This document shows positions 1-64,000 of a DNA stretch of 64,000 bases, in pieces (within the stretch, counting starts at the first letter, position 1; every line of letters begins with the position of its first letter). A program made the position numbers and the translations under genes. Below the pieces are notes generated by a model. The model had not been told where the DNA came from, ran no database searches, and saw nothing but the letters and a program-made list of their open reading frames with translations. This DNA is from an uncultured SAR86 cluster bacterium. GTDB lineage: Bacteria; Pseudomonadota; Gammaproteobacteria; Magnimaribacterales; D2472. The stretch is taken from positions 1,333-65,332 of the forward strand of contig CACJBC010000004.1 of NCBI GenBank assembly GCA_902591565.1. Reading direction: 5' to 3'.

Positions 1-999
1 AGAGATTCAATTGGTTTAGATAGCGTTCCAAATGGTAAAGAATGGTATGAATATGTTGCTAGGTATCACACAACTACAGATCTTACACCAGATGAAATTC
101 ATGCTATTGGTTTAAGTGAAGTAAAAAGAATTAGATCTGAAATGGAGCAAATAATTAAAGATTTAGAATGGGAAGGAGATTTTAAATCCTTTTTAAATTA
201 TCTGAGAACTAGTCCAAGATTTTATTACGATAATGGAGAAGATTTATTAAATGCATATTTAATAATGGCAAAAAAAATTGATCCTCTTCTTCCAAAGATT
301 TTTAAAGTTTTTCCCAGGGCACCTTATGGAGTAATACCTATTCCAGAAGAGTCAGCTCCATTTACAACAACCGCATATTACAATGGACCAGCTAAAGGTA
401 GACCTGGATATTTTTATGCAAATCTTTATAAGCCTGAATCTCGTCCTAAATATGAAATACCGGTTTTAACTGTACATGAGGCAGTTCCTGGTCATCATTT
501 TCAAATATCTTTAGCCCAAGAGTTAGAAAATGTTCCAACTTTCCGAAAATATTTAAGTTTTACAGCTTTTGTTGAAGGCTGGGGTTTGTATAGTGAAGAA
601 CTTGGAGATTTTATAGGAATCTATGATGATCCGTATGATAAATTTGGACAGCTAACATATGATATGTGGAGAGCTATAAGATTAGTTGTTGATACTGGAA
701 TGCACTATAAGGGATGGTCTAGAGATGATGCTATTAATCTCTTTATAGAAAATACAGCCAAATCTAAATTAGATATTGAAAATGAAGTTGATAGATATAT
801 TGCATGGCCTGGACAAGCTTTGGCATATAAAATTGGACAATTAAAAATATTAGAATTAAGACAAAAGGCAGAACGAGTATTGGGTGATAAATATGATATT
901 AAAGATTTTCATCATGAAGTTCTCAGGAGAGGTTCAGTTCCTTTAGATATACTTGAAAGCTATATTAATGATTGGATATCTGAGACTTTGAATTCTTGA
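1..999 (+). CDS. DUF885 family protein (5' partial)
   Basis: Frame is open from base 1 ([12 protein letters not shown]...); [18 protein letters not shown] and GQALAYKIG motifs. Confidence 0.9.
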
Positions 1000-1123
1000 A
1001 GTTTCTGCATCTTTCACTGCAATATTTAACATTATCCCAGTTTCTTTCCCACTTTTTGCGCCATGTATATGGCTTATTGCATACAATGCAAATTTTTGTT
1101 TCTAATTTAAGTTTCTTATGCAA
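965..1123 (-). CDS. DUF2256 family small Cys-rich protein (52 aa, not in ORF track)
   Basis: TTG start; [40 protein letters not shown] with CxxC...WRKKW...YCSERC signature. Confidence 0.85.
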
Positions 1124-1649
1124 TTTTACCTACCGGATAGCTTTTATTACCGCTGTTTATATATAGAATGTCATCAACTATATTGTTCTTTTCTAATGCT
1201 AAATTAATTAAATTATAATACGTTGATCTATTAAAAAATCCTTTAATATTATCTCTGACATGAACTAAAGGGATTAAAGTGTCCTCAAAGTTGATAAGTT
1301 TAATTGAATTAACTTCATTTATTAAAAAAGAGTATTCAAAGTTTGTAACTAACTCAAGATATTCATCTTTAAAATTAAAATCTGTAATAACATATGGAGC
1401 TATCGCGGTTTTCACAGGCACCTTCTCATGAGGAGTAACCAAATAATATGAATCATAGTCTTTTCTTAAAACAGTGGAGAAGAGCTTAGTTAGCCTATAA
1501 TTTTTAATTGGAGAGTTGTTATAAAACCACTCGCCCTCTCTATCTATGAAAAATTCCTGGCCTTCACACAAATCTGGATTCCATTTATGAACTGGTGGGA
1601 ATGTATTGCCATTTGATTTAATGTTATTGGCAATTTTAGAAATACTCAT
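1116..1649 (-). CDS. DUF1285 family protein
   Basis: [28 protein letters not shown] and YYLVTPHEK motifs. Confidence 0.85.
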
Positions 1650-2247
1650 AAATAGATTTTATAAAAATGAATAAACCAATTAAACATAAAATTGCTGACA
1701 AAAAATAATTAATTAATTTATTTTTGTGGATATTTATTGTTTTTGATGCGGTAAGTAAAAAAGATAGCAACATAAACCATAATGCAGAAGTAATTGAAAA
1801 ATAAATTGGATAAAGGTAAAAAAATATACCCTGAATTGAGTCTATTAGGATAGTAAATAATGAAACAAAAAATATAAAGGCTTTAACATTAAATATATTT
1901 GTGATTAAACCAGAGAAAAAGCTCCCATAAATTGATGAACTATTTTGTAAATTGTTTTGGTTATATTCAGCTACAGAATAAGATCTAAGCATTGATATGC
2001 CTAAATAAAATATATATGAACTACCTATTATGCTTATAGAAAATTTGTATAGGTCATTTTCTAAAATAAAAAGAGAAATACCATTTATAGCAAGAAAACA
2101 ATGAACGTATATCCCAACTCCTATACCTATGGATGTAAAAATTCCAGCATTTCTTCCATATAAAGATACTTGCCTTATAGTTACAGCAGTGTCTGGTCCT
2201 GGGCTTGTTAAAGCAATTAAGTGTGCAATAGATGACCAAATAAACAT
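1636..2247 (-). CDS. LysE/RhtB family translocator
   Basis: SPGPD motif, G(L)ITNIFNVKA, hydrophobic helices; ATG at 2247 chosen because it avoids overlap with murB. Confidence 0.85.
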   Translation of the reverse strand: MFIWSSIAHLIALTSPGPDTAVTIRQVSLYGRNAGIFTSIGIGVGIYVHCFLAINGISLFILENDLYKFSISIIGSSYIFYLGISMLRSYSVAEYNQNNLQNSSSIYGSFFSGLITNIFNVKAFIFFVSLFTILIDSIQGIFFYLYPIYFSITSALWFMLLSFLLTASKTINIHKNKLINYFLSAILCLIGLFIFIKSIYEYF

Positions 2248-2248
2248 A

Positions 2249-3244
2249 TTAAAAAATAATATTTGGTTCAATTTCTAATTTGATATTAAATGTCTTATAA
2301 ACTAAGTCTTGAATCTCAGAAGCATAATTTAATACATCATCTTGTGTTGCTTGACCATTAGTTATTAATACTAATGAATGGTTTTCAAATAGAGATACAT
2401 TTTTATGTGTAGAAATTTTATTTTTTATTAATTCTATTAATCTTGCTGCTCCAACTTTCACACGGACTTGATCATAATTCCAAATTATTAATTCTTCTTT
2501 TGAATGACTAGTAAAATTGATTGAATCTATACTAACTATAGGATTTTTAAAAAAACTACCAACATTATTAACAATATTTGGGTTTGGTAATGCTTTTGAC
2601 CTAATAATAGAAATAATATTTGCGACATCTCTAGTTGAATTAGCATTGATATTATTTTCTTTAATATAATCTCTAATCGTTTGATAATTGATTGATATAT
2701 TACTCACCTTATTAGTAATAAAATTTATATTGTATATAAGGCGATTTGAATTTTTTAATGAAGAATTTCTATATACAAAATCACATTCTGAGTTTGTTAA
2801 ATTAATTTTTTTAAATTCTGTTAAACAGTAACAATCAATACTTTTTATTAATGATGATACTTCTGCTCCATAAGCTCCTATATTTTGGATTGGAGATGCT
2901 CCAACACTTCCAGGTATATCTATCAAATTCTCAAATCCATTAATATTTTTTGATATACAAAAATTAACTAGAGCATTCCAATTATGGGCAGCACCAACTT
3001 TTAATATGTTATTTGCTTTATCTTCGATAAGGGTATCAAAATTAGCTCTGATAATAATGCCGTCATAATAATTAGGTAAAACCAAGTTTGTTCCTTCACC
3101 AACAATATAAATCTTTTCATTATTATTAGATAAAAAATCTTTAAGTTCATCAAAGTCATTTTCACTATCAAGTGTTAGTAGGTATTTGCATTTTGAACTT
3201 ATGCCCAGGGAATTATTTATTGATGAATTTTTTTCAACAATCAT
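2249..3244 (-). CDS. murB: UDP-N-acetylenolpyruvoylglucosamine reductase
   Basis: GEGTNLV, IPGSVGASPIQNIGAYG, NVGSFFKNP and LEIEP motifs. Confidence 0.95.
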   Translation of the reverse strand: MIVEKNSSINNSLGISSKCKYLLTLDSENDFDELKDFLSNNNEKIYIVGEGTNLVLPNYYDGIIIRANFDTLIEDKANNILKVGAAHNWNALVNFCISKNINGFENLIDIPGSVGASPIQNIGAYGAEVSSLIKSIDCYCLTEFKKINLTNSECDFVYRNSSLKNSNRLIYNINFITNKVSNISINYQTIRDYIKENNINANSTRDVANIISIIRSKALPNPNIVNNVGSFFKNPIVSIDSINFTSHSKEELIIWNYDQVRVKVGAARLIELIKNKISTHKNVSLFENHSLVLITNGQATQDDVLNYASEIQDLVYKTFNIKLEIEPNIIF

Positions 3245-3963
3245 TATATTTTTAGATATTCTTCAGCTCTTATAACATCTTCTTGTGTATCAATTCCTGG
3301 AGGAACCTCTCCTTTATATTGAGACATATATATTGAAAGATTGTTATCTAGGAATCTGAGTTGTTCAAGCTTATGCTCTAATTCATTCGGTGTTGGTTCT
3401 AGATTAATTATTTTAGATAATGTTTTATACGTATAACCATATATTCCAATGTGCCTCATAACACTATCATCTAATTCTTTGGTAAGATTTCTTTCAAAGG
3501 CTTCAGCATAGCCTCTGCTATTGATAATGACTTTTACACAATTTTTATTTGAAACATCTTCATCATTATAAATTGGATGGGAGGCTGATATCACATCACA
3601 GTCTTTATTTGTATAGTCATCAATCAATCTGGTAATTAAATCGTGAGGCATAAATGGCTCATCACCTTGAAGGTTAATTACAAGATCATCATCATTTATG
3701 TTTAGCTTTGTTGCAGCTTCAAAAACTCTATCAGTACCAGAAATATGTTTTGGGTTAGTCATAAGAACATTTTTTGTAAATTTTAATACATGTTCAAATA
3801 TTTCATTTGAGTCTGTAGCTATGTATGTATCTAATTTTAATGAGTTTACGTTTGTATAAACTCTCTCTATTAATGAGATTCCAGAAATATTAATAAGCGG
3901 TTTTTTTGGAAGCCTAGTAGAGCCAATTCTTGATGGTATAAGAATAAATGTTCTTTTATTCAT
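3244..3963 (-). CDS. kdsB: 3-deoxy-manno-octulosonate cytidylyltransferase
   Basis: IPSRIGSTRLPKKPL, SGTDR, NLQGDEP, HIGIYGY and LEQLR motifs. Confidence 0.95.
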   Translation of the reverse strand: MNKRTFILIPSRIGSTRLPKKPLINISGISLIERVYTNVNSLKLDTYIATDSNEIFEHVLKFTKNVLMTNPKHISGTDRVFEAATKLNINDDDLVINLQGDEPFMPHDLITRLIDDYTNKDCDVISASHPIYNDEDVSNKNCVKVIINSRGYAEAFERNLTKELDDSVMRHIGIYGYTYKTLSKIINLEPTPNELEHKLEQLRFLDNNLSIYMSQYKGEVPPGIDTQEDVIRAEEYLKI

Positions 3964-3965
3964 AT

Positions 3966-6725
3966 TTACTTTAAAGACTTTAACTTTAAATCAAGTTCTG
4001 TAATGAACTTTTCAGATACATCAGCCTCAATTGTTAAATACCAAATTTTATTATTATCAAAACTTATACATTTTGATGCATCTTTTTCAGTCATAATTAT
4101 TGGCAAATGATCAAGAAAAGTTAAATCTTCCTCATCAAAGGTATGATGGTCTGGAAATGAATTCCTAGTAATATCAAAACCTAGTCTAGCTAATAAATCA
4201 AAGAATCTACCAGGATTACCTAACCCTGCTACCGCATGAACTTGTTTGTGCATGGGCCAGTCTTTAATTAAATAGGATTTTCCAGTTTTTAAATGTATGA
4301 ATTTAGAAGGACTAATGTTCATAAGATATTCATTATCCTTTGTAGGACCACTATTATTAACAACAAAATCAACACTTTTTAATCTAGATTTTGATTCTCT
4401 TAAAGGACCAGCTGGAAAAGTAAGATTATTACCAAATCTTCTTTTACCATCTATAACAACTATTTCTATATCCCTATTCATATTGTAATGTTGAAGTCCA
4501 TCATCGGAGATAATGACATCACAATTATGGTTATTTACTATAGTTTTTACTGCTCTAACTCTATTTTTATCAATGTAAAAAGGTAAATTTAACTTAGCTA
4601 ATATTTGTGCTTCATCACCGGTTTGCTTTACAGAAGTTTGGTTAGTAACTTTTAGTGTTTCTCTAAATTTACCTCCATAACCTCTACTGACTAGACCTGG
4701 TTTATATCCTATCTTGATTAATTCTTGAGCAATATATGCTACTAATGGTGTTTTTCCAGTTCCACCAATCGTTAAATTACCAACAATAATAATTGGAATA
4801 TCAGATTTATAGGATTGAAACTTACCTTGAATATATTTTCTTCTTCTTCTTTTTGTAAGATATTTAAATAAAAATGAAAATGGTGTTAGAAGATACAACC
4901 ATAAACTTTTCTTATACCAACTATCGACAACAAAACTTGCATTATCCTCTTCATCATATTCTGGTACATAAATTTGTTTTGATTCCGATATTTCGACCTT
5001 TTCAGGTGCAGATTCTTCAAATTTATTTTGATATAAAGATTGATATATTCCTTTATTTGAAAGCAATTCTTTATGTGTACCTGTCTCAGATAAAATACCT
5101 TTATCTAAAACAAGAATTCTAGATGCATTTTCAATTGTTGATAATCTATGTGCAATTACAATAGTTGTTCTATTTGTAATAAGTTTTTCAAGAGCTTCTT
5201 GAACGATTAATTCAGATTCAGTATCTAACGATGATGTGGCTTCATCTAAAATAATTATAGGAGAATCCTTATAAAATGCTCTAGCAATAGCAAGCCTCTG
5301 TCGCTGACCGCCAGATAATAGCACACCATCATCTCCAATTTCAGATTCAAACCCCTCTGGCAATTGTTCAATAAAATCAATACAGCCTGCTTGCTTAGCA
5401 GATTCAATTAACTTTTGAGAATCAATAATGTCATCACCATAAGCAATATTCTTGGCAATAGTATCGTTAAATAATGATGGTGATTGATTTACTATTGATA
5501 TAGAAGATCTTAAATATTTGAGAGAGTAATCATTAACTGATATACCATCAATTAATACCTCGCCTTTAGAATGATTATAAAAACGAGGAATTAGATTAAC
5601 TATTGTAGATTTACCAGAACCAGATTTACCAACAATAGCAACTGTTTCATTTCTCTCGATTTTAAAAGATACATCATCAATTATTAAACCACCAGTATCA
5701 TATGAAAATGAGACATTCTTAAATTCAATATTACCAAGAATCTGTGATTCTATATTTCCAGAATTATCTTCATTTTGTTGATCTAATTGATCAAATATCT
5801 CATTAGCTGCTGCCAATCCTTTTTGAATAATAATATTAATATTTGATAATTGACGAATTGGTTTAGCCATTAATCCGGCTGCAGTAAAAAATGCTACAAA
5901 AGTTTCAGCATCAAGAGCAATACCCAGTTGAGAACCAAGTGCAAAAAATGCAACTAGCGATAATGATATTGATACTAATATCTGAATTATAGGCGTAGCT
6001 AAATTTCCAGTCGCTTCAAGTTTTAAATTTTGATTTTTATTTGATGCATTTGCCTCTAAAAATCTTCTGTTTTCATATTCTTCTGCATTAAAGCTTTTAA
6101 TCTCTACATGTCCGTCAACTGCCTCTGATGCTATATGAGTCACATCACCCATGGCTGTTTGTATCTTTGTTGCTAATTTTTTTAACCTTTTACCAGCTAC
6201 ATAAACTATCAATGCAATCAAGGGAGCAGTAATAATTAATAGAAGAGTTAACTTGAAATTTAAAAACATTAAATATGCGAATAAACCTACAAGTAAAAAA
6301 CCTTCTCTAACAATTGTTTTTACTGCATCTGACGCCGCTGTTGAAACCTGAGTTGTAGTAAAAGTAATTCGATTTATCAACTGACCTGATTGATTTGCAT
6401 CAAAATATGATTTTGGCAAGTCATGTAACTTTTGGAATAATTCAGCCCTTAAATCATGAACAATGCCAAATCCTACCCTAGACATAAAGTAATTACCTAT
6501 AAAAAAACCTAGGCCACGAATTACGGCAATAAAAATTAGAGACATTGCTAATATAGTATTTAAACTTTCATCATCTGAATCTATATAGGTAATAATTCTT
6601 CTTATCCACTCTACAGCTGCAATATCAGCTAATGCAAAACTTATAAAACCTAGAACACTGATGATAAACGACCATTTATACCTATAGGTATAACTTAGAA
6701 TACGTCTCAAGATGCCTGTTTTCAT
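3966..6725 (-). CDS. msbA-lpxK: MsbA lipid A flippase fused to LpxK tetraacyldisaccharide 4'-kinase
   Basis: ABC TMD plus NBD (GKSGSGKST, LSGGQRQR, ILDEATS), then LpxK motifs (GNLTIGGTGKTP, SRGYG, DDGLQH, AGPLRE, TEKD) in one 919-aa frame. Confidence 0.92.
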   Translation of the reverse strand: MKTGILRRILSYTYRYKWSFIISVLGFISFALADIAAVEWIRRIITYIDSDDESLNTILAMSLIFIAVIRGLGFFIGNYFMSRVGFGIVHDLRAELFQKLHDLPKSYFDANQSGQLINRITFTTTQVSTAASDAVKTIVREGFLLVGLFAYLMFLNFKLTLLLIITAPLIALIVYVAGKRLKKLATKIQTAMGDVTHIASEAVDGHVEIKSFNAEEYENRRFLEANASNKNQNLKLEATGNLATPIIQILVSISLSLVAFFALGSQLGIALDAETFVAFFTAAGLMAKPIRQLSNINIIIQKGLAAANEIFDQLDQQNEDNSGNIESQILGNIEFKNVSFSYDTGGLIIDDVSFKIERNETVAIVGKSGSGKSTIVNLIPRFYNHSKGEVLIDGISVNDYSLKYLRSSISIVNQSPSLFNDTIAKNIAYGDDIIDSQKLIESAKQAGCIDFIEQLPEGFESEIGDDGVLLSGGQRQRLAIARAFYKDSPIIILDEATSSLDTESELIVQEALEKLITNRTTIVIAHRLSTIENASRILVLDKGILSETGTHKELLSNKGIYQSLYQNKFEESAPEKVEISESKQIYVPEYDEEDNASFVVDSWYKKSLWLYLLTPFSFLFKYLTKRRRRKYIQGKFQSYKSDIPIIIVGNLTIGGTGKTPLVAYIAQELIKIGYKPGLVSRGYGGKFRETLKVTNQTSVKQTGDEAQILAKLNLPFYIDKNRVRAVKTIVNNHNCDVIISDDGLQHYNMNRDIEIVVIDGKRRFGNNLTFPAGPLRESKSRLKSVDFVVNNSGPTKDNEYLMNISPSKFIHLKTGKSYLIKDWPMHKQVHAVAGLGNPGRFFDLLARLGFDITRNSFPDHHTFDEEDLTFLDHLPIIMTEKDASKCISFDNNKIWYLTIEADVSEKFITELDLKLKSLK

Positions 6726-7126
6726 TTTTCTATAGTTCTTATTTGAACTTCATTAAATCCATTTTTATTAAGAATATCCATTATACCTACTATCCATACA
6801 TGAAGAGCTGCGGCTTCGGCACTTAATACTACTGAATCTGAGTTATTGTTTAAGCTAAAAATAGCTTGTTCAATTTTATCGGTATCATTAATGTTATATA
6901 TGGTTCCATTTATATAAACATTTCCACTAGAAGTTACAGATATTTCATTATTAATATCGACAAGGTTATATTCAAAAGATTCGGTTTTAGGAAGTTCTAA
7001 TGATAAAAATTGTGAGTCTCCAACCTTAGACGTTACAACAAAAAAAATCACTAATAAAAACACAATATCTATTAATGGAGTTATTTCTATTGAAAATGCA
7101 GATTTTTCTTGATTGATAAATTTCAT
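6722..7126 (-). CDS. exbD: ExbD/TolR family biopolymer transport protein
   Basis: ITPLIDIVFLLVIFF motif; follows exbB-like gene. Confidence 0.9.
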   Translation of the reverse strand: MKFINQEKSAFSIEITPLIDIVFLLVIFFVVTSKVGDSQFLSLELPKTESFEYNLVDINNEISVTSSGNVYINGTIYNINDTDKIEQAIFSLNNNSDSVVLSAEAAALHVWIVGIMDILNKNGFNEVQIRTIEK

Positions 7127-7722
7127 TTATTTATGACATCAATAAATCTAGAAACTTCAATTTGAAGTGAAATTAAAAGGAATGAAACTTTTTGTTCAAA
7201 GTATTTATGAAGTACAAGACCTGGAACAGCTATAAATAAACCAAATGCGGTAGTAATCAAGGCCTGGGATATACCTGACGCTAGCGCATCTGGATTTACC
7301 CCTGTTGCCTCACTTAAGCCTGTAAATGCAGTAATCATTCCTATAACAGTACCCAAAAGACCTAATAGTGGACTTATAGTTGCAATAGTTCCAAGCATGT
7401 TTAAATTTCTATCTAATAGATATTTTACTTCTATAGCTTTTTCTTCAATTTTTGATTCTAAATTTTCTCTTGGAAGGTCTTTATATTTAATACAGGATAC
7501 AAGCAGGAAACCTAGCGAAGATAGTTCAGCAATTTCTTCAGCTTGTTTAGTGCTTATTAAATTTTTATTAAATAGGTTAACTATTTGATTAGTTAATCCA
7601 TTTGGGGAGACAAGCCTAACTTGCAAGAACCACAACCTTTCAATTGAAATAGTTATGATTAGTATGCTACATGCAAGTAAAGGCCACATAAAGGGCCCAC
7701 CTGCAATAATAAACTCCGTCAT
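7123..7722 (-). CDS. exbB: MotA/TolQ/ExbB proton channel protein
   Basis: GGPFMWPL, SPLLGLLGTVIGMI and GISQALITTAFGL motifs. Confidence 0.9.
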   Translation of the reverse strand: MTEFIIAGGPFMWPLLACSILIITISIERLWFLQVRLVSPNGLTNQIVNLFNKNLISTKQAEEIAELSSLGFLLVSCIKYKDLPRENLESKIEEKAIEVKYLLDRNLNMLGTIATISPLLGLLGTVIGMITAFTGLSEATGVNPDALASGISQALITTAFGLFIAVPGLVLHKYFEQKVSFLLISLQIEVSRFIDVINK

Positions 7723-8391
7723 TTATGCCTCAGTAAGATTCATATCTTGAATTTTATAGATTTTATCAAAATTTCTTATGAAGTTACTATCATGAGTGGC
7801 AGTAATTAGAGCAATATTATATTTACGAGAAATATCCAATAGTAACTTTTGAATAATTTCTGCATTATCTTCGTCTAAATTACCTGTTGGCTCATCCAAA
7901 AAAATAAAATTAGGTTTATTAATTAAAGCTCTAGCAATGGCAACTCTTTGTTTTTCACCTCCTGATAACCTCCAAGGATGATGATTTAATCTATGAGAAA
8001 GACCAACCTCATCAATAATGTTTAAAACTTCTGATTTATTTGTTGATCTGTTTAAAATTTCGAGTGGTATAAGTACATTTTCCATTACTGTTAAATCTTC
8101 AAGTAAATGATGGAACTGATAAACAAAGCCAAAATTCTTTAATCTTAAAGAACTTAATTCACTATTATTTAAAGATTCTATTGATGTGTCATCATATTTA
8201 ATTAAACCAGAAGATGGTGTATCTAAAGATGCTAGTACTTGAAGAAGTGTTGATTTTCCTGCACCTGATCTTCCAGAAAGAGCAACCAAATCACCTCTTT
8301 TTATAGAAATATTAATTTTATTTAAAACTTCAATTTCAATACCATCAATAAAAAAAGATTTACTTAAATTAATTGATTGTATTTTATTCAT
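7723..8391 (-). CDS. lolD: Lipoprotein-releasing ABC transporter ATPase
   Basis: GRSGAGKST, GFVYQFHHLL (LolD motif), LSGGEKQR, DEPTGNLD; start at 8391 or 8406. Confidence 0.9.
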   Translation of the reverse strand: MNKIQSINLSKSFFIDGIEIEVLNKINISIKRGDLVALSGRSGAGKSTLLQVLASLDTPSSGLIKYDDTSIESLNNSELSSLRLKNFGFVYQFHHLLEDLTVMENVLIPLEILNRSTNKSEVLNIIDEVGLSHRLNHHPWRLSGGEKQRVAIARALINKPNFIFLDEPTGNLDEDNAEIIQKLLLDISRKYNIALITATHDSNFIRNFDKIYKIQDMNLTEA

Positions 8392-9607
8392 GTCTAAGAA
8401 TTTCAATTGGGTTTAACTTTATTACTCTTAAAGCTGGTAATAAAGAAGAAATAACACTGAAGATAAAAGAAAGTGAACAAATAAACAAAATCTGACTATA
8501 GTCAACATAATATGGAAAGTAATTTATAAAATAGGCCTCCAAAAGGTTTCTTTGAAGAAGTGATTCAAGCAAATATATAAAGTTATTTAAATTAAATGTT
8601 ATTAATAATCCTATTAATAATCCAAAAATTAAACCTATCATGCTAACCATCAATCCTTGAAAGAAAAATATCATAACAAGTTGATTATTATTTGCACCGA
8701 TTGTCTTTAGAATACCGACCTCTCTTTCCTTAGATTTAACAGTCATAACTATTGTTGAAAGAACAAGAATTGAAGCTACACCTACAATTAAAAACAACAT
8801 CAGGCCAATTAGAAGTTTTTCAAATTGAATAGCCTCAAACAAAGTTCCGTGTGTTTCCTTCCAAGAAGATGAAATATAACCAGTATTATCTGGAATGGAT
8901 TCATAGGCAATTTTATCTGCAAGAAATAAATCAGATGTTTTAATTCTAATAGATAAAGTTTCATTATTTAATGATTTAAATTTTTGAGCTAAATCATGTG
9001 AAATCAAAGCCAAAGATTGATCAATTTCAGCTCTTAACTCAAATATACCAACTACTTTTAACATTACAGACTTTGGATATGAGCCAATTATCGAAGATTT
9101 AATATCAGAGGTTGTGATATTTATATTATCTCCAACAAATACACCTAAATAAGATGCTAACCATGATCCGATTATTATTGAATTATCTTTATTTAAATCA
9201 TTTAAAGAACCATAGATCACATGATTTGGTAAAATTGATACTCTATTCTCAGACTCTACATCTATTCCATTTATTGAAATTCCTTTACTAGCTGATTCAT
9301 GAGTAGCCAAAGCTTGAAAAGATATATAAGGAACTGCTTCAAGAACATTTTTATTTTGTTTAATATCCGTTATTAAAGATTCATAATTATTAATTGGTTC
9401 ATCAGAATATATGACAGCATGAGGAACCACACCCAATATTCTATTTTGCAATTCTTTTTCAAAACCATTCATAACTGACATCACAATAATTAAACTCGCA
9501 ACACCAATTGAAAGGCCTGAAACAGCTAAAAATGAGGTAAAAGAAAAGATACCACCTTTATTAGATCTAAAGTATTTAAAAGCTAATTTAAAAGGTAAGT
9601 TAAGCAC
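8384..9607 (-). CDS. lolC: Lipoprotein-releasing ABC transporter permease (LolC/E family)
   Basis: MSVMNGFEKELQNRILGVVPH and C-terminal PIEILRHE; directly upstream of lolD. Confidence 0.9.
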   Translation of the reverse strand: MLNLPFKLAFKYFRSNKGGIFSFTSFLAVSGLSIGVASLIIVMSVMNGFEKELQNRILGVVPHAVIYSDEPINNYESLITDIKQNKNVLEAVPYISFQALATHESASKGISINGIDVESENRVSILPNHVIYGSLNDLNKDNSIIIGSWLASYLGVFVGDNINITTSDIKSSIIGSYPKSVMLKVVGIFELRAEIDQSLALISHDLAQKFKSLNNETLSIRIKTSDLFLADKIAYESIPDNTGYISSSWKETHGTLFEAIQFEKLLIGLMLFLIVGVASILVLSTIVMTVKSKEREVGILKTIGANNNQLVMIFFFQGLMVSMIGLIFGLLIGLLITFNLNNFIYLLESLLQRNLLEAYFINYFPYYVDYSQILFICSLSFIFSVISSLLPALRVIKLNPIEILRHE

Positions 9608-9614
9608 AAGAGTA

Positions 9615-11045
9615 TTATTTTAATAATCCTTTTAGTAACTTTTCTATGCTCTTTGTGTAAGGAGGCCTAATACCATCAAACAATGCATCAAATTTAAATC
9701 CAACATCTTTATAAAATGATCTTGGATTTGAAAAATTTTTAAAACCATCAAATGATTGATATCTCCCCATACCTGATGGGCCGACACCACCAAATGGCAA
9801 ATCTTTTTGTTGAATATGGCCAACAACGTTATTAATCGTCACACCACCAGATGAGGTATTAGACATAATTGTATTCTCTTCATTAGTATCATTTCCAAAA
9901 TAATATAATCCCAAAGGTCTATCTTTTGAATTAATTGTAGACAGAGCATCAGTTAAATTTTCATATTCAAGAACAGGTAACACAGGACCAAATATCTCTT
10001 CGTTCATTATTTTCATATCATCAGAGGTATTAGTTACTATTGTTGGAGGTATTTTAAAGAATTCTTGTTGAGAAAAGTCTTCATTTGATGGATTGATTTG
10101 ATTTATACAAGCACCCTTTTCTCTTGCGTCTTCAATAAAAGAATTTATTCTGTCAAAATGTCTTTGATTTATAATGGATGAATAATCGTCATTATCTTTC
10201 ATGGTTGGATAGTATTCATTTATTACATTTTCAACTTCAGTAATAAATTCATCTTTCTTTTCTTTGTGAACAATTACATAATCAGGAGCTAAACATATTT
10301 GACCTGCATTGAGTGTTTTACCAAACATAATTCTCTTAGCTGATACTTTAATATCAGCGGAATTTCCGATAATAACTGGTGATTTACCACCTAATTCCAG
10401 AGTGACTGGAACAAGGTTATGGGATGCAGACTTCATAACTTGTTTGCCAATAGAACCTGAGCCAGTATACAGAAGATGATCAAAGTTAAGTTTTGTAAAA
10501 GCTTCACCAGTTTCAGGTCCTCCTAAAAAAGTTGCAAATTCATTTTCATCATATGCCTTATCACAAAGATCTTTTATTAATGAGGCTGTTATAGGTGTTA
10601 ACTCACTTGGTTTATGCATAACTTGATTACCAGCAGCAAAAATTGCAGCAAGTGGTTTAAAAGATATATTAACAGGGAAATTCCATGGAGATATCATTCC
10701 AACTGTACCTAAAGGCTCATACTTAACATAAGATTTTGCACCAATTAAACCAAATGGAAAATTAGATGAACGTTTATCAATTTTGGTCCATTTTTTGATG
10801 TTTTTTATTGCGTTATTGATATCAGGGATTATCCCATAAGCATCAGAAAGCAAAGATATATTATTAGATCTACTTCCATAATCTTCATTTAAAGCATCAA
10901 CAAAATCGTATCTATTGTTCATAATTAGACTCTTTAGACGATTAAGTCTATCAATTCTTAATTCAATAGATGGTGAACCTTCTTCAATAAAAAAATTTTT
11001 TTGAGCCTCTAAAACTCTTTGCATTTCATTAAAATTACTTTCCAT
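9615..11045 (-). CDS. Aldehyde dehydrogenase (coniferyl aldehyde dehydrogenase-like)
   Basis: PWNFP, KPSE, LELGGKSP, NAGQIC, EEIFGP and PFGGVGPSGMG motifs. Confidence 0.9.
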   Translation of the reverse strand: MESNFNEMQRVLEAQKNFFIEEGSPSIELRIDRLNRLKSLIMNNRYDFVDALNEDYGSRSNNISLLSDAYGIIPDINNAIKNIKKWTKIDKRSSNFPFGLIGAKSYVKYEPLGTVGMISPWNFPVNISFKPLAAIFAAGNQVMHKPSELTPITASLIKDLCDKAYDENEFATFLGGPETGEAFTKLNFDHLLYTGSGSIGKQVMKSASHNLVPVTLELGGKSPVIIGNSADIKVSAKRIMFGKTLNAGQICLAPDYVIVHKEKKDEFITEVENVINEYYPTMKDNDDYSSIINQRHFDRINSFIEDAREKGACINQINPSNEDFSQQEFFKIPPTIVTNTSDDMKIMNEEIFGPVLPVLEYENLTDALSTINSKDRPLGLYYFGNDTNEENTIMSNTSSGGVTINNVVGHIQQKDLPFGGVGPSGMGRYQSFDGFKNFSNPRSFYKDVGFKFDALFDGIRPPYTKSIEKLLKGLLK

Positions 11046-11080
11046 AATTAATCTACCCCTTTATTGTTTATATCTATAAT

Positions 11081-12094
11081 TTATCTTTTATCTCCGAGGT
11101 TGGCTATGTCTATTAATGACTCTGCCCACATATCAGAAAAATTTAAAGAAGGAACATAATCTAAAATCTCTCCTCCAGCATCGATAAATAATTCTTGATA
11201 TTCATCACCAATCTCTATTATTGTTTCCAAACAATCAGCTGTAAAAGCTGGTGAAAAAACTAGTACTTTTTTTTGATTTTTTGACGGCAATTTCTTTAAA
11301 ACTTTATCAGTAAATGGATCTAACCATTTATTTGTTAGTCTAGATTGAAACGTGACTTCATATTGTGAATCATCCAAGTTTAGTTTGTTTGCAATGAGTT
11401 TTGTTGTTTCATAAACAGTAGCTTTATAGCAATACTTATTTTTATTTGTAATTCCAAGCTCACAATCATTATCTGAGCATAGACTATCTGAGTAAACATT
11501 ATCTACGTGACTATTTGGTACCCCATGATAACTAAAAATTATTTTATCGTATGAAGCCATATCAAATTTTTTTGCTTTATCTACCCATGCATTGATAAAT
11601 AATGGATTATCATAAAATTGATTAATAAAGGTTACATTTGGTATAACCCACTTTTCTCCTAAACATCTTGAAACTTCCTTATATACTGAACCAGTAGTAG
11701 CGGCTGCGTAATGAGGAAATAAAGGCAGAACTATTAATTCATCTGGATTATCGCTAAGAATGTCATCCAATACACTTTTAATTGATGGTGATTGATATCG
11801 CATTGCAAATTTAACACTAACATTAGGTAACTTTTTCTGTAACACTTGCGTTAACTGTTCCGTATTATAAAGTAATGGCGATCCATATCGTTCACTCCAA
11901 ACTTTTTTGTAAATCTTTGCAGAACTAAAGGATCTAAATGGGCAAATTATAAAATTAACTAATAAAAACCTCAGTATTGGATTTATATCTAAAACCTTTT
12001 CATCAGATAGAAATTGTCTTAAATACTTAAAAACATGCAAATATGATGGGCTATCAGGCGTTCCAAGATTTATGAGTAAAAGCGTTTTTTTCAT
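11081..12094 (-). CDS. hemH: Ferrochelatase
   Basis: NLGTP, AMRY, SYHGVP, FQSR and FTADCLET motifs. Confidence 0.95.
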   Translation of the reverse strand: MKKTLLLINLGTPDSPSYLHVFKYLRQFLSDEKVLDINPILRFLLVNFIICPFRSFSSAKIYKKVWSERYGSPLLYNTEQLTQVLQKKLPNVSVKFAMRYQSPSIKSVLDDILSDNPDELIVLPLFPHYAAATTGSVYKEVSRCLGEKWVIPNVTFINQFYDNPLFINAWVDKAKKFDMASYDKIIFSYHGVPNSHVDNVYSDSLCSDNDCELGITNKNKYCYKATVYETTKLIANKLNLDDSQYEVTFQSRLTNKWLDPFTDKVLKKLPSKNQKKVLVFSPAFTADCLETIIEIGDEYQELFIDAGGEILDYVPSLNFSDMWAESLIDIANLGDKR

Positions 12095-12099
12095 ATTTT

Positions 12100-13284
12100 T
12101 TAATTTTTTCTAAAAATAGGATTACTAATTATAAATATAAAGCATATTAAACACAGAATCGAAGAAAAATAATACAAATATGCTGGGTTATACGCATATA
12201 TTGGCATAGCAACCACAGGTGTCAAAATATGACCTATAGGATAAACAGATCCCAAATATCCTGCTACAGACCCTTGATATTCAGGTGATTGCGCTAAAGA
12301 TAATGAAGATGAAATTGCTGGACGCAACAATCCTCCACCTAGGCCATTAACAATAATTGACAAGTAATAAATTGAAATCTTTGGATATAAAGCCATAACT
12401 GAATATGAAAAAGATAGTAATAAAATACCGTATATCAGTAATTTATTATTTGATAGTGGAAAAGCATCCGTAAAAATGTATTGACTGACTATTGTAGAGA
12501 TAGAAAGTAAAGCAAAAGTGATACTAATTACAACAGGTAGATCATCAATATTAGGGAATGTATCAAAAAGATAAAAACCAATAGTTTGAATCAACGAAGC
12601 AAGACACAAGCTAGATATAGAAGCTATAAATAAAAATGGCCATACAGTATTTGATGTCCATGAAACTTTTATTGATTGATTTTTATTATTTAGTTTTAAT
12701 GGGGTCTTATTATCTAGATTTTTATAAATTCCTATTGATGCAATTACTCCTAAAAAGCTAAAAATATAAAAAGGTGTTTCCTTTGATATAAGAATTAAAA
12801 AACCACCAATCAAAGGCCCTGCGACAGTACCAATTAAAAAACTTGATTCAAGTCGAGCAAATTTAAGAGTTCTCTTATCTTCAGATGATGTGTCTGCGAC
12901 ATATGCAAAAGAAGCCGGCCTAGTAGCAGACCCCAATAAACCATTCAACATTCGACCAAATACTAGTAATGGAAAAAGATAAACTAAATCTAATAGATCT
13001 TTTTCAACTAAAAACAATGGGGTTATCATAGCTATTAATGATGCTGAGTAACCAAAAAGTCCCAAAATAGCAATATTACGCCTTCCATACCGATCACTAG
13101 CCCTACCCCATGTTGCACTAGTTAAGGCCCAGCCAATAGCTGAGAATGCGAATATTGATGATGTTTGTACCTCAGATAAACCTAACTCTCTAGCTAGAGG
13201 TGGAACAATGACAAAAACAAATGATTGGCCTAATCCAACTGTAAATAGGCCAAATTTAAGCCAGGAAGAGCCAGATTTATTCAT
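12100..13284 (-). CDS. MFS transporter (DHA1-like)
   Basis: WGRASDRYGRR motif A; about 12 hydrophobic segments. Confidence 0.85.
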   Translation of the reverse strand: MNKSGSSWLKFGLFTVGLGQSFVFVIVPPLARELGLSEVQTSSIFAFSAIGWALTSATWGRASDRYGRRNIAILGLFGYSASLIAMITPLFLVEKDLLDLVYLFPLLVFGRMLNGLLGSATRPASFAYVADTSSEDKRTLKFARLESSFLIGTVAGPLIGGFLILISKETPFYIFSFLGVIASIGIYKNLDNKTPLKLNNKNQSIKVSWTSNTVWPFLFIASISSLCLASLIQTIGFYLFDTFPNIDDLPVVISITFALLSISTIVSQYIFTDAFPLSNNKLLIYGILLLSFSYSVMALYPKISIYYLSIIVNGLGGGLLRPAISSSLSLAQSPEYQGSVAGYLGSVYPIGHILTPVVAMPIYAYNPAYLYYFSSILCLICFIFIISNPIFRKN

Positions 13285-14276
13285 TAAGATATTTTTTTTA
13301 TGCCTATACTATCTCTTATCGAAGATAACATTTCTTTTGCTATAGGCCTTACCTTATTAGAACCTTCATTTAACAAATCATTAAGTAAATTTTTATCATT
13401 AACCAATGAATCATATTTATCTCTTATGGGACTCATTTCATTATTAACAACGCTGAATAATTTATTTTTAGCATCACCCCAGCCAATACCATCCTTATAA
13501 TCGCTTTCAAATTCAGCAATCATTTCATCTGAAGCAAAATATTTATATAACTTAAATACCGTGCAATTTGATGGGTTTTTAGCTTCTCCTGGTTCTAATG
13601 AATTTGTAACTATCTTTGCTATAGATTTATGGAGTTGTTTTTCAGTAGATAATAATGGAATTATATTTCCATAAGATTTAGACATTTTTTGACCATCAGT
13701 ACCAGGCACTGTGTCCTTTTTAGATTGAATAATAGCTTCGGGTAATTCAAAAGTTTTTTTGTATATATGATTAAACCTAGCAGCAATATCTCTCGTCATT
13801 TCAAGATGTTGAATTTGATCAGCCCCGACAGGAACATGAGTAGCATTAAACATTAAGATATCAGCAGCCATTAATATTGGGTATGAAAAAAGACCCATTG
13901 TTATGCCTTTATCCTCATCTTCTTTATTATTGTTAATAGCAGCTTTATAAGCATGGGATCTATTCATTAAGCCCTTTGCCGTTACACAATTTAAAATCCA
14001 GCTAAGTTCCAGAATTTCTGGTATATCTGATTGACGATAAAAAAAAGATTTATCAACATCAAGACCTGAAGCAAGCCATGCTAAAGCAACATTTTTTACA
14101 GATTCAGATACTTCTTTATTATCAGAATTTTTGATAATTGCATGGTAGTCAGCTAAAAAATAATAAGATTCATCATAATTCTTTGCTTGTTTTAAGGCAG
14201 GTTTTATTGCACCTAAATAATTTCCAATATGAGGAGTACCAGTTGTTGTAATACCTGTTAGAATTCGTTTTTTCAT
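13284..14276 (-). CDS. trpS: Tryptophan--tRNA ligase
   Basis: HIGN, YPILMAADIL, VPVGADQ and KMSKS motifs. Confidence 0.97.
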   Translation of the reverse strand: MKKRILTGITTTGTPHIGNYLGAIKPALKQAKNYDESYYFLADYHAIIKNSDNKEVSESVKNVALAWLASGLDVDKSFFYRQSDIPEILELSWILNCVTAKGLMNRSHAYKAAINNNKEDEDKGITMGLFSYPILMAADILMFNATHVPVGADQIQHLEMTRDIAARFNHIYKKTFELPEAIIQSKKDTVPGTDGQKMSKSYGNIIPLLSTEKQLHKSIAKIVTNSLEPGEAKNPSNCTVFKLYKYFASDEMIAEFESDYKDGIGWGDAKNKLFSVVNNEMSPIRDKYDSLVNDKNLLNDLLNEGSNKVRPIAKEMLSSIRDSIGIKKIS

Positions 14277-14309
14277 TTGATATAATTATAAACTTCAAAA
14301 GAGATTAAT

Positions 14310-15728
14310 GTGAAAACAAGTCAAGATTTATTTAAAGAATTAGATGAAGTAGAATCTTTATTTACAAAAGGTTCTATCAAAGTAGCTCAAAAAAAAGTTA
14401 GAGAAGTTATTACAAAGTCTAAAGAATTGGACAAAGTGCCAAACAAACTCAGGCATAAACTTAATTTTGCAATTGGTCAATCAAGATATTTTGATGATAT
14501 GTCGTCTTTTGCAACTAATCCAAAAAGAGAAGAATTAATAAAAGAAATAACTACAATTATAGAAAGTCCACTCGAAAGCCCAAAAAAACAAGCGCACTTA
14601 ATTCATGATCTTCAAACTAAGTGGCAACTTCTTGATTTATCAAGCAGACCTGCATCAAAAGAACAGTGGAATAGGTTTAACGAACTAACCAATAAAGCAT
14701 GGGAACCATGCAATGAATATTTTGATGAGCTAAAACAAATAAAAATAAATAATGCTGCCCAAAGAATGGAAATCATTAATAATATTAATCAATACGTTCA
14801 AGATAATTCATCAAACTGGCCTCAACCTAAATTTCTAATTCAATTTTTAAGAAAATCTTTTAAAGAGTGGCAAAAATATGCACCGGTTTTAGATAAAGAT
14901 CTTAATAAATTAAGAAATGCTTATTTTGAAGCTAAGAAACCTATCAATGATTCTATTAAGAAACAAGAACAGATAGTCATAAAAGCTAAAGAAGCTTTAA
15001 TAGAAAAAGTAAATGCTATAACAGATGAAGATAATGATATATGCATTAAGAAGTTCAATGATTTAAAGAATGAGTGGAAAAAAGCAGGATCCGCTGGCAG
15101 GAAAGCCGACAATAAACTTTGGGATAAATTTAATAAATCTGCAGATAGATTCTTTAATGCGAAGAAAGAAGTTATAGATGCTGAGCTTATAAAAGCTAAC
15201 GAGCTATTAGCACAACTTAAGAGTGATGAGATTTCAATTAATGAAGTATTAAAAAGTTTAAATGATCTAAAAAATATTTCTAAAACAAGAGAATTCAATG
15301 CCATCCAAAAACTAATTAATGATAAAAGAAAAGTTCAAGAGTTAAAACTAAAACAAAATAAGATTGATACATATACCAATCTGCTCGATGCATTCTTAAA
15401 TAATGAATTGGATAAAACTCAAGCACCCTCTTCTATAAAAAATAAATTAAACAAAAAGCCACAAGATAAATCTAATAATGAAGCATTAACTTATGCATGT
15501 GTAAAATTAGAGGCTCTTGCTGGAATTGATTCATTAAAAAAAGATTCTAAGTTAAGACAATCTATACAAATAGAAATACTCACAAATAAATTTAATAAGG
15601 TATCTAATCAACTCAATTCTGTAGATGATTTATTAATTCATTTTATTAATAATATTGCATCAAAGCCCACTGCAGCAGAAAAAACACTTTGGAAAAGAGT
15701 TTCAAAGACGATCGAAATTCTTGTTTAG
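14310..15728 (+). CDS. DUF349 domain protein
   Basis: Repeated helical units LQTKW...W.RF and LKNEWKKAG...LWDKF...DRFF; GTG start. Confidence 0.75.
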   Translation: MKTSQDLFKELDEVESLFTKGSIKVAQKKVREVITKSKELDKVPNKLRHKLNFAIGQSRYFDDMSSFATNPKREELIKEITTIIESPLESPKKQAHLIHDLQTKWQLLDLSSRPASKEQWNRFNELTNKAWEPCNEYFDELKQIKINNAAQRMEIINNINQYVQDNSSNWPQPKFLIQFLRKSFKEWQKYAPVLDKDLNKLRNAYFEAKKPINDSIKKQEQIVIKAKEALIEKVNAITDEDNDICIKKFNDLKNEWKKAGSAGRKADNKLWDKFNKSADRFFNAKKEVIDAELIKANELLAQLKSDEISINEVLKSLNDLKNISKTREFNAIQKLINDKRKVQELKLKQNKIDTYTNLLDAFLNNELDKTQAPSSIKNKLNKKPQDKSNNEALTYACVKLEALAGIDSLKKDSKLRQSIQIEILTNKFNKVSNQLNSVDDLLIHFINNIASKPTAAEKTLWKRVSKTIEILV

Positions 15729-15731
15729 TGA

Positions 15732-17135
15732 TCAAGCTCTTTCTTTAAGCTGTCTCAGTATCTCTGAATGTCTTTTCTTATCAAGACTATAGAAGTGAAA
15801 AAATATTAAAGGTATTACCAATAAGACAGGACCAATAACACCTTGAACAAAAAATAATGAATATGCTTGATCATAGGTTGGTGTTTCTGATGTGATGTTT
15901 AATACCCAAAGAGTTAATCCTCCAGTTAACGCACCAAATGCTGTATTAACCTTTTGTACAAATGAAACTGTTGAATATAAAACACCTTCTTGTCTTTTAC
16001 CACTTTGCAAATCAACCTCATCTGCAATATCACCAATCATTGCATCCCTAGTCATGTTGCCAGCAATACTAAGGGTAGAAATAAATATTAAAGGCATGCA
16101 TAAAAATAGAACCAAAGCGTTAGTACCTTTATCAGGGGTTAAACCTAAGTTATAAAAAATAAATGCAATTGGGCTAGATAATGCTACACCCGCAACACAA
16201 ATTAAAACAAAATTTCTTTTACCAATAAAAGTTACAAACTTAGGTGTTATATAAAATGCTAAAAATGCAGCTCCAAAGTATATATATAAAAAAATACCTA
16301 TCTGACTTCCTTTAAGTTGCCAAAAATCAGTATTTATAAACAACGTAAGACTGTTAAGAAGACCCCAACATATTGATAAGGATAAACTTCCTAAAAAAAA
16401 TAAGACAAAACTTCTATTTGATAGTGCAATTTTTAATTCAGATAAAATCTGTATTATTGATATTGCTCCTTTCCATGAGGATAAATTTTTAATTTCATTT
16501 CTAGTAATTAATGAGGAATATAAAATGCTTATTACCATAAAGATTGAACCTGTTAATGCAAGAGGAAAATAGGCTTCTGGATTTAACTGTCCAAATGAAA
16601 ATTTTTCAGTAGATTTAAAAAAAATATTATAAGCAAGAAATGCATTACAAATTCCTGCAGTCCAAGCAAACATTTCTCTCCAAGAGAATAATTTTGTTCT
16701 TTCTATATAATCCTTTGTTATTTCAGCTCCAAAAGATCTATGGGGCACTTCAAAAAAAGTCATACCTATCCTAGTAAAACTTGCACAGACAAACATCCAC
16801 CAAAACAATTGATTTTGAGATAAATTCCAATCAGGCATTGGAGTAAAAAGTAAAACATAAAAAATTGAAACAGGGATAAATGAAACAAACATAAATGGAT
16901 GCCTTCTTCCATATTTAGAATTTGTTCTATCAGATATGGTTCCCATTAGAGGGTCTGTAAAAGAATCTATAATGAGAGCCAAGCCAATTGCTAATGATGC
17001 AAGTAAAGGATCTAAACCAATTACCCTAGAATAAAAAAATAGTAAAAAAAAAGTAAACGTATCTGTTTTGATTCCGTTAGCTATAGCCCCAACAGAATAA
17101 TTAAATTTAAAACCGTTATTAAGCATTATCTTCAC
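15732..17135 (-). CDS. MFS transporter, glycoside-pentoside-hexuronide (MelB-like) family
   Basis: DSFTDPLMGTISDRT, GRRHPF and DIADE...G.RQEG motifs; start may be ATG at 17126. Confidence 0.85.
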   Translation of the reverse strand: MKIMLNNGFKFNYSVGAIANGIKTDTFTFFLLFFYSRVIGLDPLLASLAIGLALIIDSFTDPLMGTISDRTNSKYGRRHPFMFVSFIPVSIFYVLLFTPMPDWNLSQNQLFWWMFVCASFTRIGMTFFEVPHRSFGAEITKDYIERTKLFSWREMFAWTAGICNAFLAYNIFFKSTEKFSFGQLNPEAYFPLALTGSIFMVISILYSSLITRNEIKNLSSWKGAISIIQILSELKIALSNRSFVLFFLGSLSLSICWGLLNSLTLFINTDFWQLKGSQIGIFLYIYFGAAFLAFYITPKFVTFIGKRNFVLICVAGVALSSPIAFIFYNLGLTPDKGTNALVLFLCMPLIFISTLSIAGNMTRDAMIGDIADEVDLQSGKRQEGVLYSTVSFVQKVNTAFGALTGGLTLWVLNITSETPTYDQAYSLFFVQGVIGPVLLVIPLIFFHFYSLDKKRHSEILRQLKERA

Positions 17136-18099
17136 TTAAATGAGTTAGTAAATCATCTTTAAATAATTCAAAAACTGGTTCCTCTATTAAATGTCTCATT
17201 TTTGGAAGAACAATTAAATTACTATTTTTTATATATCTATTAGCTTGATATGCATTTTTAACCTGTATCAAAGGATCTTCTTTACCATGAATAATTAAAG
17301 TTTTAGATTCAATAGATTTAACTTTTTGTATTCGATTTTCTGAACCTAATATAGCCATAAGTTGTCTACTAAAACCACTATCATCAGGACCTGCTCTATT
17401 AATAGATTCAATAGATTTATTATAAAATTCTTCACTTTCAAGATCACTTTCATCAATCCCAATCAATTTAAAAATGCTTTTTGTTCTCTCTATTCTTTCA
17501 TCGTTAGTTGCATTTGGATTTGCTGATCTGCTCATTAATAACTTCCTTACATCACGCCTAGGGCCATTTAATGGACTTGGTACTGAAACAGATGAGGCAA
17601 TGAGTGTAAAAGTTTTAATTCTTTCAGGATGATTAGCTGCTAATATTTGAGCAATCATTCCACCCATAGAAATTCCGAGCAGATGAGATTTTTCAATATC
17701 TAAATGGTCTAATATTGTTACAGCGTCGTTGGCCATATCATCAAGCGTATAAGGAGCATTAATAGGTAATCTTAAGTAGTATCTAAGATAAGTTCTATTT
17801 ATTGTTTTAGCTTTATTATTTTCAGAAAAAAGATCATTGTTTAATCTTGAAGATAAACCTGAGTCTCTGTTATCAAAAACTATTGGTCTAAAGTTATTTT
17901 CTATTAAAAAATTAATTATATGATCTGGCCAATTTATTAATTGACCTCCAAGACCTTGAACTAATAGTATTGGATCAGCGGAATTAGGGCCATAGTCTCT
18001 ATAAACAATCTTTATATCATCGTTATAGACAAAAGATTCTTCATATGAAAATAAGGAAGTTGAGGTAAACAAAATTAATAAAGCTTTATATAAAGGCAT
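17119..18099 (-). CDS. Alpha/beta hydrolase (putative exported esterase)
   Basis: FDNRDSG, GISMGG nucleophile elbow, IHGKEDPL; signal-like N-terminus. Confidence 0.85.
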   Translation of the reverse strand: MPLYKALLILFTSTSLFSYEESFVYNDDIKIVYRDYGPNSADPILLVQGLGGQLINWPDHIINFLIENNFRPIVFDNRDSGLSSRLNNDLFSENNKAKTINRTYLRYYLRLPINAPYTLDDMANDAVTILDHLDIEKSHLLGISMGGMIAQILAANHPERIKTFTLIASSVSVPSPLNGPRRDVRKLLMSRSANPNATNDERIERTKSIFKLIGIDESDLESEEFYNKSIESINRAGPDDSGFSRQLMAILGSENRIQKVKSIESKTLIIHGKEDPLIQVKNAYQANRYIKNSNLIVLPKMRHLIEEPVFELFKDDLLTHLSEDNA

Positions 18100-19180
18100 T
18101 TATTCTATCCTTTATATTTTTTCTTAAACACCCCCAAAAAAGCATAACGTCATAACTATGCAAGTCACCATTAAAGTATCTTATTTTTTTATATCTATCA
18201 ACTAATGGTCCTCGAGCTTCTAGAAGACCTGTTTTACTATTTAAAGCAGAAGTAAAGTCTTGCACACTACTATATTGTATAGATTTATTTGATCTTGAGT
18301 GTAATGAGGAAAGTCTATCAGCAAAATCATAATTATCAGCCTTAGTAATTATTGAGCTATGGCATTCTGGTTGAGAAATCCACTCACTAGAGTTATTCCA
18401 TGAAAATGGATTAATTCCATAAATTCTTTGATCCATGTATTCAAGACCCCATCCAGACGGTTTCCAGAAAATTGTTCTTTCACGAGCTCTTTTAAAGCCT
18501 TCAGCAACAGTACACCATGATAATAAACAATTAGTGTCATTAAAGTTAACTGATTTGGGAATAGATGGAAACAAAGTCTCATATTCTTTTTCAGGAATAA
18601 TATATCCAATTACATACGCACAAATCATTCGTTTTTGAAGATCGGTATTTTGAATATACTTTGAAATTAAGCGTTGAGCATGCAGAGCACCTTGGCTATG
18701 TGACATTATGATGTAAGGTTTACTATCATTAAAATTTTCAATGAAATAATTAAAGGAATTAAGAATATCTTCAAAAGCTAAATCATGAGCTTTGGTGCCA
18801 TCAGAATCTTTAGCAAAATATGAATAGTAAGTAGCTTGCCTATATTCAGGAGCATAAATATTACATGAATCATTAAATGGAGTTACTTGGTTAGATAACA
18901 TTATCTCAGTTCTTTCATAAGTAGAATGATTTTTAGACATATCAGAATTCCAAGTTTGTTCAAAGCAACCTGTTGGATGGATATAAAAAACATCAACATC
19001 ATTCTTATTTCTATTAACTTTTAAGTTATTATCAGGAACAAAAAACTGATACCCATCTATATCTGGATGAGCTGCCCATGAGTCTAAATTACTGTAATCA
19101 GGTGCTTTTGGGTGATCAGTGTCATCATAGGAATTAATAGGCTTTATTAGCTGTAAAAATTTTTCAAAAACCTCAGACAT
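18086..19180 (-). CDS. DUF3089 family alpha/beta hydrolase
   Basis: PDYS...WAAHP, DVFYIHPT, YAPEYRQAT, SHSQG and LHSYD motifs. Confidence 0.85.
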   Translation of the reverse strand: MSEVFEKFLQLIKPINSYDDTDHPKAPDYSNLDSWAAHPDIDGYQFFVPDNNLKVNRNKNDVDVFYIHPTGCFEQTWNSDMSKNHSTYERTEIMLSNQVTPFNDSCNIYAPEYRQATYYSYFAKDSDGTKAHDLAFEDILNSFNYFIENFNDSKPYIIMSHSQGALHAQRLISKYIQNTDLQKRMICAYVIGYIIPEKEYETLFPSIPKSVNFNDTNCLLSWCTVAEGFKRARERTIFWKPSGWGLEYMDQRIYGINPFSWNNSSEWISQPECHSSIITKADNYDFADRLSSLHSRSNKSIQYSSVQDFTSALNSKTGLLEARGPLVDRYKKIRYFNGDLHSYDVMLFWGCLRKNIKDRINAFI

Positions 19181-19194
19181 TAAATGAGTATATC

Positions 19195-19611
19195 TTAGAA
19201 TGGACTATCAACTATCTTATTGGTGGCAGATGAAGTAGCAATTACGGTATTATTTTGATACAACACAGCTTCAGTAAAACAGATTGATTTACCCTCTTTG
19301 GTAATTTTAGCAACTGTTTTTACAGGGCCTGGTGCGCATGGTCTTAAAAACTTTACATCAATATCTAAAGTTAATGGTATTTGTTTACCTTGAGCTTTAT
19401 ATATTAAAAATTGAGCCATACAACAATCTAACATACCTGTTACAAAGCCACCTTGAACAACCATACCCTTTGAATGAGTTAACTCTTCTCCAGGCATAAA
19501 CTCAACTACAAAAGAATCATCTTTAGGATATGCACTTGTAATATTAAATACTTTTAAAAATGGTGGGATTTCTCTAAAAAATTCTGATATATCCTTCTTA
19601 CTATCTGCCAT
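19195..19611 (-). CDS. PaaI family hotdog thioesterase
   Basis: VQGGFVTGMLD and VKFLRP motifs. Confidence 0.85.
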   Translation of the reverse strand: MADSKKDISEFFREIPPFLKVFNITSAYPKDDSFVVEFMPGEELTHSKGMVVQGGFVTGMLDCCMAQFLIYKAQGKQIPLTLDIDVKFLRPCAPGPVKTVAKITKEGKSICFTEAVLYQNNTVIATSSATNKIVDSPF

Positions 19612-19624
19612 TACAGTTACCGAT

Positions 19625-19716
19625 TGGCGGAGGGAGTGGGATTCGAACCCACGGTGCCGATGAAAGCACGACGGTTTTCAAGACCGTTACAATAAACCAG
19701 ACTCTGCCATCCCTCC
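19625..19716 (-). tRNA. tRNA-Ser (anticodon TGA)
   Basis: GGAGGGA acceptor stem, anticodon arm ACGGT-CTTGAAA-ACCGT, long variable arm, GGTTCGAATCC, encoded CCA. Confidence 0.97.
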
Positions 19717-19732
19717 TGATTCTGAAGTAGCT

Positions 19733-19760
19733 ATTTTATAGGGTTTTTTAAGTTTCGCAA
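19733..19760 (-). promoter_or_regulatory. Putative sigma70 promoter of tRNA-Ser
   Basis: TTGCGA-16nt-TAAAAT upstream of the tRNA 5' end. Confidence 0.5.
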
Positions 19761-19789
19761 TTACTTTAACTAATTCAGTTTTAACATAA

Positions 19790-19891
19790 TTAAGTATTAT
19801 CTGAATCTTGATATTCTAAATCTGATTTATCAAAAATTTTCCTTTTCGATCTATTAAAAATTTTATTAAATAAATTTAATAACCATTTCAT
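19790..19891 (-). CDS. Putative 33-aa microprotein
   Basis: GGAGAAGTT-ATG; MKWLLNLFNKIFNRSKRKIFDKSDLEYQDSDNT. Confidence 0.45.
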   Translation of the reverse strand: MKWLLNLFNKIFNRSKRKIFDKSDLEYQDSDNT

Positions 19892-19979
19892 AACTTCTCC
19901 AATAAACAATGTTCTTATATTTTGACATAATTAAGAATCAATAAATACAATCCAATTTTGGTTTGATAAAATTCACAAT

Positions 19980-20072
19980 ATGAGCAAAGATTACGAAGAA
20001 TTCATAGAAAAGAATATCAAAAGCAAAAATTTAGACCTTAATTCAGTTGAAGTGACTATCGATATTAGTTAA
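19980..20072 (+). CDS. Putative 30-aa microprotein or gene remnant
   Basis: TGaTAAAAT-7nt-ATG (leaderless layout); MSKDYEEFIEKNIKSKNLDLNSVEVTIDIS. Confidence 0.3.
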   Translation: MSKDYEEFIEKNIKSKNLDLNSVEVTIDIS

Positions 20073-20137
20073 AAGTTGGTATTTAAACAGAATGGAATGG
20101 CTTGATAGCGCATTTAAAAACTTATAAATATAATTTA

Positions 20138-20959
20138 TTATCTTTTTATTAATATTGTAATGCCCAAAAATATTGGCCATAATCCAAGAAAAATTTCTCC
20201 AACATAAATTAGATTATATTCAGTTCCGTGTATAAGCACTGCAGTAAGATTAAAAATTGCTGCACATATATAAATTATTCCTGCAGAAAAAAACCAGGTT
20301 GGATTTAGAGTAACCACACCAAGTAACGCAAATATTAATGTTGCAACAAAAAAAGATGTAAAGTCTTTTAGTAGTGCATTTTGAGCATTATCAGCTAAAT
20401 CTTTTAAAATAAAACCAAAATCAGCTGCTGCAGTGTCAGGTGTAAATATCCAGTTCAAAGAAAATCCTAGAATTATATATGCATATAAGACACCTAAATA
20501 TCTTATGATAAATGTGTAATCGTAGTTTTTTGATATTAAAAAGTAATAAAAATAACCACCAAAAAATCCAGCTAACCAATGTAATATTTTTCCTATAATT
20601 GTTCTGTTACCTCCTAGTAATTCCGATTCAAAAAGCAAAACAACCATTAAATACATAGCGATGCCAATTGCACATGCGCCAGCAAATGCATATAAATACT
20701 TAGCATGAAAATTTATATATTTAGTTAGCAATCCTGTTACGCTAAAAGCTACTGCAAAACCAATTATTACAACTCCATAAAGAAGTATGCCTAAACGCTG
20801 AAAATCAAATAGCAAAACCTCAAGTGACTTGAATATTCCGATAGGCATGTTTACTGAATTTAACCAAATTAAATTTGATATGGATGAAATTGGTGTTATT
20901 AACATAACAGTGAATAAGGCAGCTGATAGAACAGCAAATGGATATTTTGCTATTTTCAT
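20138..20959 (-). CDS. Polytopic membrane protein, C-terminal half DUF4345-like
   Basis: About 8 hydrophobic segments; C-terminal half resembles ORF 30372..30749. Confidence 0.7.
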   Translation of the reverse strand: MKIAKYPFAVLSAALFTVMLITPISSISNLIWLNSVNMPIGIFKSLEVLLFDFQRLGILLYGVVIIGFAVAFSVTGLLTKYINFHAKYLYAFAGACAIGIAMYLMVVLLFESELLGGNRTIIGKILHWLAGFFGGYFYYFLISKNYDYTFIIRYLGVLYAYIILGFSLNWIFTPDTAAADFGFILKDLADNAQNALLKDFTSFFVATLIFALLGVVTLNPTWFFSAGIIYICAAIFNLTAVLIHGTEYNLIYVGEIFLGLWPIFLGITILIKR

Positions 20960-20961
20960 TA

Positions 20962-22038
20962 CTATTTAGGTAAGATTTTAATTAATTTATTATTTGGACC
21001 GTCAGTAAGGAGATAAATATACCCTTTTGGTGAATCTTGAATATTTCTAAGTCTAAAATTCAAATCTGTAAATAAAGATTTTTGTATTGTTAAATCATTT
21101 ATATTAATTTGTTTAACATCTTTAGATACCAATGCGGTTATTAAAAAATTATTTTTTAGTTCAGGATAAAGATCTTTTTCATAAAAAATCATATCAGATG
21201 GTGCTATTGATGGAATCCAGGTAAATAATGGCTGTTCCATACCCTCTTTCTCAGTAAATGGACTTATAACAGCGCCTGAATAATCAATGCCGTATGTAAT
21301 TGCAGGCCAACCGTAATTTAATGATGGTTTTATTATATTAAGTTCATCGCCTCCTTTTGGACCATGTTCGTGTTCATATATCTCGCCAGAACTTGTAATT
21401 ACTAAGCCTTGCATATTTCTATGACCATATGAATATATGTCTGATAATGCATTTTTATATGATATAAATGGGTTATCTTGAGGAATCGAACCATCTCGAT
21501 TGATTCTAATAATTTTACCAAAATGATTATCTAGACTTTGCGCCTTCTCTCTATGATCATAACCATCGCCACTAGTTAAAAGTAAGGTCCCATCATTTAA
21601 AAAAGCAATTTTTGCACCCATATGTGCTGGCGATCTTCTATAAGCATTAGCTTCAAAAATAATCTTTCTATTTACCAGTTTATTATCTTTAAGTTCGGCT
21701 GAAGCTAAATAAAGAGTAATTTTTTTATTATCCTTTTTTGCAGAGTAGCTTATGTAAATTTTATTATTGGTATTAAAATCAGGATCTAAAACGACTTCTG
21801 AAAGACCTCCTTGACTTGAATATGCAACTTCTGGAATATTTGTAACATTAATAATAGATTTATTAGTCAGTGAAGCGATTCTTAATTTTCCAGGCATTTC
21901 AGTAAATAATATTTTATCTTCACTGAGAAAAACAAAGCTCCATGCATCATCTAAATTATCGAGAACAGTCTCAAACTTATATTCAGCAGATGAATGAATT
22001 GAGAATAAAAATAAAAATGAAGATAAATAAAATTTCAT
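20962..22038 (-). CDS. PQQ-dependent sugar dehydrogenase (Asd/YliI family)
   Basis: Signal peptide; QGGL, GKIIRIN.DGSIPQDNPF, YGHRNMQG, HEHGPKGGDELN and NYGWP motifs. Confidence 0.9.
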   Translation of the reverse strand: MKFYLSSFLFLFSIHSSAEYKFETVLDNLDDAWSFVFLSEDKILFTEMPGKLRIASLTNKSIINVTNIPEVAYSSQGGLSEVVLDPDFNTNNKIYISYSAKKDNKKITLYLASAELKDNKLVNRKIIFEANAYRRSPAHMGAKIAFLNDGTLLLTSGDGYDHREKAQSLDNHFGKIIRINRDGSIPQDNPFISYKNALSDIYSYGHRNMQGLVITSSGEIYEHEHGPKGGDELNIIKPSLNYGWPAITYGIDYSGAVISPFTEKEGMEQPLFTWIPSIAPSDMIFYEKDLYPELKNNFLITALVSKDVKQININDLTIQKSLFTDLNFRLRNIQDSPKGYIYLLTDGPNNKLIKILPK

Positions 22039-22202
22039 AATACTTATAATAAATATATATATTATAAATTATATTAAAAACCTATAAATAATCTTATAAA
22101 GATAACAGGTATAACCAAGGATAAAAATAATAGTAATAAGAATTTCCATTTATTCATAACTCATAATAATAGTATAAAAAATCTAGGTATAATTAACTTA
22201 TA

Positions 22203-22286
22203 ATGGATTATACGACTTATTTAATTGGGAATATTATTTTTATAGCCCTTCTATATTGGGTAGTAAAAAATAAAAATAAGTTTTAG
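22203..22286 (+). CDS. Putative 27-aa single-TM microprotein
   Basis: MDYTTYLIGNIIFIALLYWVVKNKNKF: hydrophobic core with basic tail. Confidence 0.35.
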   Translation: MDYTTYLIGNIIFIALLYWVVKNKNKF

Positions 22287-22314
22287 TATCAACTAAACTA
22301 TATAAAATATTATT

Positions 22315-22488
22315 ATGGAAACTGTTTTTATATATTCGATTATTTTTCTATTTATTGGCGGAATAATGTGGTCTTTTGAAGGTAGTAAATTCACCAACTA
22401 TACTCAAAATATGGGTATGTTGCTTTTTTTTAAATTTAGTAAATGGTTTTTTGTAATCCTTGCATTTGGGCTTCCATTTATGAACTAA
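22315..22488 (+). CDS. Putative 57-aa two-TM protein
   Basis: METVFIYSIIFLFIGGIMWSFEG...WFFVILAFGLPFMN; ends 13 nt before the next ORF. Confidence 0.55.
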   Translation: METVFIYSIIFLFIGGIMWSFEGSKFTNYTQNMGMLLFFKFSKWFFVILAFGLPFMN

Positions 22489-22501
22489 CGGATATGTATC
22501 A

Positions 22502-22843
22502 ATGAAAAAATTATTATCATTATCGTTTCTACTATTTTCTTTTAATGTATGGGCAGAGTATGATACAAAATGTTCTATTCTAATAACTAAAAGACTTCAA
22601 TCAGCTGAAGATGCATATAAAGATGCTATAAATAAGATAAATTTGTGCAAAAAATATGACATTTTGTCTATTACAAGCTTTTTAGAGGAACCAATTTCAA
22701 AAGTTTATATCACAGACCTCATTCAAACTTATTGTATGTTTAATCATGAAATAATCACTCTGTTGGATAAAAATACAAGTAATCTAAGTTGTGTTCATCG
22801 CGGTTTTCCACGAAATGAAAGAAAACTTATAATTAAAAACTAA
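22502..22843 (+). CDS. Hypothetical exported protein
   Basis: MKK-hydrophobic-VWA signal peptide; four Cys. Confidence 0.7.
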   Translation: MKKLLSLSFLLFSFNVWAEYDTKCSILITKRLQSAEDAYKDAINKINLCKKYDILSITSFLEEPISKVYITDLIQTYCMFNHEIITLLDKNTSNLSCVHRGFPRNERKLIIKN

Positions 22844-22916
22844 ATTTTATTTAACATAAATGTTGCTTTATGTAACATCTAGTCAATATTAACTTCATAT
22901 GTGGCTACTATATTTG

Positions 22917-22992
22917 CAAATGAAAGTACTCCTCAACATCTAATAGATACTTTCATTTGATGGCAGGAATAATCCCCTTACCTGCCATCAAA
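22917..22992. ncRNA. Twin-hairpin element, candidate sRNA
   Basis: Two perfect 12-bp inverted repeats (CAAATGAAAGTA/TACTTTCATTTG and TTTGATGGCAGG/CCTGCCATCAAA) with CTCCTC and TCCCCTT loops. Confidence 0.45.
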
Positions 22993-22994
22993 AC

Positions 22995-23375
22995 TTAAAT
23001 ACATAAATTACAGCCCATTAACACAAGAATTACTATTGATGGTAACCAAATTATTGGTCTAATCAGCTTATATTGATACAAATTTAAGATGGCTCCTATA
23101 AGATATAAAACCCTTAAGCCAAACCAAGCTTGAGCTAAGACTAAATTATCAACATTTAATATTATTGATAATAATGCAAATGCAAGAAAGATAGGCAGCG
23201 ATTGTCTTAGATTGTCGCTAGCCGAAGCCATTCGGGATGACAAAGATGTCATATTTGAAATGTCACCACCAGTATAGGTCCACTGAATAAATGGAACCTT
23301 GTGTAGCGATAAGGTCATAGTTAAAAACAAATGGATTAAATAAAAAAATCCAACACATATGATTAAATCAGACAT
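22995..23375 (-). CDS. MAPEG family membrane protein
   Basis: R...ASDNLRQSLPIF and WFGLRVLY motifs; GGGAGAG RBS before ATG 23375. Confidence 0.75.
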   Translation of the reverse strand: MSDLIICVGFFYLIHLFLTMTLSLHKVPFIQWTYTGGDISNMTSLSSRMASASDNLRQSLPIFLAFALLSIILNVDNLVLAQAWFGLRVLYLIGAILNLYQYKLIRPIIWLPSIVILVLMGCNLCI

Positions 23376-23418
23376 AAACTCTCCCAAATTATGTTTTAAA
23401 TATTATTTTATATTAATT

Positions 23419-25374
23419 TTAATATTTTAGATGTTTTTTAAGTTCATCTAAATAAGGATCATAATTTTTCCAATAATCCAAACCAGATGTATAAATAGGT
23501 TGACGAACCTGTTGAGCACTTGGAGTTTTTACAGACCTTTTACTTTTATAAAATTCTATACATGCATCTTCAAAAGGCAATTTACAATAATCTAAAATTA
23601 CCTTAACTGTATCTTCGAAATTATTTATTAGATCTTCATAATTTACGGATAATATTTGATTTGGTAAAACTTTATTCCAATGATCCATAAGATCAACATA
23701 ATTATTGTAATAGTTACCTAACCTTTCAAGGCTATAAGTAAATTCTTGACCCTCTGCAAACAACTGTTTGTAACAAGAAAAACAAGCTGACATAGAATTT
23801 CTTCTAATATCTATAATTTTTGCATTTGGTAAAATTAGTTTAATTAAGCCAATATGTCTAAAATTATTAGGCATTTTATCTATAAAATAGACCCCATCTT
23901 TTCTAAATACCTCTGAATCATTTATGTAGTTTTCACCTATCATCTTTAGTTGTGGCGCAGATAAAGATAACAGTATATCCGGATAGCGAGATTCTTTATT
24001 TTGAGCCTTTCTTAAGTTCAATTTATGCGAGATTGCTAAAATATTAGGTAATTCATGTGTTGCATCTACCTTGCTATGAGAGGCGAGTATTTGTTCAACC
24101 AAAGTAGAGCCTACTCTTGGCAAACCTAGAATAAATATTGGCTCATTTGATGAGTGACCCCAATTATTTTTAACTTCAAAGAGATCACTAGTACAGATTT
24201 CTATTTGATTAATACATTCGTTAGTAAAATCTTTAGTTTTATATTTAGTGTATGGAAGTTTTAAATCATTTCCTTGTTTGTAATGATTAAAAGATTTTTT
24301 ATAATCAGAAATATCTTCATAAGCCTTTCCAAGAGCAAAATGCATATATATTTTTTCTTCTTGATCAAGGTACTCATCTAATACCATCTCCTCAAGTTTT
24401 ATAATTTCATTATCATCAAATTTATAAGTTTTTAGATTTGCTAAGCTCCAATATGCATCTCCACAAAAATTGTTTATCTTATAGGATTTTTTATATGCAT
24501 TTATTGAATTATCTATCTCCCCAAAATTTTTATATAAATGACCGCACGATAGATGCAATTGATAATTAGAGGGATTATTGTTAAGAATGTTTTTATATAA
24601 GTTTAATGCATCTTGTTGGTTGTCAGTTTGTTGAAGTGTTACAGCATAAGTAATTTGAGCATTTATATCATTTGGAAATTTTTGATGCATTTTTTCTGCA
24701 AATTCAAGCGCTTGACCATATTTTTGTCGTTTAATTAAAATATTTATATATTGGATCAAGGTATCTAGATTATTAGCATCAAATTCTAAACAACTTTCAA
24801 GTAAAAATTCAGCATCGTCATAAACATGCAATTCAGAGCATATAGTTGCTAATAATTTCATTCCTTCAATATGATGAGGTGTATTTTGCAAATAATATCT
24901 ACAAAGATCATCAGCTTTTTTTAGTTTACCTTCATGTATGAAGCTCAGAACTGATTTAAGTTCAGGAGGTAAATTTTTTAAATAAATTATATTTTTATCA
25001 GCTACTTTTATTATCTCTTCTGAAGCATTTTCTAACCCCAGAATACCAAGCCATGAAGCTTGAAGTGAAGGATTATACTTAACAGCTCTTAGATATGCCT
25101 TTAATGCTAGTTCTTTATTATTAAGTTTAAAATAGTTATGACCAAATTCTTGGTACGCTCTTCCATAAGTGGTATTTATTTTTAATAAGTTTGATAATGA
25201 ATTTAATGCTTCTTCATATCTTTCTAAATATCTGAGATTAACGGACAAATAAAACCAATAATCTAACTCACTTAATTTTTTTTTATTTGATTCAATATAA
25301 TTAAGAGAAACCTTGAACTCTTTTGAAGATATTAATTCTCGTATTTTATTATTTACTTTAGTATCTGATTTCAT
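23419..25374 (-). CDS. TPR-containing sulfotransferase family protein
   Basis: N-terminal TPR repeats; PIFILGLPRVGSTL (5'-phosphosulfate-binding loop), FIDKMPNNF, YEDL and QVRQPIY motifs. Confidence 0.9.
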   Translation of the reverse strand: MKSDTKVNNKIRELISSKEFKVSLNYIESNKKKLSELDYWFYLSVNLRYLERYEEALNSLSNLLKINTTYGRAYQEFGHNYFKLNNKELALKAYLRAVKYNPSLQASWLGILGLENASEEIIKVADKNIIYLKNLPPELKSVLSFIHEGKLKKADDLCRYYLQNTPHHIEGMKLLATICSELHVYDDAEFLLESCLEFDANNLDTLIQYINILIKRQKYGQALEFAEKMHQKFPNDINAQITYAVTLQQTDNQQDALNLYKNILNNNPSNYQLHLSCGHLYKNFGEIDNSINAYKKSYKINNFCGDAYWSLANLKTYKFDDNEIIKLEEMVLDEYLDQEEKIYMHFALGKAYEDISDYKKSFNHYKQGNDLKLPYTKYKTKDFTNECINQIEICTSDLFEVKNNWGHSSNEPIFILGLPRVGSTLVEQILASHSKVDATHELPNILAISHKLNLRKAQNKESRYPDILLSLSAPQLKMIGENYINDSEVFRKDGVYFIDKMPNNFRHIGLIKLILPNAKIIDIRRNSMSACFSCYKQLFAEGQEFTYSLERLGNYYNNYVDLMDHWNKVLPNQILSVNYEDLINNFEDTVKVILDYCKLPFEDACIEFYKSKRSVKTPSAQQVRQPIYTSGLDYWKNYDPYLDELKKHLKY

Positions 25375-25381
25375 TTTTAAT

Positions 25382-25410
25382 AAAAAAAGGCCAGTATAAA
25401 CTGGCCTTTT
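25382..25410 (-). terminator. Intrinsic terminator after TonB-dependent receptor
   Basis: AAAAGGCCAGT/ACTGGCCTTTT stem with a T7 tract on the minus strand. Confidence 0.85.
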
Positions 25411-25427
25411 GATTCTAAATGTTTTTC

Positions 25428-27917
25428 TTAAAATTTACGAGAAATTCGAACACCAATATTTCTTGGTCTGTTAGTCGTAATTCTAGGAATATCATCCTGA
25501 TCGTTATAGTATAGATTTGCTCTTTCATCAGTAAGATTTCTTACAAAGAATTCTATATCAGTTTCATTGGCTGTCATTCCAAATGCTAAATCCATTGTTT
25601 GATATCCATCTTGCTCTAACACTTTTGCTGATTCAAATGAATTATATGTTTCATTTGCACTTTTATAAGCAAATTGGACATATGCTGGATTACCTTTATA
25701 TGACATATCCTTTCTTAATCTAACATTAAATTGTCGAGATGGTGACAATGGTAAAGGACTTCCAATGTCGACAATAGGAACTGTTTGTGAAACATCTTTT
25801 ACGATCTCAGTATCATTTAATGAAACAGCAGCATTCACTGTCCAGTCATCAGCAGGATACCACAGCATATCAGCTTCAAAACCACTAATTTCCGCATCTG
25901 CTGCATTTTCAACAAATGTAAGAATTGATATATTTGTTGGATCAAACTGAGATACTTGAATATCTGTCCAGTCAACCATGTAATATGTTGCATTAAGCCT
26001 CATTCTTCCATCATCAAGAACTGTTTTAATACCGAGTTCAGTATTTAAAACCTCATCTGATTCAAAAGTTGTAGCTACATTTGCTCTGAAATTATCGCCA
26101 GCTCCTTCACCACAATAACCTTCTGCAGATGGGTCTTTTTTGGCACATGAATTAACAAGTCCACCACCTCTATTATATCCACCAGGTCTGTAACCCTCAG
26201 ATTGAGTTAAATAGACTAATGTATCGTCATCGACTTTATAACTTGCTGTAAATTTAGTAATAGTATCAGATAGATTCAATGGATCAGCTGTATGACCACC
26301 TGAAGTATCATAATTTCTACCCCATTCGTCTTGAACTATTAAACCACCAAATTTAGATTGACCTTTATAATCAATATCTAAATCATAATTACGAGCACCA
26401 AATAATAAATCTAGTTTTTCAGTTAATGGAAATGTTAACTCAGCAAAGTATGCTGTTTGCTCATCATTTCTTTCAATATCATTAAAGAATCTATACTCTG
26501 GATCTCTAGGATTAGGATTGTTAGCATAAACACCAGTAATTATAGGGTTAGGACCAACTGTTGGATATGAATCTAGGAATCCAAGATATCCATAATCATT
26601 TTGAGTTTTAAGGTTACTCTCCTCAAGGAATACACCTGCTGTATATGAGAATGGTAAATTGCTGAGTTCATTTGATGAAACTCTAAATTCGTGAGTAGTT
26701 CTTTCATTGTTATCTAATAAATCTACCTGAACTGTACCTCTACCGCATGAACCAGCTACACCTGCTGTAGCATCTGCATATATACAGGTATAGTAAGGCA
26801 TATAACCACCAACATTAATATAACCAGAATAATCAACTGTTTGTTCAGCTTCTCTATCTAAAACAGAGCCTGTATAAACAACATCTAGCTTACCCATTCT
26901 TCCTTCTAAAGTTAAAGATGTTTGTGAAAATGAATCTTCTAATGTATCAGGAACATATCTCTGTACCTGAAGATCTCCAACAGCTGGATCATAGTCCCAT
27001 ACACCGTCAGCTTCAATTGTTTGATCCATGTGACTAATTAATAAATCCCAATCATCATTGATAGTATGTGCAGATGAAAGTCTAAATCCTTCATACGATG
27101 AATCATTAAAATCTGTTTCAACCAAATGAGTATTTGGAGTCTCAACATAGGTAGCTGCATTTGCATAATTTCCTAATGGACCACCGAATGCACCTTTGCC
27201 TTCAGAACTCCATACGCCCGCAACATTATCAATATAGCCACCGTTATTTGCATTATATAATACACCTCTTATAGCCCATGTATCACTCATAGGTACGTTT
27301 ATAAAAGCATCAAATGAAGAACTCATATCTCCGTTAGATGTATTAAATAGTGAGCCATTAAAACCACTTTCAGAAACTTCAAATTTAGGCTTATTTGTTA
27401 TAAGTCTTACAGTACCAGCTTGAGAACTTGCGCCAAAGAGAGTTCCTTGTGGTCCAGGAAGAACCTCAATACGTTCCATATCGGCTACATAAACATCCAA
27501 ATTACGACCAGGTACTTGAACTGGTTGTTCATCTAAATAAAGAGCAACATTCGGAGCAGAACCTTGAGCTGCTGATAAGAAAACATTTACTGGATCTACT
27601 GCAAGACCTCTAATATAAATTGTAGACTGACCAGGCCCTCTACCACCAGAAGTAACATTTGGTAAGTACTCAATATACTCATCAAAATTAGAAACATTCA
27701 TTTCTTTTAGCGTTTCTTCGGTAAGTGCAGTAACTGTTACTGGTATGTCTGATGCGCTTTCATCCTTTTTTGTAGCAGAAACTACAACTTCTTCAATTTG
27801 TCTATCTTGTGATTCAGCAGTTTGTGGAACAATAGCTGCAACTGAACCAAGAATGCCAATGGATAGTTTATTTGAATATTTAGTAAATTGTTCTTTTACT
27901 TTATCTAAATTAAACAT
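25428..27917 (-). CDS. TonB-dependent receptor
   Basis: TonB box EEVVVSATK, plug ERIEVLPGPQGTLFG, C-terminal PRNIGVRISRKF; AGGA RBS before ATG 27917 (track start 27983 is a TTG). Confidence 0.92.
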   Translation of the reverse strand: MFNLDKVKEQFTKYSNKLSIGILGSVAAIVPQTAESQDRQIEEVVVSATKKDESASDIPVTVTALTEETLKEMNVSNFDEYIEYLPNVTSGGRGPGQSTIYIRGLAVDPVNVFLSAAQGSAPNVALYLDEQPVQVPGRNLDVYVADMERIEVLPGPQGTLFGASSQAGTVRLITNKPKFEVSESGFNGSLFNTSNGDMSSSFDAFINVPMSDTWAIRGVLYNANNGGYIDNVAGVWSSEGKGAFGGPLGNYANAATYVETPNTHLVETDFNDSSYEGFRLSSAHTINDDWDLLISHMDQTIEADGVWDYDPAVGDLQVQRYVPDTLEDSFSQTSLTLEGRMGKLDVVYTGSVLDREAEQTVDYSGYINVGGYMPYYTCIYADATAGVAGSCGRGTVQVDLLDNNERTTHEFRVSSNELSNLPFSYTAGVFLEESNLKTQNDYGYLGFLDSYPTVGPNPIITGVYANNPNPRDPEYRFFNDIERNDEQTAYFAELTFPLTEKLDLLFGARNYDLDIDYKGQSKFGGLIVQDEWGRNYDTSGGHTADPLNLSDTITKFTASYKVDDDTLVYLTQSEGYRPGGYNRGGGLVNSCAKKDPSAEGYCGEGAGDNFRANVATTFESDEVLNTELGIKTVLDDGRMRLNATYYMVDWTDIQVSQFDPTNISILTFVENAADAEISGFEADMLWYPADDWTVNAAVSLNDTEIVKDVSQTVPIVDIGSPLPLSPSRQFNVRLRKDMSYKGNPAYVQFAYKSANETYNSFESAKVLEQDGYQTMDLAFGMTANETDIEFFVRNLTDERANLYYNDQDDIPRITTNRPRNIGVRISRKF

Positions 27918-28139
27918 ATATAAATTCCTATTTATAATTAATATAAATTGCGAATAAATAAAGATGTCCCCTGTTTCCCCCAAGAGAAGTTTAGCTTTAT
28001 TTAACGACCAGCAATTTCTGTAAATCGGTCTAAATTATATGATAACAGCAAAATTTGAGTATGCAAATTAATTAAGTCGATAAAAATTCTAGATAAATAT
28101 TTTTTTTTATGTTTCACTTAATTGAATATTTTTAAAAAA

Positions 28140-29621
28140 ATGAAAAATTTAAATAAACCAAGATTTCTTATATCTGTATTCTTATTACTATTCATAACAA
28201 CAGTTGTATATTTAAATTTAGATGCGTCTTCAGCATTTTTTTCATCAACTCAACTTTTATTATCAGAATATTTGGGATGGTTAATAATAATTATTGCTAA
28301 TGGTTTTTTAATATTTTCAACCTATTTAGTATTTAGTAGATTTCAACATATCAGGCTTGGTGGTTCTAGTGCCAGTCCTGCATACTCATATAGAACTTGG
28401 ATAGCAATGCTATTTAGTGCTGGTTTAGGTATTGGTCTTCTATTTTATGGTGTCGCAGAACCTATCGGCAATTTAAACGACTATCCAGGAATGATTGAAG
28501 GAAACCTTTCTTATAATGCAAGTAAAGCATTAAGTTTAGCTAATCTTCATTGGGGTCTTCATGGATGGGCTATATATTCTGCTCTAGGGCTATGTATTGC
28601 ATATACAACCTATAACAAAAATAAACCCTTCAGAGTAAGCTCTTTGTTAGGACAATCTGTTGAAAATAATAAACTCTTGGCAGCTACAATAGATATCATT
28701 GCAATTCTAACTACTATTACCGGCATTGCTACATCATTAGGTTTAGGAGCATCTCAGATTAGCGGTGGTTTAAATTATGTTTTTAATTTAAATGTTAGCG
28801 AAATGATATTAATAGCTCTAATTACAATTTTAGGATTAGTAAGTGTTTTATTAGGTTTGGATAAAGGTATTAAAAGACTTTCTCAATTAAACATGACAAT
28901 TGCAGGCGTTTTACTTTTAGCTATTTTAATTCTCGGACCAACATTATTTATTCTAAATTCTATAATTCAAAACGCGGGGGTATATCTAAATCAATTAATT
29001 CAAATGGCAACTTGGACAGAAGCTTATGATTCTTCAGTTTATCAAAATGCCTATACGTTATTTTACTTTAGTTGGTGGTTTGCTTGGGCGCCTTTTGTTT
29101 CCTTATTTATAGCAAGAATTTCATACGGTAGAACCGTTAAAGAATTTGTAGTTGGTGTTTTATTTGTTCCGTCTTTGATTGTTTTTATATGGATGGGGGT
29201 ATTTGGAAATGCAGCTATATATCAAGTTCTAAATAATATTGGAAATATAGCTTTAGCTGTTAGTGAGGATGTTACAACAGCATTATTTGTTTTATATGAT
29301 GCATTTTCATTTTCACTAACTCTTTCTACTTTAACTTTATTTGTAATTGTTACCTTCTTTGTAACTTCATCTGACTCAGGTGCTTTAGTAGCATCAATGC
29401 TCTCTTCTAAAAAAGGTGCAGAAATAGATGGGGATTCGCCATTAATTTCAAGAGCTACATGGGCAATACTTTTGGGTGTTCTAGCAGCAGTATTGTTAAA
29501 AGCTGGAGGATTGGGAGCGCTTCAAACTGCAGTTGTAATATTTGGAATACCTTTTTCAATAATTACTGTATTTGCATGTAGAGAGCTTTATAAATCTTTT
29601 AAAGAAGAAGTAATTAATTAA
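28140..29621 (+). CDS. BCCT family transporter (BetT/BetP-like)
   Basis: WIAMLFSAGLGIGLLFYGVAEP, HWGLHGWAIY, WWFAWAPFV and FFVTSSDSG motifs; start at 28122 or 28140. Confidence 0.92.
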   Translation: MKNLNKPRFLISVFLLLFITTVVYLNLDASSAFFSSTQLLLSEYLGWLIIIIANGFLIFSTYLVFSRFQHIRLGGSSASPAYSYRTWIAMLFSAGLGIGLLFYGVAEPIGNLNDYPGMIEGNLSYNASKALSLANLHWGLHGWAIYSALGLCIAYTTYNKNKPFRVSSLLGQSVENNKLLAATIDIIAILTTITGIATSLGLGASQISGGLNYVFNLNVSEMILIALITILGLVSVLLGLDKGIKRLSQLNMTIAGVLLLAILILGPTLFILNSIIQNAGVYLNQLIQMATWTEAYDSSVYQNAYTLFYFSWWFAWAPFVSLFIARISYGRTVKEFVVGVLFVPSLIVFIWMGVFGNAAIYQVLNNIGNIALAVSEDVTTALFVLYDAFSFSLTLSTLTLFVIVTFFVTSSDSGALVASMLSSKKGAEIDGDSPLISRATWAILLGVLAAVLLKAGGLGALQTAVVIFGIPFSIITVFACRELYKSFKEEVIN

Positions 29622-29773
29622 TCTATTTCTTCATCTAATTTTTTTAGTTCTTCATTATCCATGTCATCTTCAAAAATAAGTTGATCAGAATAATTATCGG
29701 TACTTCTATATTTTTTACCGATAATTAAAGCTATGACGACTAAAATTAAAATCAAACCAATTTGATACATCAT
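29618..29773 (-). CDS. Putative 51-aa membrane-anchored acidic microprotein
   Basis: AGGAT RBS; MMYQIGLILILVVIALIIGKKYRSTDNYSDQLIFEDDMDNEELKKLDEEID fills the intergenic gap. Confidence 0.6.
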   Translation of the reverse strand: MMYQIGLILILVVIALIIGKKYRSTDNYSDQLIFEDDMDNEELKKLDEEID

Positions 29774-29825
29774 ATGAATATCCTATATATAATTAGAAGA
29801 ACTAATATATATAACAAAACTACAC

Positions 29826-30377
29826 ATGGATGCAATAGATAATATATTAAATAGAGTTTCAGCAAGAACATTAAAAGAGCCTTTTCCATCCGAAGATGAA
29901 ATGTTCAAAGTTTACAAGGGAGCCTTGCGAGCTCCTGATCATGCTTGGTTGAGACCAAGTAGTTTTATTCAAGTAACAGGTGATGGTATTAATAAACTCT
30001 CAAAAATTTTTGAAGAATATGCTAAAACAATTCCAGAGATTAAAGATGAGATTTTGACTAAGTATAAAAATGCTCCATTCAGAGCTCCAATGATTATTAT
30101 TCTAGTAAATACAATTAAAAATCATCCAAAAGTTCCTAATATAGAACAAAAATTATCAACAGCAGCATCTGCACAAAACATTCTTCTATCTTTAAATGCA
30201 CTTGGATACTCTGGTATATGGAGAACTGGAAAATTAGCATTTAACCCATTTATAGCATCGAAATTAAATCTTACTGAAAACCAAGAAATTCTTGGATATC
30301 TTTATGTGGGTACTCCAGATGGTACGAATAAAAAAATACCAGAATTAGAAATTGATGATTTTGTTAGTTATTTATAA
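29826..30377 (+). CDS. Nitroreductase family protein (YdjA-like)
   Basis: RVS, ALRAPDH..LRP, RAP, GIWRTG and GYLYVGT motifs. Confidence 0.9.
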   Translation: MDAIDNILNRVSARTLKEPFPSEDEMFKVYKGALRAPDHAWLRPSSFIQVTGDGINKLSKIFEEYAKTIPEIKDEILTKYKNAPFRAPMIIILVNTIKNHPKVPNIEQKLSTAASAQNILLSLNALGYSGIWRTGKLAFNPFIASKLNLTENQEILGYLYVGTPDGTNKKIPELEIDDFVSYL

Positions 30378-30749
30378 ATTATTTTGTTTATAAATATAAG
30401 CGGCTGTAAATGCCATGAATGTAAATATTATTTCTGATATCAATGAAGCAACTGCAATATTAGTGTCATAATTAATTGATGTAAGGACATTAAAAATAGC
30501 TGCAATTAAAAAAACTATTCCTGCACTAAATATCCATTGATATTGTTTGGTTATATATGAAAGAAATGACATTATAGTTGTACCAAGAAAAAAAGCAGTA
30601 AAGTCTCTTACTTGAGTATTCCTTGCATCGCCCTCCATATATATCATGCTTAATGAATTTGCTGCAGCTTCGGGTGAGAATATCCACTGAGCTGAAATTA
30701 TTCCAAGAATTAAAGTTAAAACTATTGATAATATATTTGCTATTTTCAT
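30372..30749 (-). CDS. Four-TM membrane protein (DUF4345-like)
   Basis: W.FSPEAAA.SL...G..R.TQ..DF.AFF pattern; four hydrophobic segments. Confidence 0.65.
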   Translation of the reverse strand: MKIANILSIVLTLILGIISAQWIFSPEAAANSLSMIYMEGDARNTQVRDFTAFFLGTTIMSFLSYITKQYQWIFSAGIVFLIAAIFNVLTSINYDTNIAVASLISEIIFTFMAFTAAYIYKQNNL

Positions 30750-31447
30750 ATTTTTATTTTTTTTACTCCTAATAAGTTCTTGTGGAGTATTTCTTTATTA
30801 TTATTGAATACTACATAATGCGTATCTGCATTATTTTTGAAGCAAATAGAAAATTTTGGTAAATCATTAATTAAATGAAGTGCACAATATCCATCAATAG
30901 CAATACATTCATCAATTTTATTAGTTTCAAGTATTTCTTTTACAAAAGGTACTCGCTCAGGCTCTTCATCATAATGAGGACAACAAATACCTTTGACAAA
31001 ACCAAGACATGGGATAATTGCTTGATGATGTTTCCATGAATCTGTAATACCTTTTTCAAACCAGCATATGGCACCAGCACTTACACCGCTCATAATAATA
31101 TTCTTTTCATATGCCTCTTTTAAGATGCTATCTAACTCCCATTCTCTCCATACAGCAAGCATACTTTTAGTATTACCACCTCCGACATAAACAATATCTT
31201 GATTAAGAATATGTGTTCTAAGATCAATTGTTCTTTTAAAGAAATCAATATGAGACGTAAAACAATCTAAAGAATTGAAAGCTTTATAAAAATTATCTAT
31301 GTAACCTTGATCATCACCAGTGGCAGTTGGAATAAAACAAATTTTTGGTTTAATTTTATTTGCTTGTTGAACAATATATTTTTCAATCTTAAGGTCACCA
31401 ATCTCTCTTCCAAACCCACCTCCACCGATTGCAATAATTTGTCTCAT
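30746..31447 (-). CDS. Peptidase E / S51 family dipeptidase
   Basis: IIAIGGG, FIPTATGD, YVGGGNT, GVSAGA and CPHY motifs. Confidence 0.9.
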   Translation of the reverse strand: MRQIIAIGGGGFGREIGDLKIEKYIVQQANKIKPKICFIPTATGDDQGYIDNFYKAFNSLDCFTSHIDFFKRTIDLRTHILNQDIVYVGGGNTKSMLAVWREWELDSILKEAYEKNIIMSGVSAGAICWFEKGITDSWKHHQAIIPCLGFVKGICCPHYDEEPERVPFVKEILETNKIDECIAIDGYCALHLINDLPKFSICFKNNADTHYVVFNNNKEILHKNLLGVKKIKI

Positions 31448-32337
31448 AAAGTGTCTACAATTTTTTTAATTGATTTAATGTGTTCAGTAGTTGTTCTGCA
31501 ACATCCCCCAACTACTGATGCCCCTTTATTAATCCAATCAATAACATAATCTTTATATTCATCTGGTCTAATTGGTTGATGGTTGTGATAATGCCATTCA
31601 TCTGAGTCGCTAACAAAACCCTCTAATTTATTTTTTTTATATATTGATGAATTAGCATAAATACCAAAACTTTTTTCTTTTAGAAGCTTATCAATAGCAA
31701 GGCTTGCTGTATCTGCATGAACACAATTTACTAATTGACAATTTATATCTAATTTTAAACCCTCTTCAATCGCCAAATCTAATAACTCAGTACTTGGCAA
31801 TCTATTTAATTTATTTCCTCTAGTGGTCCAACTTAACCAAACGGTATCAGAGTAGTTTTTTGCAGTTGATGCAGCTATTGTGCCTTCATAAATTGATGCC
31901 ATAGTTTCACAAATAATTAAATCAACACCATCATGATATATAGAACCTAAAGTTTTATAAAATTTTCTTAAAGTTTTCTCATTAGCACTTAAATCTGGTC
32001 TAAAAGTGACATGAATTGGAGGATAACAACCTGCAATTTTAGTATTGGTACCAGCTTTTATTACCGCTTCCTGGCAGAGCTCTAAAGACCGTTTAGCCAA
32101 ATCCTCATATGAAGGTGCAGTAGGCTCTCTCTTAAGAAGTTCTGGAGTTGCTTGATAATTAGATGTAGTTATTACATCTGCACCAGCTTCTATGTTGTCT
32201 ATATGAATTTGTTTAATTACTTCTGGATTATGTATTAAAGAATAAGCAGACCAGATGGATGTTTTAAAGCTTGGAAGATATTCACCTTTATTTTCTAGCT
32301 CTGTACCGAGAGCCGAGTCTAGAATTAATGGTTTCAT
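31444..32337 (-). CDS. Homocysteine S-methyltransferase family protein
   Basis: ILDS.LGTEL, WSA..L, AGADVITT, and Zn-ligand motifs NC and GGCC. Confidence 0.88.
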   Translation of the reverse strand: MKPLILDSALGTELENKGEYLPSFKTSIWSAYSLIHNPEVIKQIHIDNIEAGADVITTSNYQATPELLKREPTAPSYEDLAKRSLELCQEAVIKAGTNTKIAGCYPPIHVTFRPDLSANEKTLRKFYKTLGSIYHDGVDLIICETMASIYEGTIAASTAKNYSDTVWLSWTTRGNKLNRLPSTELLDLAIEEGLKLDINCQLVNCVHADTASLAIDKLLKEKSFGIYANSSIYKKNKLEGFVSDSDEWHYHNHQPIRPDEYKDYVIDWINKGASVVGGCCRTTTEHIKSIKKIVDTL

Positions 32338-32355
32338 TATGTATATGTATAAAAG

Positions 32356-33036
32356 TTAAACATTATACTTCTTATCAAATTCAATAAGCCTATTTTTCCA
32401 TTTTTTAGTCAGATAATTAAACTCAGTGGGTCTAACAATAAATTCTTGAAAAATAGCATTTCTGTCAACCATCAAGATTACAACTTGTTTAATATCTGTA
32501 CCAAACATAACATTATGGGCATTTGCATAAGCGCATCCTTGTAAAAAATAATCTTCGATCCATTCCCTTTTTTTTATTTTTTTTGCAGTCTTAAAATCTA
32601 TTAATGAAGGTATATCTTCATATATACCAACACAGTCTGCAGTACCGGCATATAGATTATCCAATATAAGGCCCACCTCCAAACCCCATATTTCACTTAT
32701 TCCATTTAAACCATTATTAATAAATTTATGTGCAATTTTTTTTGCTATCAACTGATCTTCTGAATCACTAAAATGGTCCCAGTTTTCATTGGATAAATAT
32801 TTTTCGATAGATTCATGGACAGCGGTACCAATATCAGTGCTTTGTTTAATTATTCTCTCAGCCTCTTCATCTCCAACCCTATTTCTCCACTCTATTAAAC
32901 CATCTTTAGATTTTGAAGTACCACTAAGAACTGTTGTAACACTAGGAACTGGTATCCGGTTAGAGTCCAAATAATATCTGCCATGTTCTTTATCAATTCT
33001 TTCAAGAACTGGATACATAAATTTTTTTTTAATCAT
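32356..33036 (-). CDS. PD-(D/E)XK exonuclease (MGME1 / phage exonuclease-like)
   Basis: PSVTTVL, GTAVH, E...YAGTAD, IDFKT and Y.LQ..AYA motifs. Confidence 0.85.
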   Translation of the reverse strand: MIKKKFMYPVLERIDKEHGRYYLDSNRIPVPSVTTVLSGTSKSKDGLIEWRNRVGDEEAERIIKQSTDIGTAVHESIEKYLSNENWDHFSDSEDQLIAKKIAHKFINNGLNGISEIWGLEVGLILDNLYAGTADCVGIYEDIPSLIDFKTAKKIKKREWIEDYFLQGCAYANAHNVMFGTDIKQVVILMVDRNAIFQEFIVRPTEFNYLTKKWKNRLIEFDKKYNV

Positions 33037-34988
33037 TTTAAGAAATGCTCTTTAAGAACTGATAAGTGATTATCAAAATTCTTCCAATAATCCACTCCGG
33101 ATTTATAAATAGGCTGCCTTACCTGTTCTGAGCTAGCAGTTTTAACTGGTCTTTTAGATTTATAAAAAGACATGCAAGATTCTTCAAATTCAAGACCTAA
33201 ATACTTAAATAATAGCTTTACCTCATGCTCAGGATTATTAATAACATTTTCGTAATTTACTGTATAAATTGAATCTGGATATAGTTCATTCCAAAAAAGC
33301 ATTATTTTTTGATAGTCCTTGTAATATCTAGCTATATCATCCAAATCATATGTAAAATGCTGACCTTTAGCAAAAAATTGTTTAAAACAACTAAAACAGC
33401 CATCTAATGGATTTCTTCTAGCATCTATAATTTTTGCATTTGGTAATATCATTTTAATTAAGCCAATGTATGGAAAATTATTTGGCATCTTATCTATAAA
33501 AAAATTTGATTCTTTCCTTGACCAGAGGGTTTCATCAATATATTTCGTGCCAAAGTTATATATGTCTTCATTTGAAAGTTTAAATAAGTTATCTGTGTAG
33601 TTATCTGAATTATTAAATGAACGAATTTTTCTTCCAATTGTCATAATGTTGTGGTGCTCTTGAGTACCTTCTATCAAAGAATGAGATGAAAGAATTTGTT
33701 CAATCAAAGTTGAACCAGCACGAGGAAGACCAAGAATAAAAATAGGATCTTTTGTTTTATTGCCAACCTCATAATTAAATTTGTTAGAATTTTTATCAAA
33801 AAAATCTATAGTTTTATTAATTAATATTGAGTTTTCTTCAGCATTATAATCAAGGGTTTTTCTATGCATCCAATTACCCTCTTCATAATATTTAAATGAC
33901 TTATCATAGTTTTCTATTAATTCGTGTGCTTTCCCTAAAGCAAAGAGCATTTGAGTCTTTTCTATATCATGCATATCAGCGTTAAGTGCAGATTCCATTG
34001 TTTGAATTTGTTTTTCTGAAAATTTATAAGTTTTTAAATTAGCTAAACTCCAATATGCCTCACCGCATAATGGAAAGTATTTAATTGCATTTAAATAAGA
34101 TAGTTCACTGTCTGTCCTGCTTCCTACAGTTTTTTGGGCATGCCCCAAGCTTAAATGTACTCTAGGATTTTTTTCATTAAATGTTAGTAACTCTTTATAT
34201 ATTCTTATGCCTTCATCAAAATCTGACAATCTAACATGAATAGTACCGAGTGCTCCCATGGCTTCATAATTATGAGGATCAAGTTTTAATAAATTTTGAA
34301 AAGCTTTTTTTGCTTGGATAAATTTATTTTGCAATCTATAGCATTTGGCTAAGTTCTCCCATAGAAGCTTGAAATTTGGATTTAATTTAATAGCTCTTAC
34401 AAATAAAGTTTCTGCTATCGGATAGTTATTTTGTTTGAAAGCCAATAGACCTAATAATCTCAGAGCATCAACGTTATTTTTGTCTTTTTTTAAAACGTTT
34501 TTATATGACTCCTCAGCAAGGTTATTTCTTCCAGCTTTTACATGTCTTATACCTTTATATAGTTCAGAATAAGTTTTATCAGATTCAAAAAATTCCTGAA
34601 TAACTTTTTCAGATTCCTCATAATTAGATTGATCTGCGTATATATTTGAAATTTCTCTAACATAGTCAATTGAGGGATACTTTTTATGGAGCGTTTTAAT
34701 ACAATCTAACGCGTGATTATGGTCACCAATAAAGATTAGTATTTTATATTTTTGTTCTAAATATAATTTGTTGTCTTGAAAAAAATGAATTGATTGATTG
34801 ATGTATTTGAGAGCATTTATTGGATCATTAATTTTTATATTTATTGAAATAATTAATTCAAGAGCCTCTTTATTATCAGGATAAACCTTTAATATTTCTT
34901 CAAGTTGTTCCAATGAACTATTTACATTATTATCGTTAAATAACTTAAGCGCATTTGTAAGAGCAAATTTTGTATTATCTGAAGACAT
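33033..34988 (-). CDS. TPR-containing sulfotransferase family protein
   Basis: TPR repeats; PIFILGLPRAGSTL, FIDKMPNNF and QVRQPIY motifs; paralog of 23419..25374. Confidence 0.9.
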   Translation of the reverse strand: MSSDNTKFALTNALKLFNDNNVNSSLEQLEEILKVYPDNKEALELIISINIKINDPINALKYINQSIHFFQDNKLYLEQKYKILIFIGDHNHALDCIKTLHKKYPSIDYVREISNIYADQSNYEESEKVIQEFFESDKTYSELYKGIRHVKAGRNNLAEESYKNVLKKDKNNVDALRLLGLLAFKQNNYPIAETLFVRAIKLNPNFKLLWENLAKCYRLQNKFIQAKKAFQNLLKLDPHNYEAMGALGTIHVRLSDFDEGIRIYKELLTFNEKNPRVHLSLGHAQKTVGSRTDSELSYLNAIKYFPLCGEAYWSLANLKTYKFSEKQIQTMESALNADMHDIEKTQMLFALGKAHELIENYDKSFKYYEEGNWMHRKTLDYNAEENSILINKTIDFFDKNSNKFNYEVGNKTKDPIFILGLPRAGSTLIEQILSSHSLIEGTQEHHNIMTIGRKIRSFNNSDNYTDNLFKLSNEDIYNFGTKYIDETLWSRKESNFFIDKMPNNFPYIGLIKMILPNAKIIDARRNPLDGCFSCFKQFFAKGQHFTYDLDDIARYYKDYQKIMLFWNELYPDSIYTVNYENVINNPEHEVKLLFKYLGLEFEESCMSFYKSKRPVKTASSEQVRQPIYKSGVDYWKNFDNHLSVLKEHFLK

Positions 34989-36466
34989 TAAAAAAAAATA
35001 TTAACCCTGAATGGAATCTTTCAGTTATTAGTATAACTATTTTATTATCAGTATTGTTGTCAATTTTTGTTCTTGCTAATCCAGAGACGACATCAAAGGC
35101 GCTTGCAAATATTTATACGATATTATCAATTAAGTTTGAAACAATCTTTTTGTACGGCAGTTTCTTAATTCTATTTTTCTTATTGATTTTAGCTATATCA
35201 AGATACGGATCAGTGAAAATATCGATTAAAAATAAAAATAACTACAGCATGATATCTTGGTGTTCAATGTTATTTGCAGCTGGCATTGGAGCGACTCTTT
35301 TATATTGGTCAACAATTGAATGGATAGAGTATTTTAATATTCTTTCAAATGATCCTTTATACGATAAGGATAAGGTTATGCAATACTCTCGAACCTATCC
35401 AATATTTCATTGGGGGCCAACTGCATGGGCTATTTACTGCCTACCAGTCGTAGCATTTGGATTGGCTATTACCAAAAAACCAAATTCTTCTCTTACATTT
35501 TCAGGAATTTTAAACATTAAAAACATTTTTTTTAAAACTATATTTGATGTGATATTTATTGGATCAATAATATGCGCTGCAGGTGTCGGATTGGGGCTTT
35601 CATTTCCATTAATTTCATCTGTAATATCAAAAATTTTTGAAATTAACAGAAGCATTACATTAGATATGACAACTATAATTTTGTGTTCATCTATATTTGC
35701 AACAAGTGCTTATATTGGTATTCAGAATGGTATTAAACGATTAAGTAATATAAATATATTTATTGTATTAATATTTTTATTCCTAGTATTAATTATTGGT
35801 CCAACTAGTTATATTTTAGATAATTCAATTAAAACTATTGTCTTTTATAGTTTTGAATATCTAAATTTAAGTTTATCTTCCGGTACAAAAATAAGTATTG
35901 ATTGGACAGTTTTTTACTGGGCTTGGTGGTTTGCCTTAGCACCAATGGTTGGTACTTTTTTGGTAAATATTTCAAATGGTAAAACATTAAGGCAAATTAT
36001 TTTAGGCACAATTTTTATTGGTAGTGCTGGTTGTGCTTTGAGCATGCTTATTTTATCGAATCTATCTATTTTTCAATTTGAATCAGGAATACTTAATGCG
36101 CCTACAATGATTTATGAAAATGTAATTACCAGAGATGCATTGGTAGTTACAACTATTGGTAATTTACCTTATGGTGAGTTTCTATTAGTTATATTTGCAC
36201 TAATATTAATTATATTTTTATGCACAACCTATGACTCTGCTTCATACGTTCTTGCTTCAGCCTCTATGAAAAAATCATCAATAAAAAGCTCAAAATCATT
36301 AAGATTATTATTTGCATTTATTATGGTCATACAACCTACATTATTAATGTATTTAAATGGAGTCGACTCATTTAAATGGATAATGGTAATATGCTCCATT
36401 CCTCTTATATTTATATTTGCTTTATTAATTTATTCAATCATAAAAAATGTTCATTCAATTAAATAA
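34970..36466 (+). CDS. BCCT family transporter (CaiT-like subgroup)
   Basis: WCSMLFAAGIG, FHWGPTAWAIY, WTVFYWAWW and TTYDSASY motifs; TTG start uncertain. Confidence 0.88.
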   Translation: MYYLKTLKKNINPEWNLSVISITILLSVLLSIFVLANPETTSKALANIYTILSIKFETIFLYGSFLILFFLLILAISRYGSVKISIKNKNNYSMISWCSMLFAAGIGATLLYWSTIEWIEYFNILSNDPLYDKDKVMQYSRTYPIFHWGPTAWAIYCLPVVAFGLAITKKPNSSLTFSGILNIKNIFFKTIFDVIFIGSIICAAGVGLGLSFPLISSVISKIFEINRSITLDMTTIILCSSIFATSAYIGIQNGIKRLSNINIFIVLIFLFLVLIIGPTSYILDNSIKTIVFYSFEYLNLSLSSGTKISIDWTVFYWAWWFALAPMVGTFLVNISNGKTLRQIILGTIFIGSAGCALSMLILSNLSIFQFESGILNAPTMIYENVITRDALVVTTIGNLPYGEFLLVIFALILIIFLCTTYDSASYVLASASMKKSSIKSSKSLRLLFAFIMVIQPTLLMYLNGVDSFKWIMVICSIPLIFIFALLIYSIIKNVHSIK

Positions 36467-37328
36467 TCATAAAGCTCATATCTTTACTAAGAATCCTATA
36501 GATTCATCTAAAAAAAGTATTGTATTTTTACCAGGTGCAGGTATGGACCATAGAATTTTATCAATGTTTAAATTGTCTAAAATTGAAACTACATATAATG
36601 TCATAGCGATTGATCTTCCTGGACACGGCTACACCAGTGGTCCACTTTTTTATGACGTTGAAGAACATAGTCAATTTTGTATTGAGTTATTTGAAATAAT
36701 AAAACTACCTAATCCAATTATTATTGGGCATAGTTGGGGTGGTTTAATCGCATTGGATTTATCTACTAAATTTCATGCTGAAATGACTGTGTGTATGAAT
36801 ATTGCTTATCCTTTTCTAGTTGGTGAAATGCTACTTGATTTTGCAAAAGGCAATCTTGATCAAGCAGTTGAATTCCTTACTAAATATGGTGTCTATAAGT
36901 TTCCTGATGTAGAGATTAAATCTCAAGGCTTCGGTGTTAAAGGCTCAGGATTCTATGGAAGAACAAAGGGTGAGATTAAATCACCCTATGGCACTAAAGT
37001 TGTTGAATCTGATCCTGAAAGAGAAATAAAACTATATCCATTAAAAAGATTATTTAATCAGACTCAAAAGGAAATTAGCTCAATAGATTTAAAATCATGC
37101 AATAAGTTTAGACTAGATGAAAGTCAGATTTCTAATTTATCAAATGTAAAATATATATTCTGTGATAAAGACAAGCTTGCTAGATACAATCCAGAAAGTG
37201 AAATACTTAACAAATTAGAGTTAGATAAGGATATTTTTACCCTAACTGAATCAGGCCATTTCCCATTTTATGAGGACCCTGATCAACTTGAAGAAGTATT
37301 AAATAAAATTTTTAATATATCTATCTAG
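36447..37328 (+). CDS. Alpha/beta hydrolase
   Basis: DLPGHG, GHSWGG and SGHFP motifs. Confidence 0.85.
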   Translation: MFIQLNNHKAHIFTKNPIDSSKKSIVFLPGAGMDHRILSMFKLSKIETTYNVIAIDLPGHGYTSGPLFYDVEEHSQFCIELFEIIKLPNPIIIGHSWGGLIALDLSTKFHAEMTVCMNIAYPFLVGEMLLDFAKGNLDQAVEFLTKYGVYKFPDVEIKSQGFGVKGSGFYGRTKGEIKSPYGTKVVESDPEREIKLYPLKRLFNQTQKEISSIDLKSCNKFRLDESQISNLSNVKYIFCDKDKLARYNPESEILNKLELDKDIFTLTESGHFPFYEDPDQLEEVLNKIFNISI

Positions 37329-39733
37329 TATCTATATCTTATTCGCATTCCAACAACTCTTGGCTTGCTACCTGTTCTTCTTACACCAAAACCTGTGTAA
37401 CCAGAGCTTCCTTCAGCAGAAAAGTCATCATATCTTGATAAATATGCATCTTCATCAGTAAGATTGGTAATATAAAGTTCCACAGAAGTATTTTCATTAT
37501 CAATCCCAGCTCTTATATTTGAAATAGCATAAGATGGTAACTCAATTGCTCCATTTTCATATGAAGTGTTTCTTTCTCCAGTATAGGAATGATCAAATAT
37601 AAGATATGCTGGTTTACCCATTAAATTAAAATCTTTATCTAATGAAATATAATACGAGAGCTCTGGCATGCTTGCTAATTTGTTACCAGCATTAGCGCCT
37701 AATTCACCAGAAACGTAATAATAATCCTCACTTAGTGTAGGATCCATTTTATTTAAATAAAAATTTAGGCTTGTTGAATCATTCACCATCAATATTGAAT
37801 TAAGCTCAACACCTGTTATTTCAGCATTACCAACATTTTCAGTATAAGCAACTGAGGTAATATCTGTATTGTAAGTTGAAGTTTGATAATCCTTCCAATC
37901 CATTGAGTAATAAGCGCCATTGAGTATTAATCTGCCATCACTCCAAGTTGATTTAAAACCAAGCTCGATACTATCTAGATAATCAGGATCATATGTTTCA
38001 GGAACACTAAAGCCATTTGCATTAGGTCTAGGTCTGTTTACACCAGAAGGCCTAAAACCTTCTGAATAATTACCATAAATCATAACATCATCATTAATAT
38101 TATGTTTAAGAGATAGTTTTTTAATATTACCTCTCTCATTTGATTTAAAATCTCCATCAGTTAAACCAAATTCTAATGCACCATAATATCCATCTTTTGC
38201 TTTCAGGTTCATTGTTTGATCATAATTTCTTAAACCGACTGTTAAAGAGGTTTTGTCGTTAATGTCATAGTATAACTCACCAAAAATTGCGTCTATATCC
38301 CCTTTTCTATCTAAGTCTGCTTCCCACCAAGTACCGCTTGTACCATTGGGAAATGATGCACCAGGTTGAAGATAATCCACATCTGTGATCTTTTCATTTG
38401 ATTCTTGGAATGCACCAAGAACCCAATTAAATCCATTATCATAGTTTGATTGAAGCCTTAATTCAGTAGATTTTCTATCAATATCATTAGATTGAGCATA
38501 TGTCATTCTTGGGTCTCTGCAATCATTTACGTCTGCATAATAATAACCATAATATTCATAAAGATTGCAAACATAATAAGCATATGCAGCATAATAGTAA
38601 TACTCAACATAACTTGCATAATCATATGTATATGCTGTGTCTCTTTCAAAAATAGATGTATTGAGAACGAAATCTATATCGTCATTTATGCTACCGCTGA
38701 TTGTTGCTGAAATTTGTTCAAACTCGTCATCATATCTTTCTTGAGAAAAACGAGTATTGGATCTAGGTGGCATAGCTGATGATTGATCATCAGTTAATAC
38801 GTCGGTTTCATATGAACCGTTATAGTATGATTCCTGAGTTAAAAATGATAAATCAATATTTACATCCTTAATATCAGCCGAAATTCTTAAACGTGACCCC
38901 TCTTTCCTTGAGTCATTATAATCATCTTTAGCTACATCATAGGGAGCTGTTGTGTTGTCAATCGTATAGCCTCTTGCATTTTGATATGAATAAGTAGCTT
39001 CTTTATTATCAATCCAACCACCATCTTTTACATCATACATGCTCAGTCTTGCAGCTACATTCGAGCCGATGGGAATATTAATAAATGCTTCGAGTGATTT
39101 ATCTTTATCACCATCATAGATTTTACCTATTTCGTAGTCAGCTCCGTAGTCAAACTCACTAGGATCAGGCTTCTTTGTTATGATTTTAATATTTCCAGAA
39201 GTTGAACTTGCGCCATACAAAGTACCTTGGGGCCCCATAAGAACTTCAACTCTCTCAATATCATAAATATGAAGATCTGGGGTAAGACTAGCAGCAGTTA
39301 AAGGCTGTTCATCAATATATAAAGCGGTTGTAGCTTCAGGTGAAGCATAGCTATTCATGATAGCGCCATCTGAAACTCCCCTTATATAAAAATTAGACTT
39401 TCCTGGGCCTACATTATTAAAAGTTACAGCAGGTGAAACGCTTGAAATATCCTCTAAGTTTTTAATATTTTTTTTATCTAGTTCCTGAGATCCAATTGCT
39501 TGAACGCTCATTGGGACATCTTGAATATTTTCTTCTTTTTTTGTTGCAGTAACAATAACTTCTTCAATGCCTTCTTCAGCTTGAGCTGAATTAACATTAG
39601 ACACGCCTAATCCAACAGACAATGCTCCCAAGAAAGATAAAGCATAATTATTTTCTTTAAAAATATCTTTAATTAATGCAGTTAGTGGATCTCTCTTTTT
39701 TTCAAAAAGAGGTTTTAATAAAATTTTTGACAT
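37325..39733 (-). CDS. TonB-dependent receptor
   Basis: EEVIVTATKK, ALYIDEQP, ERVEVLMGPQGTLYG and C-terminal PRVVGMRIRYRY; same subfamily as 25428..27917. Confidence 0.92.
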   Translation of the reverse strand: MSKILLKPLFEKKRDPLTALIKDIFKENNYALSFLGALSVGLGVSNVNSAQAEEGIEEVIVTATKKEENIQDVPMSVQAIGSQELDKKNIKNLEDISSVSPAVTFNNVGPGKSNFYIRGVSDGAIMNSYASPEATTALYIDEQPLTAASLTPDLHIYDIERVEVLMGPQGTLYGASSTSGNIKIITKKPDPSEFDYGADYEIGKIYDGDKDKSLEAFINIPIGSNVAARLSMYDVKDGGWIDNKEATYSYQNARGYTIDNTTAPYDVAKDDYNDSRKEGSRLRISADIKDVNIDLSFLTQESYYNGSYETDVLTDDQSSAMPPRSNTRFSQERYDDEFEQISATISGSINDDIDFVLNTSIFERDTAYTYDYASYVEYYYYAAYAYYVCNLYEYYGYYYADVNDCRDPRMTYAQSNDIDRKSTELRLQSNYDNGFNWVLGAFQESNEKITDVDYLQPGASFPNGTSGTWWEADLDRKGDIDAIFGELYYDINDKTSLTVGLRNYDQTMNLKAKDGYYGALEFGLTDGDFKSNERGNIKKLSLKHNINDDVMIYGNYSEGFRPSGVNRPRPNANGFSVPETYDPDYLDSIELGFKSTWSDGRLILNGAYYSMDWKDYQTSTYNTDITSVAYTENVGNAEITGVELNSILMVNDSTSLNFYLNKMDPTLSEDYYYVSGELGANAGNKLASMPELSYYISLDKDFNLMGKPAYLIFDHSYTGERNTSYENGAIELPSYAISNIRAGIDNENTSVELYITNLTDEDAYLSRYDDFSAEGSSGYTGFGVRRTGSKPRVVGMRIRYRY

Positions 39734-39763
39734 AACTTTTCCCCGCTTTTAAGTTATATAAAA

Positions 39764-39786
39764 TACATTAATGTAAAGTATTTACA
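39764..39786. promoter_or_regulatory. Palindromic operator candidates upstream of TBDR
   Basis: TACATTAATGTA (39764-39775) and TGTAAA-GTA-TTTACA (39772-39786) overlapping a possible TTGTAA-16nt-TATTTT promoter. Confidence 0.35.
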
Positions 39787-39825
39787 AAAACAAGCCAAAT
39801 TTTAATTTATGTATACAGTTTTTAG

Positions 39826-40833
39826 TTATAAATTAAACAATATATCTAATAATAAGTCATTACCCCAATCATTATTAACTTCAATCTTACAATCAGGAGA
39901 AATAATATTGTTTTGAGCTCCAGTATGGCAATATCCTCTATCAGAATTATTAATACCAGGCCAAGTATGTCCAGCGTCATCGTTTAATAAGGAGATGATC
40001 TTAATATTTCCATTACAGCCATAGGATACTTTTTTTGTAATATTGTTATGGGTGTCAATTTTATTCAGTTCAATAAATTTACATTTAAATTTGTTCGACC
40101 ATGAGTTAAAGGTATTATCCATAGGTTCATAAAAATAACCATCATATGATTGAATGTTAATCGGAGGAGTCACTCTATCAAGTGCTCCACCATAAATAAT
40201 AAAATTTACAGGCATATCAGGAATACAACTTGCTCCTAAGGGTTGCATACCAACTACATTAATAACACCAGAAAATAAATTAGGATATTTACAAGCAAGA
40301 GCTTGTGCCATCATCCCGCCGTTACTCATTCCAATAACAAAGACTTTATCTATTAGATAATTCTCTTTTGAAATATCAATAATTTTTTTTATAAAACCAA
40401 GATCATCTCTACAACTTGTCCATGTGCATCTACTAGAATTTTTACAATTAGGATATTTTGGATAAATAACAGCATCTAATGAACAAAATTCTTTATTTGG
40501 TTTTATATTTGGAAATGCATTCCAAGATGAAATAAATGGATAATCTTTATTTGCATCATTGTAAAAATATTCGCCTTGGGGATAAATAGCTAAAAATTCA
40601 TATTTTTCAGCTGATTTATTGAACATACCTGTGGTCTCTTTTTCAAAACCTGATGCTGATCCAGAATATCCATGCAATCCAATAACCAAATTTATCGGAG
40701 CTTTTATATTGTGATTAGGTGGAAAGAATTCTAAATATGATCTCTTAACATCATCATATATGAAACTTTTCTCTACCATTGATGCTGAAACAAAATTTAC
40801 AGATAAAATAATAATTATTAAAAGCTTTAACAT
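39826..40833 (-). CDS. Exported esterase, PHB depolymerase/LpqC-like
   Basis: Signal peptide; LHGY, YPQG, DDLGF, GMSNGG and GHTWPG motifs. Confidence 0.8.
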   Translation of the reverse strand: MLKLLIIIILSVNFVSASMVEKSFIYDDVKRSYLEFFPPNHNIKAPINLVIGLHGYSGSASGFEKETTGMFNKSAEKYEFLAIYPQGEYFYNDANKDYPFISSWNAFPNIKPNKEFCSLDAVIYPKYPNCKNSSRCTWTSCRDDLGFIKKIIDISKENYLIDKVFVIGMSNGGMMAQALACKYPNLFSGVINVVGMQPLGASCIPDMPVNFIIYGGALDRVTPPINIQSYDGYFYEPMDNTFNSWSNKFKCKFIELNKIDTHNNITKKVSYGCNGNIKIISLLNDDAGHTWPGINNSDRGYCHTGAQNNIISPDCKIEVNNDWGNDLLLDILFNL

Positions 40834-41717
40834 CTTGATATAAATTCTTTAAGTTGTTTGTAGGTATTGTGTTTAGCAATGTCTGTAAAAACTTCATGTC
40901 GTGTGTTTTTAACTAAAATGATTTGTACGCTTTTAAAAATTTTATTTAAAAAAAGATAAAGTTTTTTTGCATACTCTCCGTTAGCATTCGCTTTATCCTG
41001 TTCTCCTGAAATAATTAAAATTGGTATATCTGAATTACTGGCGATATAAAAATTTTTTTTAAAAATATTTAACATACAAATACAAACATCGTGCCACAAA
41101 CTATTTGTAACAATAAAACCACATAGTGGGTCATTTGTATAATTATCTACACTCTCCATATCTCCTGATATCCAATCATTGTCAGTTCTAATGGGAGCAA
41201 AAGAGTTGTTAAATTTACGTATTGTTAATGCATCAATAAGTTTGCTTTGAGCTTTGTGTCCTTGTCTTAAGATTTCAATCTTAATTATTAATAATTGCAA
41301 ATAAATTAAAGAATGAGGAACCTTTGATGAGCCTGATAAAATAAGTCCATCAATATCAAGTTTTTTATTAAGTAATGACAGTGCTATCCAAGAGCCCATA
41401 CTATGCGCTAATAAAAAACACGGTATCATCGGATATTTTTTTTTAACATCATCTACTAAATCATATAAGTCATCTCTCACCGTAATCCAACCATTTTTTT
41501 TAGCAAAAAAACCTGGCAATTCTCCATTTTTAATATTTTTTCCATGTCCCTTGTGATCTCTTGCTATAACATGATAACCATCATCATTTAATTTTGAGAT
41601 TAGCCATTGATATCTACCAATGTGCTCAGCCATGCCATGACTTAAAACAAAAACACCTTTTGGATTAGGTATGGATGATATGTAATGATAAAGACTATTA
41701 GTCATATTTATATTCAT
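40827..41717 (-). CDS. Lysophospholipase / monoacylglycerol lipase-like hydrolase
   Basis: HGMAEHIGRY, DHKGHG, AHSMGS, DPLCGF and RHE motifs. Confidence 0.85.
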   Translation of the reverse strand: MNINMTNSLYHYISSIPNPKGVFVLSHGMAEHIGRYQWLISKLNDDGYHVIARDHKGHGKNIKNGELPGFFAKKNGWITVRDDLYDLVDDVKKKYPMIPCFLLAHSMGSWIALSLLNKKLDIDGLILSGSSKVPHSLIYLQLLIIKIEILRQGHKAQSKLIDALTIRKFNNSFAPIRTDNDWISGDMESVDNYTNDPLCGFIVTNSLWHDVCICMLNIFKKNFYIASNSDIPILIISGEQDKANANGEYAKKLYLFLNKIFKSVQIILVKNTRHEVFTDIAKHNTYKQLKEFISRC

Positions 41718-41756
41718 AACTTATAATAAACACATATCAAGAAAATTTAAATTAAT

Positions 41757-42872
41757 ATGCATAATGTATTTATTGCTGGTACAGGTATATGGCATCCTGA
41801 ATCTAAAGTTTCAAACGAAGAGCTTGTTAATTCTTACAACTCATATGTAGAAAATTTTAATACAATTAACAAAAAATCTATTGATGATGGCTCTGTTTTG
41901 GCTATGGAATATTCATCGGCAGAATTTATTGAAAAAGCTTCTAATATCAAATCAAGATATGTAATTGATAAAGAAGGCTCATTAGATATAGATAGAATGA
42001 AGCCAAGAGTGAACAATGAGCACCCTGATCGATTATCACTTCATGCAAAAGTTGGTATTGAGGCTGCAAATAAAGCGTTAAAGCAAGCTGGCATTTCATC
42101 TAATGAAATTGATGCAGTTATAGTTGGTACTTCTCATGCTCCAAGAAATTATCCAGCCGTAGCTATTGAAATCCAAAATGAGATGGGAATAAATGGCTAT
42201 GCATATGACATGCTTGTTGGATGCTCTTCTACAACTTTTGCAATTAATAATGCTTACAGTGATATAGCATCTGGTTTAGCTGACACCATACTAGTAGTTA
42301 ATCCAGAAATTAATACGCCACATGTAAATTTTACTCACAGAGATAAGCATTTTATTTTTGGCGATGGTTGTGCTGCTACTGTTGTTCAAAAAGATAGTAA
42401 ATCTGAACATGCATTCAAAATTCTTGATAGAAAACTATTCACTAAATTTTCTAATAATATTAGAAGTAATTATGGATACCTAAATAGAGCGGCAGTAGAT
42501 GCAACCTCTGAAGATAATTTATTATTTCATCAAAATGGAAGAGGTGTTTTTAAAGATGTATGTCCTTTAGTGGCTTCTTTAATTTCCGATCAGTTAGAGA
42601 AGAACAATATTGAACCTGATGACATCTCAAAGTTTTGGCTTCATCAAGCTAATGGGAAAATGATAAGGTTGATAACTGCAAAGATACTTGGAACAGATGA
42701 CTTTGATGAAAACATAGCTCCTATGCCTATTACTGAATTTGGTAATCTTGCATCAGTTGGATCACTTTTTTCTTTCAACCTAAATAATAACCTAGATTCT
42801 GGACAAAAAGGTGTGATCTGTTCATTTGGAGCTGGCTACTCAGTTTGCTCAATAATTGTTGAAAAATTATAA
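41757..42872 (+). CDS. fabH: Beta-ketoacyl-ACP synthase III (long PA3286/FabH2-like form)
   Basis: SNEELV, EFIEKAS, GCSS (catalytic Cys), FGDG, WLHQAN, GN and FGAGY motifs. Confidence 0.9.
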   Translation: MHNVFIAGTGIWHPESKVSNEELVNSYNSYVENFNTINKKSIDDGSVLAMEYSSAEFIEKASNIKSRYVIDKEGSLDIDRMKPRVNNEHPDRLSLHAKVGIEAANKALKQAGISSNEIDAVIVGTSHAPRNYPAVAIEIQNEMGINGYAYDMLVGCSSTTFAINNAYSDIASGLADTILVVNPEINTPHVNFTHRDKHFIFGDGCAATVVQKDSKSEHAFKILDRKLFTKFSNNIRSNYGYLNRAAVDATSEDNLLFHQNGRGVFKDVCPLVASLISDQLEKNNIEPDDISKFWLHQANGKMIRLITAKILGTDDFDENIAPMPITEFGNLASVGSLFSFNLNNNLDSGQKGVICSFGAGYSVCSIIVEKL

Positions 42873-42912
42873 ATTAAAGACATAAAGGACAATAAAAATA
42901 TTATAATAAGCC

Positions 42913-43056
42913 ATGGGTGAATATGACGCAGTTTGGGTATTTATAATCAGTGCAATTTTTGTTGGATTTTATATATTCATAGAAGCCAGACCCAAAGGTT
43001 CAACCTTTTTAAAATCAATATCTAATACTGTTTCAAGATTTTTTAGAAAAAGATAG
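42913..43056 (+). CDS. Putative 47-aa single-TM microprotein
   Basis: TATAAT-5nt-ATG; MGEYDAVWVFIISAIFVGFYIFIEARPKG...RFFRKR; ends 2 nt before tspO. Confidence 0.6.
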   Translation: MGEYDAVWVFIISAIFVGFYIFIEARPKGSTFLKSISNTVSRFFRKR

Positions 43057-43058
43057 CC

Positions 43059-43502
43059 TTGTTATTATCAAGCAAATATCTAATTTTTCCTTTAGTTATA
43101 GCAGCCTTAATATTAGGCGGGCTATCTTCTTCAGATGCTGCAAATGATGTATGGTATCTTGAATTAAATAAATCCTCTCTAAACCCTCCAGGATATATTT
43201 TTGGAATAGTTTGGCCAATCTTATATTTACTAATGGCAATTTCAGCCTATAGAACCTTTCCTGTATCAACCAATGTTTTTTATTTGCAGTTATTTTTCAA
43301 TGCGATTTGGTCATGGTTATTTTTTGCATTTCAGCTACCACTAATAGCTTTGCTATGTATATGGTTATTAATATTTTTAAACTTTAAAGTAAATATTGAT
43401 ATGTATAAATATGACAAGCTTGCTGGTTATTTGTATACACCATATATAATCTGGCTATTGTTTGCTTCGTATTTAAATTTATTTATTGTTTTAAATAACT
43501 AG
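43059..43502 (+). CDS. tspO: TspO/MBR family tryptophan-rich sensory protein
   Basis: WY..LNK..LNPPGYIFGIVWPILY, NAIWS.LFF and PYIIWL.FA.YLN motifs. Confidence 0.92.
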   Translation: MLLSSKYLIFPLVIAALILGGLSSSDAANDVWYLELNKSSLNPPGYIFGIVWPILYLLMAISAYRTFPVSTNVFYLQLFFNAIWSWLFFAFQLPLIALLCIWLLIFLNFKVNIDMYKYDKLAGYLYTPYIIWLLFASYLNLFIVLNN

Positions 43503-44749
43503 ATAAAACAGCCTACAACCAATCCAGTCATACATGATGCCAGAGTTGCTGCAACAAGTGCTTTAAATGACACGCTAATAAGATCATCTTTTCTTTCTGG
43601 TGCCATAGACCCAATACCAGATATTAATATTCCTACAGATGAAAGATTAGCAAATCCACATAAGCCATAAAAAATGATTAATTTAGATTTATCTGATAAT
43701 GCGCCCTCTTCAAGCGCAGCCAAAGCAGGATAAGCAATAAATTCATTTAATGTAGTTTTAATTCCTAATAGTTCTCCAGCAATTAAAGCTTCATCCCATG
43801 GAATGCCCATTAACCATGCAATAGGTGCAAATATATAAGCAAGTATTTGTTGGATAGATAAATCAACTCCAACGAATGAGCCAATAAACCCTAAAAAAGA
43901 ATTAGCAATATAAACCAAAGCAATTACAGCAATTAATATAGTTCCAACACTTACAGCTATATTTGAACCCTGAGCAGTTCCGGTAGTAATAGCATCCATA
44001 GTGCCTTTATAAACTTTGGATCTTTTATCAGTATCAGCATCTGTAATTTGATTCGAAGGTATCATAATGTTTGCATACATGATGGCCGCAAAAACAGATA
44101 AAATTGAGGCAGTCAGAAAATGTTGAATTAAATTCTCATTTATAAACTGAACCTCTAGGATTGATATTAATGCCACCATCACTGAGCCAGCAACAGTTGC
44201 CATGCCTGCAGTCATTAAGATTAGTAATTCTTTTTTAGATAACTTATTAATATAAGGCTTAATTAATAGCGGTGCTTCAACTTGGCCGATAAATACGTTA
44301 GCTGCCGCTCCAAGACCAACAGGGCCTCCTATATTAAATAATTTTTGACACCCTTTTGAAATAATATTTACTATGTATGGCAGAATACCCCAGTGCCATA
44401 AAATGGCTGAAATACAAGACATTACAATAATGTACGGTAAAACACCAAAGGCAAATGTTTCTAGTAATGATCTATAGGCAAATTCAGTATCGGTTGGCGG
44501 ATAACCAAAAACAAAATTTGCACCCTCTACTGTTGCATTTTGTAATATGGTGACACCATTACCTAAAATTTCAAAAAAATTAATAATAAATGGTAGTTTT
44601 AATAAAATCGCTGCAAGAACAAATTGTGAAACAATTCCATATAAAACATATTTATAATTTATTTGTTTATAGTTGTCTGAAAACGGAATAGCAAGAAGAA
44701 CTAAACCAATAAAACCAATTAAAATTTGTAAGTAATTTTGAATTTCCAT
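43499..44749 (-). CDS. nupC: Concentrative nucleoside transporter (NupC/CNT)
   Basis: AANVFIGQVEAP, GMATVAGSV, NEFIAY and LCGFANLSS motifs. Confidence 0.92.
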   Translation of the reverse strand: MEIQNYLQILIGFIGLVLLAIPFSDNYKQINYKYVLYGIVSQFVLAAILLKLPFIINFFEILGNGVTILQNATVEGANFVFGYPPTDTEFAYRSLLETFAFGVLPYIIVMSCISAILWHWGILPYIVNIISKGCQKLFNIGGPVGLGAAANVFIGQVEAPLLIKPYINKLSKKELLILMTAGMATVAGSVMVALISILEVQFINENLIQHFLTASILSVFAAIMYANIMIPSNQITDADTDKRSKVYKGTMDAITTGTAQGSNIAVSVGTILIAVIALVYIANSFLGFIGSFVGVDLSIQQILAYIFAPIAWLMGIPWDEALIAGELLGIKTTLNEFIAYPALAALEEGALSDKSKLIIFYGLCGFANLSSVGILISGIGSMAPERKDDLISVSFKALVAATLASCMTGLVVGCFI

Positions 44750-44754
44750 AGCTG

Positions 44755-45651
44755 TTAGTATAGCTTAATTGCTTTGAGCCTCTCGTCTAAAAAGTCATGC
44801 GCAAGCACACCATCATCTGATGAATCAAAAACAGATTTAAGCATAGTATCAGGTGACGGATGTAAGAAAAAAGGTATGCTATAGCGTGATTTTGCCTCCT
44901 CATCCTCGTACTTTACAACCCTGTGAGGAGTACTCTTTAATTTACCTTCTGTAACAAGTTGAAGCATATCACCTATGTTACAAACAATATCATTTTCATC
45001 TGCTGAAATTTTTATCCATGAGTTGTCTTTATTTTTAACTTCAAGTCCCTTTTCTTGAGCGCCAATTAAAAGTGTAATTAAATTAATATCAGCATGCTCT
45101 CTAGCCCTGTAAATATTTGTATTATCAGCTGGAGGATAGTGAATCATACGTAATAATGAATTACCTTTATCAACCCAGGGGTAGAAATAATCTTTATCAA
45201 GTCCAATAGTAACCCCGATACATGATAGAACGTTTATAGCTAAATTGTTTAGCTCGTAAAATAACTTATCAAAAGTAATATTAAATTGTTGGACTTCATC
45301 TACTTCAATATTTTTGTGAATCCTCAGATCATATGAACCATCAATCAATGGCCCATGATGCCAAAATTCTTTTAAATCAGGAGTTTTTTCTCCTAGGGCT
45401 GTCTCCTTTCCAAATGGTGTATAACCTCTAGCACCAGCTATGTGAGGATTAGCGTATTTATTTTTCTTAGAGGTATCTAAATTAAAGAATTCTTTAGATT
45501 TTTCATAACATTCATCAATTAAAGTTTGATCAATGTTATGTTCACATAATGAAAAAAAACCATGGAGTTCAAGAGCTTCTTGCAATTTACTAATAGAATT
45601 TAAATTATTTATATTTAAATTATTTAGTGAAATTCTTGGTATAGATGTCAT
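44755..45651 (-). CDS. 2OG-Fe(II) dioxygenase (IPNS/DIOX family)
   Basis: GFF, RGY, HADIN (HxD), NIGDMLQ, HRV and RYS (RxS) motifs. Confidence 0.92.
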   Translation of the reverse strand: MTSIPRISLNNLNINNLNSISKLQEALELHGFFSLCEHNIDQTLIDECYEKSKEFFNLDTSKKNKYANPHIAGARGYTPFGKETALGEKTPDLKEFWHHGPLIDGSYDLRIHKNIEVDEVQQFNITFDKLFYELNNLAINVLSCIGVTIGLDKDYFYPWVDKGNSLLRMIHYPPADNTNIYRAREHADINLITLLIGAQEKGLEVKNKDNSWIKISADENDIVCNIGDMLQLVTEGKLKSTPHRVVKYEDEEAKSRYSIPFFLHPSPDTMLKSVFDSSDDGVLAHDFLDERLKAIKLY

Positions 45652-45666
45652 GCTATAAATTTTAAC

Positions 45667-45695
45667 AAAAAAAAGGGCAGATAAACTGCCCTTTT
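45667..45695 (-). terminator. Intrinsic terminator after Oar-like receptor
   Basis: AAAAGGGCAG/CTGCCCTTTT stem with a T8 tract on the minus strand. Confidence 0.85.
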
Positions 45696-45709
45696 AAATT
45701 TAGATCATA

Positions 45710-48700
45710 TTAATATGAATATCTAAAGCCTACTTTTATATTCCATATAGAAGCTGATCCAATAACAGCATTAACTGCTGGTGAATTATAATCTGAATAT
45801 GAAACATTTCCATCTGCATCAAATGATGCTGTAACAATACCATTTGCAGATGAGCTTCTGTAATATGCTCCATTATCACCGTCAATAAGATTACCAAGAT
45901 TTTTTACAACCATATATAAATCTAAATTATCCATAGGATTATGTGTAACTTTCATATCAAGTCTTGATGATCCATCAGTTGTAAAAACATTTCTTTCATA
46001 TAAGCCTGGCTCCATATTTGCTATTGCAATTCCAGTCTCATCATATGAAGCATTTTCACCTACATATAGAGGAATTGATGGAAAATCTTCAGTTCTCCAG
46101 CCTGGCTGGATACCTAATTCTGTCCATCCACCATATGCTGATAAAGAATATGGATTACCACTAGCATATTGATAGAATAATGAAACATTAGTTCTATCTG
46201 ATGCAGCCCAATTTAAGGTAGTAATAAACTTATGTTTTATCTCCCAATCAGATGTAGCAGGAGTTGGATCATTAGGGTTAACTGTTACTAAATTCTCATT
46301 AGCATTAGTGTAAGCAACACTTGAAGCCATTGGATGCACATCATTTGCATCAGTATATGTATAACCAAAAGTTACATCCACATCATTATCAAATGACCTT
46401 GAAGCAATTGCTGATAAAAGAGATGTTTTTGGTGAGTATTTTGAGTTAGCTAAATTATAATCACCTGTACAACATCCATTTGAAGCCATAACTGCGTGTC
46501 CAGTATTAGTAAATCCACTCACAGTATTTGCAAGATTATAGACAAAGAAAGGATTTTTATTTTTTGAATACATGTAATCAATAGTTACATCATATTCGCC
46601 AACCTGTCTTTTCATACCTATCGAAAGTTTTTTATGAGTAGGCATTTCTAAGTTTGGATCAAATGAGTTAGTATCACCTGATGCTGAACCACCTTGTACT
46701 TTAGCGATAGCAGCACAAGGAATTGCATAACCAGGTCGTGGATCTTTTGCAGGAGATCCATCAGCATCACAATAAGTGATAGGTGCGGCAGGATCAAAAA
46801 GATTATAGTTACCATCACCATCTTGAATCGTAATACCATTGTTTGAGTAATTATTTGAGAACCATACTGCAGGATTACCTCCTGAGAATACTCCATAACC
46901 ACCATAGAACTCAGTATCATTAACTCTATAGCTAAATGAAATTCTAGGCATAATTACTTCAGCACCATCAAATGTTGCAGCATTTGAAAACCCATATGTA
47001 CTTACAAAACCTGGATTTTCTAATGGGCCCTCATCAACACCATATGTCTCATATCTTACTCCGTATGAAATATCTAAATTATCTGAAACAGCCACTTCAT
47101 TTTGAACAAACAAAGTTGTTACATCATATGTCCACTCTTTTGAAGCATCTTCAGGTACTAAAGTTGCTGTGTTTTGGAAATCTAAGGCAACAATACCGGC
47201 CTCTAAATTAGCTATACTTGAAAAATCCCACTCACCACCAATGGATTCTTGCATGAACATATTAAATATAGTGTTTTCTTGATGCTCATAACCAAAAGTT
47301 ACAAGACTATTATCCATTTGAAGATCACCAATCAAGGCAATATTAGTCGCATCATAGTTAAGTTTATTATTTTGTCTTGAATCATCAGTTCCACCAAAAT
47401 AAACCTTACCACCATTCACGCCAGAAATTTGAAAATCGCCAAATGACCCACCAAGACCAACTTGAGTGTTCTTTAATTCTGTAGTTCCGTATTTAAATTG
47501 TGTATTTACGTTGCCAATAGATGAGAAAACCTGAAGCATGTATGATTCAGAATCATTACCTCTTTTATAAAAATGATTTGCAAACTCAAATTCAGTTGGC
47601 GATGCATCTGATGGTTGGTTTGTAAAGCCCTCACTAGAGTTAAATGTTAATACAGCTCTAGTTTTATCACTAAAATAATAGTCAATCTTAGCCAATAGCT
47701 TTTCACTTTCAGAATCTAATGCTGATGGCAAACCACCTGGATCAAAACCATATACATCATTTGCTATTCTTACAATATCATCATAGGTTGCTTTAGTTAA
47801 CCAACTTAGTTCTGTGGGCATGCCTGAGCCAACATAACCATATTCACCTAAATCTTGGTCATCATATTGCTCGTATGCAACAAAAAAGAACATCTCACCA
47901 TTAACTAATGAATCTTTTAAAATTGGACCACCGACAGTAAATCCATATTTTTGTTCATCATATTCAGGAATAGTAACTGACTCTCCTGAAGCTTCGTCAC
48001 CAGTTAAACTATCATTTGTCATCTCATAGAAAAAATTACCAGAGAGCTCACTTGTTCCTGATTTTGTAACAGCATTAATAACACAAGCTGAGAATCCACC
48101 GTATTGAACATCGTATGGAGCAAACTCAACTGCAACTTGATCAATAGCATCATATGAAAATGGCATTCTTTCTGCTGGATAACCATTTGCATTTAATCCA
48201 AATGTATCATTGAGTGCAATTCCATCTACTGTTAAACCATTATATCTTGGATTATTACCAGCACATTGCATAGCTTTATTATTTGAATCATCGATATAGA
48301 TAGATGGATGTTGTGCTAACACCTCTTTAATATCTCTATCAAAAGCTGCAGTATTTTCTAGGTCAGCACTTGTAAATACAAAACTTGGACCAGAAGTTGT
48401 TTCAACAGTATTTAATCTAGATGCTGTAACAATCAAGTCTTCAACTGAAGCTCCGGATGCAATAGTCAAAGAAACATTTGTAGTTTTACCAATAGTTAAG
48501 AAAACATCAGAAACTGAGGATCTTCCTGACGAAACAGTATAAGGTCCCCCAGGCTTTAAGTTTGCAGCATAGAAATTTCCATTAGCATCAGCTATAACAG
48601 TTTTTGAGGTGTTTGTTGCCTCATAGGTTACTGTTACTTCAGCTCCTGATAAACCATCACCACTTCCGTCTACAACGCTACCCTTGATATCAGATGTTGT

Positions 48701-48769
48701 TGAATTTGCAAATACAGATGAAGTGAAAAGAAAAAATACAGAAACTGTAAATTTTGTAAGATTATTCAT
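45710..48769 (-). CDS. Oar-like TonB-dependent receptor with N-terminal carboxypeptidase-regulatory-like domain
   Basis: 1019 aa; signal peptide, L.PGGPYTV, APYDVQYGGF...INAVTKSGT; aromatic C-terminus. Confidence 0.9.
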   Translation of the reverse strand: MNNLTKFTVSVFFLFTSSVFANSTTSDIKGSVVDGSGDGLSGAEVTVTYEATNTSKTVIADANGNFYAANLKPGGPYTVSSGRSSVSDVFLTIGKTTNVSLTIASGASVEDLIVTASRLNTVETTSGPSFVFTSADLENTAAFDRDIKEVLAQHPSIYIDDSNNKAMQCAGNNPRYNGLTVDGIALNDTFGLNANGYPAERMPFSYDAIDQVAVEFAPYDVQYGGFSACVINAVTKSGTSELSGNFFYEMTNDSLTGDEASGESVTIPEYDEQKYGFTVGGPILKDSLVNGEMFFFVAYEQYDDQDLGEYGYVGSGMPTELSWLTKATYDDIVRIANDVYGFDPGGLPSALDSESEKLLAKIDYYFSDKTRAVLTFNSSEGFTNQPSDASPTEFEFANHFYKRGNDSESYMLQVFSSIGNVNTQFKYGTTELKNTQVGLGGSFGDFQISGVNGGKVYFGGTDDSRQNNKLNYDATNIALIGDLQMDNSLVTFGYEHQENTIFNMFMQESIGGEWDFSSIANLEAGIVALDFQNTATLVPEDASKEWTYDVTTLFVQNEVAVSDNLDISYGVRYETYGVDEGPLENPGFVSTYGFSNAATFDGAEVIMPRISFSYRVNDTEFYGGYGVFSGGNPAVWFSNNYSNNGITIQDGDGNYNLFDPAAPITYCDADGSPAKDPRPGYAIPCAAIAKVQGGSASGDTNSFDPNLEMPTHKKLSIGMKRQVGEYDVTIDYMYSKNKNPFFVYNLANTVSGFTNTGHAVMASNGCCTGDYNLANSKYSPKTSLLSAIASRSFDNDVDVTFGYTYTDANDVHPMASSVAYTNANENLVTVNPNDPTPATSDWEIKHKFITTLNWAASDRTNVSLFYQYASGNPYSLSAYGGWTELGIQPGWRTEDFPSIPLYVGENASYDETGIAIANMEPGLYERNVFTTDGSSRLDMKVTHNPMDNLDLYMVVKNLGNLIDGDNGAYYRSSSANGIVTASFDADGNVSYSDYNSPAVNAVIGSASIWNIKVGFRYSY

Positions 48770-48882
48770 AGATATACCCTCTTATATTAGAAATAATATT
48801 CTTATGAACAGATAATACAGGTCTTTGGTCTAAATGAAAACTTTTTTTGAGTTATTTTAATGAAACAATTTTGTTAACTTTT

Positions 48883-50133
48883 TTAGATATTTATATAATC
48901 TTTATCAAAATATTTTTGCAATGCCTTCGGAATTGAAATAAGTTTCTTATCAGAATCATAATTATTTTCAATTAACGCTATTAATGTTCTTCCAAGAGCT
49001 AAACCAGAGCCATTTATTGTATGAGCTAACATTTTTTTATTATTTTCATCTTTAAACTTAATATTAGATCTTCTAGCTTGGAAATCAGAGAAATTAGAAC
49101 AAGATGAGATTTCTCTATATTTGTTTTGTCCTGGCATCCAAACTTCAATGTCATATGTTTTACATGATGAAAATCCAAGATCACCACTACATAATTCAAT
49201 CACTTGATAAGGTAACTCAAGTAAGTCAAGAATTTCTTTTGCATTATTAAGCAGTCCTTCTAGGTCATCCATTGATTGATTTGGGTGACAAACTTGCATT
49301 AATTCTATTTTTTCAAACTGATGCTGTCTTATTAAACCCTTTGTGTCTCTTCCATAACTTCCTGCTTCAGATCTAAAGCATGGAGTATGGGCGGTAACCT
49401 TAATTGGTAGGTCGTTATGATTAATTGTTGTACCTCTAAAGATATTTGTTAAAGGCACTTCTGCTGTTGGTATTAGGTATAAGCCATCTGTAGTTTTAAA
49501 TAGATCTTCTTCAAATTTAGGCAGTTGACCAACACCAGTTAGAGAGTCTTTATTAGCCATGAAAGGAACATAGTATTCTTGATATCCATTTTTTATTGCT
49601 ATATCAAGCATTAATGAAATTAATGCTCGCTGAAGTTTAGCCATATCACCTTTTAAAACTGCAAACCTTGGCCCTGCTATCTTAGTTGCCATATCTGTAT
49701 CTATTTCATTAGTAATAGATAGATGATCTTCTTTCCGTTCAGAATTTACTGAACCATATTTTTTTATAACAATATTATCAGTTTCATCTACTCCTTCAGG
49801 ACATGTGGAATGAGGTATATTAGGAATATCTAAAAGAAATATATTTAATGATTCTAGAATTTTATCTAATTCATTACTTGCTTTTTTAAGATCATTATTT
49901 ATTTCATCTATGCGGACTTTTAAATTGGTAGTATCATCACCTGATGACTTAAGTTTTCCAAATTCCTCTGATAATTTTTTTCTTTGAGATTGAAAGTCTT
50001 CAACCTTAACCTGAAGTAATTTTCTATCCGAATCAAGTAGTTTAAATTTCTTGACGTCTAAAGAATATCCTCTTTTTTCAAGTTCAATTTTAATACGATC
50101 TATATCGTCTCTTAATAATTTAATATCTAACAT
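48883..50133 (-). CDS. serS: Serine--tRNA ligase
   Basis: MLDIK, LIPTAEVP, FRSEAGSYGRDT, REISSCSN and HTINGSGLA motifs. Confidence 0.97.
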   Translation of the reverse strand: MLDIKLLRDDIDRIKIELEKRGYSLDVKKFKLLDSDRKLLQVKVEDFQSQRKKLSEEFGKLKSSGDDTTNLKVRIDEINNDLKKASNELDKILESLNIFLLDIPNIPHSTCPEGVDETDNIVIKKYGSVNSERKEDHLSITNEIDTDMATKIAGPRFAVLKGDMAKLQRALISLMLDIAIKNGYQEYYVPFMANKDSLTGVGQLPKFEEDLFKTTDGLYLIPTAEVPLTNIFRGTTINHNDLPIKVTAHTPCFRSEAGSYGRDTKGLIRQHQFEKIELMQVCHPNQSMDDLEGLLNNAKEILDLLELPYQVIELCSGDLGFSSCKTYDIEVWMPGQNKYREISSCSNFSDFQARRSNIKFKDENNKKMLAHTINGSGLALGRTLIALIENNYDSDKKLISIPKALQKYFDKDYINI

Positions 50134-50135
50134 GT

Positions 50136-50489
50136 CTACCTTGAAAAATTTAACCCTATGTATGTTGCAAAAATACTTAACAGTAAAGTAATAATTATAT
50201 AGGAACTTCCATGTAAAGGATTATTATTAAAAAGTTCGATGCTTTGATAGGTAAAAGCTGACATAGTTGTAAAAGATCCTAAGAAACCAACAACAAAAAA
50301 ATAATAATTATTATCTTTTATGGTAATTAATGAGCCCATTAACAATCCAATTAAAAAACAACCAACAATGTTTACAGAAAGAATACCTAATGGAATTTGA
50401 AATGGTAAATATTTTGATATTAACTCATTAACAATATATCTAAGAACTGCGCCAAGAGCTCCACCAAAACCTATCAATATGATATTCAC
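50136..50489 (-). CDS. crcB: Fluoride channel CrcB/Fluc
   Basis: GGALGAVLRY, VNIVGCF and GFLGSFTT.S.F motifs. Confidence 0.92.
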   Translation of the reverse strand: MNIILIGFGGALGAVLRYIVNELISKYLPFQIPLGILSVNIVGCFLIGLLMGSLITIKDNNYYFFVVGFLGSFTTMSAFTYQSIELFNNNPLHGSSYIIITLLLSIFATYIGLNFSR

Positions 50490-50974
50490 TGTTTATTAGT
50501 AGATTTTAAATTAATAGTATTTCTAAAATTCATATTATCTTCATAAGAAATAATAAATTCGTTTTCTGATTTAAATTCAACTTGAACAGATTTATTCATG
50601 TTATCGATAATAAAAGTATTACCACTTTTTATTTTAACATTGTTAGTATTAATGCCATTTTTAAGAATGCTTAATATGGAAGAATTTTGGTCATTTATAT
50701 CTATATAACTTATCTGATTAAAGTCAAAGTCATGAACCTCTATTAGATTATCTTTGATAATGTATTTTTCTATAGATGGTTTTAAAATTTCAACTTGTAT
50801 AAAGTTATTTTTTCTATAAATTTTACCAACTGATTCATCTATTTTTGAGTTAATATTTGTTTGTTGCACAAACTCCATGTCATTCAAAATTAAGTTGTTA
50901 AAACTAGAAATAAGATCATTAGAGTAAATGTTGATTGACCCTATTAGTAATAAAATCTTTAGGTTGAGATTCAT
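50486..50974 (-). CDS. lolA: Divergent LolA-like outer-membrane lipoprotein carrier
   Basis: Directly downstream of ftsK; signal-like N-terminus; F.Q...S.G...R...P...D.DFNQ pattern. Confidence 0.6.
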   Translation of the reverse strand: MNLNLKILLLIGSINIYSNDLISSFNNLILNDMEFVQQTNINSKIDESVGKIYRKNNFIQVEILKPSIEKYIIKDNLIEVHDFDFNQISYIDINDQNSSILSILKNGINTNNVKIKSGNTFIIDNMNKSVQVEFKSENEFIISYEDNMNFRNTINLKSTNKQ

Positions 50975-53266
50975 TTAATCTCTTTTTGGAACTAAAACTT
51001 CTCGAGAACCATTGCTACTCATTTCTGAAACTAGTCCAGCCTCTTCCATAGATTCAATTAAACGTGCAGCCCTGTTATAACCAATTCTCAATTTTCTTTG
51101 TACAGCTGAGATTGAAGCTCTTCTTGATTCTAATACAAAATTTACTGCTTCGTCATATAAATCATCAGCATCTTCGGATGATGATTCAGAGCCCGACCAT
51201 CCCGGTATAGGTCCTGTCTCTTGAGAAGAAGAAACTATATCATCTATATATTCAGGTTCAGCTCTTGATTTCCAATCATTGACAACCCTATGAACTTCAT
51301 CATCTCCAACAAACGCACCATGAACTCTAATAGGAACACCAACTCCTGGAGGTAAATAGAGCATGTCACCATAACCAAGTAATTGTTCAGCACCTCCTTG
51401 ATCTAATATAGTTCTTGAATCAATTTTGGTTGATACTTGAAAGCCAATTCTGGTTGGAATATTTGCTTTAATTAAACCGGTGATTACATCTACTGATGGT
51501 CTTTGAGTGGCAAGTATTAGATGAATTCCTGCAGCTCTTGCTTTTTGAGCAATTCTTGCAATTAAATGCTCAACTTTCTTTCCAACCAACATCATCATGT
51601 CAGCAAATTCATCAACAACAACTACAATAGATGGTAATACTTCTAAATATTCCTCATCCTCTGGGTGTAAAGGATTGATGAGCTGTTTTCCATTTGCAGC
51701 TGCCTCTTCTACTTTTTTATTAAAACTCGCAAGGTTACGGACCCCCATTAATGACATCAATTTATATCTTCGGTCCATCTCAACAACACACCATCTCAAA
51801 CCATTTGATGCATCAGTCATATCTGTAATTACTGGAGTTAATAGATGGGGAATACCGTCATAAACTGAGAGTTCTAACATTTTAGGATCAATTAAAATTA
51901 ATCTAACATCCTTGGGATCAGATTTAAAAAGCAAGCTTAACAACATAGCATTTACCCCAACTGACTTACCGGAGCCAGTTGTGCCAGCAACTAACAGATG
52001 CGGCATTTTTGCAAGATCAACAACCACAGGGTTTCCAGAGATATCATGACCAAGTGCAAGTGCAAGATTAGATGGAGATTTTTTAAATGCTTGAGATGAT
52101 AAAATCTCAGTTAAACGAACCATTTTCCTATTTGTATTAGGTATTTCTATTCCAACATAAGATTTACCTTCTATGACTTCTACAACCCTTACGCTGCTGA
52201 CTGATAATGATCTAGCAATATCTTGTGCAATATTAGTTATTTTACTAGCCTTTGTTCCTGGCGCTGGTTGAATTTCAAATCTTGTAACAACCGGTCCTGG
52301 TAAAACAGATTCAACACTAGCTTCAATACCAAACTCTTCAAGCTTGGTTTCAAGCAATGATGCAATTTGTCCTAACTCTTCTTCTGATAAAGATGACCCA
52401 TCATCAAGTGCCCTATCAAGAAGTTCTGTGCTAGGCATGACTGTTTTTTCTTCAGATATTTCAACAGGCTCACTTAATTCAACTTCTTTGATAGTTGTTT
52501 CTGCTGTATTGGGTAAGTCAGGTTGATGAGCCGCATTTAATGATTTACTTTTTTCTTCTGTCTCATCTTTGGCCTTTTTTGATGAAACAATTTTTGATTT
52601 TAATTTAGTATCTTCTTCCTTTTTAACTCTCTTTTCTTCTCTTATATTTTTTAAGCTATTAACTACTCTAGAGGTGTTACTTGAAATAAAAGTAAATATG
52701 CCAGTGGTTAATGATATGACCTTTTTAAAAATTTTTATCAAGATCATACCAATTAAATCTAATGTTTTAATCCATGAAAAATTATAAGAAAACGACAAAG
52801 CTGGGATGATAAAAATAATTAAAAAAATTAAGCTGCCAATAAAACCTAAGGTATTTGAAATAGCCCTAAAAAATATTTGTCCTAATGAACCACCACTATT
52901 ATTGTCAAAATAATATTCTAGAACTGAACAAAAACTTATAACCAATATAACCGTGCTTACTGCCCTTATAGTTATTTTGATTTTTGAATTATATGGATCT
53001 TTAAAAAAGATAGATTGCAAGGCCCAAATAAAACCAACCGATAAGACAAGATAAGACCCTAGTCCAAAAATAGTAAATAAAAAATCTGATATATTTGCAC
53101 CAAGTGGCCCCCCTAAATTATTGATAATATTTGAAGAGCTCTTATAAAAAAAAGCAGAATCAGTAGGGTCATAAGAAATCAAAGCGATCAATATATATAA
53201 AGAAAAAGCTATTAAGAAAAAACTTAAAAAGTTTAATAAGGTATTTTTAACGTAATTTGATAGCAC
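50975..53266 (-). CDS. ftsK: DNA translocase FtsK
   Basis: N-terminal 4TM region, [25 protein letters not shown] and gamma domain [13 protein letters not shown]. Confidence 0.97.
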
Positions 53267-53294
53267 GATGTTATTTAAAAGTTTTTATTTATAA

Positions 53295-54281
<987 letters not shown>

Positions 54282-54290
54282 GAAAAATAT

Positions 54291-55274
54291 ATGAAGTATA
54301 AGGCTTATCTTATCGAAGAAAATGATGGATCTTACAATGGATCAATTAAAGAGCTTGAAATGGCTGATATACAGCCCGGCAATGTAATTGTTAAAGTCCA
54401 CTACTCTTCACTTAATTATAAAGATGCTTTGGCTGCTACCGGTGTCAAAGGTGTTGCTTCTTCATATCCATTTGTTCCAGGAATTGATGTTGCTGGAGAA
54501 ATTCTTAAATCCTCAAATGAAAATTTTAAGATTGGTGACAAAGTTATAGCTACTGGTTACAAATTGGGTATGTCAGTACATGGAGGATTTGGGCAATTAG
54601 TTCAAGTACCAGAAAAATGGGTTATACCTCTTCCAAATAATTTAACCTTGTTAAATTCCATGTCATTAGGAACAGCAGGTCTAACTGCTGGAGCGTGTGT
54701 AAAAAAAATATTAGATGCCGGTCCATCTTTAAATAATCCAATATTAGTTTCGGGAGCTACTGGTGGTGTTGGATCTGTTGCTGTAAATTTACTTTCAAAA
54801 TTAGATTTTGAGGTACACGCAATCACCGGAAAACCTAATGAGACTGAAATTTTAAAAAAGATGGGGGCTTCAGAAATTATTGATAGACATAAGTTTATGG
54901 CCGATCCAGTAAAACCACTTGATAAAGCAATATATTCGGCAGGAGTTGATACAGTTGGCGGTGATATATTGTCAAAAATGCTCTCAATGATATTAAGTCA
55001 TGGTAGTGTTGCTTGTTGTGGAAATGTAGGAGGAATGAAATTTACATCATCAGTTTTCCCATTCATTTTAAGAGGCGTTTCCTTGATTGGAATTGATTCT
55101 GCTGAATCAGATATTAATTTTAAGAAACAAATATGGAATCTTTTTTCAGAAAACTGGTCACTTAATTTGGATGATTATAGTAAAGTAGTACAACTCGATG
55201 ATATTGAGAGTGAAATTACAGCAATTTTAAATGGCGAGCAAATAGGTAGAGTTGTTATAAAACACGGAGATTAA
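54291..55274 (+). CDS. acuI: Acryloyl-CoA reductase / YhdH family MDR
   Basis: YSSLNYKDALA, GTAGLTA, GATGGVGS and PFILRGV.L.GIDS motifs. Confidence 0.88.
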   Translation: MKYKAYLIEENDGSYNGSIKELEMADIQPGNVIVKVHYSSLNYKDALAATGVKGVASSYPFVPGIDVAGEILKSSNENFKIGDKVIATGYKLGMSVHGGFGQLVQVPEKWVIPLPNNLTLLNSMSLGTAGLTAGACVKKILDAGPSLNNPILVSGATGGVGSVAVNLLSKLDFEVHAITGKPNETEILKKMGASEIIDRHKFMADPVKPLDKAIYSAGVDTVGGDILSKMLSMILSHGSVACCGNVGGMKFTSSVFPFILRGVSLIGIDSAESDINFKKQIWNLFSENWSLNLDDYSKVVQLDDIESEITAILNGEQIGRVVIKHGD

Positions 55275-55276
55275 CT

Positions 55277-55411
55277 ATGAATAATGATGATTTTGAAAAA
55301 TACTATGAATCACAAGAAGCAAATGAAGATAGCAAGTCAGACGCTAATGTTATTTTATTTCTTGTAATTGTATCCGTAATTGCAATGACCTATTGGGTTG
55401 CAGGTCAATAA
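55277..55411 (+). CDS. Putative 44-aa tail-anchored microprotein
   Basis: GGAGA RBS; MNNDDFEKYYESQEANEDSKSDANVILFLVIVSVIAMTYWVAGQ fills the gap exactly. Confidence 0.65.
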   Translation: MNNDDFEKYYESQEANEDSKSDANVILFLVIVSVIAMTYWVAGQ

Positions 55412-55415
55412 AAAG

Positions 55416-56186
55416 TTATTTAGCTTCCATTCTCATTGCTGAATCAAGTCTAATGGTTTCTCCATTTAGATAGGTATTATTAATAATGTGTTCAGCAAGC
55501 TGGGCATACTCTTTTACATCTCCAAATCTGTGAGGGAACTGGGTTGACTTTAAAAGAGCTTCTTTGTTCTCTTCTTTTGCCAATGACATAAGTGGTGTAT
55601 CAAAGATACCAGGTGCAATAGTGCAAACTCTTATACTATGTCTGGCTAAATCTCTTGCTGAGGTTATAGTCATGCCTATAACACCAGCTTTTGAGGCGGC
55701 ATAAGCTGATTGACCAATCTGTCCTTCATAACCAGCAATAGATGCTGTATTAATAATTACGCCCTTTTCTCCTTTTTCATCTGGTTCATTAATATCAATT
55801 AATTCTGCTCCTAATCTCATAACATTAAATGTACCAACTAAATTTAGGTCAATTATGAATTTAAAAATATCCAATGGATGTGGGCCATTCTTTCCAAGTA
55901 TTCTCGCGCCATAACCTGTACCAGCACAATTCACAATAAAATTGAGTTTTCCATAGGTTTGTTTAATTTCTTTAATAGCATTTGTTACTGATTCTTCACT
56001 CATAACATCTGTTTTAACATATGTAACATTTTCAGAACCAAGTAAATCAATGACTTCTTTGGCTTTGTCATCATTAATATCTAAAATAGCAACTTTACAT
56101 CCTCTTGAAATGAAATGTTCAACAGTACCTCTTCCTAAGCCAGAAGCTCCGCCTGTTATTAATGCAATGTTATTTTTAAGATTCAT
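55416..56186 (-). CDS. SDR oxidoreductase (3-hydroxyacyl-CoA dehydrogenase type II-like)
   Basis: TGGASGLG, NCAG, GQIGQ.AYAASK, IAPG.F.TP and YLNGE.IRLD motifs. Confidence 0.9.
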   Translation of the reverse strand: MNLKNNIALITGGASGLGRGTVEHFISRGCKVAILDINDDKAKEVIDLLGSENVTYVKTDVMSEESVTNAIKEIKQTYGKLNFIVNCAGTGYGARILGKNGPHPLDIFKFIIDLNLVGTFNVMRLGAELIDINEPDEKGEKGVIINTASIAGYEGQIGQSAYAASKAGVIGMTITSARDLARHSIRVCTIAPGIFDTPLMSLAKEENKEALLKSTQFPHRFGDVKEYAQLAEHIINNTYLNGETIRLDSAMRMEAK

Positions 56187-56242
56187 GTATAACCTCCGTT
56201 TTTAATAAAATTATACTCTTTATACATACTAAAAAATATTTT

Positions 56243-56258
56243 TGGCACCTAAATTGCA
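56243..56258 (+). promoter_or_regulatory. Sigma54 (-24/-12) promoter of porin-glnK-amt operon
   Basis: TGGCACCTAAATTGCA with correct GG-N10-GC spacing. Confidence 0.8.
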
Positions 56259-56301
56259 TTAGTAAAAGCGAATATAAATTTTTCATATTAAGGAGAAAAA
56301 A

Positions 56302-56889
56302 ATGAAAAAATTGTTTTTACTTGTAGGGATCATATCTTTACCAACTTTTGCAGGAGTTAGTGCAAATGTTAGTTTTGCCTCAGATTATATCTGGAGAGGA
56401 ATGACACAAACTGACGGCCCAGCAATGTCAGGTGGTTTTGATTATGAATCAGAAAGTGGATTCTACGCAGGGATCTGGGGTTCAAATGTAAACTTTAGTG
56501 ATGGTGCGGGTAGTGAGTTAGATTACTATTTTGGATATGCTTTTGATTTTGGTTCAATTGGAGTAGATCTAGGATATGTTGCATTTGATTACCCAGAAGC
56601 AACTGATTTAGATTTTGAAGAGGTAGTTCTAGGTTTATCTTATGGTGACGTAGGTCTTACTTTTGCACTTGGTCAAGACAGTGCTCCAGACTATACAGAA
56701 GTTTCTTATGCATTAGGTGCTGTAGGTTTTGCTTATGGTCAGTACGACGATTATGGTGACAACTTAGTTATTTCATATGGATTCTCATGCGGATCATATG
56801 ATTGTGGTTTAGCTTACACTGATTTCTCAGCAGATGCGGCTGGCGCAGATGATGATTATTTAGTGTTTTCAATTTCAGCAAGTCTTTAA
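56302..56889 (+). CDS. TorF/Gcw_chp family putative porin
   Basis: Signal peptide; SDYIWRG.TQT..PA..GGFDY and GFYAG.WGSNV motifs; upstream of glnK. Confidence 0.9.
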   Translation: MKKLFLLVGIISLPTFAGVSANVSFASDYIWRGMTQTDGPAMSGGFDYESESGFYAGIWGSNVNFSDGAGSELDYYFGYAFDFGSIGVDLGYVAFDYPEATDLDFEEVVLGLSYGDVGLTFALGQDSAPDYTEVSYALGAVGFAYGQYDDYGDNLVISYGFSCGSYDCGLAYTDFSADAAGADDDYLVFSISASL

Positions 56890-56896
56890 TTCTTAA

Positions 56897-57253
<357 letters not shown>

Positions 57254-57263
57254 GGAGTAAAAG

Positions 57264-58505
57264 ATGGAAGAAATTGCATTTGCTTTAGATACATTTTACG
57301 CAGTAATGGCAGGAGCTCTTGTTATGTTTATGGCAGCTGGTTTTACCATGCTTGAAGCAGGACTTGTACAAAAGAAAGATGTATCAGAAATTGTAACGAA
57401 AAATATAGGCTTATACTCAATAGCTTGTATTATGTACTTAGCTTGTGGCTTTGTGATTATGTACCCTGGTTCATATATTATTGAAGGAGTTTTACCGTCA
57501 ATTCTTGGAACAAGTTCATTTGGGTTATCTACTTCATTACCTAATGAAGATATAGGTATGCCATATGGTATGGATTATTCACAACAAGCTGACTTCTTTT
57601 TTCAAGTAGTTTTTGTTGCTACGGCAATGTCGATAGTATCAGGAGCTGTTGCTGGAAGAATGAAACTTATACCTTTCTACTTATTTGCTATCGTATTAAC
57701 AGGTTTGATATATCCTATTCAAGGCGCATGGAATTGGGGTGGTGGTTTCTTAAGCGGAACTCTCGGCTACTCTGACTATGCAGGATCAGGAACAGTGCAT
57801 TTATGTGGTGCAGCTGCAGCATTAGCAGTTGTAACGGTTTTAGGACCAAGAAATGGTAAGTATGCTCCTGATGGTACATCTTTACCTATGCCTGGGTCTA
57901 ATATACCAATGGCTGCATTAGGTGTATGGATTCTTTGGTTAGGTTGGTTTGGATTCAATGGCGGATCTGAGTTAATTGTAAGCAACGAAGCATCTGCTAT
58001 TGCTGTTAGTCAGGTATTTATGAATACAAACATGGCTGCATGTGGTGGTGTTGTTGCTGCAATCTTAGTTAGCTTAATTAGAACAGGTAAAATGGATGTA
58101 ACAATGGCTATGAATGGAGCTATTGCTGGTCTAGTAGCAATCACAGCTGGTCCAAGTGCCCCATCTGGTGGTGCTGCAATCTTAATTGGAGCATTAGGTG
58201 GTGTCTTAGTATATTTCTCAATCTTATTTTTTGACAATGTACTAAAACTTGATGATCCAGTAGGCGCTATTTCAGCTCATGGTACTGTTGGTATTCTAGG
58301 TGTTATGGTTGTTCCATTTACATCTGATGCTTCATTCTTCGCACAATTCATTGGTGTAATTGCAATTGCTGGATTTACGTTTATTGCTAGTTTGTTAACA
58401 ATCTATGCAATTAACGCTGTATTGCCAATTAGAGCAAGTGATGACGAACAGTATGCTGGTCTTGATAGTTCTGAGATAGGAGTTGAAGCTTATCCAGAAT
58501 TTTAA
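57264..58505 (+). CDS. amt: Ammonium transporter (amt1)
   Basis: FFQVVF, DYAGSGTVH, GWFGFNGGS and DDPVGAISAHG motifs. Confidence 0.95.
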   Translation: MEEIAFALDTFYAVMAGALVMFMAAGFTMLEAGLVQKKDVSEIVTKNIGLYSIACIMYLACGFVIMYPGSYIIEGVLPSILGTSSFGLSTSLPNEDIGMPYGMDYSQQADFFFQVVFVATAMSIVSGAVAGRMKLIPFYLFAIVLTGLIYPIQGAWNWGGGFLSGTLGYSDYAGSGTVHLCGAAAALAVVTVLGPRNGKYAPDGTSLPMPGSNIPMAALGVWILWLGWFGFNGGSELIVSNEASAIAVSQVFMNTNMAACGGVVAAILVSLIRTGKMDVTMAMNGAIAGLVAITAGPSAPSGGAAILIGALGGVLVYFSILFFDNVLKLDDPVGAISAHGTVGILGVMVVPFTSDASFFAQFIGVIAIAGFTFIASLLTIYAINAVLPIRASDDEQYAGLDSSEIGVEAYPEF

Positions 58506-58506
58506 G

Positions 58507-58599
58507 TTTATGAGTTAGGTTCATATCTCCCCCTTTTATACCTAACTTATAAAAACACGAAAAGAGCCGTTATCTCCCCCTTTAACGGCTCTTTTTTTT
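58507..58599 (+). ncRNA. Twin-hairpin 3' element with repeated C-rich loop (candidate 3'UTR sRNA)
   Basis: Stems 58508-58520/58540-58552 and 58560-58572/58583-58595; TATCTCCCCCTTT at 58524 and 58571. Confidence 0.55.
58560..58599 (+). terminator. Intrinsic terminator of glnK-amt1 operon
   Basis: GAGCCGTTA/TAACGGCTC stem followed by T8. Confidence 0.85.
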
Positions 58600-58632
58600 G
58601 CACCCATTTTAAACATTTTTATTAAATATACA

Positions 58633-58648
58633 TGGCATATAAATTGCA
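58633..58648 (+). promoter_or_regulatory. Sigma54 (-24/-12) promoter of amt2
   Basis: TGGCATATAAATTGCA with GG-N10-GC spacing; 14/16 identical to the promoter at 56243. Confidence 0.75.
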
Positions 58649-58692
58649 TGTATGAATTGAATGTAATAAATATATATATTTTTTAGGGAGAT

Positions 58693-59976
58693 ATGATGAA
58701 TAAGATATATTTAATCTTTGGCAGCCTTTTGGCTACTCAATTTGTTCAGGGAGATGAAATTAATTCTGGTGATGCTGCTTGGATTTTAACATCTACTGCA
58801 TTGGTTCTTTTGATGACATTACCTGGACTAGCATTGTTTTATGGTGGATTAGTTCGATCAAAAAATGTTCTTTCTGTATTGATGCAATGTTTTACAATTG
58901 CTTGTTTAATGTCAGTTTGTTGGGTTGTATATGGTTACAGCTTAGCTTTTAAGGGTGATGGTTTATTTATTGGTGATCTTAGCGCACTATTTTTAAATGG
59001 TGTAGAAAGAGACTCGATTTCAGGAACACTACCTGAGTCAGTATTTATAACTTTCCAAATGACTTTTGCAATTATAACTCCAGCTCTTGTAGTAGGTGCA
59101 TTTGCAGAAAGAATGAAATTTACTGCTATGTGTATTTTTTCAGTTGCATGGTTTACTTTTGTATATCTTCCAGCATGTCATATGGTTTGGGGCGGTGGAT
59201 ATCTAGGCAGCATAGGTGTTATTGATTTTGCAGGCGGTCTTGTTGTGCACGCTACATGTGGAATTGGAGCGCTAGTAGCAGCAATCTACTTAGGCCAAAG
59301 AAATGGATTCATGAAATCACCAATGCCACCGCATAACAGAACAATGGTCATGATTGGTGCATCAATGCTATGGGTTGGCTGGTTTGGTTTTAATGCTGGT
59401 AGTGCTGTTGCTGCAGACAGTTCAGCAGGTATGGCTATGCTAGTAACTCATATTAGTGCTGCAACAGGTGCATTAACTTGGATGGCCATTGAATGGATTA
59501 AATCAGGTAAAGCAACAATGATTGGTATAGCTACAGGTATGGTAGCTGGTTTAGCTACTATCACACCAGCTTCTGGATCTGTTGGTCCGGCTGGTGCATT
59601 ATTAATTGGATTCTTAGCAGGATTAGTATGTTTTTATTCCACTCAGGCAGTTAAATCTTACTTCAAAATTGATGATTCGCTAGATGTATTTCCTGTTCAT
59701 GGTGTCGGCGGTATTCTTGGAATTATTATGATTGCCTTTGTTGGTAATCCTGATGGTTTTCTTGGATCAGGAGCTGCTGGTATTTCTGAAGATGGTGCAA
59801 TTGCACAGTTAATGATTCAACTTCAAGGAGTTATAGTTATCTCAGCTTATACAGCCATAGTTACATACGTAATTCTAAAATTAGTTAGCACAGTAACTGA
59901 TCTTAGAGCATCAGAAGAAGATGAGGATGTTGGTTTAGATATGAGTGAACATAACGAACAGGGTTATAGTTTATAA
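58693..59976 (+). CDS. amtB: Ammonium transporter (AmtB-like, amt2)
   Basis: PGLALFYGG, FQMTFAIITP, DFAGGLVVH and DDSLDVFPVHG motifs; signal-like N-terminus. Confidence 0.95.
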   Translation: MMNKIYLIFGSLLATQFVQGDEINSGDAAWILTSTALVLLMTLPGLALFYGGLVRSKNVLSVLMQCFTIACLMSVCWVVYGYSLAFKGDGLFIGDLSALFLNGVERDSISGTLPESVFITFQMTFAIITPALVVGAFAERMKFTAMCIFSVAWFTFVYLPACHMVWGGGYLGSIGVIDFAGGLVVHATCGIGALVAAIYLGQRNGFMKSPMPPHNRTMVMIGASMLWVGWFGFNAGSAVAADSSAGMAMLVTHISAATGALTWMAIEWIKSGKATMIGIATGMVAGLATITPASGSVGPAGALLIGFLAGLVCFYSTQAVKSYFKIDDSLDVFPVHGVGGILGIIMIAFVGNPDGFLGSGAAGISEDGAIAQLMIQLQGVIVISAYTAIVTYVILKLVSTVTDLRASEEDEDVGLDMSEHNEQGYSL

Positions 59977-61080
59977 AACAGAATTACTATATTGCTTTAA
60001 AAGAAAAGGATGCATTTCTTCTGGAATTAAATGCATCCTTTGATTCAAATACTCCATGGCTTCATCTATCTCATTTTCAGTGAATTCATGATTAGGTACG
60101 TTAATGCCTTGCATAATACATGCAGCTATATTAGTTGAATGGTTTTTATATGAGGTTTTAATTTTATTTGTTATTAACTCGGCTAGGTCATCATAGCTGT
60201 CTGATGCAAATTTCATTGGCTTACCAATATACAAATGAACGTTACCCTTATTTCCAGTAATACCATCTGAGATACTTAAAAGATCTTCTCTAGGCTCTTT
60301 TTCATAAACACTATTTATTGAGGTTAAATATAATTCCTTTGCTTTCAAAAGGTCATTTGGATCCTTTTCATAGGATATTGCGACAGGAATTAAAGAAATG
60401 TTATTAAAAAATTCACTTACTGACGTGTTTTTTCTTGCATTTAAATGAATCATTTTTAATACAGCTGAATCAGTATAATCAATACCGTCTTTAGACCTCC
60501 CCTGTTTTTGTGCAATCCATACTGACTGACTATTGTTTAAAATGGAATGAATAATAAATTCAGAAGCTAGATGTAAACTTTTATATATATCTTTTTTTGA
60601 TTTACCAGATCTATCAATTATGAAACTTTTATTGAGTCTCATTAAATCTGAAGCCCATTTTTCATTCATCAAGTTATTACCAACAGCATTATTAGTAGTA
60701 TTTATTCCACTTTGATGGAGTTTTAAATTTAACAAGGCAGAATCTAGAGTAATATCTCTATGGTTAGACAAAAATAGATAACCTTTCCCAATTTCGAGAT
60801 TCTCAATTCCTTCAATTGAAAAATTATCAATAGTTTTATTAACAACATCTAATACTATTGACTCAAAAAATTTTTGATAATCTTTTATTGTTTTAATATT
60901 TTTTGTTTTACGTCTTAAGAAAAATGCTACTAATTTCTCGATCATCGGAATCTTCTGTAGCCAGTTATTTTTATTGACCGTTAAAATAGTTTTTATAACG
61001 TCTTTATCTTTGGTTAGATCTAATAAAACTTTTTCAACTTCATGATCTTCGTAGGGACGTATAGAATCAAATTTACTCAC
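59971..61080 (-). CDS. Glycerolipid acyltransferase (PlsC superfamily)
   Basis: SNHRDITLD, WIAQKQGRSKDG and PVAISYE.DP motifs. Confidence 0.85.
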   Translation of the reverse strand: MSKFDSIRPYEDHEVEKVLLDLTKDKDVIKTILTVNKNNWLQKIPMIEKLVAFFLRRKTKNIKTIKDYQKFFESIVLDVVNKTIDNFSIEGIENLEIGKGYLFLSNHRDITLDSALLNLKLHQSGINTTNNAVGNNLMNEKWASDLMRLNKSFIIDRSGKSKKDIYKSLHLASEFIIHSILNNSQSVWIAQKQGRSKDGIDYTDSAVLKMIHLNARKNTSVSEFFNNISLIPVAISYEKDPNDLLKAKELYLTSINSVYEKEPREDLLSISDGITGNKGNVHLYIGKPMKFASDSYDDLAELITNKIKTSYKNHSTNIAACIMQGINVPNHEFTENEIDEAMEYLNQRMHLIPEEMHPFLLKQYSNSVL

Positions 61081-61144
61081 AGCTATAAAGTACTCAATAT
61101 AGTTTCCTTATATTTTACATTATTAATGTATACAATACTTTGAC

Positions 61145-61885
61145 ATGAAAGCTTATCTTAATTATTCAGGAGTTGCTGTTTTAGCTCATAGAGGTGGTTC
61201 TATTGAGTCTTTTGAAAATACTATTGAATCATTTTATTACTCACAATCGCTTGGGTGTAAATTTATCGAAACTGATGTTCAGGTATCATCTGATGGTATT
61301 CCTTACATATTTCATGATGAAACTCTCACTAGATTATTAAATAAAAATACTTTATTCAGTGACTTACATTCAAATGAAATAGATAATTTAAGAATATTTG
61401 ATTCTCATAAAATACCAAGACTTCATGAAACACTTCAGGCTTTTCCTGATATGTATTTTCAAATTGATGTAAAAACTGATGCAGTTGCCATGCCAGCGCT
61501 TGAAGTTATCTATCAATGTAAGGCTGAAGATAGAGTTTGTATAGCTAGTTTCAATAGCTCTAGACTGTCTAGAGTAAATAATAAATATCCTGAATTATGT
61601 TTATCCATGGGTCCAAATGAGGTTGGTAAAATGCTTTTATCAAGCTTTGGTTTATATAATAAAACTATTATTGGAGACTGCTTGCAGGTGCCAATGTACT
61701 ACTATGGAATTAAGGTGGTAACTAAAAGATTTGTAGATTTTGTCCATAGCAAAGGACTAAAAATATGTGTATGGACAATAAATGATGAAAAAACTTTTAA
61801 AAAATTAATAGATATGGGTGTTGACGGGATTATTACTGATAAACCCAAATTATTATTTGAAATTTTAAATTCAGAAACTAATTAA
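61145..61885 (+). CDS. Glycerophosphodiester phosphodiesterase
   Basis: AHRGG, ENT, IETDV, FHD, WTIN and GVDGIITD motifs. Confidence 0.92.
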   Translation: MKAYLNYSGVAVLAHRGGSIESFENTIESFYYSQSLGCKFIETDVQVSSDGIPYIFHDETLTRLLNKNTLFSDLHSNEIDNLRIFDSHKIPRLHETLQAFPDMYFQIDVKTDAVAMPALEVIYQCKAEDRVCIASFNSSRLSRVNNKYPELCLSMGPNEVGKMLLSSFGLYNKTIIGDCLQVPMYYYGIKVVTKRFVDFVHSKGLKICVWTINDEKTFKKLIDMGVDGIITDKPKLLFEILNSETN

Positions 61886-62066
61886 TAAATTTTACTAACA
61901 GTCTTTTAGCAATAATATAAATTGGAATAATTATCGAAGTAGTTATAAGTATTTCGATTGGTGTGGAAAAATCTATTAGACTTCTAATAAAAGGAGCAAG
62001 AATAAAGGCCGTAACTGCACCTAGAATGCTGTAAAAAATAATAGATTCTTTACTAAGCAATTTCAT
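61878..62066 (-). CDS. Small two-TM hypothetical protein
   Basis: 62-aa hydrophobic ORF overlapping the end of the upstream MFS gene. Confidence 0.6.
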   Translation of the reverse strand: MKLLSKESIIFYSILGAVTAFILAPFIRSLIDFSTPIEILITTSIIIPIYIIAKRLLVKFIN

Positions 62067-63309
62067 TTTTAACCCTTGTTAACAACAATCCACCAATAAT
62101 AAATAAAATTGCTATTGGTAATAAAGCGATTCTCACATTTCCGTATAAGGTTAAAAGAGTACCTACCAGAAGAGGTCCTAATATAGCACCTGCCCTACCC
62201 ATTACGTTGTACAAACCAAAAAACTCACCAGCTTTTTCTTTTGGAATTAATTTACCAAAATAACCTCTTGAGCTACCTTGAATTCCACCTTGAACACAGC
62301 CAACCCATGCAGCTAAAAGGTAGAATTCAAGAGCACTTGATAAAGTAGTGCTGTAGATGATTATAAAAATATAGGAAGAAATAGTTACATATAAAACTAG
62401 CTTATCTCCAAATCTGTTAGCAACGTATCCCCATATTAATGTTGCAGGAAAGGCAACAAGTTGAACAAGAATTAAAGCTTGAATAATAGAACTAGTTTCT
62501 AATCCAAGATTTAGTGCAAAAGTTGAAGCAAGGTATATTACAGTATGGGCTCCATCAATAAATAAAAAAAATGCAATCAAAAAAAGAAAAGCATTCTTAT
62601 ACTGATAAACAGACTTTAATGTAGTGACAATATTTTTTAATGATGAAAGAGCAATGCCTTTAGATTTATGAGGATCTCTAGTTTCTTGAAAGTTTAATAA
62701 TAAAGGTATTAAAAATAATAACCACCAAATAGAGACCATTAAAAATGAGACTCTAATAGCATCAGATTGTGATGCAAGACCAAAAGATGTTGGATAAATG
62801 CTCATTAGTGCATTTACTATGAATAATAATCCTCCGCCAGCATAACCCCAGGCATAACCTTGATTAGAAATTATTGAAAACTTTTCAGGTGTTGAGATCT
62901 TTGTAAGAATTTTATCGTAAGGAATCTGAGCAACGCAAAAACAAAAATTAGCAATACCAAAAAAAATTAAAGCTAGTATCCAGGATCCAGCAGAAAGAAA
63001 ATATAAGAGTCCTACAAAAAATACTGAAGTTATCGTAAAAATAGTAAGTGATCTTTTGGTTGATTGATTTATATCTGTAATAGCACCTATTACTGGTCCT
63101 GATAATAATATGGAAACGTTACAAATAACTAAAGTCCAATTTAAATATATCGAAGCCTCTATTTTTGGTAGATTAGATGCCCAAAATTCTAAATAAAAAA
63201 TTGGAAAAAAAGCGGCAACTACAGTCGTAGCAAATGCTGAATTACCTGCATCATAAGCAATCCATGATTTAACAGTTCTTGTGAAGGTTTTATTTGATGG
63301 GCTATTCAT
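62053..63309 (-). CDS. MFS transporter (UMF1/ATG22-like)
   Basis: W..YD.GNSAF.TTV, GYAWGY.GG, QGGIQ.SSR and EFFGLY motifs. Confidence 0.88.
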   Translation of the reverse strand: MNSPSNKTFTRTVKSWIAYDAGNSAFATTVVAAFFPIFYLEFWASNLPKIEASIYLNWTLVICNVSILLSGPVIGAITDINQSTKRSLTIFTITSVFFVGLLYFLSAGSWILALIFFGIANFCFCVAQIPYDKILTKISTPEKFSIISNQGYAWGYAGGGLLFIVNALMSIYPTSFGLASQSDAIRVSFLMVSIWWLLFLIPLLLNFQETRDPHKSKGIALSSLKNIVTTLKSVYQYKNAFLFLIAFFLFIDGAHTVIYLASTFALNLGLETSSIIQALILVQLVAFPATLIWGYVANRFGDKLVLYVTISSYIFIIIYSTTLSSALEFYLLAAWVGCVQGGIQGSSRGYFGKLIPKEKAGEFFGLYNVMGRAGAILGPLLVGTLLTLYGNVRIALLPIAILFIIGGLLLTRVKNEIA

Positions 63310-63412
63310 TAGAAATCATATAATTTTTATAATCTTATTTTATATGCTTTATAAACAAATGACTTTGTAATTAAGGATATTTTTGTTATATTTTTTTTGG
63401 GAGGAGTGTGAC

Positions 63413-63511
63413 ATGAGTGATAGTCAGACTATAAAGTTAGGTGGTTACTTTGTACTTGGTATAGGTGCCGTTGTATTTTTACTCGGATTAGGAGCTTATA
63501 TATTCTATTAG
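63413..63511 (+). CDS. Putative 32-aa single-TM microprotein
   Basis: Strong GGGAGGAG RBS; MSDSQTIKLGGYFVLGIGAVVFLLGLGAYIFY. Confidence 0.6.
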   Translation: MSDSQTIKLGGYFVLGIGAVVFLLGLGAYIFY

Positions 63512-63849
63512 CCTGGTGGCCAATTTAAAGACCTACCTGATAAAAGATGTAAATGCAGGTGAAAGACACTTTGACCTGCTTTTGCACCATTATTTATAAC
63601 AATCCTAAATGTATTATCTAAATTGAGTTGTTCAGCAACTATACCTGCTACAAGCATTAAATGCCCTAAAACCTCCTGATCATCCTTTGATGAATCTGAA
63701 AGCTTTGGTATTACTTTCTTAGGAATTATTAATAGATGTGTTGGAGCTTGAGGTTGTATATCTTTTATTACTATAGAGAGATCATCTTCATAAATAATAT
63801 CTGCAGGTATATCTCTATTAATTATTTTTTCAAATAAAGTTTGAGACAT
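63508..63849 (-). CDS. hinT: Histidine triad nucleotide-binding protein
   Basis: LFEKII, PQAPTH, GQSVFHLHLHLL and WPPG motifs. Confidence 0.95.
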   Translation of the reverse strand: MSQTLFEKIINRDIPADIIYEDDLSIVIKDIQPQAPTHLLIIPKKVIPKLSDSSKDDQEVLGHLMLVAGIVAEQLNLDNTFRIVINNGAKAGQSVFHLHLHLLSGRSLNWPPG

Positions 63850-63851
63850 TA

Positions 63852-64000
63852 TTAAAATACTCTAAAAAATCTAAAACCAATATAGAAAATTGCTGCTGTC
63901 ATTAAGATAGCAAGTAAAATAATCAACAAATCTCTTACAGTTTGTAAAAAACGGCCTTGTTTTTTTGCTCTAATAAGTTGCATTAACAAATAGACTAAAG
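63852..64000 (-). CDS. Membrane protein, 3' end only (partial)
   Basis: Open frame ...LMQLIRAKKQGRFLQTVRDLLIILLAILMTAAIFYIGFRFFRVF* ends 2 nt before hinT. Confidence 0.55.
   Translation of the reverse strand, partial: LVYLLMQLIRAKKQGRFLQTVRDLLIILLAILMTAAIFYIGFRFFRVF

Follow-up and report, generated by a model that had tools for sequence, protein, structure and literature searches.

Within the window, the whole 64,000-nucleotide stretch of DNA that we analyzed, positions 56243-59976 hold two units on the + strand, each possessing its own sigma54-type promoter, and two RNA hairpins are located between them. The genome from which the window was taken is represented by an assembly of 1,073,052 bases that is 83% complete and has a G+C content of 32% (16% of the bases are C). 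The features of the locus are:

56243..56258, + strand: sigma54-type promoter TGGCAC-N5-TTGCA of the unit formed by the Gcw_chp porin-like gene, glnK and amt1 (from the sequence and a pattern scan; presumably active)
56302..56889, + strand: gene for a Gcw_chp/porin-like outer-membrane protein of 195 aa, the first in the unit (Pfam PF09694, 2.7e-18)
56886..56924, + strand: weak AU hairpin at the start of glnK, with a run of six C in its loop (fold)
56915..57253, + strand: glnK, P-II protein (Pfam PF00543, 7.5e-31)
57264..58505, + strand: amt1, ammonium transporter without signal peptide (Pfam PF00909, 6.8e-92)
58503-58505, + strand: stop codon of amt1
58507..58553, + strand: hairpin 1, with a C-run in its 19-nt loop, the proposed anti-Shine-Dalgarno seed (RNAfold; covarying stems, 20 loci)
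58559..58599, + strand: hairpin 2, intrinsic terminator of the glnK-amt1 unit (fold, our own terminator scan, stem covariation)
58633..58648, + strand: sigma54-type promoter of amt2, TGGCAT-N5-TTGCA (pattern scan; retained in nearly all related loci)
58686..58696, + strand: Shine-Dalgarno sequence and start codon of amt2 (ATG at 58693), the exact complement of loop positions 58521-58531
58693..59976, + strand: amt2, ammonium transporter with an N-terminal signal-like segment (Pfam PF00909, 3.2e-117)

The sigma54-type promoters of the two units match the GG-N10-GC pattern at 56243 and 58633; the rpoN gene is present in the genome. In the 83%-complete assembly to which the window belongs, we found no sigma54 activator domain, but each of the 24 other genomes of the genus (24/24) contains one copy. 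A single nitrogen-type activator is likely, and we infer that it is NtrC. Judged from the sequence, the sigma54 regulon is very small and centered on nitrogen uptake. The assembly contains 12 sigma54-type promoter matches, about six of which are positioned before genes (e.g., at contig positions C2:41718 on the - strand, and C3:47139, C8:32193 and C15:23595 on the + strand).

Directly behind amt1, a reading of the DNA made from the sequence only (the sequence-only reading) had noted two 13-bp stems with unrelated arms. Both hairpins were recovered by RNAfold, with stems of 14 bp instead of 13 bp. In hairpin 1, the arms 58507-58520 and 58540-58553 form 14 bp, including one G-U pair, and enclose a loop of 19 nt (58521-58539); in hairpin 2, the arms 58559-58572 and 58583-58596 form 14 bp around a C-rich loop of 10 nt and are followed by T8, the T-run reaching to position 58599. 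The G-U pair in stem 1 had been taken to favor the + strand, and the folding energies point in the same direction: the + strand folds with -33.5 kcal/mol (z -8.5; 0 of 200 shuffles were equally good), whereas the fold of the - strand is much weaker (-27.1 kcal/mol, z -3.3). An identical 13-mer is indeed present in both loops, at 58524-58536 and at 58571-58583. Its 10-nt core exists in only two exact copies, both of them local, in the whole assembly of 1,073,052 bases, and a repeated or mobile element was rejected on this ground. Intergenic hairpins that combine a C5 loop with a stem of at least 8 bp are few in this genome.

Hairpin 2 is an intrinsic terminator: its 14-bp stem contains G+C and is followed by the run of eight T that had been read from the sequence. 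Since no U-run follows the stem of hairpin 1 (the next letters are AACACGAAAAG), this first hairpin is not a terminator. An automated terminator scan listed none, but it allowed loops of 3-8 nt only; because this limit leaves out hairpin 2 with its 10-nt loop, the empty scan is no evidence against a terminator. The element 58507-58599 thus sits between the stop codon of amt1 and the terminator and shares the latter with the messenger, as is expected of a small RNA derived from a 3'UTR. Around the end of amt1, a promoter scan of the + strand gave no sigma70-like hit. No Rfam family reached its gathering score, whether the scan covered 56000-60500 (E<=10) or the window in full, and the best sub-threshold matches were to ES056 (26.4 bits, cut-off 43) and BjrC1505 (18.8 bits, cut-off 50); the sequence-only reading, too, had not recognized the element as a named family. 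Likewise, a literature search found no published description of this amt1 3'UTR element. We also considered an antisense frame of 31 aa (58429-58524, - strand) that starts at an ATG complementary to loop 1, behind a G-rich site; it was rejected because the corresponding CAT in the loop exists only in three loci (L002, L003, and L005).

Positions 58521-58531 of loop 1 are the exact reverse complement of 58686-58696, so that the 11-nt complementarity to the Shine-Dalgarno sequence and ATG of amt2 that had been proposed from the sequence is confirmed. The predicted duplex between loop 1 and the amt2 leader has an energy of -18.7 kcal/mol and takes rank 6 among 1264 candidate start regions (mean -6.0, sd 3.4), and none of 300 dinucleotide shuffles of the amt2 leader was as good as the true leader (p=0.003). 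A chance origin of the match is unlikely in view of this rank and of the shuffles. Matches of at least 11 nt to the loop are not rare genome-wide, four non-self places being found; what is rare is that such a match should fall on the ribosome site of the gene immediately downstream. An 11-bp helix formed within a closed 19-nt loop is sterically strained, which counts against the proposed pairing.

A DNA search covered 61 genomes, namely that of the window together with 60 relatives, and gave a match in 51; sequences 3' of amt1 were taken from those 29 loci in which the end of the gene is included. The hairpin feature is real and conserved. A hairpin lies directly 3' of the amt1 stop in 20 of the 29 loci (L002-L021); its stems measure 7-14 bp and have 11 different inner-stem sequences, and in all 20 of these loci a run of 4-7 C, mostly with T-A next to it, is unpaired in the loop of hairpin 1, as befits a conserved seed. 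RNAalifold, applied to an unguided MAFFT alignment of the 20 loci, predicts both hairpins, and compensatory changes are found in 11 of 15 pairs. This is the independent figure, as the 77 canonical pairs among 77 follow from the way in which the stems were defined and are no test; an earlier MAFFT alignment of trimmed hairpins was anchored on the loops, with the stems out of register, and was excluded from the pair counts.

In the remaining nine loci, amt1 is likewise followed by a C-rich stretch, though its context differs: it lies within the loop of the terminator in L022 and L024, is found in both loops in L025 and in a second hairpin in L026, is unpaired 5' of the terminator in L027 and L028, belongs to a weak hairpin of 5 bp in L029 and in L031, and is located farther from amt1 in L030. 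C-rich loops are scarce among terminators of the window's genome, where CCC is found in the loop of 3 of 65 terminator-like hairpins identified in our own scan; by contrast, 13 of 20 orthologous amt1 terminators carry CCC in the loop (counted by script; L013 was left unscored by the T-tail rule, though its loop has CCC). The identity of the two 13-mers is lost already in the closest relative (L003, 96% identical), in which loop 2 differs. Of the conservation that the sequence-only reading had asked for, the C-run and the covarying stems are thus borne out, whereas the exact 13-mer is not kept.

We then compared the hairpin loops of the 3'UTR with the leader behind the next sigma54-type promoter in 21 loci, all of which have amt2 or a second glnK-amt2 unit directly downstream, using 300 dinucleotide shuffles of the leader as the null. 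Loop-leader pairing was better than expected (p<=0.05) in 16 of the 21 loci, and no better than the shuffles at the 0.05 level in L009 (0.17), L011 (0.13), L012 (0.056), L013 (0.08), and L022 (0.44). The shuffled null breaks G-runs, so that the p-values are flattered, and related genomes are not independent of each other; we consequently treat the pairing figures as indications, not as proofs. The complementarity is maintained through at least six different sequence pairs. In the window's clade, the pairing stretch of the loop is complementary to GGGAGATA; in L010, an unrelated A/T-rich stretch of 11 nt that runs into the ribosome site takes its place; the pairing comprises 12+7 bp in L020; and in L025, where another glnK lies upstream of amt2, 9 nt pair with the ribosome site of this additional glnK. 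The terminator loop is the pairing partner in L024 and in the L012 clade, and in the latter loop 1 itself pairs weakly with the leader (-5 to -6 kcal/mol). The complementarity to amt2 is retained in relatives partly through other sequences, and the exact 11-nt match is confined to the near relatives of the window. When all loops were tabulated against all leaders, L020 and the window's clade clearly preferred their own leader, and L010 did so only marginally. The mean cognate energy of -12.1 kcal/mol differs little from the non-cognate mean of -10.4 (sd 3.6), since any C-run fits any G-rich site.

The reading that we prefer, and to which we assign a probability of about 0.5, is that the amt1 3'UTR serves as an anti-Shine-Dalgarno module that would pair with G-rich ribosome-binding sites without the aid of Hfq, and for which amt2, where present, would be the co-evolving partner. 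In this untranslated end of the messenger from glnK and amt1, hairpin 1 displays the C-run and its flanking bases in a large loop, and the terminator hairpin often displays a second C-rich loop. Given its sigma54-type promoter, the unit is presumably made under nitrogen limitation. The end of the RNA would then pair with G-rich ribosome-binding sites and block initiation, acting either as part of the messenger or, once released, as a separate RNA about 90 nt long. In loci where amt2 is the next gene, the amt2 leader would be a preferred partner, and the two ammonium transporters would in this way be cross-regulated. Hfq would not be required for any of these steps: a Pfam search of 41 genomes of the order, among them 21 that are at least 90% complete, found it in none, and this argues against an Hfq-dependent RNA.

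Coding parts of glnK, amt1, and amt2 were detected in assembled contigs of four metatranscriptome runs from four studies, mostly as sequences of relatives that are 90-99% alike. One relative's contig (run X5) extends amt1 into hairpin 1, a contig from which neither strand nor ends can be read and for which DNA carry-over is possible. As the RNA contigs are assembled, starts, ends, strand and level are not readable from them, and the fact that positions 58613-58739 are covered by none of the contigs of the four runs was not taken as evidence.

The genomic neighborhood would also allow a narrower role, which we consider improbable: loop 1 might merely mask the ribosome site of amt2 in cis on read-through transcripts, with no small RNA and no other targets, and amt2 would then be translated only from messengers begun at its own promoter. 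The presence of amt2 or a second glnK-amt2 unit directly downstream in 21 of 21 tested loci is in keeping with such a role, as is the way in which the complementarity tracks the leader of this neighbor. Yet the terminator that separates the two units is strong (14 bp and T8), and both units carry the same type of promoter, so that insulating them from each other gains little. Furthermore, in five genomes the amt1-type gene is the only one found (G009, 86% complete; G028, 96%; G035, 94%; G031, 92%; G030, 93%), and the C-run loop is nevertheless retained behind it (L015, L029, L031, L030, and L026, respectively, belong to this group of loci). Since the loop is kept without amt2, amt2 cannot be its whole purpose.

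Further genes with G-run ribosome sites are likely to be additional targets of the proposed anti-Shine-Dalgarno module. In about 45 genes of the window's genome, the ribosome site is a run of 4-6 G, often with A/T-A before it. With the canonical 3' end of its 16S rRNA, the ribosome pairs less well with these G-run sites than a C-run does. Among the ten top-ranked predictions are a glycosidase, a saccharopine-dehydrogenase-like protein, GSTs, a DDAH-like enzyme and a glutamate-type dehydrogenase, and no clear theme, whether of nitrogen or otherwise, was found among these ten. The class of genes with G-run ribosome sites includes several large secreted proteins and is unusual for a genome of 32% G+C with a canonical 16S 3' end.

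The C-run motif recurs at the other end of the same unit. The glnK gene lacks a Shine-Dalgarno sequence, and its start is embedded in a hairpin: the gene before glnK has its stop codon in the 5' arm, the 3' arm contains codons 1-3 of glnK, and the loop includes the C-run followed by TATT. This arrangement suggests, from the sequence, translational coupling of glnK with the upstream gene. A run of at least four C precedes glnK in 14 of 30 glnK rows, and in all 16 related loci (16/16) that have a C-run of at least three at the glnK start, it is unpaired in a loop.

In addition, we observed two paralogous stand-alone candidate small RNAs, one at L113:295-375 on the + strand (G000 contig C18, ~11320-11400) and the other at L112:216-331 on the - strand (G000 contig C1, ~110915-111030). 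They consist of a hairpin of 7-10 bp with an invariant 19-nt C-run loop, followed by a G+C-rich terminator with a covarying stem. A blastn match to them is present in 24 of 24 genomes of the genus and in 33 of 36 of the family, often in two copies, and neither has a match in Rfam. The invariant loop suggests that a C-run device is in use in this lineage. Upstream of the stand-alone RNA, a conserved A/T palindrome overlaps the promoter and resembles a Fur site; the genome contains a FUR gene. By its sequence, this RNA may be an iron-controlled anti-ribosome-site small RNA. On G000 contig C2 (~7850-8050, - strand), part of the loop motif of this RNA is repeated in the loop of a small hairpin, which belongs to a leader preceded by a sigma70-like promoter. 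Between this hairpin and the following gene, which has a GGAGGA site, there is a second CU-rich stretch; the arrangement of this leader hints that it may be self-masking. An abundant non-coding RNA near sugar genes is mentioned for SAR86 in the accessible part of one report (PMC3358033).

The sense-strand C-run at the start of glnK is the same motif as that behind amt1 and is not accounted for by pairing with ribosome sites; for glnK itself, a role as anti-ribosome-site seed is impossible. This copy speaks for another explanation, namely that an RNA-binding protein recognizes hairpin loops in which U-A comes after the C-run; this protein would act on the glnK start hairpin, on the 3' end of amt1 and on the stand-alone small RNAs by a logic like that of CsrA and its decoy RNAs, the fit to G-rich sites being secondary. 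The motif is indeed unpaired in a loop in all three contexts (glnK start, amt1 3'UTR, and loop of the small RNA). We nevertheless regard a protein site as unlikely, given that there is no candidate for such a protein (searches of the window's genome, 83% complete as assembled, found none of CsrA, ProQ, and Hfq) and that a protein site alone would not predict loop flanks that co-vary with the amt2 leader. A wider possibility, to which we likewise give little credence, is a lineage-wide code in which a loop with a C-run and U-A would be read by the roughly 45 messengers with G-run sites or by a protein; it would mark the nitrogen arm, i.e., the amt1 3'UTR and the start hairpin of the Shine-Dalgarno-less glnK, and also the two-copy small RNA, which is probably iron-controlled. 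If this were true, a single group of targets would respond to both nitrogen and iron status.

Least probable of all is that the hairpins are mere RNA-end architecture that stops transcription and guards the messenger from 3' exonucleases, the loops and the amt2 match having no regulatory role: hairpin 2 is a textbook intrinsic terminator and tandem 3' hairpins can stabilize messengers, but C is rare in this genome (16%), CCC is scarce in terminator-like loops (3/65), the C-run persists while the stems turn over, and pairing with the neighboring leader recurs in different sequences.

Several known regulatory RNAs share traits with the anti-Shine-Dalgarno module that we propose for the amt1 3'UTR. 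The AbcR RNAs of alphaproteobacteria carry an anti-Shine-Dalgarno sequence in hairpin loops and are encoded by stand-alone multi-copy genes. NrsZ of Pseudomonas is a sigma54/NtrC-dependent nitrogen-stress small RNA with repeated stem-loops that differs from the amt1 element in having its own gene and promoter; so far as Rfam includes NrsZ, our scans yielded no match to it. As far as the accessible parts of the reports on GlnZ go (PMC9731577; bioRxiv 10.1101/2022.04.01.486790), this enterobacterial RNA from the glnA 3'UTR likewise forms the 3' end of a messenger for nitrogen assimilation, shares its terminator with this messenger, and is supplied according to the nitrogen-controlled promoter of its parent gene. 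Its parent gene is glnA and not amt1, however, and there is no match in sequence or model. To go by titles, GlnZ features in studies of the Hfq interactome, whereas Hfq was not found in the lineage studied here; processing has been shown for GlnZ and is proposed for the amt1 element; and unlike in GlnZ, as portrayed in these parts of the reports, the putative seed of the amt1 element is a hairpin loop aimed at ribosome sites.

With regard to the seed, RsaE/RoxS, IsrR and LhrC of the Firmicutes also possess C-rich loop motifs, often more than one per RNA, according to the accessible portions of their descriptions (PMC2790875; PMC8216469; PMC9410917; PMC4132741), and the partner to be expected both for these RNAs and for the amt1 element is a G-rich Shine-Dalgarno region. 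Hfq-independent expression is stated in the available text of one of these papers (PMC2790875). These RNAs come from another phylum and are free-standing genes, whereas the amt1 element is gammaproteobacterial and located within a 3'UTR, and no Rfam homology connects them. The cuckoo RNAs of alphaproteobacteria, in the portion of the source that is accessible (PMC4615179), have anti-Shine-Dalgarno hairpin loops with variable stems around conserved loops, just as the amt1 element does, but they are stand-alone multi-copy genes of another class, and no Rfam match at threshold was found here. With its exposed loop motif and its complementarity to ribosome sites, the amt1 element shows the hallmarks of C-rich-loop anti-Shine-Dalgarno RNAs, with no covariance-model match. 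By analogy, then, it resembles GlnZ in location and the C-rich-loop small RNAs of the Firmicutes and the cuckoo RNAs in its seed, and it is a member of none of them by model match.

The amt1 3'UTR offers a clean natural case of a loop and its target that co-evolve via different sequences. Judged from its sequence features, the element probably tunes nitrogen uptake as a regulatory RNA. Its hosts are uncultured marine and brackish Gammaproteobacteria with very small genomes and few regulators. Few regulatory circuits are known for such cells; a conserved RNA device linking a pair of ammonium transporters would be among these few, and it bears on the way in which the cells handle nitrogen scarcity.
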